A stretch of 64,000 bases of DNA from Flectonema sp. DT1601 (Eukaryota): NCBI GenBank assembly GCA_964019425.1, contig OZ025782.1, positions 186,001 through 250,000 of the forward strand, given 5' to 3'. A program made the translations under genes and the position numbers. How positions within the stretch are numbered: the first letter of the stretch is position 1; the number at the start of each line of letters is the position of its first letter. Positions 1 to 64,000 of this stretch are shown here, one piece after another. The notes under the pieces are model-generated. The model saw nothing but the letters and a program-made list of their open reading frames with translations. It ran no database searches and was not told the origin of the DNA.

Positions 1-3000
1 TCACCACCAACATCACCCAACCTCTTCATACCAAGCACACCTGATGCTAGTAATATATCAAGGAAGTTTAATGACCAGTAATCAACCTTAATCTTTATCT
101 CATCATCAGTGCATTTATTTAATGTTGATATGGTCTTTGGTGTACTAGAGTATCCTCCACTTGGAATCTGAGATACTTTTATTTTAAACTCTCCGACTGG
201 ATTCTCAATAGGTGTTGTCATCTCTTGTGATTTGCTTATTGGTTTTTCTATAAAAGTTTTAACGCCCAGTGAAGTGATGTAATACCATGTACTGTGTTGG
301 TATTTCTCATTTATAATATTTTGAATCAGCTTCGACAAATCCACTACTATTTCACAATGAATAAATATAACGTCATCAATGAAACGGTTGAGATGGTCAG
401 ATGGAGAAAAGTCATTCTTCACATCAATCAAAACATACAGTTTACTACTAGCTGTCCAGTATTTATGAATATCTGATATGGTTGAAGAGCTAATTTTTAT
501 ACAATTAGACGGAGCAAACTCAATGAGTGAGTCTGTTGATGAAAATACAAAATTCTTTCTATCAGAAATCATCTGTTCATCCCTTGACAGTTCCTCAACA
601 GTACTCAATTGCTGTTTATTTATTTGATACTTTCTCGCTTGGTTGTCAGTTGTTGGGGCGCATTCAAATCCCCTCATTGTAATTACCTCATGTGATCGTC
701 CTTCCTTTTTGATTGAAAAGTCAACCTTCGTCGTACCATTAAACGCAAAAGGAGTTTTTTTAGCAAGAGTTATATACCTATTAACTGAATTGTTATTATC
801 AATTAAATATTCAGGTGTGTGAACAACCATTTCTTGGATACCAATAGGGATACCACTGCACTGCAAAACTGATGATAATTGCGTGCAGCAGTCAAGAGCA
901 GCAGCTGAAATAGGACCATTGCTATCAACATAGTCAACTATACTAGCTAAGAGTTCTGTGTTTGAGTTAACAATAACGTGATCAACTGCTTTAAATTCAC
1001 TAGTGTAGTGAAAGCCTTCGTTAGCAAGCAGTCTGTAGAGCTCTTCGTGTGACATCTTTGAAATTAGATTTGAAGCAGTGAAATTACTTTCAATCTGTTT
1101 CAAAGCTCCTAAGCGATCATCGTTAACACTCTTCTTGACATTTGAAGAAGTATACAGCTCAGCAGTGCAGTGTAATTTCTTGTTGTTTTTAACAGATGAA
1201 TGAATGCTAATGGTCGGTGGTGTTATCGATGTATCGATCTCACAGATTAATGATATCTGAGCATCGTTTTCTTTGTTATTCATCATCATCTCATAAGAAG
1301 GAATGTCTAATGCTTTTATAAAATTAATATTCCTCAAAGTAATGATGTCTGGAACTCTACCTCGATTCTTAAAATCAGAAATGACATCACAAAGCATGAC
1401 GTGTAACCAAAATGTTGCCGGTACGATCATTGATCCGTTGAATGTGTGCGATCGAAGATATGTCAATCCGCAGTGTTGCCAAGCATATGGATCATCTGTT
1501 CCGGGTAATTTCATTAAGTCTGAATGTTGTGGAGATAGGATGGAACTTGGCAGTGACAAAGCTCTTCCATACTTAACCCAGTCAATTATCTTTGTAACAC
1601 AAATAGTTGAATATTTACCAATAATGTTTGGAAGTAATTTCATAACAAAGTCAAGATCTTGAGTTCGATTTAAGAACATTTCTCCTTCCTCAGGTTTGAT
1701 GTTAAATCGTTCAGACATTCCAACTTCCCAACCTCCCCATTGAATTGAAATTACCAAAGCTGATGTTTTAGTAGTGTTTACGTGTTGCTTAGAATACGTG
1801 TCAATATAGCCGTTAGCTGCCGCATAGACACCCTGACCTGCCGGAGCGAATATCGAACTTGACGAACTACATAAGAATAAGTTAACTTGTTCATCACTTC
1901 CAAACACTGAAAGTAGATTTTGAACACCGTGAATCTTAGCAGCAACCTGTGATGTGAGTTTGTTGTTGTCTTGAGGGATGTTTTTAATAATTTGATCTGA
2001 CACAACACCCGCACAGTGGTACACTGAGACCTTTGAATTACAGCTGCTAACAGTTGAGTATAGTTTTATAATGTCTTCTTTACGAGACACGTCTCCAGTC
2101 AAGAATTCAATACCGTCTTGTTCCGACTGCCCAGATATCTTTTTACAAATCTCCTGCTTCGATTCCTGAGATAGAATCGTACGTCCCATTAAATATATTT
2201 TCGAAGCCATTCTATTCGTAAAAAACCACTTTGCGATTTCCAATCCCAATCCCATGGTACCACCTGTTATAGCGACTACTTGAGAACTGTCTACAGGCAG
2301 TGATTGATTTAATTGAGGGACTGCAGTTAGAGTTGGAGTATACCACTTGTTGTTAGCAGCGTCAAACATATATTCATCTGATGAATGGTTTAACAGTTTT
2401 AATTTATTTATAATTGTTGACAGTATATTAGGTTGATTGTTTTGTATTAGAATCCGAGACATTCTAACGCTATTAAATTCCTTTTGGACGACTCTTGAAA
2501 AAGCAACCAACGGAGCGTAGTGAGGATCACTAGCTGGAACTACAACAAATACCGTGACAGGTATGTCTTGTGCTGTGGACATCGCTCCTATCTTCTGCAC
2601 GAGTGTGATGAAAGTCCCCAGCAATGACGTTGTCTCAGCTGCTGTTGTCATTTCCGTTGAATGCAGACTTCCACTTATTACTAATGTTCGATATTTTTTA
2701 ACGAAATCCAACACATTAGTATCATCACAGCAAACAGCCCCGAGAGGGAAGTCTCTGTCGGCTGTTTGTTTTATGTAGTAAAGAGGTGTAATACACTGAT
2801 ACTGTTGAATGTTAGTATTAACAATGTCCGTGAGCATGTTGTTTATTTTATATTCGTACTCAACAACATCTGGTTGCTGATATAGATTCGTTTCCTGAGA
2901 TAGCACATGGTTGTTATCAATCTTTTTGGTTGGTGTTTCTGGCCAACAGAGTTGCCTGTCCCATGATGGAGGAGGTAGGTCAGTTATATGAAAGTTACCG

Positions 3001-6000
3001 GATTGATATTTATATTGCAAAACTTTTTCATAATCAAATACACATCCTGATGCCCACAACTGACCAATAGATGACCAAAACTCCGTTGATTCAAACTTTG
3101 AAGAATTCTCAGACGGTCTTGGAAGTACTGATGTTGTTGTTGACTTACAACTCTCACTGATACATCCTTTTAGAAGGGATGGTCCACATTCAATCACAGT
3201 GGCATTTTCAGGAATTAATCCTGCGGCTTTACTAAATAAGACTTTCTGAGTTAAATGATTAACCCAGTACTCAACAGAACACATTTTATCCACTGACAAT
3301 ACTGTACCAGTAACAGAAGATAATAACTCACACGAATGCACTGGTACACTGAATTCATTTTCTGAGAAGAATTCACGTAAGCTGTTAACTCCCTCAAGCA
3401 TTGCGGATGTGTGAAATGCGGTTTTTACGGCTAGCCTCTTACTGGTCCAAGGTTTATTATTTTTAGTAAAAGTCTCAGTGAGTGAGTCCAGAGCTGATGA
3501 GGGTCCTGCGATAACACTCCTGAGAGGTGAATTGATGCATGCGATTTCAACTTTTTGATCATTCCCGGAGTTGTATTCCGACACCAGAACCTCAACTTCG
3601 CTGATATCACTCCCAGCGACCGACAGCATTCCTAATGAAGTTCCCTCTGCGATTGAATCACTTATCTGTCCTCTCTTCTCAACAAATCGAAGAGCTGTTT
3701 GAAGACTAAAGACACCAACGATAGTAGCACAAACAATCTCACCTAACGAATGTCCTATTAAATGCGTTGGGTTGATATTAATTGATTCTTTTAGTAAGAT
3801 TGCTAAACAATACTCAACAGAAAATATAAGAAGTTGCTCATCTCTGTTGGTATCCGGAGTATGAGAGATTGACCTCCCCAATGCAGCTTCACAAGACTTA
3901 AATAACTCATCAAAAGCTGGAATTTCCCTTCTCAATTGAATACCCAAATTCCTGTAACAACCACCTTGTCCAGGAAAGCATAACACTAGTGTTTTTGAAG
4001 AAGTTTTTTCAGTGAAAAAAAATGAATTTTTAGAAGTGACCACAGCTCTAAAAGGATATGTTGGTCTTGTTGATAAAGTGTACTCTAAGTCAGCAAACCG
4101 AACATCCGTATCTAGTTTGTCGGAAAAGTAAAGAGATCTATACTGTTCACAACTTGCTTTCAACGCCTCTTTAGAATGAGAAGATAATAAAATAGTCGCC
4201 TTGTCTGACATATCGATTTCTGATCTGTCGTCAGAAGTAATACTCTCAGGTATGTATTCAGAACATATTAAGTGAACATTTGTACCACCGACACCAAAGC
4301 TTGATACTCCACAAGATCGTATTGATGTAGAAGGTACCTCCCAGTGTTCTGATTGTTTCTTAATTGAGATATTCTGCAACTCTGCTACAGGAGAACTGAA
4401 ATTAGCTGTCGGTAAAAGAGTTTTGTGATAAAGAGAAAGTGTTGCTTTGAGAAGACCAATACCACCCGCTGCAGTGTTCACATGTCCAACGTGACCTTTC
4501 ACGGAAGACAATGAGATGTTATTTGTTGGATATGAATCTTGAATAGCTGCAAGCTCAATAGGATCTCCGACTGCTGTACCAGTACCGTGTCCTTCAATCA
4601 TGGAAACGTTTCTTACTGTTTCGGTGTCAGTGTCTCTTTGTGCTTTTTTTATTGCTGTGACCTGACCAAGTCTTGATGGGGAATTGTAGCTGTGTTTTTG
4701 TCTTCCATCATTCGATATTCCGATACCCTTTATAACTGAGTATATACGATCACCATCTTCAATTGATTTATTTTTTGGTTTTAAGATAAACGCGACAGCG
4801 GCATTACCAGGGACAGTACCCGATCCTGTCTTATCGTATGGGTGACATTGACCTGTTACTGACCATACCATTCCTGGTTGATAATTATAACCTGCATCTT
4901 GTGGTACTTGAATAGAAGCAGCTGTTACAAGAGCTACATCACATTGATTATCTCTTAATGATGACACTGCCGTATGAATTGCAGTTAGAGCACTACTGCA
5001 AGCAGTTTGAATTGTTTGTGAAGGCCCACGTAGATCTAATAAATAAGAAATTCTCGTGGCGGTGTAATCTTTGTCATTTCCAACTTCTAATTCCCAATAC
5101 AGTGCTGGGTTATCAAATCTCATATTCAAAGTATCACCTCCCTTGTCTGTCATTATGTCTGTGAGATACTGTGGAAGACTTGCTCCTGCTGAGAATACTC
5201 CAACATTTCTGGTTGGATTCTGTCTAGTGTACGTCTGTGATTTCGAGTTACGCATACTTTTTGATGGTAGTCTATAAGCATATCCGGCATCAACTAACGC
5301 TTCGTATCCAACTTCACATACAATTCGTTGATTCGGATCCGTTAGTAGTATTTCTTCTTTTGATACTCCCCAAGCATTGCAATCAAAATGTGTTATGAAC
5401 TCTGCTGCCAGAAGAATACCTCTTTTCGGTTTCTTCTTAATAGGAACTGTTAAATCAGTACCTTTTTTAAGAGAATCGAAGACTGTTTTAATATTATTAC
5501 CTGAGAGTGTATTATCAGGCCATCTAACTGCAAGACCGATAATTGCAATATCTCTATCCAGTTTTGTGTTTAGAGGAAGGTCGTCTTGTTGAGATTGTTC
5601 TTTGTTAACAGATTTTGACGCTAGGAGTTCTCTCTGTGATCTGATTGTTAAATTATCCATGATGTCAGCAACACGAACTCCTATTGCTGCCGCGAGTTTT
5701 GTTATTATTAGAGAATGCCCTCCAATGTCGAATATTGTAACGTCATCACCGCAGTCAATAGCAGCTTCTCCAAGTAATTCTATCCATGCTGATAGAACGG
5801 CGTCTGCTTGATGAGGAATTTGATTTCTGTGATCGAATGGAGCAGCAATTCCTTCAATGATTGACCGTAACTGTCTAGTGTCTAACTTACCAGTTGGTGT
5901 TACTGGGAATGATGACATAATAAAGTAAGCTGAGGGAATATGCCACTCTGGCGATGTCTGTTTTAGAAACAAACTCAGCTCTCTAGCTACAGCTGGTTGT

Positions 6001-7391
6001 ACAGCTGTCGGTTCAGCAACTTCATCAAAAACTCTAAAACACCCAATTAATGAATCACTATCAGAACTAACTAACACAGCAGCATCAACAACCTGAGAAT
6101 GATTAATTATATTACTGGGTATCTGTCTAAGACTATTTTGTATTGATGCAATGTTTATTTTAAATCCTCTGACCTTAGCAGTTTGATTGAGTCTGCCTTT
6201 CAAAACGAATACGTTTTTAGGTCCAGATTCGGTTTCAATTCTTAACATCTCAACATGATCTGAAGTAAACCATGTTCTCCTTCCATTGTGATCACGAAAT
6301 GAGTTGTCAACCGAGCCTAAATAACAAGCATTGTTAGGTACACCAGATCCGGAAACTAGCAGTTCATCGTTTAGGATATTCATAGTAACTCTTGGTGTAA
6401 TAGGGTTGCCTACTGGACTGAATTTCATTCCAGTCGATATCAGTTTTTCAGTTATGAAAGGAGTAAGACAAAAAGCTGCAACATCACCAGCTTCTGTCGT
6501 CGATAACAAATTAACTATCAGCGTGTTGGGTAGAATCTCGTGAAGCATCTGAACTGTGTCCAACGGAAGACCTTCACCAGACATTACTAACATTTTCATA
6601 GTGTCTTTTATTGATGATAAATATTTATTTTGTGAAACAGCCCTAAGCAGTGATGGTGTAAAACAATCAATTCTTGTAGCCTTGTGTTCAGCGAGATACT
6701 CAACAAGCATCGTAGAATCAATAACGACATCATCGGGGATGATTAGAGTTCGTTGACCACAACAGAGAGCCATCCACCAATACCATAAAGGGAACATATT
6801 GACTGCTATTATGTCATTGTCATCCATTGGGAATTCTGTTTCTCTCCATCGTAGCATGTTAGATAGCTGCTCATGAACCATTATAACACCTTTTGGTTTG
6901 CCCGTTGACGTGCCTGTGGTCCAGTCGACAAACACCGCTGTGTTTGAATTTGGAACATATCTCTTGTCCATTGTTGAATTTGATTTAATCTTCATTAGCT
7001 CCACGACTGAGTGTCTTTCTATGTGGCAGTCGTCTGGGATGTTTTCTTCTTTAAAATGATCGTCGTGTAATAATAATTTTGGTTTCCATGTTTCACAAAT
7101 ATGTTTTCTTTGTATTAACGTACTTCGCTTATCAATCATTGTGAACGGTACTCCCGCAAATGAACATGCGAGACATGCAAGAATCCATTCAATACCTTTT
7201 TCACAACATATCGCAACATGAGTTCCTGAATCAGGTAACACTGATGATATTCGAACAGCAAGCCTAACTAATTCTTCATACGTTAATGTGATGTTTTTAT
7301 ATATTACTGCAGTTGATTTTGGGACTCGCTCTGCTGATTGTCTTATCAATGTCGGGAATGGTACCAACTCAGTGTACCCATCTTCTACCAT
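1..7391 (-). CDS. Hybrid NRPS-type I PKS, 3'-partial (A-T-KS-AT-KR-DH-ER..., >2460 aa, continues past window start)
   Basis: ATG at 7391 (MVEDGYTELVPF); the frame reaches base 1 with no stop seen, which explains its absence from the ORF track. A domain: LTYEEL, DWTTGTSTGKPKGV, GRLNQTAKVRGFKI, PVTPTGKLD. T domain: DIGGHSL (Ser ~5713). KS: NDKDY...QTACSS (Cys ~4999), HGTGT, KGHVGH. AT: FPGQG, GHSLG (~3748), TAFH. KR: ITGGTMGLG, HCAGV, YAAAN, IQWGGW. DH: HTFNGSMIVPA (His ~1447), LDCCTQ. ER start: SLNFLDILLASG. Confidence 0.93.
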   Translation of the reverse strand, partial: MVEDGYTELVPFPTLIRQSAERVPKSTAVIYKNITLTYEELVRLAVRISSVLPDSGTHVAICCEKGIEWILACLACSFAGVPFTMIDKRSTLIQRKHICETWKPKLLLHDDHFKEENIPDDCHIERHSVVELMKIKSNSTMDKRYVPNSNTAVFVDWTTGTSTGKPKGVIMVHEQLSNMLRWRETEFPMDDNDIIAVNMFPLWYWWMALCCGQRTLIIPDDVVIDSTMLVEYLAEHKATRIDCFTPSLLRAVSQNKYLSSIKDTMKMLVMSGEGLPLDTVQMLHEILPNTLIVNLLSTTEAGDVAAFCLTPFITEKLISTGMKFSPVGNPITPRVTMNILNDELLVSGSGVPNNACYLGSVDNSFRDHNGRRTWFTSDHVEMLRIETESGPKNVFVLKGRLNQTAKVRGFKINIASIQNSLRQIPSNIINHSQVVDAAVLVSSDSDSLIGCFRVFDEVAEPTAVQPAVARELSLFLKQTSPEWHIPSAYFIMSSFPVTPTGKLDTRQLRSIIEGIAAPFDHRNQIPHQADAVLSAWIELLGEAAIDCGDDVTIFDIGGHSLIITKLAAAIGVRVADIMDNLTIRSQRELLASKSVNKEQSQQDDLPLNTKLDRDIAIIGLAVRWPDNTLSGNNIKTVFDSLKKGTDLTVPIKKKPKRGILLAAEFITHFDCNAWGVSKEEILLTDPNQRIVCEVGYEALVDAGYAYRLPSKSMRNSKSQTYTRQNPTRNVGVFSAGASLPQYLTDIMTDKGGDTLNMRFDNPALYWELEVGNDKDYTATRISYLLDLRGPSQTIQTACSSALTAIHTAVSSLRDNQCDVALVTAASIQVPQDAGYNYQPGMVWSVTGQCHPYDKTGSGTVPGNAAVAFILKPKNKSIEDGDRIYSVIKGIGISNDGRQKHSYNSPSRLGQVTAIKKAQRDTDTETVRNVSMIEGHGTGTAVGDPIELAAIQDSYPTNNISLSSVKGHVGHVNTAAGGIGLLKATLSLYHKTLLPTANFSSPVAELQNISIKKQSEHWEVPSTSIRSCGVSSFGVGGTNVHLICSEYIPESITSDDRSEIDMSDKATILLSSHSKEALKASCEQYRSLYFSDKLDTDVRFADLEYTLSTRPTYPFRAVVTSKNSFFFTEKTSSKTLVLCFPGQGGCYRNLGIQLRREIPAFDELFKSCEAALGRSISHTPDTNRDEQLLIFSVEYCLAILLKESININPTHLIGHSLGEIVCATIVGVFSLQTALRFVEKRGQISDSIAEGTSLGMLSVAGSDISEVEVLVSEYNSGNDQKVEIACINSPLRSVIAGPSSALDSLTETFTKNNKPWTSKRLAVKTAFHTSAMLEGVNSLREFFSENEFSVPVHSCELLSSVTGTVLSVDKMCSVEYWVNHLTQKVLFSKAAGLIPENATVIECGPSLLKGCISESCKSTTTSVLPRPSENSSKFESTEFWSSIGQLWASGCVFDYEKVLQYKYQSGNFHITDLPPPSWDRQLCWPETPTKKIDNNHVLSQETNLYQQPDVVEYEYKINNMLTDIVNTNIQQYQCITPLYYIKQTADRDFPLGAVCCDDTNVLDFVKKYRTLVISGSLHSTEMTTAAETTSLLGTFITLVQKIGAMSTAQDIPVTVFVVVPASDPHYAPLVAFSRVVQKEFNSVRMSRILIQNNQPNILSTIINKLKLLNHSSDEYMFDAANNKWYTPTLTAVPQLNQSLPVDSSQVVAITGGTMGLGLEIAKWFFTNRMASKIYLMGRTILSQESKQEICKKISGQSEQDGIEFLTGDVSRKEDIIKLYSTVSSCNSKVSVYHCAGVVSDQIIKNIPQDNNKLTSQVAAKIHGVQNLLSVFGSDEQVNLFLCSSSSSIFAPAGQGVYAAANGYIDTYSKQHVNTTKTSALVISIQWGGWEVGMSERFNIKPEEGEMFLNRTQDLDFVMKLLPNIIGKYSTICVTKIIDWVKYGRALSLPSSILSPQHSDLMKLPGTDDPYAWQHCGLTYLRSHTFNGSMIVPATFWLHVMLCDVISDFKNRGRVPDIITLRNINFIKALDIPSYEMMMNNKENDAQISLICEIDTSITPPTISIHSSVKNNKKLHCTAELYTSSNVKKSVNDDRLGALKQIESNFTASNLISKMSHEELYRLLANEGFHYTSEFKAVDHVIVNSNTELLASIVDYVDSNGPISAAALDCCTQLSSVLQCSGIPIGIQEMVVHTPEYLIDNNNSVNRYITLAKKTPFAFNGTTKVDFSIKKEGRSHEVITMRGFECAPTTDNQARKYQINKQQLSTVEELSRDEQMISDRKNFVFSSTDSLIEFAPSNCIKISSSTISDIHKYWTASSKLYVLIDVKNDFSPSDHLNRFIDDVIFIHCEIVVDLSKLIQNIINEKYQHSTWYYITSLGVKTFIEKPISKSQEMTTPIENPVGEFKIKVSQIPSGGYSSTPKTISTLNKCTDDEIKIKVDYWSLNFLDILLASGVLGMKRLGDVGG

Positions 7392-7801
7392 ACCTTACGA
7401 TAGCTGTATAGAGAAGAGATAAAGTATGATCTTAGTATTGATCGAACATCATGATTACTTTCGTATTTAATTTTAAAAAAAAAATTGTGACGAAACATCA
7501 CATTAAGACAGCGGTTATGATTTGAAGCTTAGCGAAGAGAAGATTCAGATAAATGCCTGTTGTTCTTTTTTAACAAAGAAAACAAAATACATTATTAGGA
7601 TCTTTAGTTTTACATTACGACAACTACAAGAAAAAAGGCCGATTAAACTAACAAAAAAAAAAAAAAAAAAAAAAAAACCGAAACAGAAAAAAACACAAAA
7701 AATAATTTTAAAAGAGCGGCACTGCAAACAGAAGGAAGGTAACTCCTTCAAATTCGGAGCTGCATAATTTCTAAAGGGTGAATATCTAAAAATCGATCAC
7801 G

Positions 7802-8284
7802 CTATGACCCAACACACATCAGAACACAAGATCCCATACATGATTTAAAAGCATCTCTTCCATAAGGAACGTACGATAATGTGTACCAAGCTTGTGATAT
7901 AAAGAAAGCAGTGCAGGTTACAGTTATTAGAAATGAGGAACTACTTCCAACCAATCCAATATATAAAGTAACAATAAGAGATGTGAGGAATGTTAGGCTC
8001 GCACAGCGACGATCTTTTGCTGATATCGCATTAAAAGTTTTCTCCCAAGAGATTGCACATGATCCGCCTATTGTAAACAGAGATGACAAAGCAGACATGA
8101 CTGCGAAACTACCAACTCGTCCCTCTCTTGCACTGAGCCATCCAAGAATGGTACATAACAATGACATTCCTAAGCACATTAGACCGACATAAACCTTTTC
8201 ACTCCAATCGCTAAGTATATACCAACGATCAGAATAATTGTCTTCATCATCATCTCCAACCCAGAGTCTGCTTCCCTCATCCAT
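7802..8284 (-). CDS. SFT2/Got1-family vesicle transport membrane protein
   Basis: 160 aa with about 4 hydrophobic segments; C-terminal QAWYTLSYVPYGRDAFKSC matches the SFT2 WYxLSYIPxxR signature. Confidence 0.8.
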   Translation of the reverse strand: MDEGSRLWVGDDDEDNYSDRWYILSDWSEKVYVGLMCLGMSLLCTILGWLSAREGRVGSFAVMSALSSLFTIGGSCAISWEKTFNAISAKDRRCASLTFLTSLIVTLYIGLVGSSSSFLITVTCTAFFISQAWYTLSYVPYGRDAFKSCMGSCVLMCVGS

Positions 8285-8646
8285 TTTATAAATAAACTGT
8301 TCAACGATGTAAGGTAACAGTATACGAATTGAAAAAATTGCAGTTTTTTTTTTTTTTTTTTTTTTAATTTCTACCTAAGGACAATACATTTATAAAAAAA
8401 AAAACAATCTAAATTAATTCGAGAAATAATAAGGTTGAGAATTCTTTTCTCAGATAATGTTATTAAAGAAAACTACTATCAATAAACCAAGCAGGTACAA
8501 GATATAAATAAAAAGGGAAAGCATTTGAACTCTGACGAACGTCTTTTCGCTTCGACACCAGAATTCCAAAGAAAGAAGGATTATATTTCTCTAAACTAGC
8601 TGTACAGAATGGCCAAAACAGATATTTCGCAAATTTGGATAACTTC

Positions 8647-11361
8647 TTACAGTCTCCTGCTTTCAGGGTGTCTCCCTTCGAAGACTTGCACCACGGCAGC
8701 ATCAGTGGCTGACATTCTATTGGCTACAAAGTTCATTATTGACTCATACTGAGATGCTGTCGTTGATAATACGTTTCCAATATTTTCATCTATCTGTTTC
8801 TTAATGTCTGGCATGAATTCAGAACGGGAACTGCGAACGTCTTCACGGAGTTGTTGCAACTGACCAGTCATTTCAGGACATACCTCAGAGTTGATATATT
8901 CGAATAGTTCTCTGCTGATTTGTTGAAGCTTTTGATGGAATGAACTATCAAGTCTAAATTTATTGAAATTGTTAAAATATCTCCTTAAGAGATTCCGATT
9001 AGTAACAGTTGAGAGATGATTTGTAACACGTCGTCTTGATGTGCAGTTTGAAGAAAATTTCAAAAATGCTTTCCAATACCTGATTCTAACAATACGGTGA
9101 TGCCTTAACTTTAATAAATCACTACTCGAACACAATCGTGATCGCCGTTTTAATTTCACTCTAAACCTAATAAATTTTCCAAAATACTCCGATAACAGTA
9201 TTTTCTCATTCCCATTCCTCATTAGTCCAATACAGTTATTTCTATGTAAAAACCTCTTCCACTTTACATAACAATTCAACAACTTCATCTGCGTTATTTT
9301 CTGACAATGTCGTACAGCAGTCTCCCTGCGTTGATACCACGAATTATATTTAGTGTAGTAAATATTAGTAAGTTTCTTAGACGTATTAGTTTGTAATACC
9401 GACAGAAGTTGATTAAGAGATCTAACTCGCACCCTATTAGTTGACTGCATGCAAGTTAGTAGCATGTGTTCGAGGGATGCTATTTTTGATGACATTTGTT
9501 GAAATTCGTCGACGGGTCTACTTCCTGAATTCACATTCATCATTGACACGTTGCTTGATTCATTAGAAGCAACAACGTCTTTAAATAACACACTGTTACT
9601 TGATGCGCTGTGGAAGTGTGATATGTTTGATTGATTTCTTACACATTCTGTGTGTTTAACTTCATTCTGACTGTGAATTGATTCTGTAGGTTGCTGTGAT
9701 CTACTACAGTCATGAACACTGCTTACAATGGATGGAGGAGGAGCGTTGTCATCGCTTGTCGCAGAGCAAGATCGTTGATGATGAGATAATCCACTGACAC
9801 TACGTCTCGGAAGATCTACGTCAATATTATGATGGATTGTGCTTTGATTACTTACCTGACTACACACTGATTGATTTCTACCCTGATAGCTCATATCATC
9901 TTGAGTATGATTATGAGGTACAACAGAAGAATGATATTCCGATTCACTCACTCGACTACTTGTATGACTTCGATACTGTGATTGCTCTGACATACTCAAA
10001 GTATTCACAGATTGTTTAGTATTAATCTCATGAGATGGTTCTTTTCTAATACTCGATCCACAAGATTCATAAACAGAATGACTACGACTCGAAGGATTCG
10101 TAACACGTCGTCGATTGAACTGATTATTTGAAGTGATGTCGGTGATATAATTTTGTTCATCACCTGAATTCGATTCAAACGGACTTAGATCACGTTCAGG
10201 AGCTGTTTGTGAATTACTGTGATTGATCGTATTGTGAGGTTGTTGTTGTTGTTGTTGTTGATTTTCATTTTGTCGAAAGACGTTATTCACATTCGATAAA
10301 TTATTCTCTCTACGATATTGAACACCCTGAGGATGTGATTCTATCCTGACTTCATTGTGATGACCTTCTTGAGTAGAAAAATGTTGTTGTTGTTGAGTGT
10401 GACTAGCAGTTGTTCTTTGACTTCGATCATAACACCCATCAAGTCTATTCGACACCTGTAACTCTGATGATCGTCTACTGTGAGGATGAGCAGCCTGCTG
10501 TGACTCAACCATGTTTTGAGAATGCTTAAACTGAAGTTCTGATACTGCACTGATAGACTGCAGCATTGACTGTGATTGACATGAGTGTGGATGATGTTCA
10601 TTTTTTAAAGAACCAGCAGCAGTATTTCCATTAGTTCCAGGTAGCGCAGGGATCTCAATGGTACCTACTTGTGGATGCTGTATTGAAATAGAAGTATCAC
10701 GAACAGAAGTCATCTTCTCTCTTGGTAAAGCTGCCGGAGGCGACGTTGTATTTTTTAAAACTGATGATAGAGGTTCATGTGGAGGAGAGACTACCTCAGT
10801 GTGATAACTAACACTCATCGAAGTTACTTTTCCTTTTGTAGGGAACGTCGCAGCAACTGGTGTCGCCTTTCCCACATATTGAAGTCCCCGATGGTTACTC
10901 GGTGTAGTTGGTCTACGAATATAACTGTTTCTATCTGATTCTATGTTGGGGTTTCTTATTTGTTTAAATGCACTTCCTGATGGTTGAGGTGATCGCAATG
11001 TCTCGTATTGCATGGCAGCGAATTCATCAAAATCTATTGGATTTGGTCCAACTTTGAAGAAACTTTCATCACCGTCTTCTATTTCCCCTTCGATATTAAC
11101 AGGGTCTTCTTGTACTTCTAGTTGTGGACTCGGAAGCCTTTGTTCTGGTTGTGGACTAGGGAACCTTCGAACGAACTCAGCGTGTCTAGCAGGAGGCGTT
11201 TCAATTCCTCTGGTAATCAATCTCGAAGAGTTCTTTGGTGTGTGCAGTCCTCTGCTAGGAACAGTCTTCTTTCCAGTTGCCGCCCATATCCGAGAAGCTG
11301 ATATTCCAGCACCACGTGAAGGAGGAGTTGTGATGGCCTTCGTATCCTGAACCCATCTCAT
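8647..11361 (-). CDS. Large low-complexity (S/Q/H/N-rich) protein with C-terminal Sfi1-like helical repeats
   Basis: Long ORF; likely ATG at 11361 (MRWVQ) just after a ttctacag acceptor-like site. C-terminal repeats LLNCYVKWKRF, LLSEYFGKFIRF, LLRRYFNNFNKF. Confidence 0.7.
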   Translation of the reverse strand: MRWVQDTKAITTPPSRGAGISASRIWAATGKKTVPSRGLHTPKNSSRLITRGIETPPARHAEFVRRFPSPQPEQRLPSPQLEVQEDPVNIEGEIEDGDESFFKVGPNPIDFDEFAAMQYETLRSPQPSGSAFKQIRNPNIESDRNSYIRRPTTPSNHRGLQYVGKATPVAATFPTKGKVTSMSVSYHTEVVSPPHEPLSSVLKNTTSPPAALPREKMTSVRDTSISIQHPQVGTIEIPALPGTNGNTAAGSLKNEHHPHSCQSQSMLQSISAVSELQFKHSQNMVESQQAAHPHSRRSSELQVSNRLDGCYDRSQRTTASHTQQQQHFSTQEGHHNEVRIESHPQGVQYRRENNLSNVNNVFRQNENQQQQQQQPHNTINHSNSQTAPERDLSPFESNSGDEQNYITDITSNNQFNRRRVTNPSSRSHSVYESCGSSIRKEPSHEINTKQSVNTLSMSEQSQYRSHTSSRVSESEYHSSVVPHNHTQDDMSYQGRNQSVCSQVSNQSTIHHNIDVDLPRRSVSGLSHHQRSCSATSDDNAPPPSIVSSVHDCSRSQQPTESIHSQNEVKHTECVRNQSNISHFHSASSNSVLFKDVVASNESSNVSMMNVNSGSRPVDEFQQMSSKIASLEHMLLTCMQSTNRVRVRSLNQLLSVLQTNTSKKLTNIYYTKYNSWYQRRETAVRHCQKITQMKLLNCYVKWKRFLHRNNCIGLMRNGNEKILLSEYFGKFIRFRVKLKRRSRLCSSSDLLKLRHHRIVRIRYWKAFLKFSSNCTSRRRVTNHLSTVTNRNLLRRYFNNFNKFRLDSSFHQKLQQISRELFEYINSEVCPEMTGQLQQLREDVRSSRSEFMPDIKKQIDENIGNVLSTTASQYESIMNFVANRMSATDAAVVQVFEGRHPESRRL

Positions 11362-11654
11362 AATCGAATACGACCTGTAGAATATAAACAAACTTAACCA
11401 ATACGATTGTGACTAACAGATTAATTATATTATTATCTTGTTTTGCTGTAAAGTAAATATCAATTACAGAAAAGTGAATACAAATCTACTCTACTAAAAG
11501 AACTCTATAAGATACAAAGGCTACACGTGTTGATAACCTTCAGTCAGAATACAACACACTCAGATCTACCTGAGTGTAGGTGTGTACTTCCTCATGAGGA
11601 AGACATTAAAATATTTCACATTCAATTGCTGTCGTCGTAGGGGACAATTTGTCG

Positions 11655-13139
11655 TCAGGTAGTAGTAAACCTCCTGGTGTAACCTCCAGGAGTCATTAAT
11701 AATGCGGGGAGTGACTTCAGAGGATCAAGACCACCATGTGAAATTGGCATCTTCTGTGAACTCCATGAAGGCAACTCAGCTGTTCGATGTTTTGTCAGCT
11801 GTCGTGGGATTGCACCAATCGGTCGAGAGAGGAGTTCTATTCGAGTAGAGTTTTTCAATTCCTGTTTTCGAGTATTCGCTAAGTCAAAATTCTTGTTGTG
11901 GTGAGGACGACCAGTAGAAGTACAAAAAGGATGAGTATCCTTATGAACTCCACAATCTGAACATTTATCGGAATGGTTTTCACGTATTCTTTTTTCATCA
12001 TAGAAAGACACCTCATGTACTTCCCCACTAACACTACAAAACGGAAGTCTATCTCCATTTTCTACTGTTAGAGGAAGACTGCAGTCTGGACAAGTTTTAG
12101 CAGAGGGTTTAAAGGCACAGCTCGTTGGCATATTTAATTCTTTCGCAACCTTTGATATGATGGTGTCAACGTCATGGTCGATAGAGAAACTACCGTAAAC
12201 ACTTTTAGGAATTTCTAATTTGCTGGAATTACCGTCGATCAAATCCATTAGAGCTGTCCTTTTAACAGTTTGATCAACAACGTTGGATTCTGTTGGTAAA
12301 AAAGGAATCTCAGTCGGATTGAAAAGCTTCGGTAACAGGTCTTGTCGATAACTAGAAAACAATTTTATAATATTATCAACAAAGACATCGTTTCCACGTC
12401 TACTCAGTTGTAGTTTGTCATTAGTAGTTAAGACGTATTTAGTTCCACCACAAAATAAATTCGTTGAATTTTGATGTTTCCAAATTAAATTCAACTGATC
12501 AATAAAATAAACAGGAGAGTGAACTCCTCCGCTATCCCTCTGTGCCGCAGCTATACCGCTGGCAGCAGATGAAAGAGCGAGTTGATGCTCAAATACATCC
12601 CCGAGAGGCTGTAATGACATTGGAGTAGACGACATCACAACAACAGGAGGAGCTTTACCATCGTCTGCGAAGTAATAATGTCTGGGATCTTGAACTATCT
12701 TCGTAGCGTTAACTGTCGTATCGATCAAATCAGCTAACGAGAGACAGTAATTGTTTATAATTGTGTTTTTGATTGTGTCGTCAGTTCCAGTTATGATTAG
12801 CACACATCTGAGTTGAGCAGTTGGTCCGTGTTCTTCATATATCCGCTGTTTTGCTTGTCGTGCTATCTGTGGCATTGACAGACCTGTCGTGTCCCATGTG
12901 ATTATGTTTAATGAATTTCGATAGATTTGATTGAGAGTACAAAGCCATCCCCCTTCTTGGTGATCCATTGCTGATTCAATACCATCACCACAAATAACTA
13001 ACATACTACCTCTCTGTGGTTGTGTTGGTATGATTGGTGATGGAACGACACTCAGTTCTTGATGACGGCTTTCATCATTCACATTAACAACGTCTGACAA
13101 CAATTGTTGGATTGTTGAAGGGAGGTCGTCATTATTCAT
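11655..13139 (-). CDS. IAH1-like SGNH-fold protein, apparently inactive, with two C-terminal CxxC..PFC..G..H zinc motifs
   Basis: Blocks ICGDGIES..GGW, LIITGTDD and DKLQLSRRGN correspond to SGNH blocks I, III and V. Zinc motifs CPDC..PFCSVSGEVH and CSDC..PFCTSTGRPH. Confidence 0.65.
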   Translation of the reverse strand: MNNDDLPSTIQQLLSDVVNVNDESRHQELSVVPSPIIPTQPQRGSMLVICGDGIESAMDHQEGGWLCTLNQIYRNSLNIITWDTTGLSMPQIARQAKQRIYEEHGPTAQLRCVLIITGTDDTIKNTIINNYCLSLADLIDTTVNATKIVQDPRHYYFADDGKAPPVVVMSSTPMSLQPLGDVFEHQLALSSAASGIAAAQRDSGGVHSPVYFIDQLNLIWKHQNSTNLFCGGTKYVLTTNDKLQLSRRGNDVFVDNIIKLFSSYRQDLLPKLFNPTEIPFLPTESNVVDQTVKRTALMDLIDGNSSKLEIPKSVYGSFSIDHDVDTIISKVAKELNMPTSCAFKPSAKTCPDCSLPLTVENGDRLPFCSVSGEVHEVSFYDEKRIRENHSDKCSDCGVHKDTHPFCTSTGRPHHNKNFDLANTRKQELKNSTRIELLSRPIGAIPRQLTKHRTAELPSWSSQKMPISHGGLDPLKSLPALLMTPGGYTRRFTTT

Positions 13140-13200
13140 GTTGTTGTTTTTATTATACTTTTTTAAATAAAATAATTGTTGTGAGAGATTACAAAAAAAA

Positions 13201-13233
<33 letters not shown>

Positions 13234-14670
13234 CGTTTTTGTCATGAAGAACGACCCTTTTGTGTTTTTTGATAAAAGTGACTCACCATCACCTTTCAAA
13301 ATTCGCGTTATTGTGACAAAAAAAAAGAAACAAAACTCCGCAAAAAAAAAAAAAAAAAAAGAATCAAATACAACCAACGGAAAGGAAATTCTTTTTTTTT
13401 TCTCGAATGTTTTTTTTTTTTTTTTTTTATATTCCAGTGGATGTTTGTGTATAGATCCTCACTGCTTTGAGGTAATGGACAGAAAAGGACAACAATGACA
13501 GCAAATAAAAAAAATTATAAAAAAAAAATAAAAAAAAAACGGAAAAAAAAATTGGGTATACGAAAGACTACTTCTTCTTCTCTCTTTCTCTCCCTCCTTC
13601 CTTATTTTCTGTTGTTTGCTTGCATACGCTAAAAAGTGATCAACAGACCTTGTGGACCGCAGAGGACCACATGCGCTGCGAACATTCAAAAACAGGAAGA
13701 GAAGAGAGAGAAAAAAAGATGCAAATATAAACTACCAGAAGACGCAATGCTGCTGACAATTGGCTCAAACAAAAAAAAAAATTCGACACGTTTTCGTCCG
13801 ATTATGTGTCAATGGTCAGCTGGATCACTGCTACTCTGGTGGTCTTGTTCTCCTTTGATATTTGCTTAAGAGTCGACGAAAAATGAGAGAAACAAAAACG
13901 ATTCCCCCTCATCTTCCCCTTCCGAATGTTAAAACCTAATAAAAGGGAAAAAAAACTCTCCTCTTTTTCAGTCTTGCTTTCTTTTTCTTTTTTTTTCGGG
14001 AAGATAAAATGGTCTTTCGTCACTTAGTATCACACAGAAAAGATTAGCATAATCTCTACTGACTCTGATCGTTGTTTCGACTTGCAGGATTTTTTTTTTT
14101 TTTCGGTTGCGCACAAAACAAAAACTAAGTGTGAGAATTATTTAGTGAGGTGCCGATTCTTTTTTTTTTTTTTTTTGATCATTTCTACCGTAATTTGAGC
14201 TTCTTTCGGTTAACTAAGGCAAAAAAAAAAAAAAAAAAAAAAAGAAACTTAGAACGAATAACATGCTTTTATATTAACGTATGAAACATCTTTTTTTTTT
14301 TTTTTTTTCATTTTCTTTTTTTTTCTTTACATGTGTCGGTCATGAGCAAAGCGTCACAACACCGTATCGACTAGAATTTGTTACGTGATCGCATTAGTAT
14401 AAACAAAGCAATTATCATCGTACAAAAAAAAATGATGGGACAGACGAAAAGAAAGGAATAGGACCATGCACTCCACTTTTGATGCTTATGACACTTGGGA
14501 GTATAACGTCTCTTTTTTTTGAACATAATTTTTAAGCAACGATCAACAAAGCAAATAAGTCTCTTCGAATGATCCCAAAGCGACATTACTAATGTAGACA
14601 AACTACTCTAAACTAACTAGTGACTGAAGAACAGTAGTGAGTATGTTGGAAACAACAACCACAAATAAAA

Positions 14671-17600
14671 CTATCTCACTGCTCCATCGATTTCCGATTC
14701 AGTTTCAGTTCGGCTATTGCTAGCTGACGGTCTCTCTCTGTCAGAACAAGATGACGATGATTTTTGTAATTCCCTTTCTATTCTCTCTGTTAAAGAACCT
14801 CCTTGAGGAGATGTTAGAGATGGGACTTGAGAGTTACCTGAATTCGGAGAATGTGTTGGGGTTTGTTTAACAGTACTATCCAACTCTGTGGCTGTTTCAT
14901 TATCTCTCTCATCATCGACTTTGATGGGAGCAGGTGACCAAGGCGACTGTGGTTTCTGCATTGAACCAGAACCAACTGTTGATCTCTTTGATGACACTTC
15001 TCTATCTGTAACATACGTACTCGTGAGACTGACATCACTTCCTGAAGTAGAGCAACGTCTGTGAATGCTGTTTTTAACAACAGATTCTTCATCTGAAAGA
15101 CCTGACATAAAATCTAAACTAATCAAATCGATAAATTCTCTCAAACTGTAGATAATATCATCCTGATCTTCACACGAAGTCACATCCACTCCGATAGCTT
15201 CAGCAGCAATAATCAGTTGAATCAGTCCAACGTGTGTAAAGAAAGATGCTCCGTCCATGTAACTTGTTATTTTATTAGCTAGTTCATCGCATAATTCACC
15301 TTTTATTTGGTAGTGGCTTGGATTTGGTAGTATCGAACTTGCAATCGCAGCAACATCAACTAGCGGAAGTGAATTAAAGTATTTACCCCACGTTGTTCTG
15401 GTTAATTCTCGATCTTCATCTCGAGATAACCAGAATTCTTTTATTAATCGAAGTGATCTCATGAGCATGGCGCAACCAAATATGGTTCCGAAGACGATCA
15501 GTGGCCCCCACATACTTTCTATTGACATTCCGTTTGTTAGTTCTTCATCCTCAACGACTTGTGTTACTCCACAATCAGGTGAAATCGCATGGACGTGTTT
15601 TGTTCTTAAGTTATCAATAATTCTGTGTTTTTTTTTTTTTTTTTTAAAAGTATTATTTAAATATTATATAAATAAAAAACAGAACAGTAGAATTATTAAA
15701 ACACACACACCTATCATTCAACAAGGTCATCGTTCCGTACGAGATAGCATCAACAAAACGACTTTCATAAGGAAGAGCAAAAGCTTTAAATAATTGTAAT
15801 TCACTGATGTCTGGACCTCTCAATTCAATTTCACAATCGGTTTGAAAAGGGAAGTAGAGCGTTGATGCTAAAGCAGCATCGATATTTTTTGCTTTGAGTT
15901 GAGATATGGCATCTGAATCGTTCGCGTAAGTCGTATAACCGGTCATTCGTAGACTAGGACCTGTCAAGATCGATTCCGTCGCAGACCCTTTAGGGACTCC
16001 TAATTTTGACATTCCTATCTTTCCAGTTTGAAAATCCTCAAAAGAATCAACTGGATACACTGAACTCCTCCTAGTTAAAAACGTCGTCAGCTCTGCAGTA
16101 TAAGAAGCTGTAAACACAATTGCAAAAAAAAACAAACCCGCCACCAACAATCTCCCAGAATGGGTTACCGGAGCGTTCTCATTAACCATAAAGAAAGATG
16201 TGAATGATAAGTATGAGACTGCTAAGAATCCTTCAAATCCACGGGGGATTAACTCATTTCGACCTGCTTCAAGACACCACAAACCAATTCCAGACATGAT
16301 AATTACAAATAAGGCTGCTAAGTATACTTCAGTTTGCATTGGAGTTAGAAATCTCCAGAGATCTACTCTGTCTGATGTTGGACGTTTTATCATTAGTCGT
16401 TTTGTATCAGTGGTCCAGGGTTGGGAAAATTTCAACAATCGTTGCCTGTCTGGAGTAATCGTTAAAGCAACCGCGAATATATCAAACTCACCATCGCCAA
16501 CTTGTTGTAATGTGTATCCATCTACGCAGTTCTTGTGATCACATTGATAACAAGAAATAAATGGACTATACGTAAATCCATAATTAGAACTAAGCGTGTC
16601 AACAATATCCCATAAAATACCCTTACCAACGCCAGATGATGTTCCGTAAGAAAGTCCATCATCTCGACAAGGAAAGATTATTTTTAAATGTTGGTTTCGT
16701 AGAACATCAGTCGGAGTTGGTCTCGAACCTCCAGGCCATTGAATACGTTCTGAGTCAACCCAAAGATCACTGCTAAAATTATAACCGCCGATGACGTTCC
16801 ATTGTGATGCTCCTCCGAACTGCTGTAAGTTCAATAAATCATAGTGTGATCCGACAAGAAACTCACTATCTAGTAACCTATCTAGTTCAGGAATGATATT
16901 CGCCAAACTGTAATCCCATTTCTTGGTAAAGACATCATGACATAAATTATTTTGATACGGATTCGTATGTCCTTGCGACGCATCCAGAGATTTCAACAAC
17001 AACGTCATCGACGAGAATGCCGCAATATAACTCGGGTTATCCTTATACGTTTGATACTCTGGCGTTGATATTAAATCAGGAGGAGTATACACTCTTGGAT
17101 AGAGTGAGAATATACCTTGAATATCATTATTTGAGGCCTTAAGAGTGGTGAACGATGATGGATTATCAAGCGGTAATCCTTCTGACGCAAACCAAACAGC
17201 TCCACGCCCGATGAGAGGAGGCTTAATACTTGAAGCAGCTGTCAATACCTGAACAGCTAACGCACCTGTTCCTAAAATGATATAAACTTGTGCCATGGAG
17301 CGCTTTGATGCATCTTCTAGTGTAGCAGTAACATTCAGCTGAAGAGGTATCGTTGTCACTTCCAAACCAGCTTTATAACCCTGTGAAATCATAGCTTCAA
17401 CAAGAGACAAACCGTTGTCTTGTTGCTCGTAGAAAGCCGTTGCCTTGTTCCATCCGAGTTTTACAATGAATTTTGATATTGCCTCAGCTTGATTCAAGTC
17501 TGTCAAAACAGTCCTTCTCAACGTTGAGTACAATAATGAGGTTGCAATGTCAGAAGCGCTTGCACCTGTCATCATGGGTATACCGTGAATGCTTGCTAAC

Positions 17601-17887
17601 CATCCGGCTAATTTTACTTCTTGCATACTATCAGGACCTATGATCCCAACGACATCTCCTTGAACTATTTCAGAACAAATTGCCTCAGCTGTACTAACTG
17701 TCGCTGAAGGTTTTCGTATTACGGGAGTCCAGGTAGAACTCTTTCCGAATTCTCTAACTGCAACATCTACGGCTGCGGATTTGTCTCCGTTCCAAAAACT
17801 TATAATCTTTTGTCCCGTAACATTATTAACAAAGCATATCAATAGTAGATACAACAGTAATGGGAAGGTAAAGTACTGGCGTCGCAT
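14671..17887 (-). CDS. Ionotropic glutamate receptor-like channel; exons 17887-15711 and 15622-14671 (1042 aa)
   Basis: Signal peptide, ANF/ATD domain (VVGIIGP), S1 (LTITPDRQRLLKFSQPW), M1-M3 with SYTAELTTFLT, S2. Intron 15710-15623 (GT...AACACAG) joins in frame to ORF 14671..15528, which supplies M4 (MWGPLIVFGTIFG) and a Ser-rich tail. Confidence 0.88.
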
Positions 17888-18523
17888 CTTTATACATATG
17901 ACTTTGGTACAGAGATAGGACCTGTTTCAGTAATATAAAATGAAAAAAAACAGAAATTTTATCCCAACAAGAATCACACGTCAAATGGGCATAATGATTG
18001 GCTGTGTTTTTAAAAAAAAAAAAAAACATTTACAACTCTCGTGATGCTCTGTAATCAAGTAAAGACACACTTACACTAACTAATAGTCGTGGATTAGTTT
18101 GTTCTGTTTCTTTTTAGTGTCTTTTCTTTTTCCATCAGTTTTTTTTTTTTTTTTTTTTTTTTCCTATTTTTTTTTATTTGATTGTCAGCGAAATACCTGC
18201 CAATAGTAAGCAGGTATTACGTCGTTATCACCTTACTCATTATCATTGTAAGGAAATAAACAAGGGTAAGTAAGTTAAAAAAAAAAAAAAAAAAAACGAA
18301 AAAGCTAAATACATTTGCCCTGCTGCTGCTCCAATCATTTAATTAAGAAGGGTCATAGAAGTTCACCACAAGCAGCTTGAAATGATTTGTCAGGAAGTCC
18401 GATCCTGCAAGTCAGTTTTTAAGATATGAGCGAAATGCTTAAGCTAAAATCAGTCGAAACAAGAATCCAAAGCTTAAGCGGCAACAGAATCTGCGGAAGG
18501 GAAGGGGAATGAAATAGAACTTC

Positions 18524-18993
18524 TTACTTGGTTTTGAGCTCTCTCTTTTGAGCCTCACGAGCCTCGAATAGCTGATCATGGAGATCAAGTAGTCGATGCA
18601 TGATGAAGAACATACCAATACCAAATGTTGTGATGTATGAGTTACGCTGATCACGAAAGTGCTTTGTTCTCGCATGAGGACTATCGCCATCCATAGGATT
18701 ATTAAGACTGTTTATAGACGTGTAACAGTAGTAAGAATTTAATAACAATAACACAGCACAGATATGCCTCAAATACGGATACCCATTCCACAACGCTCGC
18801 AATCCACCAACAACTTTTCCTCTAACATAGTTTGAAGGCATTGGTAGGATAAGCAAGCTCACAACAATACATTCGGTTACTCTGTTTTTTATTATTATTA
18901 TTTATTTTTTTTTGTTCAAAAAAAAATCAGTTTTTTCATAATAGCAATGATTACATACAGAAACAGGTAAACAACCAACCATCCTGGGTCCAT
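18524..18993 (-). CDS. BAP29/BAP31-family ER membrane protein; exons 18993-18959 and 18881-18524 (130 aa)
   Basis: Removing intron 18958-18882 (GTATGT...AAACAG) gives MDPGWLVVYLFLVTECIVVSLLILPMP. The protein contains HFRDQRNSYITTF, matching the BAP31 FRxQRNxY motif. Confidence 0.85.
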
Positions 18994-19310
18994 GGTGTGA
19001 GTGTTGTGGGAGAGTTACAAACAAGCTGAAAGGTAATTAAAAAATAATGACTTAACACGAACCTGACCAATTACATTATTACAGCCATGAAGATCTTTTT
19101 ATTCTCCGAAGCGTTACTAAGCGTTGCTATTAATAAATGCGATTAATGAATAGCTTTCGTTTTCAATTTTGAAAAAAAAAAAAAAAAAAAGTTAAGTCAA
19201 GCAATGTGGAATGCTTATGGAGATTATTTTCTTTTTTTTTTGTCTCTATAGTAGAGTCTACAGGATTTAGAAAAAAAAAAAGATGGAGACTGAAACAAAA
19301 GAACTGACAC

Positions 19311-20864
19311 TCAGAGCGGGTGATGAGCAGCGGGACGTGCGCTTCTCGTTTTCAGCAATGGCACCCTTCTCGGGGTGTATCCGTAGCGTAGATGAGGATG
19401 AGGATGTTGCGAAATAGCGGTGTATTCTCCGTGAGACCCACCAAGGTATTTCTTTACATACATTTTATCAACCTTTTGCAACCAAACAGAAAGAGAGAAA
19501 TTTTTTCGATGAATTTCCTCCTCCGTATCCTCATCACTCGGAATACATAAACATTCAATCAAACCACCCGACAAACCACCGAACACAAATACCGTAATAA
19601 TAACCAAACCAAAAGTTGTATCTCGAATGAGATTTTTACCAGATGTTGTTACTGAAGAATCAAATGACAAGGCAAATGCTAACGCTCCTCTAATCATTCC
19701 AGCCCACCACATTACAATCATGTGGCGGATACCAAAATCAACTTTTGTAAATAATCGTAGTATAGTACAGATTAGAGTGACGGTCACTGCTCTTGCGAAA
19801 ATAATTATAAACAACATAGCAAGTATTAGTGAGTAGCAATGATCAGTTTCACCGGGTGAATGCACCCAGTAGTAACCAAGAGATAAAAACATAAATATTT
19901 CACAAACATGAGACAATGTTTCGAAAACATCTAATGAAGTTTTTTGTGTCTCCACCGACAGTGAGTGAGACGTATAGTGGGACATCATCACCCCACAGAC
20001 AAACAACGAGACAATTCCACTGAAACCCAACAATTCACTTACCATGTCCGTGCTATAAGCGAATATAACTAAAACAGAAATAGCTCGTTTAGCATCCATC
20101 ACCATGTCGTATTCTTTCAGTCGATGAAACATTACAGCTGACGCCGTTCCCATGAACAATCCTATAAAGATACTTCCGGTAAATGTAAATACAAAAGTAA
20201 ATAACAAATCCCACATTGTGTCAGCATCGAGAACTGGGAATACACCTCCGACAGTTTGTAATTTTTTTATTGTTGTTCCGACTGATCGGAATAATACTAT
20301 GGCTAAAGCGTCGTTGAGGATCCCTTCACCAGCTAAGATACCAAACAGCCCAGGGTGTTCTTCAGGATCTATGACACCTAACACAGCAACACTGTCAGTC
20401 GCTGATAAGATCGCAGCGAACGTCAAAGTCTCCAGTTGATGTAGTTCCCTTGAACACGTCTTTCTAACCAAACTCGTCAGTAACGCGATTATAAGAAAAT
20501 TAATAAAAGTTCCCAACAAACCCAACAAACTAATCGCTGTCAAATTCGCAAAAAAATGCATATACTTACAAGTATATCCAGCTGTGAATATTATCGGTGG
20601 TAGAAGAACCTTAAAGAACAATCTATCATCAAACATAAACAATGAATTAGAAGCAGATTCACTCGTAAAATATGTGATCAAACCCAACGTGACTCCTATT
20701 AAGATCGTTGCTCCAGGTTCTTGCATTACTCTCGACGGATTAATCATTAAGTAATGTCCTACTAGTAAGCTTGCAGCCATAGATATCAATAACAGTGGTC
20801 CCCCTGATTCACTCACTTCCACTGTTTCACTGAATCTTGTGAAAACCGTTGTTATATTCGTCAT
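19311..20864 (-). CDS. Na+/H+ exchanger (CPA1, NHX/NHE family)
   Basis: FFKVLLPPIIFTAGY, ILSATDSVAVL, GEGILNDA, WWAGMIRGA; many TM helices. Confidence 0.95.
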   Translation of the reverse strand: MTNITTVFTRFSETVEVSESGGPLLLISMAASLLVGHYLMINPSRVMQEPGATILIGVTLGLITYFTSESASNSLFMFDDRLFFKVLLPPIIFTAGYTCKYMHFFANLTAISLLGLLGTFINFLIIALLTSLVRKTCSRELHQLETLTFAAILSATDSVAVLGVIDPEEHPGLFGILAGEGILNDALAIVLFRSVGTTIKKLQTVGGVFPVLDADTMWDLLFTFVFTFTGSIFIGLFMGTASAVMFHRLKEYDMVMDAKRAISVLVIFAYSTDMVSELLGFSGIVSLFVCGVMMSHYTSHSLSVETQKTSLDVFETLSHVCEIFMFLSLGYYWVHSPGETDHCYSLILAMLFIIIFARAVTVTLICTILRLFTKVDFGIRHMIVMWWAGMIRGALAFALSFDSSVTTSGKNLIRDTTFGLVIITVFVFGGLSGGLIECLCIPSDEDTEEEIHRKNFSLSVWLQKVDKMYVKKYLGGSHGEYTAISQHPHPHLRYGYTPRRVPLLKTRSARPAAHHPL

Positions 20865-20865
20865 T

Positions 20866-20897
<32 letters not shown>

Positions 20898-21276
20898 GGG
20901 GGAGTGGGGGGGAAGAATCTTTTTTATAGATTAAATTAATCAACTCTTTTTTGTTTTTCAATTTATATCACAATAATTTCATCATTAAAAAAAAAAAAAA
21001 AAGGAAACATGCAATACTCGTGTAAATGAACATAACTAATATAAAAAATCTTTTTAAAAAAAAAACGCGACTCATCGAGCATGGTTACACCCAACCCTGT
21101 GCTAGTGTATTAGAACCATCGAGGACAACTCTCTTTACGAAACATTTTATCCTTAATAAGGCTTATATGTTAAAAAAAAGAACAGAACCCCCAAAACACA
21201 ACACAACAAATAAAAAAAAAAAACCAAAATAGTTTAAATCTGTGAATTCCTTTCACGTGATTCTAAGAACGCTAAG

Positions 21277-24200
21277 TTATGATTGCTTCGCATTGTGATC
21301 AGCTACATAACCCGCAGTAATAAGTTGATTTTGAATACTCTGTACGTGACACCATGGTGATTGTTTTTCATCAGAGTTTAATTGAATAGAATTTATATGA
21401 AGCACTACAGATGTTAATAGCCTGTGAGGTAATCCTTTTACGTCAATTGGCTGATGAGAATACTTAAAAGAAAAAATAAAAGATCCATCTGTGACTGCAG
21501 ATCCAACAGAAGAAGTAGCATGATGAGAGTTCCACACGTATTGACCAAAAGTTTCAAACGCAGGTGTACTAAGAGCTATTCCCGACACAATCTCATGAGG
21601 ATATTTCATAAACTGACCATCAGAACCATCATAAAACACAACAGATTGAAGTACAGCTGATGGTGTGTAACATTGATTACTTCTTCTAAAATTCAAAGTA
21701 ATCCCGAGATCCCAATAATGCCACGACTTCACTACTGATGATGACTGTATCGTATCTGGTTGTCCTAATTTCAATATAAACTGCTCTGCAAACACAAGTT
21801 TGACCAATTCACTAACTCTTATAATCTCCGATACTGCTTCCTTACATGTTATACATTTGACCTTTGATGGTAGTCGTGTACTTCTGAGGCATAAAGGACA
21901 TGTCTCATTACCAACAGGGTAGTTACCACCCCTAAAACGAAATATCGCAATTTTCCATTTCTTACAAGTGATAGTCATTCCGTAAAGATCATAACTTATT
22001 AAGAATCCTGATATAAAACCCAATAGTTCTAAGGGGAGAATTGAAGCATTTGACTGTTTAGGAAGGCTTTCTTGATCTGTTTCTTGCTGCTCTTCAACCC
22101 AGAAGGGAATATCAGTACTCTCTAAGTCATCTATCAGTCGAGTGTCTTTGTCACTGTTCGTGATTGGAAATTCTATCACAACACTCGCTGCTTTGCGTTT
22201 ATTAATTTGAGAAAATTGTTTGCAGTCTCTCAGTGACACTGTTGACGATGATCGTCTTTCCGTGACAACTGCTTGACTGTTCCATTCCGTGGCAGCTGAT
22301 GCCGGTCTAGAATTCCGATAAATGCTTTCACGTAATTCCGTAAATCGAAGTGGTGCAGAAGGAGGTCTTCGTTTGGTTGAACCCAACTCCAATTTAGAAT
22401 TTTCCTTCCTGTCAGCTGGTAGCTGTGTTTGTACGCTGCTCTTACAACGGCTTGGTAATGTTGCTGAAGCCGCGCGGTGTAACTTTGATGTTGTCTGTAT
22501 TCGGCTTCCTGAAGGCGGTCTGGACAAAGAACGAGTTCGAGTCAAAGTATTTAAGCTTTCTTGCGAGAGCAAAGCAGACTTGGGTCTACTTGAAAATGAT
22601 GTTACTAATTGAAGAATCGGTTCTGTTGAGTTACGCGACTGGTGCCGTGACGCAAGTAAGATGTCCAAGTTTTGTAATTCCAAATCACGTTGCTCACTGT
22701 TACCCTCCACTGCAATACGATCAGTGCTATCCGTTCTCGGAGGAGTAGAGGGAGGTCGATGTAATGAATTGGTACAAATAGTTGACTGAATATCAGTTCT
22801 GTTTAATTGAGTTTGGGGAGACTTGTTGTCATATTTATTTATAACATTCTTCACGCAGCTGTTTCCTTTTACTGGTGCTGACGGTGGTCTGCTACAACAG
22901 GGACTCTGTCTCCCAACATCAATACCAAGAGCCTGTTGTAATTGTGTGTTGTAAGTCAATCTGTTCACAAGACTTGAGGAATTCGTAGAACTGATTACTT
23001 CTGTTTGGGTATCTTCAGAATGTTTGTTTTGTAATAATGCTGAAGGAGGTCTCGTTAATTTCTGTGTCTCTTGTGAAAGTACAGGTGAGTTACTAAGCGA
23101 CGCAGACTGTGATCTATTCCATTGTCGAGAGGTAATCTCTAGAGCATCAAGTGGTGTCTTTCTAGGACCAGTTGGATTCACATCAGTTGCTTCCAATGAG
23201 CAACTGAACGATGCAGACTGAGGTCTGTTGTAAAGATGCGAAGTGAGTTCCGACCAATCAATTCCACTACCAGCTTTTGCAGGACCGCCGCTAAATGATG
23301 CCGAGCGAGGAATGCTACGCTTCGATTCCAAGACACCTGTGACACCACTTGCACTTCTGCTATTTGATATTTTCAGTTGTTGACTCTGAAATGAGGCAGA
23401 CAGAGGTCTACTTGAACCAGACAAGTCAATATGAGATATACTCGTCTGTTTACTTGCTGCAGATGGAGGTCTTCTCACTGATTGTTTAACAGGTGTTGAT
23501 TGTCGTAAGATTGAATTACTTTCAGTAAATCCTTCCGTCTCCTTGACTTTAAATTTATTCAGGGGACTACCAGTTTGATGTTCTACAGCAGTTGGCTGAT
23601 TCTTAGATTCATTCTCTGATGGTATCCTCGTTGCGATAAGTCCACATTGAGTTCGTGAAACACCATTCTGAGAAGTGATATCATTCTCATCACAAGAGTT
23701 GTCGTCGTTTATAAAGTCTTGTGGATGCTGAAAGTGATTAATAGAAAGCAAGTTACCATCAGCTATTCCAGATGAAGACAATGGAAGTGAAGCAGAAGGT
23801 GGTCTTCTGTCACCAAACAGTGAAGCGACAGATGTTGATGGGGTTCGATAACTAACTTTAATACGAGATTGTTTATCGTTGTATTCCATCATTTTAGCAA
23901 CTTCAGATGTCGCTTCCGAAACGTTTTGACTTTCAAACGAACGAGACTTGACAATCGATTGTTTTAATCCACATTGTCTGATTGCTGATTTAGTAGCTGT
24001 TGATTTCATTGTGTGAAATACTGCTTCCGTTCTTACAGAATCAGCTGTATGTTCTTGTGTGAGTGATGTGCATGTTAGTGGATTCTGCTCCCACACCTTA
24101 GCTGCTTCATATATTATAGCTGATGTACTTCTTCCACTCTGCGGTGTTGTCTTGACGACGTGTTTGTGGGAGTCGTGTCTTATGTTGTTAAATATATTTT

Positions 24201-24384
24201 TAGAAGAGTTTGAGATCTTTATTTCTTTTCCTCGACTCCTTAAAGAAGTATTTCTATCAAGTAATAACGACTTAACTTGACGATCCTCTCGTAGTACTTG
24301 AGACGATCTCTTTCGAGAAATGATGTCGGGAGCCATCGTTGTTAGTTCTGAACTGCCTTTTGACTTTCCTTGTTTCCATCTCAT
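21277..24384 (-). CDS. F-box protein with long disordered N-terminus rich in RPxSA motifs
   Basis: Repeated RPPSA/RPLSA/RPQSA/RPKSA/RPASA; F-box-like LPLELLGFISGFLISYDLYGMTITCKKWK followed by two CxxC pairs. First ATG at 24384. Confidence 0.7.
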   Translation of the reverse strand: MRWKQGKSKGSSELTTMAPDIISRKRSSQVLREDRQVKSLLLDRNTSLRSRGKEIKISNSSKNIFNNIRHDSHKHVVKTTPQSGRSTSAIIYEAAKVWEQNPLTCTSLTQEHTADSVRTEAVFHTMKSTATKSAIRQCGLKQSIVKSRSFESQNVSEATSEVAKMMEYNDKQSRIKVSYRTPSTSVASLFGDRRPPSASLPLSSSGIADGNLLSINHFQHPQDFINDDNSCDENDITSQNGVSRTQCGLIATRIPSENESKNQPTAVEHQTGSPLNKFKVKETEGFTESNSILRQSTPVKQSVRRPPSAASKQTSISHIDLSGSSRPLSASFQSQQLKISNSRSASGVTGVLESKRSIPRSASFSGGPAKAGSGIDWSELTSHLYNRPQSASFSCSLEATDVNPTGPRKTPLDALEITSRQWNRSQSASLSNSPVLSQETQKLTRPPSALLQNKHSEDTQTEVISSTNSSSLVNRLTYNTQLQQALGIDVGRQSPCCSRPPSAPVKGNSCVKNVINKYDNKSPQTQLNRTDIQSTICTNSLHRPPSTPPRTDSTDRIAVEGNSEQRDLELQNLDILLASRHQSRNSTEPILQLVTSFSSRPKSALLSQESLNTLTRTRSLSRPPSGSRIQTTSKLHRAASATLPSRCKSSVQTQLPADRKENSKLELGSTKRRPPSAPLRFTELRESIYRNSRPASAATEWNSQAVVTERRSSSTVSLRDCKQFSQINKRKAASVVIEFPITNSDKDTRLIDDLESTDIPFWVEEQQETDQESLPKQSNASILPLELLGFISGFLISYDLYGMTITCKKWKIAIFRFRGGNYPVGNETCPLCLRSTRLPSKVKCITCKEAVSEIIRVSELVKLVFAEQFILKLGQPDTIQSSSVVKSWHYWDLGITLNFRRSNQCYTPSAVLQSVVFYDGSDGQFMKYPHEIVSGIALSTPAFETFGQYVWNSHHATSSVGSAVTDGSFIFSFKYSHQPIDVKGLPHRLLTSVVLHINSIQLNSDEKQSPWCHVQSIQNQLITAGYVADHNAKQS

Positions 24385-24655
24385 CAGTGTGCTGGGAAAC
24401 AATAACTGTAGTTAAAAACTGTTTTTTACAGGAAATTTTTTTTTTTAAAAAAAACAATCTCCTGATCTTTTCATGTTGTTTATTTCCTTTTTTTTGAAGA
24501 AGAAAAAAAAAAAACGGATTAGTCAGAACTCTCAAAAGACACTCAATTCTAAGACAAGAGGCTCTACACAGGTTTTGTGTAGTGTCCGATTCGTAAGCAA
24601 ACAATGAGATTTACTTTCAGATAAATAGATCCTAGTGGGCGTCTGTTTAATCCGT

Positions 24656-26560
24656 TTAGGTGACGTCAGATTTCTGTGGTTCAATCCCGAGAACAAAGCG
24701 ATCGACCACCCACGTTGGGCATTCATCTTGTTGTGGTACTTGCATTACTTCATGTATTGTATCAACCTTCTTCGTACTGTCTTGTTCTTCTTCTGTTTCT
24801 TCAACTTCTTCGTCTTCTTCTTGTTCTTCTAAGGCAACTTGAGACTTTTCAACATCAATTCGTTGTTCTCGACAGAGTTTTTCTAATTTAATGATGTCAT
24901 TCATTAGTTTAATTCTATTCTCAACTCTTTCTTTAATTTGTACAACATCTGGTCCAACGATATGCAGATGGTAGGCAGTTAATATTTGAAGTTCTTTAGT
25001 AACTTCATTAGTGGGTTCCATTGTATTGATAGCGTGAACTGCGTATGGAAATGATCGAATCCCAGCAACTTCAAAGCTTGGATGGGAGCCATCCTCAGGT
25101 TCGTTTAAGCTATAAATAACTAAGGCTTTACCATATGTTCCTATGAGAAGTTCAGTGATGCCATCACAGGTTACGTCTGATGCATGAGCGCATAGCACTC
25201 CTGTTCCAAGCAAACCACCGTCTTCTGTGCAGACAGATCCACCAGAGCTTAGTCTTCCTGCACTGTTTTGCTTACTTAAAGGTGGTATTCCACTTCCAGT
25301 TCCACTCCGTTCCAGTGAATTTTTTGCTGGAGTAACAACCGCTGGTGATCCTAATTGCGCAGAGTGTGTGTGTGCTGTGATTGCTTCTTCGAGTAGGGGT
25401 TCTATTGAGCTACTTGACTGATGAACAATAGAAGATCCGAGACTTCTTTCTCTACAAATTGGAGTTAAGTTCGACATGTCTGGTGATCGTTTAAAAGAAT
25501 TACTTGAAAAAGAAGTCGTATCAGAGAATGGAGGAGAAGGAAGTACCTCATGAGATTGCAAACCATTCTTGTCAACCGACCAAAAGACTATAGCTCGTCC
25601 TACTGCTTCGGTGACAAGAAGATGACGTGGGCCATCTATTTCAGAAAAACCTTCACAGTCACTATCAGGATCAGTAGCAGTACGTGCTCGTGTGAGTAGG
25701 TCGGAGAGTTTCTTATTTGAATTTTGAATTCTCTGCAACCGTTCTCCGGTAGACGTCGAGAAGAAAACAAGAGATGATATCGCTCCGTTCAATAAGATTG
25801 ACTTCATTTCTGTTTCTTCCTTATCGTGTTCTGGAACTATCCAAAGCTGTACCCAACCATCTTGTGAACCAGTAGCCCAAAGATCACGAGTACGACCTAT
25901 ATGATAATCCATTGAGAGGACTGTTTTAGGATCTTGTGTTAAGTGACTAAGGAAGACAACTCTTTCTAACTTAACTGCGATGAATTCAGGGAAGAATGCA
26001 CTTCTTGAAAGGACTAACATACGAACATGGATGACACCATCTGAACCTGAAATAAGAAAACCATTATGCTCTTGACTAGTGTTATGGTTAGAAGAACCTC
26101 CCTGACAGTAGTTCAGAGATCTAATCATCAACGGGTACCAGTCAAGTGATTCACTGCTGGTAACGTTACCTCGGACTTGTCCAGGATCGGTAACCAAAGC
26201 TGTTCTATCATATTTTACTATTGATAAATGTGCTTTAGCTGGTCTCGACACGGATGCAATAAGTAACCACACATCATCAGGAGCTTGTGTCGATACCGAC
26301 ACCGCAATTCCTAGAATTCTACATCCATGAAGTACTCCTGTTAAGTTCAATTCCCTGCAACCATACTGTTGGTCTTGTGGTGATAATACAAAAACAGACG
26401 TTGAACCACTTACGAATGTCAGGGGTGGTCTGTCTGCCAATCCAGGAACACTCGCAAACCCGTTTACCCCACTCGGATTATCCCCTCCGAGATAAAATAA
26501 ACTAATGCCGTTTAAACGAACCTTCGCTTCTTCTTTCTCCGTCAATTCGGGTTGAGACAT
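24656..26560 (-). CDS. KPTN: Kaptin-like (KICSTOR subunit) beta-propeller protein
   Basis: FLISGSDGVIH, TGSQDGWVQL, SDVTCDGITELLIGTYGKALVIY resemble kaptin; Ser-rich insertion and acidic tail. Confidence 0.7.
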   Translation of the reverse strand: MSQPELTEKEEAKVRLNGISLFYLGGDNPSGVNGFASVPGLADRPPLTFVSGSTSVFVLSPQDQQYGCRELNLTGVLHGCRILGIAVSVSTQAPDDVWLLIASVSRPAKAHLSIVKYDRTALVTDPGQVRGNVTSSESLDWYPLMIRSLNYCQGGSSNHNTSQEHNGFLISGSDGVIHVRMLVLSRSAFFPEFIAVKLERVVFLSHLTQDPKTVLSMDYHIGRTRDLWATGSQDGWVQLWIVPEHDKEETEMKSILLNGAISSLVFFSTSTGERLQRIQNSNKKLSDLLTRARTATDPDSDCEGFSEIDGPRHLLVTEAVGRAIVFWSVDKNGLQSHEVLPSPPFSDTTSFSSNSFKRSPDMSNLTPICRERSLGSSIVHQSSSSIEPLLEEAITAHTHSAQLGSPAVVTPAKNSLERSGTGSGIPPLSKQNSAGRLSSGGSVCTEDGGLLGTGVLCAHASDVTCDGITELLIGTYGKALVIYSLNEPEDGSHPSFEVAGIRSFPYAVHAINTMEPTNEVTKELQILTAYHLHIVGPDVVQIKERVENRIKLMNDIIKLEKLCREQRIDVEKSQVALEEQEEDEEVEETEEEQDSTKKVDTIHEVMQVPQQDECPTWVVDRFVLGIEPQKSDVT

Positions 26561-27233
26561 ACACCAACACTACTGAAGAATGAAATATAGTAAACTTCAC
26601 TACCCACAGCCTTACATATAAATACTGTAATATTTACTGACGAATAACCTATCGATTGGTTCCTGTTACGTGAATTATGTCTAATGTCTCATGTGGAGTC
26701 TTCTTAAAAAATTACTAACAAAACCGTGGATAAGATATTCTGCTTACTTTCGTTCGTTCAGTCACCATCACTTAAGACAGTGTCTTACGTCATTGATTTT
26801 ATTATAAGAATCAGGAATTGATAAGCACTGTCTCAAGAAAAATTCATTTTTCACAAAAAAAAAAAAAAAAAGAAAAAACGTCAACTAAAAAGTGAACTAT
26901 ATACGACAACCCATATTGTTTCCATATGGGAAACTACATTAGAGAGTTCAATTTAATCCTACCGTTGTGTGAGTTGTTAGGTAACTCACAGCAACAGAGG
27001 ACCCAACCCGTAGCTGTTTCCGAAGACTCAGCACGGATTGTTGAATTAGCTTCAACAAGTTTTGCACATCAAAGAGTCTAAACGAATGCAAGAGAGGAGA
27101 AGTATATATGACGACTCAAATCGGAAGACTACCACTGAAATTAGATCTCAACTAGGAACAACGTGCGTGACTTCAGAAGTAAGCTAACAAAAGCAGGCTG
27201 GTGACTTTTATTTTTTATTTTATATTTCTTTTC

Positions 27234-27374
27234 GTACCTACAAACCCATTGTTCGGTAGAAAGAGAATTGTGACAGCGTAAACTAACCTATTTCCTTTAT
27301 TAGGATTTTGTACTGGTTGCGCACAAACAAAATAAAAGTGTGAGTGTAAGTAAAAAAGTGATGTTTGCCGATTC
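27234..27374. repeat. Dispersed repeat family A (also 58020-58162; related short forms at 14104-14159 and inverted 39599-39653)
   Basis: Shared core GGTTGCGCACAAA..GTGTGAG..GCCGATTC followed by a T-run. Confidence 0.8.
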
Positions 27375-27969
27375 TTTTTTTGCTCTTCACAAAAACAAAA
27401 GCTCCTAATTGTCGTTTTTTTTTTGAGTCCAAGTCGCAGCTAGGAAGCAGAATTTGGGATTTGGGGAGAGACAAAACGAAACAAAAACAACAGAAAAGGA
27501 AAAAAAAAAAAAGGAAAACGAAAGGGAGGAAAAAAAAAAAAAAAAACAATGACAAATGACAATCCCTTTCGAACAGCAGTAGGGACTACGTCAATTTACT
27601 ATAATCGCAAGAAACAGCTAGTCGTTAACAACATGCTGAATCTCATAAGTATGGATACCAGGGGTATTCTTGCAAGAACAACTAAAAGGAAGAAACCGTT
27701 CCATGATCCTTTAAAATAAAAAAAAAAGGAAGTCAGGTGTCAACTTAATTGAGTATAAGCCTTTCTATTATAGTATTTGTCTACAACTTCTCAGTTAACG
27801 ATCTGTCTTCTCGGGTTCTGCAGTAAGCTGAAGGGAGGGTTATAGGTTTTTTTTTGACAAAAATGTAGCAAAAAAAAAAAAAAAAAAACAGTAATATACT
27901 TTATAATACTAATATAAGCAATAAGGTTAAAACTGAAAAAACAAAAATGAACAGAAGATTGCAATAGCT

Positions 27970-28018
27970 GGGGGGGACTTGGATAAATAAATCAAGGTTA
28001 ACACGCAAGGGGGGGGTT
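27970..28018. repeat. Dispersed repeat family C (also ~28473-28520, ~56728-56766)
   Basis: G-run followed by ACTTGGATAAATAAATCAAGGTTAACACGCAA, identical in three places. Confidence 0.85.
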
Positions 28019-31000
28019 AACAGTTCGAGTTTGTACGTAAAATACAAATGTATTGTATCATAAACAACATAACGATAATTTAACATTAGTTCTGAGATAC
28101 AGTTGACTAAAGGTAATGTTAGTGTAGGTATACACTCTGCAATTGACGTAAATATTTTACATTATAATAAATTTTTCTAACTTAGCTGCATACACATCTC
28201 TTTTTCCGTGTTGTCATTCAGTGCAGTACGGAATCGAGTTATTCAATTTTGAATTAATCGTGAGCCCTGGGAAACCAAAACCAGGGTATAATGTAATACG
28301 ACAGAGTGTAAGTTTCACCTACAAATTACTTGCTTAAAATAGCTGGGGTGAAACTTTGACAATGTAAAAACAGTAACAACTTTAGGGTATTAAAAACAAA
28401 ATTAATATCAAGTATTTGACTGAAAAATATTTGTATTTGTTAATCAAAGAAGCTGCAAAAATGAACAGAAGCTGGGGGGGACTTGGATAAATAAATCAAG
28501 GTTAACACGCAAGGGGGGGGGAATTTCAAACTCTAGTAGACTCAGTACCGACGAATGCGTTTCCACCCTAATAACGGGATAAAATAAAAGTATCGAGAAA
28601 CCTGAGTCAAAAAAAAACAAACAAACAAAAAAAAGTATCAGTTTTAAAGAAACAGGGGGGAAGTAATTCGGAAACACCCCCACCATTAATAGTTTACAAC
28701 GAATTGAAAGCTAACCTGTGAGTTAAAATAGAAGATATCACAAACTATTAGTCGAATTGTTGTGTTGGAGACATTTTTAACCACTAATCACCTAATGGCT
28801 GTAATCATATGCTTGTAAAAAAAAAAACAGGGGAACTCAATAACAAAGAAGCACACCCAAGATCAACATCATGATCTGCACTTCGCAATGCCATTGAGCA
28901 GCACCTTCTGTTTTCAGTGTCCAGGTTGGCTACAAAAACCCTCCCAGAAGTTACAAGAGATGCAGTAGTTATAAATTGACGCAAGTCCCGTCTCACGTTG
29001 TTTTGTTATTTGACGTTGGAGACGGTCTCATGCACGAAGCAAATAGTACAGAGAGGGTGACAAGGGTTAACAACTTTCGTCTCCTTGCCACCGCTGTTAT
29101 CGTCCCCTCGGTACCTCCCGAGAAGTCAGGAGGTAATAAAAAGGAGAAAAAAAAAAAAAAAAAAAAGGAAATTAAAACGACAGGGAACAGAAAAAGCATT
29201 CCAGCCGGCTGTGTAGTGAAAACTTGAACTTTTATTCATCAATTCTTTAGACCGCTTGGTCAACACACAGAAATGAATTTAAAAGATTCAAGTAAGGTCG
29301 AGAATACACACCACTTTATACAATATGGGTGCTTTTTTTTAGAAATTTAAGTACGCAGACCCAACAACAAGACGTAGATGGATCAACGCTACAAAAGGAA
29401 AGCTTTACAAGAATCTAACCAGGACAGATGACAGACTCGATTCTCAAGTGTAAAAGAAATTGCTCTCATGACGCAAGAGTATCTAATTTATGAGACAGAA
29501 CGAGATAGAATCCCGTTTGAAGGAAGTAGTATAAGGTTAATTTGTTTGTAACAAAATAAAAAAAATGAGCCAGTTGATTGATTTTGTTGGGGGGGAAACA
29601 AACAAAAAAAAAAAAGTAAAAACAGATAGAATATTCAACCAACTTCACTTCGTAAGTTTTGTTACCCTCTTCCCCTTTTGTTTTGCAAAAAAAAGGGATT
29701 TATTTTATGGTAAATGCAAAAAGAAAATAACAAAAATATAAACCTGCGGTAAACCGCGCAGCCTGAGAGAAACGGAAATATATTGGACGGGACAAAAGAG
29801 AATATATCTGCAATTGAGGCTGCGTTCGAGCATATCGTTACAAACGGAATTGAGTTCGGTTTGAAAAAATATATTTAATAAAAAAACAACACAATTACTT
29901 CACCATAAAAAAAAGAAATAATTGCCACCAACACCACAATACCAAATAGCACTACGATGTTCAAAGATGGAACATTAATAATATTAAAGCTGTTCCTCCT
30001 AGTTTATTCGCACAACAAAAAAAAAATAACAAAAAAATAAATAATAATAAAAAAAAAAAAAAAAACTATTGATTTAATGAAAATCAAATTGCCTGATTTT
30101 CATTAAATTTTCACACAGGGGGTGGATTTCTATGCCCTTTCTTTACGTCACTCAAATCTGTATCTGATTTTGCATCTAAAAGCGTTTTACTTTACGATAC
30201 GAGGCTTCGAATGGAAAATTTACACCCCTTCAGGTGTCCATCCTGCATCCTTGGCAGCTTCAGTGCACTTTGCTGCTCCACAGGCAGGGTAACTCTGCTT
30301 TCTTACCCCAATTATGAGCCCTGGGTAGAAAATGTTCCTACATCAACTAAGGCCCCCGGTGAGTGACCTGTGTACTTCTACATACACAGATGGTATACCA
30401 GGGTATATTAATTCCCTTAGACTCTGTCGTAGCATTCCAACACCAAGGATAAGAACGATGTCTTTGGTTTGTAGTCAACGTTGAATTCAGCCTAGTCTAG
30501 ATAACACGATTGCCAATACAAGAAAGCCTCGCATGATGTCTGTTGTTGCAGTCTCTTCCTTGAATGGTATGTGACCTGACCTTGCACATTATCTGGTTTT
30601 TCAAGATAGGTAAGCCTGACTGCGTATTTATCACTATGAGTATTTAACCCCAAGTTTGTTCCTCTTTAGGTGTACGCCCCATGTGGTGAGACCTTTCAAA
30701 AAATGCGAGGACAATACAAGCAGAAATCCCTCTAAAAAAAAAAAAAAAAAAAAAAATTCCAATTTCAGAAAAATGAGTCTTCTGTAAAAACATGTCCAGG
30801 CGTGAGATAATGAACACATTATTTCACGCTCGCAACAGCCCTAACCAAAATGCGTGTAATTAAATTCGGTATTAAAAAGAATTGGCTTTATCTTAAAACT
30901 ATACAGAAAATATTAATATAATATTATTACTGTGATTTTTTGTTTGTGTCCGAAACCGTGAACCGACTTAAACTGATAAAGCTAAAGGAGGTTTACGTGT

Positions 31001-31251
31001 GCTGCCAACATTCTTTTTTCGTTCTTACAATACTTGTTAAATGCAAAAAAAAAAGAAAACTTCACGCTCAGCAGGGAGTGAAATACTACACTTTCTGATT
31101 TTCACTGCAAGTGTAAATTTTCCCTAAGAATCCAGAGAGAGAAAAAAAAAAAAAAAAAAAAAGAAAGTAATCTTATCGATTCCAATCATAAACAAAGTCT
31201 GTAAATAAATTCATAAGTTCCTTTGGAGTTTCGATGTCGTTTTTACCCGAC

Positions 31252-33378
31252 TCACGGGCTTTGTGGAAAGTTGCACAGTCCAGGCAATGTTGCAGGAGAA
31301 GTTTTCTCTTTCCATTCACTGCACGTATCGTCTAATAGTGAGCCGATTATAGTGGCTCGCTGTCCCTGAAGATGTTGTAGCTGTATTGCGAGATTGCTGT
31401 TGTCAGTTTTTTCAATTGGAGCGTTGCTTAGAAACCAATTAACCCCCTCTCCTCGTGTGAAGTCTTTCCCGCTGAGGAATTTACGAGGAACTGCAGTGGG
31501 AGAGAATGGAGTTGGAATCGGTGATCCAGTCTTACCAGAAATAACAGAACAGACGTCCAAAGGATTCAAAGGAAGTGGTGACGTTGATTCAACAGAGTCA
31601 CAATCAATAATCCCACCAGCACCTTGAGGGGTATCTATCATACATCCTTTTTTAGCATTAGCTCTAATCACCATTGATCTACTGCACATCTGTTCAGCAA
31701 TATCTTCAGCATCCTCATAGAAATAATGGTGAGCAATAAGCTGTTCTGCTGATAATCGTTGTGATGGTTCCATGCGAAGACAACCCTTTAAAAATTTAAT
31801 ACTGGCGAAACTAATACCAGGAGGAAGCTCTAACTGTGATGATGGATTACATATAATGTGAAGCATTTCAACACTGTTCGATTTGTAATGAGACCAAGGA
31901 ACCTCGGCTGTTAGCATTTCCATTACAGTGCAACCAGTTGACCAAATATCTGAAGCAAAAGATGCATCGTCCGTCTCTCGTAAAACTTCTGGAGACATCC
32001 AAAGAGGTGTTCCGTGCATTGACAGCTTCCTATTTGATCCTGACATATACTTGCATGATCCGAAATCAGCTAACTTCACACTCCCTTCGACAGTAAGTAG
32101 TAAGTTTGCACACTTGATATCTCTGTGGAGTACGTTATTCTCATGTAAGTAGGCTAATCCTTGTAATAATTGGAAGGTATACTGCACGACGGTTGACTCG
32201 TGTAGAGATCCAAAATTCTGAACCAAGAGCTGAATAGAACCTCCAGCTACGTACTCCATGAAGACGAGAGCTGTACAATCTTTCTTGTCGGCGAAGAGGT
32301 ACTTAACGATGTGTGGATGGTCAAATTTTTTCATGACGTCAATTTCATTTCGTAAAGCCGCCGCACGTTTTTCTCTATCAGTTATTGACGCTGCCATTGA
32401 AAATGTTATTTTCTTCACAGCCATGAGTTCTCCAGTTTCAACATTCAAAGCAACGTGAACTTTTCCAAACGCACCCTGACCTATTAACCCACCCTCCATC
32501 CAATCAGTCTTCTTTCTCGGAGAGTTCATATCTAATCCGGTATCTTGAAGACGCTTGACACGGTATCGTGGGGTTTCATTCTCACCAAGGGTTTCCATAC
32601 CTAGAGTTGTGCCTACTGAGTATGAATAAAGATCTGGTAGATTTGTTTGTGCGCCCTGCTCTCTGGTTGCTACACCAACAGACCTAACTGACTTACAGAA
32701 GGCACTTGGAGCTAATGATGCAGTACCTGTATTATGACAACTCCGCAGTTCATGTCTGGTGATGGAGAGACCCTCTTCAATGTCAGTTTTGTTGGTTTGC
32801 ATTGTAGGATCAGTCGCCTTATCTTTATTATCAAACACGCTGTTGGCTATTCCGATAATTAATTGAAAACACACTGCAATATAAGAAAGGTACACAGCTC
32901 CAGAAGGAGGTGGTCCCTCATTAAGTTTCACAACTTCTGAAATAGCCAACAAAGCAACCATTATCATACAATACACTATGTATATGATTTGTTTTTTTGA
33001 TGAAAAACCAGCAGTTTGAAGTGCCGTTGTACCACTCAAAGATATAACCCCAAGAGTACCAGCTTTGGTCATTCCACCAGACAAGTAGATCGACACAAAA
33101 GAAGAACAAGAGGTATAAAATACTATAATAGAAACAGCTCGTGGTATGGAAGTGGATCTCAATTCGGTTATCAACACAACAAGAAGACAAACAGCTAAAC
33201 ATTGACCGAATAGAATAGAAGATCTATAAGAATCTGATAACAACATTATTAATAACATCAACATAGAATACAACAACCACAACACGACGCTCAATCTCAT
33301 TAGAGTCTCGGCGTTTAATTTTCGTGGTACTGGTTCAGCCGGTTTCGCGGTGGCGACCACCGTGAAAAGCTCACCCAT
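31252..33378 (-). CDS. STE11/MEKK-like MAP3K with N-terminal multi-TM region
   Basis: About 6 hydrophobic helices, then GQGAFGKV, MAVKK, FMEYVAGGS, HRDIKCAN, DFG, GTPLWMSPE. Confidence 0.93.
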   Translation of the reverse strand: MGELFTVVATAKPAEPVPRKLNAETLMRLSVVLWLLYSMLMLLIMLLSDSYRSSILFGQCLAVCLLVVLITELRSTSIPRAVSIIVFYTSCSSFVSIYLSGGMTKAGTLGVISLSGTTALQTAGFSSKKQIIYIVYCMIMVALLAISEVVKLNEGPPPSGAVYLSYIAVCFQLIIGIANSVFDNKDKATDPTMQTNKTDIEEGLSITRHELRSCHNTGTASLAPSAFCKSVRSVGVATREQGAQTNLPDLYSYSVGTTLGMETLGENETPRYRVKRLQDTGLDMNSPRKKTDWMEGGLIGQGAFGKVHVALNVETGELMAVKKITFSMAASITDREKRAAALRNEIDVMKKFDHPHIVKYLFADKKDCTALVFMEYVAGGSIQLLVQNFGSLHESTVVQYTFQLLQGLAYLHENNVLHRDIKCANLLLTVEGSVKLADFGSCKYMSGSNRKLSMHGTPLWMSPEVLRETDDASFASDIWSTGCTVMEMLTAEVPWSHYKSNSVEMLHIICNPSSQLELPPGISFASIKFLKGCLRMEPSQRLSAEQLIAHHYFYEDAEDIAEQMCSRSMVIRANAKKGCMIDTPQGAGGIIDCDSVESTSPLPLNPLDVCSVISGKTGSPIPTPFSPTAVPRKFLSGKDFTRGEGVNWFLSNAPIEKTDNSNLAIQLQHLQGQRATIIGSLLDDTCSEWKEKTSPATLPGLCNFPQSP

Positions 33379-33641
33379 TTGTTGGGGGAAAACCTACTCA
33401 ATAGTGATGAAAAATTAAGAGTATTGTGTATGTTGAGAACGGGGAACGAAAAAAAAAAGGGATTTTAATATTTTCAGCTGTGGACCCATTTACGAAGTTC
33501 AATTATTATAAACAACCTGCAACAGAAAATGAAAAAAAAAAAAAATAATAATAATAATAACATATTTCGACACACTTAGTAATCAGGAAACCTAATAGGA
33601 TAAAAATAAATAGCGCGCTATACTGATATAACGTTCATAGA

Positions 33642-35396
33642 TTACAAACGTTTGTTAAATCCTATTGTTTGTGATTCACTGGTCATTGGTCCCCTTCCTT
33701 TCTTTCCAAGATAGTCGTGTATATCTTTACCTTTTCTAACAAAGTTACCAGTGTGATATTCGAATGATGCTCTGTCTGATGCTCTCTTGCTTTTACGAGC
33801 TCGGAAATGACCGATGTACTTTCGAAGAGGCTCTCGTAAACCTGGAGGAGTGAAGACGGTGGCACCTGATTTTGGATGCCAAGGATCAGCGTGAGTTGTG
33901 TACGTACCAATACTACCTTTTCTTGTTTCTGGTTTCATATGCTGGTAGTCTACATCCATCCCCCGACCTGCTCCATCAAGAGGAGCATAGTAGTGACTGT
34001 GCATTGCGGGAACATGATCTGGTAAAGTGATATCACGTAAACTTTTTACTCTCGCGAAGTCAATTATCATTTTATACGACAAGTGGGCTCCTCTTCCAAC
34101 AGCATTTGAGAGTTTACTTCCAGGTTGAAGGTTTTCACTAATCGATTTTGAATATTGTTCGGTCATTCTCTTCTGAACATACTCCGATGGGAAACAACCT
34201 ATATCTTTATACTTATCATAAAATAGAAACGCATGGTGTCTAAATCCTGTATCCAAACAACCAATAATCGTCATCTCCCAAGTTGATGCTTTTGGTTCGG
34301 TGTTTCTGTCTTTTTCAAGGAGTCGCCATATTCGAAGTACCGTATTAATCTCGTGAGTCTTGAATGCGCAATGTAATAAGGCCTCGTATGTGTCTGTGCT
34401 TCTTTTTAATCGACCATCGAATAGCTCATCATAGAGCTTTACACACTTAGCCATTTCACCTTTCTCAGCGAATACCCATATTAAGCTTGTTATTAAGGAG
34501 ACGTTTCTGCATCTGGCTAATCTGTCAGGATGTGATTCAAATATTTTTTGAGCAGTCATGTCGTCTTCTAATGTGGCGCAGCATCGAATTGCAGCGGAGT
34601 AGGCTTTCATTGGAATTGCTTCACCCTTTGAAATGGATCTATCTTTTAGTTCCCACCACAAATCAACCATGTCACTGTAACACTTGTTATAAGCAACTCT
34701 CGATTGCTTTGATTCCTCTGTGTAGGATATTGATATTTGACCTGGTTCTGATTTACCAACAGCTAGACCTGAGTCACTCGACATTTCCAAACTTTCCATA
34801 CAACGAAGTAAAACGTGACAGTGAGCCATCAGAACTGTATAGTCTCCAGTAGTAAAAATGCAATCATCGTATGTGTTTGTTATATCCTTATAAACTTGGT
34901 ATGGATGAGGACAATCATCTTCATCAAGAAGCAGACTAACTCTTTTATGAAATGAATAATTTTGCAATGCCGCTGCATAGTTTGATCTTGGAATGACTGC
35001 GAGTTGGATTGGTTGTAAATCTGATACAGCTTGTTTTATATTTAATTTTGGTAATGAAGTCTGTTTTGGTGATCTGAATGAATATTTTTTTACCGAATCA
35101 GTTGCAGCTGCTGCTGGTACTCCAACTCTTTGTTCCGATGAACGAGGAATATCATCTTGATTCAATACAGCAGAAGTTCTTGGATGTTCAATCTGTTTTG
35201 TCGGAGTCACAAAATTATATTTCTTCGCCTCTAAAGCTGCTGCATCATTTTTCACTCCTGCAGCAATCGTCGTGTCATATAGTCGGAATTTCCGCCTAGC
35301 CCTGCTATCAACAGCTGTGACACTCTTTGTAAAAATATATTTTTTTGTTCCCACTGTTGAACAATACCTTCTACCAACAGAGAGATGCATGTACAT
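33642..35396 (-). CDS. Pentatricopeptide-repeat protein, probably mitochondrial
   Basis: Presequence-like start (RRYCS); PPR-like units YSAAIRCCA, ITSLIWVFAEKGEMAKC, TYEALLHCAFK, TWEMTIIGC. Confidence 0.75.
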   Translation of the reverse strand: MYMHLSVGRRYCSTVGTKKYIFTKSVTAVDSRARRKFRLYDTTIAAGVKNDAAALEAKKYNFVTPTKQIEHPRTSAVLNQDDIPRSSEQRVGVPAAAATDSVKKYSFRSPKQTSLPKLNIKQAVSDLQPIQLAVIPRSNYAAALQNYSFHKRVSLLLDEDDCPHPYQVYKDITNTYDDCIFTTGDYTVLMAHCHVLLRCMESLEMSSDSGLAVGKSEPGQISISYTEESKQSRVAYNKCYSDMVDLWWELKDRSISKGEAIPMKAYSAAIRCCATLEDDMTAQKIFESHPDRLARCRNVSLITSLIWVFAEKGEMAKCVKLYDELFDGRLKRSTDTYEALLHCAFKTHEINTVLRIWRLLEKDRNTEPKASTWEMTIIGCLDTGFRHHAFLFYDKYKDIGCFPSEYVQKRMTEQYSKSISENLQPGSKLSNAVGRGAHLSYKMIIDFARVKSLRDITLPDHVPAMHSHYYAPLDGAGRGMDVDYQHMKPETRKGSIGTYTTHADPWHPKSGATVFTPPGLREPLRKYIGHFRARKSKRASDRASFEYHTGNFVRKGKDIHDYLGKKGRGPMTSESQTIGFNKRL

Positions 35397-35653
35397 CGCT
35401 CCCTGTGCAATAAGTTATCTTAAATGAACAGATCGTTTTATGTTATCGTGTTGACACTTTTAGTTCAAACAGAACTTCCAGTCTATTATTTTTATTTTTT
35501 TCATCCTTTTTCCTTTTTTTTTTTTTTTTTTTAAAAAAATCGTTTTTTTTTTTTTTTTTTAGTAGTACAGTTATATAAGTGTTGTTTTTTTCGAAGTGTG
35601 TTATATATTTTTGTAAAGAAAAAAAACACAACTAAAAAAATTTAAAAAAAAAG

Positions 35654-36619
35654 CTACAAATACGAGTCAATTACTGATTTTGGGCATCCGAGTCTGGGAT
35701 CAAGCTCAGGCATATCCTTCAGTACTCCCAAATTATTCAAGCCTAAAAGTGGTAAAGTAGTGTGTAGCAGATCGATGAAGGATTCTTCATCCTTTGCGAT
35801 GCCTCCTGTTTCACATTCACATGCTTGAGTAAAAGATTTTATTGAACTGGTAGTGATCTGAGGAAATAGTTTTGGATCAGTTAGTAACTTTATCGAAACA
35901 CCAACCCAATAATTATAACATGTGTCGGAAGCTTTGTTAGGACGTCCGTTGAAACCTGAATCAGGCATGAGTCTAGAAGTCAACCATCGTAAGGCTCTTT
36001 TTTTATTTATCAGATGATCAGCTTGAAGAAGTACTAACGACGCAATGCAACAAAAAGTGTTGCCTCCGTGGCTCTCTTCATAGGGATTTCCTGCAAAGCC
36101 CCCGTCATAGCGTTGGTTTCCTAAGGCATATTGTATAGCTGAATCTTTGTTTATATAGTCCCACAGTGAGAGTACTTCGCAGACAATCATGGCTGAATAG
36201 AGGAATCTGGCGTCTGATTCTCCGTATGTCGTACAACGAAAGGAACCTTCTTCAGTTTGAATTGATTTTAAGAATGACCCTAATCCTTCGCGATTCACTC
36301 TCGATAAGTCGTCACCACATAACATTAGTACTAACAACCCACACTGCGCTGCAGTTATGTGTCCATCTTGCAGATTTGGTGACATTTTAAAACCCCCACC
36401 TCCCTCATCGTTAGATATTTGCATGTGATAAACCCAATCAATAATACGTTTCTTAGTATCATCACTGACACTATCCATACCGCCACATGCCGCGATCCCA
36501 ACAACAGAGAAATACAACAGAGTCATCCTACTCGGATCGAGAGAGGTCTTCTTTCTAAATCCATTATTAATAAGCACACCAAGTAGCGCAACGTGCCGAG
36601 ATACATTGAAGTCTGACAT
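35654..36619 (-). CDS. Protein geranylgeranyltransferase beta subunit (GGTase-I-like)
   Basis: GESDARFLY, YDGGF, ESHGGNTFC, GFNGRPNKASDTCYNYW and DLLHT (Zn ligands D, C, H). Confidence 0.9.
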   Translation of the reverse strand: MSDFNVSRHVALLGVLINNGFRKKTSLDPSRMTLLYFSVVGIAACGGMDSVSDDTKKRIIDWVYHMQISNDEGGGGFKMSPNLQDGHITAAQCGLLVLMLCGDDLSRVNREGLGSFLKSIQTEEGSFRCTTYGESDARFLYSAMIVCEVLSLWDYINKDSAIQYALGNQRYDGGFAGNPYEESHGGNTFCCIASLVLLQADHLINKKRALRWLTSRLMPDSGFNGRPNKASDTCYNYWVGVSIKLLTDPKLFPQITTSSIKSFTQACECETGGIAKDEESFIDLLHTTLPLLGLNNLGVLKDMPELDPRLGCPKSVIDSYL

Positions 36620-37409
36620 AATAAAAAAAAACCTGGCAGTCTAAAAAACGATAATAATTAGCGTTTTATCATCGTAATATTTAGTTTTGTATATTTTGCA
36701 ATGTTAGAAATAGGTGAGTTATAAGCCAGTTATGGCGGGTTTAGGGGAGCATGGGGGAGACCGTTACCAGGAGCACAGACAAAAACACTGTTTAGTATAA
36801 TATAACAATCTGTGCAAAGCATCTCCTGGACTGTTTTTCTTACACACTTTTTAACATTCTCAATACTCCTCGCTGTTGCGTGGGAGCCCGTCCAGGCGGG
36901 TCTTTTTTTTAAATTTTTTTTTTTTGTTCTTTTTTAAAAAAGGGGAAAAAGACAAAAAAAAACTCTACCAAAAAACTTTTTTTTTTTTTTTTTTGGAAAC
37001 AAAAATAAGAAATGGGGTTTAAAAAAAAAAAAAAAAAAAAGACGAAGCAAACAAAACAAAATCATGAACTGATACCCGACGAGACTTTTTTTTTTTTTGC
37101 TAGAACAGGGTACCTCACTGGATAATACATTTGAAATGTCTGCGTCCGATCGTCTTCGCTCACAAGTAACACTAAAAATGGTAATATTCTACGGGGGGAT
37201 AGGGAGTTTTTTGTTCTCCCATCTTTTTCTTTTTCTCTTTTTCCCCTTCACTCTGGTTTGAGAAATAACTACTTTTTTTTTTTGAAACACAAACAATAAC
37301 CCCTGGGGTGACGGTTTCTTTATTTTATTATTACTGTCTTTTAACATCAAGTAGCAACAGAGAGCTGTCAATGTGAACCACGATAATAGCTAGACTAGAA
37401 TGCAGGTTT

Positions 37410-38727
37410 CTATTTCCAGAGTTTCTTTGCGCTAACATCGTTATCATTTCCCTTGTCAAGAACCTTGACCACAGCAAGCTGGAAGTCCTCTTGAGTGACG
37501 TGAATTCTGCGTTCTCTCAGTGCAAACATTCCTGTGTTGTTTTGGTATGGGTATTGAGTTGCTCATTCAATAAAAGAATAATGTTTGATGCATACCTGCT
37601 TCAGTTGCACATCCTTTGATCTCAGCTCCACTGGCTCCAACAAGTTTGCCAGCAATCGCCTTTAAGTTTACTCCCCTCATAAGGTTCATCTTCCTGGAGT
37701 GAATCTTCAGAATATCCAATCTGTGTTGATGGGTTGTTTTTTTTTGTGATAGTTAAATTCAGTATTCTCAATAGAGATTATAAACATACCGAGCTTCTTC
37801 AGAAGGAGCAGGGAACTCAATCTTTCTATCAATTCTACCAGGACGTAATAGAGCAGGGTCAAGGATATCTATTCTGTTAGTAGCCATGATAATTTTAATA
37901 GAAGTAGTTGCTTCGAAACCATCCAACTGATTAAGAAGCTCAAGCATAGTACGTTGTACTTCAGAGTCTCCTCCACCGCTGCCTCCACCGTCCATTCTTG
38001 ACGATCCGATGCTGTCAATCTCGTCCATGAAAATGATCGAAGGAGCTTTTTCTCTTGCCATTACGAATAGCTCTCTAACCATTCTAGAACCCTCACCAAT
38101 GTATTTCTGAACTAATTCTGATCCAGATACCCTAATAAAACAACAATCAGTATGGTGAGCTACAGCTCTTGCTAAAAGAGTCTTTCCTGTTCCTGGTGGT
38201 CCGTACAAGAGTACTCCCTTCGGTTGTGCGATACCTAACGATTCGAAGAGTTCAGGATGCTTGATAGGGAGTTCAATAACTTCTTTAATTTCTTTAATTT
38301 GTCTGTCGAGACCACCTATGACATCATAAGTAGATCCAGGAACCTTCTCAACTCTCATAAGTGAGACGAGAGGATCAACTTTTGTCGGAAGTATTTTATG
38401 AAGTGCGTTCGATTCACTCTTCAAAGCAACTCTAGTGTTCGCTGTTAGTGTCGCAGGGTCGATTATTGGATCAATTTTAACGACGTATTTACCGTCTTCA
38501 CCAATCTTTACTAACACTTTTTGTTTACTCATTACCTTAATTACTTCTCCAACGGTACTTCCATTCTCCAATAATTGTTGATTCTCATCCCTAAGGTTTC
38601 TTACTCTTCTGTTTAATTCATTTCTACGTGCTTCTAAGCGAAGGTAGTTTTCCTGCTTCTTCCTTTCAGTAGACTTTCCTTCTTCGTTCTTAGCAGTGTA
38701 GTATGACACGGCGTTTATGGAATCCAT
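37410..38727 (-). CDS. RPT6: 26S proteasome AAA-ATPase subunit Rpt6; exons 38727-37790, 37720-37596, 37531-37410
   Basis: [29 protein letters not shown]. Two GTATG...AACACAG introns (69 and 64 nt) restore [17 protein letters not shown]...[20 protein letters not shown]...KKLWK*. Confidence 0.96.
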
Positions 38728-39802
38728 TTGTAGAGGTAAGTGCACCCCTCTGCTGTAAAATAGAAAAATACAATAAAAATATCGCTACAGTAGAAGCCAG
38801 TCAGCAAAATCAGAAGAACCCGAGGTCATGATTCGGCGGTCACCAGTAAACCACCGGCATGTTGGGTTGTTTTGAGTAGTTAATATTTTTGTGATGAGTT
38901 GGCAATTTTCAAACTATTTTTGGCGGTTTTCCCTTTTAAAAAAAAAACTATCAACGATTTTTTTAATTTTTTTTTTCCCTCGGTTCGATTCCGTCTGGAG
39001 ACGTTTTTTGAGGCGGCATGCAACTTCCGGGGAGCAACTCAGAGATTATGATTGATAGTGTGTGTATACCCAAAAGGGCCTGGTGTGTAATGGATCGTTC
39101 GGCGGGATCGTTCGATCTTTCGGCGAACGAGCCACCCTTAATTCAGTAGAACTCGGCCAACAGGCACGGTGCTTGTCGTCCCTACTCGCACCCACACCGA
39201 CACACTTTTTATGTGGGATTTAGTTAAATTCATTTTTGATAAATATATAATGTCATACTAATCACGGTATCGTTTGCTCTACGCTTTCTTTCCCTCTCTT
39301 TCTTGGGCTCTCTTACTCTACTTTCTTAGGATCTCCTTGGCATTTTGTTTTTTTCTTCTTCTCTCTTGTTGGTACTTTTGAACGAAGACTTGGCGAGAAC
39401 TCGCTGGATGAGGAACTTTAAGGGTGCCAATGGAAAAAAGAAAACAAGACAAAAAACCATTCAGATTAACCTTATATTTCGTTGAACGCAGACAAAATCC
39501 TGTCGCACGGGGAAAATAAATCATGACCATAAGAAATATCGGTTTTCAATCTGAATAGTTTCTTCTCCGACTACGTCGGTACAAAAAAAAAAAAAAAAGA
39601 ATCGGCACCTCACTAAATAATTCTCACACTTTGTTTTTGTTTGTGCGCAACCGGAAACAAGCCTATAATGTAACGCTACGCTGCCACAATTCTCTTTCGC
39701 TCGTAAAACATGTCTTCGAGATGAAAAAGAAAAACTGTTGCGTCAGGTGATTCGAAAAACCCCCCCCACAATATCAATACGACTAATTCCATAGTTGGTA
39801 TT

Positions 39803-40008
39803 ATTAATTTTAGAACAGAATAAAAAGTAGAGATTAGTAAAAGAAAAGTATTCATTTCTGCAGTTTCCTAACATCAAAGGGTAATAGAATATGTAGTTTC
39901 AGGAGCCTACTTGTCCCTTTTTAGGCCTTCATCAGTAAGTTCTAAGGGACTTCATTCTATGTTGAAGTTGCTATCGTTCTAAGATAAAAATCCATCGGAG
40001 CTCGCCAG
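39803..40008. repeat. Dispersed repeat family B (also 48656-48868, 56207-56387, tail at 57190-57250)
   Basis: Shared AAAAGTATTCATTTCTGCAGTTTCCTAA...AGGCCTTCATCAGTAAGTTCTAAGGGACTTCA. Confidence 0.85.
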
Positions 40009-40510
40009 TTCCATAGTTAGTTCCCTGCAAAGTAAAAAATTACTACTAGAAGTACTGAGGTTGATAGCCAACTTCAACTAATATCAAAATTTCATGTAGT
40101 GGGAAGGTCGCTCTTTTCTATTTTTTTTTTTTTTTCTCTTACCTGCTCCACAAACTATCAGCAACTGAAAAACCATCATTACGAGTTGCCTACATGCTTG
40201 AGGTAGGGACGACAAGAGACGGGTAAAAGTGAATAATATAAACAAAGGGACGGGGGGTTCATCAGGTTCTTAGGTAAATTACGAATTAAAAAAAAAAAAA
40301 AAAAAACTCTCAACAAGGTTATGAGAATATGATCGTTTTTACTCATAATTATTATTTCATTAAATATAACGAAGAAAGTTGGAATAACTTATTTTAAAAA
40401 AAAAAGAAGAAAAACATCAAACTGAAGGATAACACAAACAGAGTGGTCTGAGGATTTCGGCGACTTGGCCTGCGATTTTCGAACATGAAAAGAAGTTGGA
40501 ATACGTCTTC

Positions 40511-41878
40511 TTATAGCTCGTCGATAGAATTGATTCCAAGAGCTCGAAGGTCGTCTTCTGTAAAGACTCCCTTAGGAAGGAAGTCTTTGAGTTTGATAGC
40601 GTGTTCGCGGAGGAGTTTTGCACGTTCTTGTTGAATGATTTGACGTTTTAAGTTCTCCATGTCTTCGTCCTTAGCACGGGCTAGGAGTTCTCTTTCACGC
40701 TCGGCTTCACGTTGTGTTTGACGTTCTGCAAGGAGACGATTAACTTCTCTGTTGTGCTCAGCTCTCTTTCTGTTTCGCTCAGCCATCTTCATTTGCTCAA
40801 TGCGGTCATCGTCAGCAAACTTCTCCATCATTCTAGTTCGGAACTTTAATTCTTCTTCAGCATCCTGTTCCTTTTGAGCAGCCTTCAGTTCCTTCTGCTG
40901 TTCATTCGCCTGGACCATCATCAGTCGTGATTTGATCTTGCGTTCCATTTCTTCTCTTGCTCGCTCTCTTTCCTTCTTTTCGACCAACTCTAAGTGGTAG
41001 TCGGCTATCAATTCTTCCATCTCTTCCTTTCTCTTTTGCTCTGAAGCAATCGCGCGTGACTGTTCTTCGAGACGTTTTTGCTGCATCGCTTCCTTTTCGC
41101 GTGCAGTTTTGAGGTTCTCTTCCTTTCTGCGAGCCTGTTCTTTCATAAACGCGACAATCTTTTGATCTTCTTCTTTGCGCCGTTCTTCATCAAGCTGTTT
41201 AAAGTGTTCTCTTTCCTCAAGATACTGAGTGATGTACATTTGCGCAACGTGCTGCTTGCGCAGCTTGTCTTCCAGTTTCGCCTTGTCTTCAGCTTGGATG
41301 CGGGAGACTATCTGGTCGACGACACGTTTTTCTTCCAAAAACTGCTTGTAAGCTTCTAAACGAGCAAGGTCACGGTCGTGCATTTGCTGCTCTAAAACAA
41401 CCTTTTGTTCTCGAAGTGTTTGTGTTCGATGAGCCTCTTGGTCTCTCTGGGCTTCGATTGCTCTGATGCGAAGTGCTTCAGTTTCGTGATACTGTTTCAT
41501 GTCAACTTCTCTTTCATGGACATGACGCTGTTTAGCTTCTTCTACTTGGCCTTGACGTTCTTTGTTCATGTAGGCTGCTTGGAGTCTTTGTTCTAATTCA
41601 CGTATCTCTGGAGCTTGTTCTCTCACTAATTGAGTGCTCTTCTCTTCACGAAGCTGATCAATCTGTCTCTTCTCTAATTGTTTTGCTAACGCCTCTTGTC
41701 TCGACATCTGTTTTTGATAGTTTTCCCGATCTGCTATTTCTCTCATCATTTCTTCTTCTCGTGACTCTTCGTCTTGTACCATTTTCAGACGATTTAATTT
41801 TCTCATTCGTTCGACTCTCTTCTCGGAGTTAATGTATCCCTGCAACACATTAGTCATGTTGCCAGTGTCTCGAGACAT
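40511..41878 (-). CDS. MNS1: Meiosis-specific nuclear structural protein 1 (axonemal TPH coiled-coil)
   Basis: EIRELEQRLQAAYMNKER, MMEKFADDDRIEQM, FLPKGVF. Confidence 0.88.
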   Translation of the reverse strand: MSRDTGNMTNVLQGYINSEKRVERMRKLNRLKMVQDEESREEEMMREIADRENYQKQMSRQEALAKQLEKRQIDQLREEKSTQLVREQAPEIRELEQRLQAAYMNKERQGQVEEAKQRHVHEREVDMKQYHETEALRIRAIEAQRDQEAHRTQTLREQKVVLEQQMHDRDLARLEAYKQFLEEKRVVDQIVSRIQAEDKAKLEDKLRKQHVAQMYITQYLEEREHFKQLDEERRKEEDQKIVAFMKEQARRKEENLKTAREKEAMQQKRLEEQSRAIASEQKRKEEMEELIADYHLELVEKKERERAREEMERKIKSRLMMVQANEQQKELKAAQKEQDAEEELKFRTRMMEKFADDDRIEQMKMAERNRKRAEHNREVNRLLAERQTQREAERERELLARAKDEDMENLKRQIIQQERAKLLREHAIKLKDFLPKGVFTEDDLRALGINSIDEL

Positions 41879-42083
41879 CGTTTGGGTATTCGATTAAGAA
41901 AACACAAGAAGAAGTTTTATAATTTAACTATTGCTAGTCTGAAGAGGGAGAAAGTATTAATATAATGATAACTAAATGGTTTAAACATGTTGTATTTCAC
42001 TACAAAAGACGTGTAACGTGACGTTGTAAACAAACCAGATGCTCCTTTTTTTTTTTTTTTTTTTTTTTTTAAACAATCAACAA

Positions 42084-42497
42084 TTAAAGAGATTTATCAT
42101 TTGGGGAGAATTGAATTAAATCTCTACTCTCGTTCAGAGTAATTTGATAATTGTTGAAAACTCCTTCTCTTCCAATGGCTGCTCTAACATTGCTTCCTTT
42201 GTCTGCCCAGGCAACTGGAATAGTTGTAGGAGACGCCCCAGGACCTGGTTTCATTACCAACATACGAGGTGTGTAGCCGATTCGTCCTGTTGCTTCTGTG
42301 ACATAGTTGGAGTGAATCTCACCAGGGTGTTTCTGATATCCCATAGACCTACCCATCGTATACGGAAGTATGCTTTTCCAACTACCGCTGTCAATAATAA
42401 ATCGATCGCTTCTCCATTCTCCACCCGGTTTTTTAACTTCTAATTGCGGTGTTGGTTTCCAAACTACAGCATGTGGATCCCACTTACTCGACGGCAT
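42084..42497 (-). CDS. Stand-alone retropepsin-like (clan AA) aspartyl protease
   Basis: FIIDSGSWKSILP catalytic motif and AAIGREGVFNNYQITL C-terminal motif; 137 aa. Confidence 0.7.
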   Translation of the reverse strand: MPSSKWDPHAVVWKPTPQLEVKKPGGEWRSDRFIIDSGSWKSILPYTMGRSMGYQKHPGEIHSNYVTEATGRIGYTPRMLVMKPGPGASPTTIPVAWADKGSNVRAAIGREGVFNNYQITLNESRDLIQFSPNDKSL

Positions 42498-43051
42498 CGT
42501 AGCATCTCATTCTAATGAAAAAAAAAAAATAAAGATGAGATATAATAATATTATTCTAAGGTTATTATTGAAGAAAAAGGAGAAGCTGGGTTGATTGTGA
42601 TGTCGCTTCCTGTTACAATTAAAATATATTAAAATTATTTGACAAAAACTTTTTGTCCGAGTCACTTAACAGAAAGACTCATGAGTACAGTACATCGATT
42701 ACGCTAACAAAGGATTAATGAATTTAGAAGGGAAAAAAAAAAAAAGAAAAGATACATAAAAACCCCAACCTGCTACCCAAGAGAGTAGCACACGCACCAC
42801 GTCTAAAAGTGAATCGCGGTCAAATTATTTATAAGAAAACAAACACAGAGTAAGACTAAAAGGTTAGATATGACTACAGAAACTTCTCTTTTCCTTTTTT
42901 TTTCTTACTCATTTACATTTAGTTTTTTCGAAATCGAAATAAAACTTAAAGTTAAAAAACAATAACTAAACAGAGAACGAATTAATTACTTAAAATCAAG
43001 AAGTAGCTTCGATAAGAGGAATGAGATAAAAAACTTTCTCATTTGGTATAA

Positions 43052-43282
43052 ATCCCTACCGTCCTACTCAAGACCGGCTTTTGAATACCGGACCTCGGCC
43101 GACTATGGGTGGATCGCTTGAGCATCATCCATTTTCGGGACCGGTTCATTCGGCAGGTGAGTTGTTACACACTCATTATCGGATGCCGACTTCCATGGCC
43201 ACCGTCCTGCTGTCTAGATGAACCGACACCCTTTGTGGGATCTGATGAGCGACCACTCGGACACCTTAAGTCAGCTCTCAGT
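43052..43282 (-). pseudogene. Isolated ~230-nt fragment of eukaryotic LSU (28S) rRNA
   Basis: The minus strand contains conserved LSU strings such as GACAGCAGGACGGTGGCCATGGAAGTCGG and GAGTGTGTAACAACTCACCTGCCGAAT. Flanks are AT-rich and not rDNA. Confidence 0.9.
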
Positions 43283-43672
43283 TGCGTATCGGATGCCGAC
43301 TTCTATGCATGCGATGATCACCACTAATGCGATCAACATACAACTCCTACGTAGATACAGAGGGGATTACATCTCTTAAAGAAGAAGAAGAAGAAGAACA
43401 AGAACAAGAAAAAAAGAAAAGGTAATTTGGAGCTTTTTTTTTTTTTTTCCTCTCTCTCTTAAAACAAACAAACAAACAAACAAACAAACAGCGAGATATC
43501 AACACATATGTCAATTATCTTTTATATGTCAGCCTCAGGAATTAATAAGAAAATTCTCATCTGATGAAGTCAACCACCAGTTTGACAACAAAGGTAAGAC
43601 TAGTTAGTGAACATTGCAAGCCGCGAAAGATTCTTAAAAAGACTTTGTTGCTTCACGAGGGAATGAAAGAAG

Positions 43673-44905
43673 CTATCGTCTACCGGTTAATATTCTGTAA
43701 TGATTAAATAATTCTTTTACTGATGCGTTGAGGTCGCTTGGATCCGCTGGAACAACAACCATCGGAGACAACGGAGTGACAGCTACTCGTAGATCGTTAA
43801 CCAAACTTGTTATCGATGTAGCAAGTACACCCATCTGTGATTGTTTTATTTCAGTTATAGAAGCGCTGTGATGAAGTTCAGCTTGTAGAGCATCTAATTG
43901 CTTTGTAAGCTCGTGATTAATACGTTTAAGATCTCTAATTTCCGTAGTCGCTTCGAGATTATGTTGTTTTTGAAGTCGGAGTTTGTGACCTTTTTGAGAG
44001 GCAACCTTTGCAAAACAATCAGCTTTTTCTACTAACATACGACGTTCGATATCACCCTGGTCTAAGCAGACTTTCGCAAGGTTTGCTTCTCTTTCCCAAT
44101 ATTCATGGTCATAGGGACATGGGGTTGTAACTTCAACTGGGACTGTTCGAGTCACTACCGTTGGCAGTGACACATGCATTGGTTGTATCAACATGCTGCT
44201 ACTACCAGACAGCTTAGTTGAGATATTCTTATTGCGTATTTCACTTATGCTGTTGCTAAGCTGTTCATTCGTCTCCCTCAGAGCCTGTATTTGATCGCTG
44301 CTATTGCTATTTATTTTATTCAAAGATGTGAATTCATTTGCTTGTTCGTTGAGTTCCTGCTGGAGGGCTGAATTTTTTTCTTTTAATAAAACATTAGTTT
44401 TAGTTGTTTGCTCAAGATCTTCTTTGAGATAACTAATTATTTGATCATTTGCAGGAATTTGTCGGAACCTTGTCAACTCATCTGTTAAAGACTTGATTTC
44501 CAAGTGGTATTGTGAATGTTTTATTTCAGTTTCTTGCTGTTGATGTCGTGTTTCAAGTTCGTGTTCCAAACGAATAGTTTCTAAAGAATTTGTTAAGTTG
44601 TCGATAAGTTGCTGTTGTTGATTCTCTGCTGCCTCCATAGTTTTTATTTTTTCCTCAAGTTGCTCAATCTGCATCGACATTTCGACTTGTGAATTCGAAG
44701 CCTTTTCTCTCTCTGCCAATAACGCTTCTTCCGTACGGAGTAGTTGGGTTCTGAGTGCTTCTGTTGCGTGTGTTTCTTCCTCGAGTTCGCTTCTTATATT
44801 CGTCACTTCCGCCTCAACACGAATCTTCGCCTCGTCAAGTTCTTGACATTTTTGTCGTATTTTTTCTAACACATCTTTCTCTTGAACTTGCTGACTATCG
44901 CTCAT
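43673..44905 (-). CDS. Coiled-coil protein of unknown function
   Basis: 410 aa, E/Q/K/L heptad-rich ORF on the gene strand. Confidence 0.75.
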   Translation of the reverse strand: MSDSQQVQEKDVLEKIRQKCQELDEAKIRVEAEVTNIRSELEEETHATEALRTQLLRTEEALLAEREKASNSQVEMSMQIEQLEEKIKTMEAAENQQQQLIDNLTNSLETIRLEHELETRHQQQETEIKHSQYHLEIKSLTDELTRFRQIPANDQIISYLKEDLEQTTKTNVLLKEKNSALQQELNEQANEFTSLNKINSNSSDQIQALRETNEQLSNSISEIRNKNISTKLSGSSSMLIQPMHVSLPTVVTRTVPVEVTTPCPYDHEYWEREANLAKVCLDQGDIERRMLVEKADCFAKVASQKGHKLRLQKQHNLEATTEIRDLKRINHELTKQLDALQAELHHSASITEIKQSQMGVLATSITSLVNDLRVAVTPLSPMVVVPADPSDLNASVKELFNHYRILTGRR

Positions 44906-45911
44906 CTTTTTTTTTTTTTTTTTCTTCCACTCTTCTTTCCCTTTAGATAATAAGGCAATAAAAACAACAAAAACAAAAGCAAAGTATCAAATAACATTCA
45001 CTCGCTCTGTCTATGAAAATCGTATCCTGATGAGAGAATGGAGGGTCAAATGAATTAAAATACATCGACATCACAGTGCTAACCAAGTATGATGCTAAAC
45101 CGTTTGAGGTATAAACAAATATAAAAAAACAACAACAAAAAACAAAACAAAAAAAAACAATCTTAGGCAAGGGGATACATACAGCAATTAACTGTATTTT
45201 CATTTTTTAAAAAATTATTTTTTGTGTGCTTTTTTTAATTTGCTTGTTTTTCAAGCTTTTTTAGATCAATCCGAAGGCCATGTGAGAAAATTGGGGGACA
45301 GGGTGACCATCGACGTGTTCTCTAACTATTTTCCATGGTCAATAGTTAGTTCAACGAGTTGCTCCTCTGTTGATAAAAAAAAGAGAGGAATAGTCGCTAA
45401 GCAGCAGCTGTACGGAGTTCCATAAGTAACACCGTCAGCCTAGAAACAACAAAGAATATGTTCCCTACAATGTTGCCTAACGAGCTACTAAATAAAATGA
45501 AATAAAGTGAACTAGAATATGGCCTGACACATCTCTTCGTCATAGTGCTGACGAAGATGAATCAAAATCAGTCCACAAGTTTCATCGCTCACAAGTTTTG
45601 CGCGGGTCAATATCGTCTTTTTTTTTTTTGATTTTTTTGATTTTTTTTTTTTTTTTTCCAATTTTCCTTTTCAGAAAACACCAACACGGCAAAATGCACT
45701 AAGTAACAACCAAACCATGCCTTCTCTTCACACGATAGGTCATGATCAGAGAAAAGGAATAGTTTGTGTCGTAGTTTATTGGCGTAACGATACTAATTGT
45801 TTTTTTTTTTCTTTTTCTAAACTTAAACAGACGAAGTGACCTCTTGAATGAAAATAAAAATTTAAGAAATGAAAGATTTCACTTCTAAATAGTGGAGCAG
45901 AGTGAAGTTAT

Positions 45912-46370
45912 TTATGCCTCATCTGGAGCACCAGTCTTCTGACGAGCCTGTTCAGCAGCTCCAAGGAACTTGACTCTGATGGCACCGTTTCCGTAACAAA
46001 TGAGAAGGATCCAGTTGATAACCTGACACATGATGATACCTGCTGCTGCTGCACGTGCTGAGTCTCTAATCTCAGAATCGATGTTGTCATTGTCAGCCAA
46101 CTGAAGCCAGAACTCAGTCTGAGTCATCAAGTAAGCTCCAGCCATGGCACAGAATCCAACAATTACTTGAGACCATTCCTCAGCCTTGTCAGTGAACACT
46201 GCTACAATCACGCAGACCAACAAGAAGAATTCAAACCAACATCCCCACCACAGAGGTCTCATTGCTTCATTGGACAGGTTTGCCTTGTCATGGTAAGCTG
46301 CGGTACCCGCCAACAACAGAAGCCAGGCGATCAAAGTGAGGACTAGAAGAACGATGGTAACAACACGCAT
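45912..46370 (-). CDS. 4-TM membrane protein, LCI1/Sho1-TM-like (copy 1, 152 aa)
   Basis: ATG at 46370; near-identical to 47238..47696; motifs LTLIAW..AG..KAN, WWGCWFE, AAAAGIIMCQVIN. Confidence 0.8.
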   Translation of the reverse strand: MRVVTIVLLVLTLIAWLLLLAGTAAYHDKANLSNEAMRPLWWGCWFEFFLLVCVIVAVFTDKAEEWSQVIVGFCAMAGAYLMTQTEFWLQLADNDNIDSEIRDSARAAAAGIIMCQVINWILLICYGNGAIRVKFLGAAEQARQKTGAPDEA

Positions 46371-47237
46371 TTTTTGTTTTTTAAAAGTGTTTTTTTGGAT
46401 AACTAAATAGCTGTGAGGAAAGTTACAATAAGTAAAAAGCTCGGTGACCAACAAATAATCCACGAGAATATCCTTCGAGAGGAGGCCGGCTGGTGTGTGC
46501 CTTGGCAGGCTGGTACCAAATTGATGCGCAAAAATGACACGGCCAACAAGGATCTTAAAAAACAACAACATACACGCTATTTTTGAAATTGTATCCTGTA
46601 AGAGAATGGGTTGGTTAATCGGTTTGTATATTTTTTAATACAACCAGGCAAATAGACCAATCTGAAGGCAATGCGAGTAAATTTGGAGACGACAGAGACA
46701 ATTGACGTGTTCTCTATCTATTGACCATGGTCATTAGTTGGTTCAACGACTTGCTCCTTCTGTTGATCGAGAAAAGAGAGGAATTGCTGATAGAAACAAC
46801 AAAATAATTTGTTTCTAACAATGTTGCTTAACGAGCGATTAAGTTGGAATAAAACAAAACGAAAAGAGAGAAGAAGTACATGTGACGGAGACGACAGACC
46901 CCTTTCACAAGTTCTACATGCTTTACATTAGGGTCAGCTTCGCGTATCTTTTAATTTTCTTTTTTCTTTGAACTTTCTTGTACAGAAAATGCCCCCCCGG
47001 ATGGGTGACTAACTACATTTTGAGATTTTTCAAACAAGATTCCTTCTCTTTACACTTTAATTCATGATCAGAGAAAAGGAATAGTTTGTGTCGTAGTTTA
47101 TTAGCGTAACGATACTAATTGTTTTTTTCTTCTTTTTCTAAACTTAAACAGACGAAGTGACCCCAGTCATTGAATGGAAATAAAAATTTAAGAAATGAAA
47201 AATTTCACTTCTAAATAGTGGAGCAGAGTGAAGTTAT

Positions 47238-47696
47238 TTATGCCTCATCTGGAGCACCAGTCTTCTGACGAGCCTGTTCAGCAGCTCCAAGGAACTTGAC
47301 TCTGATGGCACCGTTTCCGTAACAAATGAGAAGGATCCAGTTGATAACCTGACACATGATGATACCTGCTGCTGCTGCACGTGCTGAGTCTCTAATCTCA
47401 GAATCGATGTTGTCATTGTCAGCTAACTGAAGCCAGAACTCAGTCTGAGTCATCAAGTAAGCTCCAGCCATGGCACAGAATCCAACAATTACTTGAGACC
47501 ACTCCTCAGCCTTGTCAGTGAACACTGCTACAATCACGCAGACCAACAAGAAGAATTCAAACCAACATCCCCACCACAGAGGTCTCATTGCTTCATTGGA
47601 CAGGTTTGCCTTGTCATGGTAAGCTGCGGTACCCGCCAACAACAGAAGCCAGGCGATCAAAGTGAGGACTAGAAGAACGATGGAAACAACACGCAT
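47238..47696 (-). CDS. 4-TM membrane protein, LCI1/Sho1-TM-like (copy 2, 152 aa)
   Basis: Tandem duplicate; I see 3 nt differences (one T/S change, two silent) and a shared ~170-nt downstream flank. Confidence 0.8.
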   Translation of the reverse strand: MRVVSIVLLVLTLIAWLLLLAGTAAYHDKANLSNEAMRPLWWGCWFEFFLLVCVIVAVFTDKAEEWSQVIVGFCAMAGAYLMTQTEFWLQLADNDNIDSEIRDSARAAAAGIIMCQVINWILLICYGNGAIRVKFLGAAEQARQKTGAPDEA

Positions 47697-48079
47697 TTTT
47701 TGTTTTTTTTGTTTTTAAAGATAACCAAAATAGCTGTGAGGAAAAAAAAGCAGATTCTCTACATCTTGTAACTAGTAGAAAACATCTCGCGAGGTCGAAC
47801 ATATTTTTTTGTTCCAACACATTAATTGAAAATTAAATACCAATTTAAAAAAAAAAACTCACAAAGTTATATTTTCGTCCCATCTGTTTTTTTTTTTTTT
47901 TTTCGGTCGGAAAATAAATAAATACCATTAGATATATATGGCTCCACGTAAAAGTGATGATTTTCTTAATTAAATTCCAATAGTACTCATGAGGGTTTCA
48001 GCACCCGATTTTTTTTTTATTTGATCCCGATATATGGGAACCGCAAGAAAAACACATCGGATTAGGTTGGGGCAAAAGT

Positions 48080-48256
48080 ATCCCGTTTTTTCAAAAATTG
48101 TGCATAATGTGAAAAAATTCATACTCAAAAACTACCTATTTTACAGTCAAAATGTGTACTTTTAATACTTTTTTATAAAAAAATCCACCATCTTTTTTAT
48201 ATACAAAATTGTTATATTCCAAATCTTTTTATACACCATGTTATTTATAGTTTCAG
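48080..48256. mobile_element. Solo terminal fragment of the pogo-like element
   Basis: Diverged copy of ~51170-51366, ending in ...tttatacacc..tatttata..cag|TA. Confidence 0.65.
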
Positions 48257-49602
48257 TAACTAGTTAGTCAGTTATATAATCGCTCTAGGGAGGGTAACTC
48301 ATAGTAACAGAGGACCCAATCCGTAGCCATATCCGAGGATTTCGGTTGGATTGTTGAAGTAGCATCGACTGAAAGATTAATGAATACCTATCTTTCCGCC
48401 TCGCCTAACTTATTAAACTATCGAACTAATTTCGTTAAGGCCTTGAAACAAACGAATAAATTAATAAGTCAGTATGAGTTTTATTGTAAAAAAAAAAAAA
48501 AAAATATATTGTAAATTTTTTCTCTTTCCATACAAGTTGCAATTTTTACAATTCCAACATTATATGAAGCGCTAAGTAACTCGCAACAGGGCACACTATT
48601 GAACAACTGTCGGTCAGCATAATTACCACTTATAAAAATGATAAGTTAGTTAGTATCATTAATTTTAGAACAGAAAAGTGAGAATAAGAAAAGTAGAGAT
48701 CAATAAAAGAAAAGTATTCATTTCTGCAGTTTCCTAACATCAAAGGGTAATAGAATATGTAGTTTCAGGCCTTAATCTTATACTACTTGTCCCTTTTTAG
48801 GCCTTCATCAGTAAGTTCTAAGGGACTTCATTCTATGTTGAAGTTGCTATCGTTCAAAGATAAAATCCCTTTTATATGATAAGTTAGTTAGTTAGATAAC
48901 ATCACTGCCCGGGATAACGATGCAAAAAAAAAAAGGGGGGGGGGAAGACCGTTTGATTAGGTTCATACGAATATAAATGTCTGTATCGTATCAAAGTTCA
49001 AAAGGGGAAAATAGAGATCGTATAAAAAAAGGGAAGAGGGGGAGGTTGAATGTTTGAATTTGTAAAATACAACTATTTTTTTGTATCGCATAAACATAAA
49101 ACGATAATTTAACAATCTGTTAAGGATACAGTGAACTACGGTGATGCTTAGGGGTAAATAGAGATCACAATAAAAAAAAAGGGAGGGTGGATGGTATTTA
49201 ACCATTTATAGCATTGGAGCAGGAGAGAGAAAAAAAAAAGAGGCCCCAGAAATCTATCACAGCAGTATGATAGGCCTGGTTAATAATAATAACAATAACA
49301 AAACATTTAAGAAATCTATTCGTTGCTTTCGCAGACTGCTCAAAGAGAGCCTCCATTACTTTTAGGAAGTTGGACAGGTTTATGTAAACAAATCATCACA
49401 CAGAAGATATAATCAGAAGGCTGATCAGAATACTTATTTTTTTGTGAGGTTCTACATGTTGTTGGTATACATTACCAACAAAAAAAAAAAAGAATTTTAA
49501 AAAATCGTGCACCGAATCGAATTTTGGGCATCGCAAAGTTCCAAAATATTTTTTTTTCCCACTCAGATGACAAAACAAAGGGGGAAAAAAAAAAAAATAA
49601 TA

Positions 49603-51366
49603 CCGTAATTATAAATATCATGGTGTATAAAAAAGTCTCCAAATCAGCAAAAAATGGCCAAATCCACCATCTTTATTATATCCAAAGTTTTTTTAGTACA
49701 ATCATTCACAGAAAACACTTAGCAAAATTCGGATTCCAGAAAAAAAAAAACTTTTTTTTTTGACCTTTTTCTTTTGACTTTGGTACTAAATTATCGACAT
49801 TTTGAACTGGTTAAAGTTCTACAGGCTGGTCTTGTGTACCAACCTGGTGGGGGATTGATAACTAATGTTGAAGTTGCTTCCAGATACATATCAGGACAAC
49901 ATATCCACAAATAACGTTGTTGGTAGCTGGTTGCACACCAGTCTTAATGAATGATGTCAAAATTCCTAAAAGCAGCAAGTAGTAGTCTAGACGAGGCCAA
50001 CTACAACTAAGGAGTTCCCTTCTCCAATCGTTGTAATACACCGAGGTATGAGGTGCGGTATTAAGAAACATGAACTCATGTTCACAACTACAGACTTCAG
50101 GAGCTCGGGTGGATTTGCAGGATTGACAATACCTGCTTTTATAAAACCAGCCATGATAGTATTTTTCGTAATACTATCAAGGGCTGTCACTATCCACCCA
50201 ATTTGCGACTTCGTTTTTGTGAGCTCCTTCATCCATTTTGACATGGGTTCGGATTCAGGAGCTCCCTTTGGACCCTTCCCTTTCGCAGCGCGCTTTAAAG
50301 TTTCTATCAGCTTTTTGCTTTGATTTTTTCAACTTTTCCTCCCGCTTGCGCATCTGCTCTGTCATCCACTCACCAAGAAAGCTTGATGCTTCTTTGAAGT
50401 TGGCCATGACAGTTAGATCCAGCGGCCGGAGATGAGAAGTCCATCCGCCTTGCACCAGCATAACAGTGGTATTGGCTTCTTCAAATCGACGAAGGACTTC
50501 TTCAGTATCTGCCCCCTAAACTGGGCATATACTGCGAGGCCAGGGTGATCCGATTGGAGTGTTTTTTAGTTAGTTTAGATCCGATTGGAGCGTTTCTTAA
50601 TAAAGTATGGGACTATTGCTCCAGAAACCTTGACCGAGCTGATAGGAGTTCTGCTTCAGGCGCTACTTTCGCAGTGGTTCCAAGACGGTATCCAACCCTT
50701 CCGTTCCAGGAACTTGTAGGTCCATGTTGCTTGTAGGTAACCGGAATCCACGCGTTCCGGCGTATCACCTGTGCTTGAAACCAGAGAAGAGAAGCAAACA
50801 CAGAGCCACCATAGGCACGGATATTCTCAATTAAATCGAGCACCCGCTTCCTCATCAGTGGTTAAGATGGTTGGTCTCCCAGATTTCACCTGCCCTTCTA
50901 GTGGTTCTCCCTTTGTCTTCCTCTTTTGTTCCTCAACAAAGAGCTTCATTGCCCTGCCTGCACTGTTGATTTCTTCTTATGGTCCGTGTTGAAGTATGCA
51001 ATCGCCCTTGACACATTGGTGGCAGAGTTCACCATCTCACCGATGTTAAGCCACTCCCCCCTTGACCACTTCTCATAGCAGCGAGACTTTTGTGCTCCTT
51101 TACCCGCTCCTCTTTCTTTATCAAACCCAGCTCCACCTTGCTTACCGACGTCTTCAGGGGTTCAAAAGGATCCCGTTTTTTCAAAAAATTCCGCATAGTG
51201 TGAAAAATTTCATCCCCAAAAACTACCATTTTACAGTCAAAATGTGTACTTTCATACTTTTTTATAAAAATCCACCAAGTTTTTTTTCCGAGAATCCACC
51301 ATCTTTTTTATATCCAAAGTTGTTATACTCCAAATTTTTTATACACCGTGATATTTATAATTACAG
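49603..51366 (-). mobile_element. Degenerate pogo/Tc5-like (DDE_1) DNA transposon
   Basis: ~30-bp imperfect TIRs (ccgtaattataaatatcatggtgtataaaaaa / ttttttatacaccgtgatatttataattacag) with TA on both sides. Broken transposase remnants GRPTILTTDEE, GGWTSHLRPLDLTVMANFK, IMAGFIKAGI. Confidence 0.85.
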
Positions 51367-51382
51367 TAATAATAATAATAAT

Positions 51383-53852
51383 CATAGATGGAAGTGCTCC
51401 AAATTTGGAGGGCGCCTGGTGAAAATCAGCCACAAAAATTTGTAGGGCCATTGTAGGGCCAAAATAGGGCGCTGGAGGGCGCTTTTTTAATTAAATTTAA
51501 TATAATGCCGAGCTCATTTTGACACACCCCTGCCCTCAGCGAGGTCGAATCGTATCTTATTTGACTTTTCTCCGGTTCGCCTGATCAAATGCGTCTCTGG
51601 GATATCAGTTTACTTGCCGCCAGTAAACTTCTTTTTTTTCTCACACGGTACCGTGAAGACCGGCCTATTAACGGTTAGCAGGAACGCACTCTCCCTCCTC
51701 GAATCCCTCTATATTCGACTCGGTGCATTCTGCGGGCTAATCAGCTCCTTGTAGATCTGGGATGCATTGTCCACTGAAATGAGTTTCAGCTTCAGGGATT
51801 GCAGCAGGCTCCGGAAGCTCTCAAGGAGTAGCCCATCGTTTTTGCCATTGTTGACCGCCGAACCATGACCTGGAGGTCTCGGGTTCGAACCCCGTGACAC
51901 CCTTTTTTCTCTTTTTCGAAAGACTGCCAAGCATGTCAAAAATTTTTTTGGCTTCTGCGTCAAAATACTTGTGTGTCGGTGTAAGTCCCCGTCAATTTAG
52001 CTGTCTTATAGTAATAAAAAAGGTAAAAAAAAGCGCCCTCCAAAATAATATTTATATTAACCCTTACACCACCGGAGCTGATATATCAGTCTGAAAAAAA
52101 AATTTTTTTTTGCTAAGTGAAAATTTTGCATTTCTGAGTACAACGATTTCACGGGAGAGGTATTATTGCGATGTCTTTTATGTTCCTTACGTGTTGCGCC
52201 GCAATAGTTTTTATTAAATGGTAAATTTTCCATTTGCTAAAGCTGGCCAAAATCAACTTGGGAAATATGTCGGTCCACAGTTCTGATGAGGATGCAACAG
52301 TATTTGTTAATCCATCGTCGGTGTGCTCCGATTCGTCACTTGACGAAGTATCTGACTCCAAATGGGGAGGGGAGGTAACAAGGGTTACCAAGAATAAAAA
52401 CGCGTTTCCAAGAAACGTTAAAGATTAGAGTTGCACGCAAGTCGGAGCTGCAGGTTTTTGAGCTTTTCTTCAGATAGTCAGTTTTCCAGCTGATGAAGAA
52501 AAACTCTGAGGTCTATGCCTCACAGAGGGGAAGAAAATTTAAAACCGGTACGCAGGAGCGAAGGGCCTTTGTTGGCACAACACTACTGACGCGCCTCCCA
52601 ATAAAATCTAACCTGGGGGATTCCTGGGGTTTGAATGACATGCTGTTGACCCCCCTGTTGTTCTTTCCGCAAGTGTTTTCACGTAATCGCTTTGCCGAAA
52701 TACTGAGGAACTTACACTTCTCTGCGATATTACCTGCTCCCGAGCATGAGGATCCGAAGTGGAGACGTGTATTTTGAATTCCTTTATCCTGATGCGACGT
52801 GGGCATGGTGGAATTTGGACGGATAGTAGTGAATCTGGCTGGAGAAGCAAGAGATTCTTATCCTTCAAATTGGCTTTGTTTTGGGCAGCTTAGGTACATT
52901 TAAACGTACCAGAGCGGCACCAACACTATTAATAACACCATCAGTACCGCCCTCTCCACAATCAGTATCAATCCCTGATCGCCTCAAGCCAGCTTTGGGA
53001 CACTACCCCGGAAAGATGGAAAAGGCTCGTCAGTGTGCAGTTCGCGCAAAGCGCGCACAATCACTAGATTACTGTGAGCGATGCAACCAAGCGCTTTGTG
53101 CTTACCCATATTTCAAAAGGTATCACATTCTCCAAAACTACAAAATTCCTTGTGATGTTCCTAAACCGCCAACTTCCCAAAATCCAGTATGCCAGGCTGG
53201 TGGGGTAAAGAGGTGGAAGTTTATAGATCCAGCCCAACAGGTCTGATCTAAGTAGCTGCACTGTTACTAATGAAGTTCCATGATCTGGGATCGATGTTAT
53301 TTGTATTTTTCGAGCTTATCAACCCCGATGCGGTAATCCTCCTGTGTGTCTGAACCTGCTGTGCCATGATGCGGGTTGTTTGTGTATTTTCCGCGACCAC
53401 AGAGGGCTTTTACAAGCTCAAAAAAACAGGGAAAAAATCTGATTTTTCGATTTAATATCGGCCGTGATTTGGCATTCTCTTTACTTGGGCTCCCTCTGAC
53501 ATGATGTTGCGCAGAAACATCATCCCTTTCAAAATACGGGAAGGGAATAACATGCAGCTTCTATGAATGGAAACCGTTGAGTACGTTATTGCGACACTGC
53601 CGACTTTGTTAGTTCTGCTGAATGTGCAACAACGTACCAAGGTACGCACCGTTAGGTGTGTGAGTGACAGGTGCTATTGACCCGTAGGAGTAGTTGTGTC
53701 CGGTTTGGTACATAGGTTTTCTGGGGGGGTACCTTTTCTCTTTTTGAAAAAACAGTAAAATTTTGGACCCGTCGTTTTGGGGGTTCTTACGGTGGTGTAA
53801 GGGTTAAAAGCGCCCTACACGCCCTCCAAATTGTAGGGCACTTCCATCTATG
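51383..53852. mobile_element. Non-autonomous TIR element (CATAGATGGAAGTGC termini), interrupted by a piggyBac
   Basis: 15-bp perfect TIR plus subterminal AGGGC/GCCCT motifs; (AAT)n on both flanks; second copy at 59593-60215. Confidence 0.85.
52061..53803 (+). mobile_element. Degenerate piggyBac transposon
   Basis: TTAA|CCCTTACACCACCG...CGGTGGTGTAAGGG|TTAA. Remnants FSRNRFAEILRNLHFS and a Cys-rich C-terminus CAV..YCERCNQALC..FKRYH. Confidence 0.93.
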
Positions 53853-53991
53853 AATAATAATAATTAAAATAACAGTTATTAACTAAAATAAATAAAAATT
53901 AGTTGGAATTCTGAATAGAAATAGCAAAATCCACAACAAATGAAAAAGAAACATAACGTGATACTGTAGTCTACTTTCTTCATATTTTTTT

Positions 53992-54485
53992 GGGTTGTGG
54001 ACCAAAATACACCGAAGCTCTGGCCTGATTGTCCCTGGGTTAGAGACACTTGTTCCAGACTTGCAACCAAGAGGGTTCAGAGAGTAACTACTTAAAGTAC
54101 TAGAGGTGCATCACAAGCGTCAGACAGGAGACAAGAGAAATCCAACATCATGAACCTTTAAAAGAGTGATCTTTATGCTCGGTACGTGTGCAGGGCCGGG
54201 TCATCTACGCAGAGACGAGTTTCCTACACGCCGCACCAACCAAGATGAGGTATGAGAGCGCCAAAAACAAGTATACATGATCAGCTGTCTAAGGCTTGAC
54301 ATGAATAGCTGTGGAGTGGCGAAACCATTTAACGTTCCCAAGTCTCACTGATCCACACAAAACTGTCCCTTCAGAGTTTCTGTGAAGTAGCCCACAGAAC
54401 ACCAAAGTTGCAATTACTTTAAAATATTCATTCCCTAGTGAGAATACTTATCTCAGCCATCTCGGTGTATTTTGGTACACTGCCC
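53992..54485. mobile_element. Candidate MITE (~490 bp)
   Basis: Imperfect TIR GGGttGTGgACCAAAATACACCGA / TCGGTGTATTTTGGTaCACtgCCC; no clean TSD. Confidence 0.55.
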
Positions 54486-54582
54486 TATTATTGTTTGAAA
54501 AAAAGAGACCTTCAGCTAATAAAAATCATTTCATTGAGAGAGCAGCCAGTGTTTGAATAATATATATTTTAGTGAGTTTCTT

Positions 54583-55278
54583 TTAAACAGAATTCAACGT
54601 ATCTAATGAATCAGGTTGCTGTTTAATTATCAATTCTTCGATCTGTTCTTTTTCATCTTCGCAATTGATGTCTTCGAGTTCGTGTGTTTCTCTGAACTTC
54701 AGAGTTGGTATTCTAATTCCGTATGATCGACAACCATTCCAACCCTGACATGTTAGTATAAGAGATAACGCAATTACTGATATTGTGTATTTAGTTGTTT
54801 TCTCAAAAGGATTTAACTGCTCTGGAAACCATATTCTTGTCGTAAAGTAGAACGGCATTAGACACAAACCAACAACAAGTAAACCTTTCCAAAATATTAG
54901 CGGAAATGATCGAACTGATTTCATACGTGCATTTGCGATGTTCAATTTTATGTCAGTTTTTGGAAGATCAGCTACTTCTCTATGATTAAAATATATCTGA
55001 AAACCCACTACTGGAATAACAGCAACAACAGACATACCAAACGCAAATGTCACTGAACAACCCAACCGTATGAGCAGTGCAGTAACCAGTCCCACAACAA
55101 TTTCAGCAGACACTCCGCTGATAAGAAGACTTCTTCGATGAGCTTCAAACACTTCCTTCTTTCTCTTTTCACACGTAATTATTCTTCCAGAACCGAATCT
55201 TCCATTTGGATAGTAGATTGTGCTTCCGTCTTCCTGATCAGCGAAGACAGTTTCTACCATTCTGTCCAAGAATTCCAT
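54583..55278 (-). CDS. 4-TM membrane protein, paralog A
   Basis: MEFLDRMVETVFADQEDGSTIYYPNGRFGSGRII...; paralogous to 58662..59357; start chosen by alignment of the two copies. Confidence 0.7.
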   Translation of the reverse strand: MEFLDRMVETVFADQEDGSTIYYPNGRFGSGRIITCEKRKKEVFEAHRRSLLISGVSAEIVVGLVTALLIRLGCSVTFAFGMSVVAVIPVVGFQIYFNHREVADLPKTDIKLNIANARMKSVRSFPLIFWKGLLVVGLCLMPFYFTTRIWFPEQLNPFEKTTKYTISVIALSLILTCQGWNGCRSYGIRIPTLKFRETHELEDINCEDEKEQIEELIIKQQPDSLDTLNSV

Positions 55279-55307
55279 TTTATTATTTTGTACTCTTCTA
55301 AAAGATA

Positions 55308-56735
55308 CTCCACAAGACCGTGACTGTAGTATCCGATCAGTCAAACTACCCTGCCACTGATTTTCACTTTAACAGCGAGCTATTAGTATATATTATTATG
55401 TCAGCTGTTTAAAAGAGAGGGAAGGGCTAAGCATGCGATGTCTTCAACTTCAGAGTTGGTTCTTCTATTTTGTATGATCGACAACCATTCCAACCTTGGT
55501 GTATTAATGTGATGGAGAATACGATTATTGATATTGCGAATGTTGTTGTTTTTTGAACTCCACGCAGTTGATCTGGAAACCAAATTCATTATTATATCTC
55601 CCATTCTGTCGAAAAGCAATAATTAAAGAAGAGGAGAGACTTAATTCAGACGAGGAAAGAAGCCTCGAACACGAGGAGAGGATATAATCATCTCATTGAT
55701 AATAACAAGCGTTTTGAATAAGATCTTTTCTTTGGATCCATCATCATTATGGTTAAATATTAACAATTAGTTACACCTGACCAATACCGAGTATAAGATT
55801 CATCCCCAGTTTGTCCGAAGCATTATTGTAATGAGGGAGTACCGAAAAAGCTTTATATAAAAGTACCTCAAAAATTGGGAAGCGCGCAGCCCTTTCACAG
55901 CAACAAATGAAAACAAAAGGTTCACATATATGATGAACAGTCAGTTTATCGCTGGATCAGTATGCATTTTGCTAAGAAAGTTAGTAGGAAATAAAAATAT
56001 TGTTGGGATTGTCAAACAAACGAATAAAAATAATTCGTTCAAGACATCAAACAAATAAAATAAATTAAACAAATAATTAAATAAGTTAGTATTAAAGTTC
56101 GTAAGACAAGTTAGTTTATTATTATAAAATATTTACTTTGAAGTCATGTAAGTATCGACCTCTTGCAGGCAAACTCAATGGCTAAAAGTAATTCTATTGA
56201 TACATAGCATCATTAATTTTAGAACAGAAAAAGTGAGAATAAGAAAATTAGAGATTAGTAAAAAGAAAAGTATTCATTTCTGCAGTTTCCTAATATCAAA
56301 AGGGTAATAGAATATGTAGTTTCAGGCCTTAATCTCATATTACTTGTCCCTTTTTAGGCCTTCATCAGTAAGTTCTAAGGGACTTCAGTTAGTTAGTATT
56401 AATGGTTATCAGTCATAAGAAGGGGAGAGGGAGGGAAAATTCAATCGAATGCAAAAGTTCGTAGGTATTAGGAAGTTCTAAGGGACTTCAGTTAGTTAAT
56501 TAGCTAGCAGTATTAGTAAGTTCTAAGGGACTTCAGTTAGTTTAGTTAGCAAAATACAAACTGATGACTACGAGGGGTCTGGGTAGCCCGCATCAGTAAG
56601 TACCCAATCGCGAAGATTGTACTTTCACAGCTTCGGCTGGAAGTGATCGACTTCCAGCCTCCACCTTGCCCAGAGGCTAACAGGTTGTAAACAACTAAAG
56701 AAAATAAAAGAGAAATGATCTGGGAGTGGGGGGGA
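55308..56735. repeat. Segmental duplication, copy 1 (copy 2 = 62876-64000)
   Basis: Near-identical over more than 1.1 kb apart from a 307-bp block present only in this copy. Confidence 0.9.
55437..55584 (-). pseudogene. Captured fragment of the paralog B coding sequence (also at 63005-63152)
   Basis: Nearly identical to 58746-58912 with a short internal deletion. Confidence 0.85.
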
Positions 56736-58661
56736 CTTGGATAAATAAATCAAGGTTAACACGCAACAAATTAGACATGAATCATTATAACTGGATTCTG
56801 TACACACACGCAAATCGCATGCTTTAAATAAACTACCAGAGAAAGAAATGCTGTCAAGTCAAATTGACCCGGGGACCACGCACGTGGGGGGGAGGTGAAA
56901 AAAATAAAAAGTCTTCTTTCTTTCATATACATCTTTCTTTATAATACGACCATATGTGCCATATGCCCACACTCCACGAAAGAAAATAGAAAACCCCGGA
57001 ACAGTACCGAGGATCGTTCACCCCCAGTTGTCCAAAGCATTATAATTGTACTGTGGGCTTACCGAAAAGCTTTAGAAGTGTACCACAAAAAACTGGGCAG
57101 CACATAGCCATATCACTCAGCAAGAAATGAAAACCAAAAGGATCAGGTAAGATGACAGTCAGTTTAAGGTCATAACTGCGACGGACCTAGACTTCATTCT
57201 ATATTGAAGTTGCTTATCGTTCTAAGATAAAAATCCATCGGAGCTCGCCAGGATAGGGCTAGCAATATTTATTTGCTTTTGTTCAATTTGAATTTTAATT
57301 TTTGACGTCTGGTCGTTTCACTATTACAGTCGAGCCTTGATCTTAAATAAGTTAGTATTAATAATTATCAGTCAATCAAAAAAAAAAAGGCAAAATTTCG
57401 TAGGACAACAAACAAGTTGGTTTCGGACTAAGATTAAAAACAATCTTTCTTCGGACCATTCCCCTTACCCAGCCCTCTTTAGTGAAGAAAGCAAGGGGGA
57501 CACTGCTCCTAAATCAGTTAGTTAGTATATATATACTTTGGAGTCACGTAAGTATCAACCTCTTGCAGGCAAACACAATGGCTAAAAGTAATTCTATACT
57601 AAAACTGTACCACTGGCCAGAAGATACGCAAGCTAACCACATGCACGAAGCAGGCAGTATAAGTGACGGATGATAAAGAGAGGAGGAAAAGTGGCAGAGA
57701 AATTTTGCTATTCGGTCCGATTCTTTACTCTTTTTTTCGCTGCGCAACGAGTATTCATTCAGTTATTTTTTTTTTTGCCTTTCTTTTTGCCGCTTCTGCC
57801 AAACCCATCCTTGGACTTTCATTTTTATCTTTCAACTACACCTCACTGTGTACTTAAACCGGTAAAATAAAGCATCCAACGAAAGCAAAAAAAAAAATCG
57901 GAAAATAAAATTATTGGACCCTCCGAATAGCAAAATCCAGCGCAAAATAAATAAGTAAAAAAGAATCCGTGTTATATACGAGATACTATTGTCAATTACA
58001 TCTATTTTTATATATATTTGTACCTACAAACCCATTGTTCGGTAGAAACAGAATTGCGGCAGCGTAAACTAACCTATTTCCTTTATTAGGATTTTGTACT
58101 GGTTGCGCACAAACAAAACAAAAGTGTGAGTGAGTAAGTAAAAAAGTGATGTTTGCCGATTCCTTCTTTTTCATATTTTTTCGAAGCAGAGTCTTGTGTG
58201 ATTCCCCAGCTTATTTCAAACAAGGAAAGAAGAACAAGAAATCTCTAGCACGAACTGAGACCAAAGGATCGTTGACATGTTTTCACACCGTGGATCGGTG
58301 GACTGATTAGATTTCTTTACCCCGCACTAGTGTACCAGCCGGTATATTTGCATTAAATAACAGAACCAGATTCAATCCATAAGAGAAGAGGAATAACTTG
58401 ATACTAATATTAAATGGAAAGCCAACTTGAAACCGACCAAAACGAGAATAGGGTTCGGCCAAACCTGGTTGAAATATAAGAAAATCAACAATTGGTATCA
58501 TGTAAAAAATCCCATATGTGCTGCCGAAGATGGGGATTCGGGGCCACGAACTACAAGTTGAGCGCCCCATGCCCTGTAGCCCGTCACAGCTTGAAATGGA
58601 GGGGGAGAGATTGATTAAGAGCAGCCAGTGTTTGAATAATATATATTTTAGTGAGTTTCTT

Positions 58662-59357
58662 TTAAACAGAATTCAACGTATCTAATGAATCAGGTTGCTG
58701 TTTAATTATCAATTCTTCGATCTGTTCTTTTTCATCTTCGCAATTGATGTCTTCAAGTTCGTGTGTTTCTCTGAACTTCAGAGTTGGTTCTTCTATTTTG
58801 TATGATCGACAACCATTCCAACCTTGGTGTATTAATGTGATGGAGAATACGATTATTGATATTGCGAATGTTGTTGTTTTTTGAACTCCACGCAGTTGAT
58901 CCGGAAACCAAACTCTAATTGCAAAGTACAACAGTATCACATACAAACCAACAACAAGTAAACCTTTCCAAAATATTAGTGGAAAAGATCGTACTGACCT
59001 CGCTCGTGCATTTGCGACATTCAATTTTATATTTGTTTTTGGAAGATCAGCTACCTCTCTTCGATTAAAATATATTTGAAAATAAAATATCGGAATACAA
59101 GCAATAAATGCCATCCCATGCGCAAATTCCACAGAGCAACCCAACAGCATCAGCAGTAAGGGACTAACTCCTGTAACTACTCCAATACACACTCCGCTGA
59201 TAACAAGATTTCTGCGATGAGCTATAAATACTTCCTTCTTTCTCTTTTCACACGTAATTATTCTTCCAGAACCGAATGTTCTATTTGGATAGTGGATTGT
59301 GCTTCCGTCTTCCTGATCAGCGAAGAAACTTTCTGTGAATCTGTCCAAGAATCTCAT
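58662..59357 (-). CDS. 4-TM membrane protein, paralog B
   Basis: MRFLDRFTESFFADQEDGSTIHYPNRTFGSGRII...; last ~40 aa identical to paralog A. Confidence 0.7.
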   Translation of the reverse strand: MRFLDRFTESFFADQEDGSTIHYPNRTFGSGRIITCEKRKKEVFIAHRRNLVISGVCIGVVTGVSPLLLMLLGCSVEFAHGMAFIACIPIFYFQIYFNRREVADLPKTNIKLNVANARARSVRSFPLIFWKGLLVVGLYVILLYFAIRVWFPDQLRGVQKTTTFAISIIVFSITLIHQGWNGCRSYKIEEPTLKFRETHELEDINCEDEKEQIEELIIKQQPDSLDTLNSV

Positions 59358-59592
59358 TTTATATTTTTTTTTCGTGTATACCACACTAATTTAAAAAAAG
59401 AAACCTTAACTCAAACAGTTTCTTTGCAAAGCAGTAGTGCCGGAAGCATCATCTCCAGGCTTCTTAGCAAAATCCAAAAAAAAAAAAAAAAAGATAAATA
59501 TGTGTATTAATTGAGGGGATGCTTAAGTTGACATAATTCAACTCGAAAACAGTTTAATTATCGTCGAGTGGGGATTCAGGCGCCGAGCGCGT

Positions 59593-60215
59593 AGGGCGCT
59601 TTTTTAATTAAATTTAATATAATGCCGAGCTCATTTTGACACACCCCTGCCCTCAGCGAGGGTCGAATCGCATCTTATTTGACTTTTCTCCGGTTCGCCC
59701 GATCAAATGCGTCTCTGGGATATCAGTTTACTTGCCACCAGTAAACTTCTTTTTTTTCTCACAAGGTACCGTGAAGACCGGCCTATTAACAGGTTAGCAA
59801 GAACGCACTCTCCCTCCTCGAATCCCTCTATATTCGACTCGGTGCATTCTGCGGGCTAATCAGCTCCTTGTAGATCTGGGATGCATCGTCCACTAAAATG
59901 AGTTTCAGCTTCAGGGATTGCAGCAGGCTCCGGAAGCTCTCAAGGAGTAGCCCATTGTTTTTGCCATTGTTGACCGTTGAACCATGACCTGGAGGTCTCG
60001 GGTTCGAACCCCGTGACACCCTTTTTTCTCTTTTTCGAAAGACTGCCAAGCATGTCAAAAATTCTTTTTGGCTTCTGCGTCAAAATACTTGTGCGTCAGT
60101 GTAAGCCGACGTGTCTTATAGTAATAAAAAAGGTAAAAAAAAGCGCCCTCCAAAATAATATTTATATTAAAAGCGCCCTACACGCCCTCCAAATTGTAGG
60201 GCACTTCCATCTATG
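59593..60215. mobile_element. Second, left-truncated copy of the CATAG-TIR element without piggyBac
   Basis: Colinear with 51476-52060 plus 53808-53852; a single TTAA at 60167-60170. Confidence 0.9.
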
Positions 60216-62826
<2,611 letters not shown>

Positions 62827-62875
62827 AAATAAATAAGGGAAAACCTACAAATCCACTCAAAGGTTCTGGTGGAAG

Positions 62876-64000
62876 CTCCACAAGACCGTGACTGTAGTAT
62901 CCGATCAGTCAAACTACCCTGCCACTGATTTTCACTTTAACAGCGAGCTATTAGTATATATTATTATGTCAGCTGTTTAAAAGAGAGGGAAGGGCTAAGC
63001 ATGCGATGTCTTCAACTTCAGAGTTGGTTCTTCTATTTTGTATGATCGACAACCATTCCAACCTTGGTGTATTAATGTGATGGAGAATACGATTATTGAT
63101 ATTGCGAATGTTGTTGTTTTTTGAACTCCACGCAGTTGATCTGGAAACCAAATTCATTATTATATCTCCCATTCTGTCGAAAAGCAATAACTAAAGAAGA
63201 GGAGAGACTTAATTCAGACGAGGAAAGAAGCCTCGAACACGAGGAGAGGATATAATCATCTCATTGATAATAACAAGCGTTTTGAATAAGATCTTTTCTT
63301 TGGCTCCATCATCATTATGGTTAAATATTAACAATTAGTTACACCTGACCAATACCGAGTATAAGATTCATCCCCAGTTTGTCCGAAGCATTACATTGTA
63401 ATGAGGGAGTACCGAAAAAGCTTTATATAAAAGTACCTCAAAAAAATTGGGAAGCGCGCAGCCCTTTCACAGCAACAAATGAAAACAAAAGGTTCACATA
63501 TATGATGAACGGTCAGTTTATCGCTGGATCAGTATGCATTTTGCTAAGAAAGTTAGTAGGAAATAAAAATATTGTTGGGATTGTCAAACAAACGAATAAA
63601 AATAATTCGTTCAAGACATCAAACAAATAAAATAAATTAAACAAATAATTAAATAAGTTAGTATTAATGTTTATCAGTCAAAAGAAGGGGAGAGGGAGGG
63701 AAAATTCAATCGAATGCAAAAGTTCGTAGGTATTAGGAAGTTCTAAGGGACTTCAGTTAGTTAATTAGCTAGCAGTATTAGTAAGTTCTAAGGGACTTCA
63801 GTTAGTTTAGTTAGCAAAATACAAACTGATGACTACGAGGGGTCTGGGTAGCCCGCATCAGTAAGTACCCAATCGCGAAGATTGTACTTTCACAGCTTCG
63901 GCTGGAAGTGATCGACTTCCAGCCTCCACCTTGCCCAGAGGCTAACAGGTTGTAAACAACTAAAGAAAATAAAAGAGAAATGATCTGGGAGTGGGGGGGA
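62876..64000. repeat. Segmental duplication, copy 2 (runs off the window)
   Basis: Matches 55308-56095 and 56403-56735. Confidence 0.9.

Follow-up and report, generated by a model that had tools for sequence, protein, structure and literature searches.

A diplonemid member of the ZmaK-like single-module synthases with an adenylation pocket matching the published signature of zwitterion-loading domains

The window, a stretch of 64,000 nucleotides from Flectonema sp. DT1601, carries at its start, on the minus strand, the 5′ part of a megasynthase gene, P0001. Translation from position 7391 to position 3 gave 2,463 codons with no stop, in agreement with the single uninterrupted frame described by the first-pass annotation, and this frame corresponds to residues 1–2,463 of a protein of 3,189 residues encoded on a 204,784-base contig. 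Extension to the C-terminus, as that annotation had proposed, added 726 residues containing the rest of the ER, a linker, a second T domain (Ser2927) and an FSH1 serine hydrolase (Ser3098, His3171), with Pfam matches to ER, T and FSH1. The gene had been called hidden, and placed at the edge of a housekeeping array; it was missing as an ORF because the window cuts it, and both descriptions reflect only the window edge. The P0001 gene is intact and encodes a 3,189-residue assembly-line enzyme. The features, in window coordinates, are the following.

7404..7424, minus strand: pyrimidine tract plus AG, 13 bases before the ATG, a putative spliced-leader acceptor
1..7391, minus strand: 5′ 77% of the megasynthase gene P0001, single-exon-looking, running off the window (reading frame and protein match)
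5862..7343, minus strand: adenylation (A) domain with an NRPS-type scaffold and a shortened Asp235 loop (profile, structure match, alignment)
within 5862..7343, minus strand: adenylation pocket residues Phe200, Trp203, Tyr204, Trp205, Val269 and Asp303
5616..5828, minus strand: first carrier (T) domain, Ser560
4257..5555, minus strand: ketosynthase (KS), Cys798/His935/His970 intact, hybrid-type clade (Pfam, alignment, tree)
3012..3980, minus strand: acyltransferase (AT), Ser1215 and His1327, malonyl-type motif
2340..2723, minus strand: KR structural subdomain (profile comparison, predicted fold)
1710..2282, minus strand: KR catalytic subdomain, Tyr1856/Asn1860, Asp1799 in the B-type position
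627..1517, minus strand: dehydratase (DH), double hotdog, His1982/Asp2167 (profile comparison, predicted fold)
111..626, minus strand: variable DH-ER linker with no significant match and a low-confidence fold
3..110, minus strand: start of the enoylreductase (ER), the remainder lying past the window

Among the 17 ORFs scanned upstream of P0001, nine gave a Pfam match (Got1/Sft2, a glutamate-receptor-like channel, an Na/H exchanger, a kinase, a PPR protein, a prenyltransferase subunit, a proteasome ATPase, a trichohyalin-domain protein and a weak DUF); none of the nine was biosynthetic, and no tailoring genes were found in this set. An assembly chimera or bacterial contamination is practically untenable as an explanation of P0001, as its GC3 (0.30) falls inside that of 13 neighbouring ORFs (0.29–0.43), its neighbours are eukaryotic, and the identical domain order is present in transcript assemblies of five diplonemids and in the Diplonema papillatum annotation, while no point in favour of a chimera was found. 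Because the five diplonemid sequences stem from independent transcript assemblies, they by themselves refute a chimera, and they also indicate that orthologues of P0001 are transcribed.

Elsewhere in the window we observed an ionotropic glutamate-receptor-like channel gene (ANF_receptor, Lig_chan; 15653–17887) and, between 51543 and 63948, near-identical segmental repeats (97–100%) lying 7.3–8.1 kb apart. Two paralogous 231-residue membrane-like ORFs with no Pfam match are found at 54583–55278 and 58662–59357. At 45844–47469, a repeat of 300 bases or more, 99% identical between copies 1,326 bases apart, overlaps a small membrane-protein ORF and is likely a tandem gene pair.

Pfam and family profiles gave the order A-T-KS-AT-KR-DH-ER-T-FSH1 hydrolase for P0001. 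The Pfam matches covered residues 17–343 (A), 530–570 (T), 613–998 (KS), 1138–1417 (AT), 1706–1889 (KR, E 4e-28) and 2112–2250 (DH, E 3.6e-4, which taken alone misses the Pfam cut-off). Domain mapping placed no carrier domain between AT, KR, DH and ER, and Pfam scans of P0001 and its relatives gave no condensation domain. The arrangement with KR ahead of DH had been proposed from the sequence, with 2290–1700 read as KR, 1480–700 as DH and the start of an ER after them, and all three assignments were borne out by profiles and, for KR and DH, by fold. In profile–profile comparisons, the segment before the Rossmann part, previously described as structural-like, matched the KR structural subdomain (E 2e-8 to 6e-12), and the family DH profile matched canonical DH domains (E 1e-19); the DH also passed the Pfam cut-off in six of 11 relatives scanned. 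An AlphaFold model of the KR-DH region (12-sequence alignment, mean pLDDT 69.5) had the KR didomain complete and, after it, a double hotdog; Foldseek returned modular-PKS KR and DH structures for this model, and the structural alignment of the whole KR reached Z 35.4 with an rmsd of 3.0 Å over 362 residues, from a comparison list that barely tested the DH. Taken together, the profile comparison and the predicted fold indicate that the weak DH of P0001 is a real domain.

The catalytic residues of T, KS, AT, KR, DH, the second T and the hydrolase were conserved in 7/7 aligned full-length proteins, the other five family proteins being covered for the A domain alone, and the domain order was kept in all 12 family proteins. 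The DH-ER linker varied from 87 to 276 residues across the family, and both this linker and the ER-T linker folded at a pLDDT of about 50 or lower; profile comparisons for the idea that the two linkers are decayed halves of an ancestral second KR gave no significant match (best E 0.18–0.3). The order departs from that of a canonical fully reducing cis-AT module (KS-AT-DH-KRs-ER-KRc-ACP), so that its description as non-canonical stands in this respect, but it had already been published for dinoflagellate 'ZmaK-like' hybrids and is also found in ClbB.

The same order was found in Diplonema japonicum, D. papillatum (annotated PKTS1, KAJ9458496.1), Lacrimia lanifica, Sulcionema specki and Flectonema neradi, the last providing the closest relative (60% identical), from which a diplonemid origin of the window is most likely, as well as in four further proteins; the D. 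ambulator member is a C-terminal fragment, that of Prymnesium parvum lacks the AT and carries extra C-terminal domains, and six of 33 metagenome loci belong to the family. In the A, KS, AT, KR, DH and ER trees the family formed one clade (support 0.93–1.0; SH-aLRT 99 for the KS), with no intruders among 60 outsiders (45 best-scoring and 15 random fetched domains). Since each of the six trees contained a single intruder-free clade, the architecture was inherited as a unit.

Three further sequences are of note. The P. parvum protein (P0402, KAL1519792.1) is longer by about 1,150 residues, in which DSBA-like and methyltransferase domains were matched, and may be a merged gene model. The metagenome locus L081 (positions 19–7952) encodes a member that occupies two frames, with the break between DH and ER, and, like P0402, has lost the AT. 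A large PKS of Thalassiosira profunda (P0389) carries an FSH1 match, and its ER falls outside the family.

The same domain set has been described in dinoflagellates. The accessible text of PMC8283056 reports a 'ZmaK-like' transcript of Amphidinium carterae (comp26075) with two T domains, A, AT, KS, KR, DH, ER and FSH1, and calls substrate predictions for such enzymes unreliable; that of PMC7159223 tabulates A-PP-KS-KR-DH-ER-PP-TE for Gambierdiscus and reports it from Karenia and Ostreopsis as well, and both place these hybrids in core dinoflagellates with a bacterial origin. Carrier sites of the A. carterae protein are tabulated in the accessible part of PMC9027781: compared by eye, its second carrier-site 12-mer is letter-identical in the loci L081 and L084, both of which lie inside the family clade with P0001 in the six domain trees, and its first carrier site matches P0001 at 8/12 positions. 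The link between P0001 and the ZmaK-like enzymes is indirect and draws on this 12-residue site, the architecture and these two loci. These sequence features indicate that P0001 is a diplonemid-type member of the known protist 'ZmaK-like' single-module synthases, whose domain order is itself already in print. In the open literature searched we found neither a ZmaK-like gene in diplonemids nor a substrate for ZmaK-like enzymes, and the accessible text of PMC5725682, PMC9500876, PMC13004891, PMC4661987, PMC6722697, PMC13683363 and PMC11050029 gives no substrate and no mention of a diplonemid gene; the diplonemid range and the substrate lead are the points absent from the open literature searched.

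The A domain of P0001 is of the NRPS type, its nearest solved structures being NRPS A domains and not acyl-CoA ligases. To describe its pocket, we used an alignment of 57 rows comprising 12 family members, three ATRR-type domains and 42 other A domains. Pro201 occupies the position of the Asp of amino-acid-activating domains, and this residue, Asp235, was absent from 12/12 family members. The loop that carries it has a five-residue deletion in 12/12 family members, 3/3 ATRR-type domains and 0/42 other A domains; because the 42 controls were not picked for aryl- or hydroxy-acid A domains, this deletion may not be specific to zwitterions. Phe200 and Trp203 were invariant in the family (12/12) and aligned to two ATRR cage residues, and Asp303 aligned to the ATRR Glu at the E304 position, with an acid in eight of 12 family members and four of the 42 others. 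In the accessible text of bioRxiv 559534 the ATRR cage is given as F201/W204/W270 plus E304, and in that of PMC7496086 the ATRR and BurA A domains share a shorter hydrophobic loop, the absence of the Asp and an acidic residue. In the alignment, the family pocket matches the published signature of zwitterion-loading domains.

Several observations count against a zwitterion reading. The acid at 303 was missing in four of 12 family members, which together make up the ZmaK-motif subclade. In place of the third cage Trp, 12/12 have Val, Met, Leu or Phe (Val269 in P0001), so that P0001 has two of the three cage aromatics and not the full cage. The family A profile scored ATRR-type domains (186–204 bits) below ordinary NRPS domains (206–224 bits), and a clade uniting the family with ATRR-type A domains received a weak support of 87, by which their union is neither shown nor rejected. 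The smaller side chain at 269 could leave more room in the pocket, enough for one of the longer zwitterions, such as DMSP, that ATRR excludes (bioRxiv 559534, accessible text).

These data bear on what the A domain loads. The first-pass annotation had proposed an amino-acid-primed NRPS-PKS line for a secondary metabolite, which we consider highly unlikely. The term hybrid holds for the NRPS-type A scaffold and for the KS, whose tree neighbours were mostly KS domains downstream of A-T units, as had been predicted, and ClbB, which has the same order, extends an aminoacyl unit (PMC5490422, accessible text); it does not hold for a condensation domain, which is absent, or for amino-acid binding, given the missing Asp. 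A secondary-metabolite assembly line is also doubtful given that the gene is retained across distant protists (six diplonemid species and others), sits among housekeeping genes and has no tailoring genes on the upstream side, the one scanned. P0001 looks more like a small-molecule metabolic enzyme. Alternatively, the A domain could load a neutral acid other than an amino acid, such as an aryl, hydroxy, keto or short fatty acid, giving a saturated extended acid or a lipid building block. Loss of the Asp alone predicts no more than a non-amino-acid substrate, as A domains for aryl, keto and hydroxy acids are likewise without it (bioRxiv 559534, accessible text); the aromatic pocket could stack an aryl ring, and the ATRR cage is incomplete. 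We regard this alternative as possible, if on the unlikely side, since ATRR-type domains have precisely the same five-residue deletion, aromatics at the two aligned positions and the aligned acid, and the nearest structures are not acyl-CoA ligases.

A profile of three family A domains was also run against two sets of 401 genomes, with the best three candidates per genome scored. In the 401 genomes of the actinobacterial phylum sample it gave at least five matches, of which three were proteins of about 1,040–1,100 residues; two of these were scanned and both were A-T-R. Three actinobacterial-sample A-T-R proteins (L125, L126 and L129, from G778, G676 and G767) have the ATRR pocket signature and are ATRR-like by this signature alone. 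In L126, an A-T-R protein, Phe194/Trp197/Trp264/Glu298 repeat nearly the spacing of F201/W204/W270/E304 given in the accessible text on ATRR, and an SDR gene follows, resembling a split ATRR. In L131 (5059–8915) an SDR gene overlaps the 3′ end of an A-T-R gene, again resembling a split ATRR. The accessible text of bioRxiv 559534 calls ATRR exclusive to eukaryotes.

We propose, at a probability of about one half, that P0001 is a ZmaK-like single-module synthase that lengthens a zwitterionic acid, for example a betaine-type osmolyte, by two carbons in one extension instead of producing a toxin. The A domain would adenylate an onium acid, either a betaine such as glycine betaine or beta-alanine betaine or a sulfonium acid such as DMSP, and load it onto the first T domain, while the AT, in which the malonyl-type motif noted earlier is present, would put malonyl on the second. 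The KS would condense the two once, KR, DH and ER would take the beta-keto group to a methylene, and FSH1 would hydrolyse the product off the enzyme. Placing KR first would be workable in that the KR didomain stays uninterrupted and DH and ER are appended to it, as in ClbB. Glycine betaine would give gamma-butyrobetaine via carnitinyl and crotonobetainyl intermediates, and DMSP would give 5-dimethylsulfoniopentanoate, its C5 homologue; the product would serve as an osmolyte or carnitine precursor.

The sequence alone does not distinguish one round of extension from several, and the single round is our inference. With a zwitterion starter, an iterative, FAS-like module would instead yield long-chain omega-betaine or omega-sulfonium fatty acids, which we judge quite unlikely. 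A complete KS-AT-KR-DH-ER cycle and a hydrolase in one module would suit such a product, as would the hydrolase type, FSH1-type hydrolases being known to release long reduced chains in fungal systems. In the KS sample analysed, however, the family KS groups with those of hybrid modules and not with fully reducing or iterative ones, and BurA, the closest functional model, extends once (PMC7496086, accessible text).

A single extension of a betaine by P0001 finds circumstantial support in the accessible text of PMC9321204, where incubations of North Pacific plankton gave intact glycine-betaine label in carnitine and gamma-butyrobetaine with no enzyme assigned; there, gamma-butyrobetaine is read as carnitine-derived, and reversed catabolic enzymes are offered as the route. 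Tentatively, the ZmaK-like enzymes may provide a way, shared across kingdoms by diplonemids, dinoflagellates and haptophytes, of making gamma-butyrobetaine and carnitine from glycine betaine, or the C5 homologue from DMSP, through thiotemplate extension and independently of lysine, and may be the missing enzyme behind this labelling in seawater. All three groups rank among the most abundant plankton, and, if this is true, PKS chemistry would be tied to the marine cycling of betaine, DMSP and carnitine. In dinoflagellates the ZmaK-like gene belongs to a few conserved multidomain synthases that have been discussed as toxin candidates; its occurrence in diplonemids, which are heterotrophic, speaks for a general metabolic role. 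Genetic tools exist for D. papillatum, which has the family gene, so that a knockout is possible, and the pocket signature points to a short panel of candidate substrates.

Among known systems, the glycine betaine reductase ATRR (A-T-R-R; bioRxiv 559534, accessible text) resembles P0001 in its short, Asp-less loop, two of the three cage aromatics and the acid at the E304 position, but it reduces its thioester to choline, whereas P0001 would extend it, and the third cage Trp is absent from P0001. As described in the accessible text of PMC7496086, the gonyol synthetase BurA (TE-A-T-KS-AT-TE-KR-T) loads DMSP and converts it to gonyol by one malonyl extension and KR; it shares with P0001 the C-less A-T loading, the zwitterion pocket signature, malonyl extension and a hybrid-type KS, and, unlike P0001, ends after KR with other thioesterases and lacks DH, ER and FSH1. 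The dinoflagellate ZmaK-like enzymes share the domain set, including FSH1, and the KR-DH-ER-T-TE order; they differ in host range, the P0001 family being found in diplonemids and a haptophyte, the ZmaK-motif subclade, to which L081 and L084 belong, is only 28–29% identical to P0001, and some members (P0402, L081) lack the AT that P0001 has.

Colibactin ClbB (C-A-T-KS-AT-KR-DH-ER-T) shares the KS-AT-KR-DH-ER-T order, which is written so in the accessible text of PMC5490422, where the module extends an aminoacyl unit by one malonyl unit with beta-carbon processing; mapping of the family profiles confirmed it in clbB of E. coli CFT073, annotated as frameshifted. Unlike P0001, ClbB has a C domain, loads alanine and has no FSH1. 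It was not the family's sister in the A, KS and DH trees and was one of several neighbours in the KR tree; in the ER tree it was the family's sister in FastTree (0.95), a placement that a mixture model neither confirmed nor rejected (p-AU 0.57). ClbB as direct donor of the architecture was neither supported nor excluded. Both convergence and a shared DH-ER cassette remain as explanations of the common order. Word-limited searches found KR-DH in 0/80 GTDB loci, no viral locus with the whole architecture and no plasmid record (0/327) covering 80% of the KR-DH-ER query, and an Atlas search returned generic A-T clusters only. Two of 493 proteins, the bacterial P0110 and P0352, have adjacent KR and DH matches about 150 and 380 residues apart, respectively. 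PUFA synthases and enediyne PKSs (KS-AT-ACP-KR-DH) also place KR before DH, but their carrier lies between AT and KR, whereas that of P0001 follows the ER. The P0001 family would represent a second lineage of KR-DH-ER modules, from which one may learn how reducing domains can be reordered.

Follow-up and report, generated by a model that had tools for sequence, protein, structure and literature searches.

A one-module NRPS-PKS hybrid gene

The window, the whole 64,000-nucleotide stretch of contig OZ025782.1 from Flectonema sp. DT1601, contains at its edge a single open frame on the minus strand (3..7391), which by translation and Pfam encodes residues 1 to 2463 of a 3189-amino-acid hybrid NRPS-PKS. 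The full-length protein (P0264), found with the pocket segment of the adenylation (A) domain as the query against 1.84 billion representatives, is identical to the window ORF over the first 2463 residues and has the domain order A-T-KS-AT-KR-DH-ER-T-FSH1. Pfam identifies A-T-KS-AT-KR-DH in the window ORF, and the last 726 amino acids (the remainder of the ER, T2, and the FSH1 hydrolase) fall past the window edge.

All domains lie on the minus strand. The A domain (residues 12 to 509; 5865..7358) is defined by Pfam PF00501, with an AMP-binding match spanning residues 17 to 343 (E, 2e-36), and by a structural model and fold search. The other domains, placed by Pfam and orthologue alignment, are the carrier domain T1 with Ser560 (5607..5804), a ketosynthase with intact C798, H935, and H970 (4251..5555), an acyltransferase with S1215 and an xAFH-like motif that we take to be of the malonyl type (3141..3986), and a ketoreductase with K1819 and Y1856 (1710..2282). 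The latter has D1799 as the third residue of its LDD motif and is presumably B-type-like. The dehydratase (642..1469) is only 20 to 25% identical to its orthologues, and its H1982 and D2167 are conserved in all six proteins aligned. The start of the enoyl reductase (3..119) follows from the domain order of P0264 and the alignment.

The 13 neighboring window ORFs that were scanned form no pathway cluster around the gene and include no DMSP-pathway genes; eight have eukaryotic housekeeping Pfam matches, one matches a DUF, and four have no match. Elsewhere in the window, an ORF whose domains are ANF_receptor and a ligand-gated ion channel (15653-17887, minus strand) resembles an ionotropic glutamate receptor gene and probably continues beyond an intron. 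A small membrane protein with a weak DUF6350 match is encoded twice side by side (45912-46571 and 47238-47696, minus strand), the copies being nearly identical over 152 amino acids, and two diverged tandem copies of another membrane protein, the first without a Pfam match, lie at 54583-55344 and 58662-59384 (minus strand).

Orthologues and integrity of the enzyme

Five further proteins match the pocket segment in one stretch at 47 to 58% identity among the best 150 of 20,175 matches, a set crowded by multi-module NRPSs in which weaker orthologues of other protists may be hidden. All five have the same domain set, A-T-KS-AT-KR-DH-ER-T-FSH1, and four come from the diplonemids Diplonema papillatum, D. 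japonicum, Sulcionema specki, and Lacrimia lanifica. Judged by these orthologues, the host of the window gene is itself likely a diplonemid. The D. papillatum orthologue is KAJ9458496.1 (“PKTS1”), a different protein from the FAS-I of this species. Homologue searches by word matching, which had the A domain as the query, covered proteins of 953 to 2720 amino acids and were blind to orthologues of 3000 or more, returned only multi-module NRPSs at 23 to 34% identity. The PDB sequence search and Atlas gave only generic A domains, the diplonemid-specific A5 pattern had no occurrence in JGI metagenomes, and a further 80 loci were all ≤29% identical.

A first-pass annotation had described the A domain as lacking the amino-acid-binding Asp and as resembling betaine- and DMSP-activating domains, with the caveat that its divergent A5 and A7 motifs could reflect degeneration. 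The unusual forms of A3, A5, A7, and A8 recur in all six diplonemid proteins at 40 to 47% identity, and E300, D378, R400, and K502 are invariant across 48 aligned sequences. The KS Cys/His/His, AT Ser, KR Lys/Tyr, DH His/Asp, ER nucleotide motif, both carrier serines, and FSH1 Ser/Asp/His are likewise kept in all six. Odd motifs conserved together with every catalytic residue are therefore not decay, and the caveat can be set aside. The product of the gene is an intact NRPS-PKS hybrid with one module, common to diplonemids. The earlier proposal that the enzyme may extend and reduce its starter is supported by a module whose catalytic residues are intact in 6/6 proteins. Within the A domain, invariant columns among the six are concentrated in the pocket segment (56/161, versus 16/139 and 35/200 elsewhere). 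An AlphaFold model gives a confident A-domain fold (mean pLDDT, 86.7), and all of the Foldseek matches listed for it are NRPS A domains, in agreement with the structural assignment.

The A-domain pocket

The motifs quoted in the first-pass annotation are present in the minus-strand ORF that starts at 7391. The A3 P-loop (residues 157 to 168; 6888..6923) is one residue longer than usual in 5/6 orthologues. The A5 motif (residues 294 to 304; 6480..6512) contains E300 and D303, the A7 motif (residues 374 to 378; 6258..6272) keeps D378, and the A10 catalytic lysine is K502 (5886..5888). The A4 region (residues 180 to 225) has no FD motif, and the short loop within it (residues 196 to 206; 6774..6806) has no amino-binding Asp; thus, the absence of this residue was borne out. 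A strand at residues 239 to 243 (6663..6677) carries a one-residue insertion with D242 and C243, which are found in 6/6 diplonemid proteins and in none of the 42 other aligned proteins.

In ATRR, the head-group site is reported to consist of F201, W204, W270, and E304 (10.1101/559534), and the features reported as common to BurA and ATRR are a shorter, hydrophobic loop that lacks Asp235, together with an acid (D606 in BurA; PMC7496086). BurA and ATRR pocket residues were mapped here from these published numbers rather than from their sequences. On that mapping, F200 and W203 correspond to ATRR F201 and W204, V269 (6585..6587) lies at the W270 position, and D303 lies at the position of ATRR E304 and BurA D606, with spacing identical to that in ATRR (+3, +66, and +100). 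Three of the four ATRR pocket residues are thus conserved, and the W270 site is Val in all six proteins. The aromatic cage proposed earlier is therefore present in part (F200 and W203) and incomplete at its third aromatic. Within the ATRR/BurA group, the W270 site varies (W, Y, F, I, L, H, or V). The ATRR-type pattern given in the first-pass annotation does occur in the A-T-R-R proteins P0236, P0237, P0239, and P0246. The diplonemid A domains have features of their own: a Val where ATRR has W270, Tyr-Trp-Trp following W203, and the inserted, conserved Asp242.

The short loop separates these domains from ordinary ones. Counted from the A3 lysine, a Phe at +33 together with a Trp or Tyr at +36 is seen in 6/6 diplonemid domains, in 156/188 members of the ATRR/BurA set (a partly circular count, part of that set having been drawn by a DNA pattern requiring F..W), and in 0/981 other NRPS A domains, a count free of that circularity (1003 gathered, 22 dropped for an absent A3 anchor). 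The equivalent position is at +41 in 783/959 ordinary domains; the diplonemid loop is five residues shorter and Asp-less, as in the ATRR/BurA group. Seventeen ordinary domains found by regular expression to contain N.F..W were rejected, having normal, Asp-bearing loops. In what we take to be PheA numbering (used here for positions 235, 299, 330, and 331), the acid lies at position 330 rather than 331 in 6/6 diplonemid domains, 177/188 group members, and 24/959 ordinary domains. Among FVDSxW-type NRPS domains, it is at 331 in 16/22.

Sampling of the ATRR/BurA group

The best E-values listed in a tblastn search of plasmids belonged to rhizobial TE-A-T-KS-AT-KR-T proteins. A query with one of these rhizobial proteins brought in bacterial relatives, A-T-R-R proteins of the ATRR type, and members from oomycetes and prasinophytes. 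Pattern scanning of genomes contributed A-T-R proteins and a two-TE group that includes L051. An exact scan for Burkholderia thailandensis burA returned nothing, and its place is taken here by BurA-type orthologues of other bacteria.

Several members merit description in their own right. Locus L051 (5986-18022; Noviherbaspirillum sp. ST9) is read as a bur-like cluster because genes for an aldehyde dehydrogenase, a PLP decarboxylase, and KARI flank a two-TE BurA-type synthase. Rhizobial plasmids carry TE-A-T-KS-AT(-KR)-T hybrids with an ATRR/BurA-type A domain (L001, 10735-18009; L002, 10846-16476), and many Mesorhizobium copies lack the pocket Trp or the KR. We rejected the Mesorhizobium TE-A-T-KS-AT-KR-T proteins as BurA orthologues; they are treated as a separate subgroup and are not so listed in the rows consulted of the table in the BurA TE paper. 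The prasinophytes Pycnococcus and Pseudoscourfieldia have a TE-A-T-KS-AT-KR hybrid of the ATRR/BurA group (P0255 and P0414 to P0416), in whose A domain position 330 is Thr rather than an acid and position 322 is Glu. Proteins of about 1000 amino acids with an ATRR-type pocket, including Trp at 299, occur in many Rubrobacteraceae, Desulfobacteraceae, and SAR202/Dehalococcoidia (L003 to L122); a carrier follows the A domain, often followed by a reductase as judged by a crude motif. From these features, they are possible bacterial betaine reductases. The atrr genes have been called exclusive to eukaryotes in the ATRR preprint (10.1101/559534).

Relation to the ATRR/BurA group

In the careful tree (45 rows), the diplonemid A domains form one clade that is sister to the ATRR/BurA group (support, 100/98) and lies outside the ATRR/BurA core (100/99). 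The sister placement recurs in three quick trees (SH-aLRT, 96, 94, and 98), and the diplonemid stem is long (1.25 to 1.67). These trees contain stand-ins in place of the characterized B. thailandensis BurA and A. nidulans ATRR sequences, and the extra columns at the short loop were probably removed from them by the gap filter. In AU tests, grouping with FVDSxW-type domains gave a P value of 0.0495 in one test and 0.103 in another, so that this placement is rejected only weakly or not at all; grouping with BurA-type domains is not rejected (P = 0.26 and 0.42).

Similarity scores differ with the segment compared. By whole-domain BLAST, the best match for 5/6 diplonemid domains is an ordinary FVDSxW-type NRPS domain, a class gathered here by similarity to the query. 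BLAST with the pocket alone favors the ATRR/BurA group (13 to 20 of the top 20), and a pocket profile built from 60 ordinary domains, chosen as the nearest to the query, outscores the group profile for 3/6. Taken by sequence, the diplonemid A domains are probably a sister subfamily to the ATRR/BurA group. The claimed likeness to betaine- and DMSP-activating domains thus stands as regards the short loop, D303, and kinship in the trees, and it falls short in that the domains are placed beside the group and not inside it.

Proposed function

By analogy with BurA and ATRR, we regard it as probable, short of confident, that the megasynthase loads an onium acid, extends it by two carbons, reduces it, and releases it. 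For the loading step, the pocket likewise leans toward an onium acid starter. Among onium acids, DMSP is the most likely candidate, and its choice in particular has slightly less than an even chance of being right. F200 and W203 would hold the methylated head through cation-pi contacts, with D303 pairing with the head-group charge and K502 with the carboxylate. ATRR, with Trp at 270, is reported to be size-selective for glycine betaine and to reject DMSP and beta-alanine betaine (10.1101/559534). Val at the equivalent site suggests a roomier pocket, in which the small V269 would accommodate a three-carbon acid, either DMSP or beta-alanine betaine, in preference to glycine betaine.

The starter would then be transferred to T1, the KS would condense it with malonyl on T2, and the B-type-like KR would yield S-gonyl-T2, the same product as in BurA, for which a single extension is reported (PMC7496086). 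The LDD-type Asp shared by the BurA-type and diplonemid KRs, together with the reported S configuration of natural gonyol, counts for this reading. The FSH1 hydrolase would free gonyol or, once the DH and ER had acted, 5-(dimethylsulfonio)pentanoate. With the DH and ER intact, the expected product is saturated and goes beyond gonyol, namely, 5-(dimethylsulfonio)pentanoate, and gonyol would therefore need early release or another route; we consider free gonyol as the product doubtful. Conversion of glycine betaine to L-carnitine was rated low, as a B-type KR would be expected to give the other enantiomer.

Metabolite data are available from D. papillatum: DMSP, gonyol, and several betaines have been reported from its axenic culture, with no gonyol synthase known in this species. 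This makes the diplonemid enzyme a candidate source of the gonyol reported in diplonemids. The medium was seawater based, and for that reason gonyol or DMSP may have been taken up from it; another synthase in D. papillatum may also be the source. The metabolite table of this species does not include 5-(dimethylsulfonio)pentanoate.

Counted against an onium starter are the Val at the W270 site in 6/6 proteins (versus Phe in BurA-type orthologues and Trp in ATRR), the long stem of a clade outside the group of characterized types, and PtNRPS1 of Phaeodactylum tricornutum, whose pocket of the same type, with the cage residues Phe and Glu, is reported to serve tryptophan and aryl acids, including salicylates (PMC13194791). 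These points feed the main alternative, a minority prospect that we take seriously, in which the A domain loads an uncharged or nonmethylated starter (beta-alanine or a different amine acid, tryptophan, or an aromatic acid) and the module builds a reduced polyketide of an unrelated kind. The third cage aromatic is missing, and the diplonemid-only Asp242 could bind an amine. The nearest outside group consists of FVDSxW-type NRPS domains, which we take to be beta-alanine activators. However, the loop deletion and the acid at 330 are those of the ATRR/BurA group and not of the FVDSxW type, and two of the three characterized group members are reported to need a charged methylated head.

With an onium acid starter, an iterative module could instead produce a long-chain omega-sulfonium or omega-ammonium fatty acid and no small osmolyte. 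Single-module eukaryotic reducing PKSs are often iterative, and a module that has KR, DH, and ER with their catalytic residues intact and that ends in a hydrolase would suit such a product. We consider this improbable: BurA, the closest functional model, extends once, and no long-chain omega-onium lipid was found among the D. papillatum supplement rows searched. Least probable by far is a degenerate A domain, a fatty acyl-AMP ligase (FAAL), or an ordinary alpha-amino-acid domain, for which the nonconsensus A5, A6, and A7 motifs and the amino-acid adenylation NCBIfam score (122 bits against a cutoff of 317) could be cited, against the recurrence of these motifs in six divergent proteins, the four A-domain residues invariant in 48 sequences, the missing alpha-amino-binding Asp, and a quick tree in which three FAAL domains fall far from the diplonemid ones, the reverse of the clustering named in the first-pass annotation as a refuting outcome.

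Our preferred reading, one extension of an onium acid, can be taken further, at a strength that is tentative and on balance unlikely to hold in every part: a diplonemid megasynthase with a new A-domain subfamily and FSH1 release would extend DMSP into gonyol and then into the unreported saturated 5-(dimethylsulfonio)pentanoate, with the dinoflagellate “ZmaK-like” hybrid as its counterpart. If true, a heterotrophic protist makes or diverts DMSP via a megasynthase, a divergent onium-loading A domain is added to those described, and the A-T-KS-AT-KR-DH-ER-T-FSH1 layout of dinoflagellates gains its first functional lead. Diplonemids are abundant heterotrophic marine protists, gonyol is said in the D. 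papillatum paper to affect marine DMS and methanethiol release, and D. papillatum is described as genetically tractable.

Comparison with known systems

The A-domain type itself is already known from ATRR and BurA. No publication on this enzyme in diplonemids was found in the literature searched, which lay mostly outside subscription journals, and the sole characterized gonyol synthase in the literature found is the bacterial BurA (PMC7496086). Other papers drawn on are PMC8611851, PMC8283056, PMC5725682, PMC9359912, PMC9027781, PMC11050029, and PMC7221440.

PtNRPS1 resembles the diplonemid enzyme in its ATRR-homologous A domain, its N-x-F-x-x-W loop, and its acid at the E304 site, but it is an A-T-R-R protein with Phe at the W270 site and a reported substrate of tryptophan (PMC13194791). 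ATRR of Aspergillus nidulans has the F201, W204, and E304 equivalents at identical spacing, whereas its W270 equivalent is Val in the diplonemid enzyme and its A-T-R1-R2 reductase architecture contrasts with the PKS module (10.1101/559534). The dinoflagellate “ZmaK-like” hybrid (Amphidinium carterae comp26075 and Karenia brevis contig 10632) is, by description, alike in having A, two T, KS, AT, KR, DH, ER, and FSH1 domains. Its domain content has already been published, with the function given as unknown, and K. brevis contig 10632 is listed as A-KS-AT-DH-ER-PP-(TE).

The BurA type (L051 and L044; PMC7496086 and PMC9428774) shares the A-T-KS-AT-KR core, the short Asp-less loop, the Phe/Trp pair, the acid at position 330 (D597 in L051 and D303 here), and the LDD-type KR Asp. 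It differs in that the diplonemid enzyme has neither the N-terminal TE nor the intramodular TE, reported in BurA as the releasing TE-B (PMC9428774), and adds a DH and an ER with catalytic residues and a C-terminal FSH1 to what in BurA is a KR-only module. BurA-type orthologues have Phe at 299, where the diplonemid enzyme has Val, and the diplonemid domains are not grouped with theirs in the best trees, a grouping that the AU tests do not reject. The diplonemid enzyme thus has the architecture of neither BurA nor ATRR, yet, by analogy, it likely works like BurA.

Follow-up and report, generated by a model that had tools for sequence, protein, structure and literature searches.

The closest described system is LCI1 of Chlamydomonas reinhardtii (Cre03.g162800; PDB 6BHP), which is, both by sequence and by predicted fold, the closest solved structure to the proteins analysed here. 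In the accessible parts of the literature it is described as a plasma-membrane homotrimer with four transmembrane (TM) helices, and as a channel that conducts CO2 passively and may be gated (PMC9614477, PMC12988405, PMC10096703, PMC13159521, PMC10473226); its plasma-membrane location, its part in CO2 uptake and its induction at low CO2 via CIA5/LCR1 are reported in two of these sources (PMC10096703, PMC10473226). As far as the available portions of the following papers go, LCI1-like genes are confined to bryophytes and green algae (PMC7027989) and are missing from diatoms (PMC5853954), from Nannochloropsis oceanica (PMC3499364) and from Ulva (bioRxiv 10.64898/2026.07.16.738900). LCI1 is a candidate for engineering carbon concentration into crops, with a mechanism that has so far only been proposed. 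A second system to be considered is Sho1, the osmosensor of Saccharomyces cerevisiae, which according to the accessible part of PMC4411306 forms an oligomer built as dimers of trimers and signals osmostress to a MAPK cascade. Outside subscription journals and the AlphaFold DB clusters, we found no literature joining LCI1 and Sho1. Likewise, in the literature searched outside subscription journals, the wordings 'LCI1-like', 'LCI1 homolog' and 'LCI1 family' were not found, and the LCI1 passages covered in papers that also mention 'euglen' describe no euglenozoan LCI1 homologue, although such a link may exist elsewhere.

The window (the whole 64,000-nt stretch of DNA that was analysed) carries on its minus strand a tandem pair of genes for four-TM LCI1-like proteins, each with an ORF of 152 aa: copy A (P0001; 47238-47696, ORF intron-free) and copy B (P0002; 45912-46370). 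Their starts are 1326 bp apart, and the two sequences differ at 3 of 459 nt, leading to a single residue change (S5/T5). The near-identical tandem pair announced in the preliminary description is therefore present, as are the motifs quoted there. The duplicated unit includes the coding sequence and the near UTRs, and spans 47039-47744 for copy A and 45717-46421 for copy B, with 95.8% identity over 711 nt. The farther 3' flanks, in contrast, are more diverged (46653-46784 for copy A and its counterpart at 45262-45391, downstream of copy B) and only 82.6% identical, which makes an assembly artefact unlikely. Letters of the copy B type are present only in part in run X1, which speaks neither for nor against two copies. 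Taken at the level of sequence, the contrast between unit and flank suggests a real and older duplication, the coding part of which would have been homogenised recently. A 332-nt contig of run X1 (record 4) matches 53 nt of TM3 (window positions 47431-47483) with 7 differences and then diverges; it is possibly a diverged paralogue located elsewhere in the genome.

Copy B can also be read as a protein of 219 aa from an upstream ATG. This reading was rejected on account of a pyrimidine-rich, acceptor-like CAG motif that both copies share, found by sequence inspection on the minus strand: it lies 39 nt ahead of the start codon in copy A (47734-47744), and the identical 11 nt recur in copy B at a distance of 42 nt (46411-46421). 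The motif in copy A is likely a trans-splice acceptor, and its presence at nearly the same distance in both copies indicates that translation likely begins at the start of the 152-aa form.

The 19 ORFs in the window that reach 120 aa are all on one strand, and a separate count of longer ORFs gave the same picture (18 of 18). Two apparent short GT-AG introns interrupt the proteasome ATPase gene. Unidirectional gene clusters and sparse canonical introns are features of the heterotrophic diplonemid Diplonema papillatum, according to the available part of PMC10161547. From this genome layout we infer that the host would be a diplonemid-like euglenozoan and likely heterotrophic; the heterotrophic euglenozoan that had been suggested earlier is upheld to the extent that the layout of the window fits that source. 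The neighbours of the LCI1-like pair, namely a protein with a trichohyalin-plectin domain, a coiled-coil protein and the proteasome ATPase, give no hint of its function. A look-up of eight neighbouring ORFs yielded entries for four of them, none with a named relative.

Other parts of the window hold a second duplicated pair, of 231-aa membrane proteins without a Pfam match (54583-55278 and 58662-59357, minus strand; ~73% identical), and a further 99%-identical partial copy of the 231-aa gene at about 62876-63671. The N-terminal 95 aa of this pair weakly match a hypothetical protein from an Azospirillum plasmid (30%, E 5e-4), and a bacterial origin is possible. The repeat-rich region beyond 49 kb contains, at 52493-52777 on the plus strand, part of a DDE transposase (PF13843, E 6e-6). 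The minus strand also carries an ionotropic glutamate-receptor-like gene (ANF_receptor, Lig_chan; 15653-17887) whose ORF apparently enters an intron before the last helix, a PPR-repeat protein that is probably mitochondrial (33642-35396), a 137-aa protein (42084-42497) that weakly matches aspartyl proteases (E 0.23) and has DSG at the position of the catalytic motif, and a protein kinase (Pfam Pkinase; 31252-33378) with a hydrophobic and probably multi-TM N-terminus. The kinase, which we take to be MAP3K-like in appearance, is possibly a membrane-bound sensor kinase.

Three protein searches, covering lengths of 83-303 aa and scoring about 8,000 candidates in each of the last two, returned as relatives P0003 (84% identity), P0010 (45%), and P0011 and P0012 (45-46%), and no green-algal or fungal relatives within these lengths. 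Cluster look-ups added P0005 and P0013-P0016 to the family. P0011-P0016 have a longest-contig value of 704,270 in common, which suggests six paralogues on one contig. No relatives were found by scans of metagenome contigs, viral contigs, prokaryotic genomes and plasmids that are sensitive to close matches only, and neither the window proteins nor the family members match Pfam or NCBIfam at curated cutoffs. A match to DUF6350 in one of five members (E 9e-4) was rejected as chance.

The AlphaFold model (mean pLDDT 84, pTM 0.74) consists of membrane-length helices at residues 2-29, 34-60, 63-92 and 99-126, with a C-terminal helix at 129-146. An alignment of eight sequences (P0001, P0003, P0010-P0012 and P0014-P0016), which leaves out P0002, P0004, P0005 and P0013 as near-duplicates or extended readings, contains 48 invariant columns, including H27, D28, R38, E47, E86, D93, N119 and R132. 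W120 is invariant across the family, and the conserved residues of TM2 and TM4 are W41, W42, F46, E47, F49, G111, I113, M114, N119 and G127. The short C-terminal tail is kept up to the stop in P0003; those of P0010-P0016 are divergent or end after TM4, perhaps at an intron site.

Sequence searches with relatives and profiles gave LCI1 as the sole match (E 1e-4 to 6e-4), and the match was weaker for the window protein alone (E 0.017) and for query A1 (E 0.12). Superposed on 6BHP, the predicted four-helix bundle fits to within 2.3 A across 129 residues (24% identity), and 35 of 115 HMMER-aligned positions are identical, among them G22, A24, W41, W42, F46, E47, F49, M82, G111, M114, N119 and G127. 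Both a profile match and a structural match to LCI1 were thus found, and the proposal that these proteins follow LCI1 through each of the four helices but have a shorter first loop finds support in sequence and fold searches alike. We regard homology to LCI1 as highly probable.

Given this homology, a channel role has a little less than an even chance. More specifically, we tentatively read the protein as a channel of the LCI1 type that lets CO2, or a small solute like it, pass passively; our grounds are the amplification of the gene and the Glu/Asn conserved within the membrane. The compact four-helix protein would act like LCI1, presumably in the plasma membrane and as a predicted homotrimer, with CO2 or a similar small solute as its putative substrate. 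Since a carbon-concentrating sink is lacking in cells that have no Rubisco, flux would most probably run outward, venting respiratory CO2 in connection with pH control, or would alternatively supply anaplerotic carboxylases. In a genome that is transcribed polycistronically, amplification of the gene would increase the dosage of an abundant membrane protein.

Alternatively, the proteins could be stand-alone membrane sensors or scaffolds of the Sho1 type, whose helices would oligomerise and change shape under osmotic or membrane stress, and whose SH3-free cytosolic face would recruit a MAP-kinase module. Our comparison used the 19 residues named in the accessible part of PMC4411306. Residues A124, A127, W139 and I140 of Sho1 TM4 are in register with A105, A108, W120 and I121 (p 0.0012 by shuffling), and W67/W68 coincide with W41/W42 (p 0.15), but the test is post hoc, with four groups of few residues and a TM2/TM4 match that was first spotted by eye; moreover, the TM1 set finds no placement and the TM3 set fits best on the wrong helix. 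For the likeness to the Sho1 TM domain raised in the preliminary description, TM4 agrees, TM2 agrees weakly and neither TM1 nor TM3 does, so that it counts as no more than a lead. In the same source, W139/I140 are required for osmosensing by Sho1, and the matching W120 is the invariant tryptophan of the family. The spacing from G to WW also resembles that of Sho1 (17 in Sho1 and 19 here, compared with 52 in LCI1), and the second Atlas cluster (0.88) is an Ascomycota family, but one that carries no name, that of Sho1 included. A sensor of this kind would have no SH3 domain, as the ORF stops at 152 aa and Pfam detects no SH3; a tail-less sensor is nevertheless conceivable, because the plant four-TM protein PM19L1, which is SH3-free, complements sho1 without sequence homology (available part of PMC12089654). 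On balance, we consider a Sho1-type sensor unlikely.

A true LCI1 homologue might also serve structurally, organising the membrane as an abundant tetraspan protein (through domain formation, curvature or partner trafficking) comparable to MARVEL, MS4A or tetraspanin-type proteins. This is likewise unlikely, and slightly more so, since fold matches of these types do not exceed 13% identity in the VIA-align lists (nor does AWPM-19, PF05512) and stay under the lead level in the Atlas, none of five members matches the MARVEL (PF01284), AWPM-19 or tetraspanin families of Pfam at E<=1, and a Glu/Asn pair conserved within the membrane speaks for a functional site. That an unrelated, lineage-specific family converged on such a hydrophobic four-helix bundle is very improbable, because three divergent queries and two profiles led to the same PDB chain in a collinear register across the four helices, the fold search agreed, and the controls were negative.

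We return, then, to the LCI1-like channel as the preferred reading. It is doubtful that these proteins belong, together with LCI1 and the membrane domain of Sho1, to one old eukaryotic four-TM family, in which the euglenozoan members would be minimal, loop-less CO2 channels of the LCI1 type in non-photosynthetic cells. If true, algae would have recruited their carbon-concentrating channel from a protein with a general role in gas, pH or membrane stress or, by another route, a channel would have been passed from algal prey to predator. Through these proteins it becomes possible to test where the channel originated and whether it is kin to Sho1. A divergent homologue without the loop in a likely heterotroph also points to residues E47 and N119 and to the WW..F E motif, and represents a natural test of the role of the long TM1-TM2 loop.

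The comparison with known systems can be drawn as follows. With Sho1 the proteins share four TM helices and a short first loop, WW at the start of TM2, and, within TM4, A..A and WI that line up with residues given in the accessible part of PMC4411306, but the cytosolic linker and the SH3 domain of Sho1 are missing here. Relative to LCI1, the proteins are smaller (152 versus 192 aa), their gene is duplicated, their host likely belongs to a plastid-lacking lineage without a carbon-concentrating mechanism, and TM1 and TM2 are linked by 7 residues instead of about 40. Because of this short link, we file them as a distant homologue or variant and not as an LCI1 orthologue; the proteins are a distant, loop-less homologue of LCI1 in a likely heterotrophic euglenozoan, and are not filed as Sho1.
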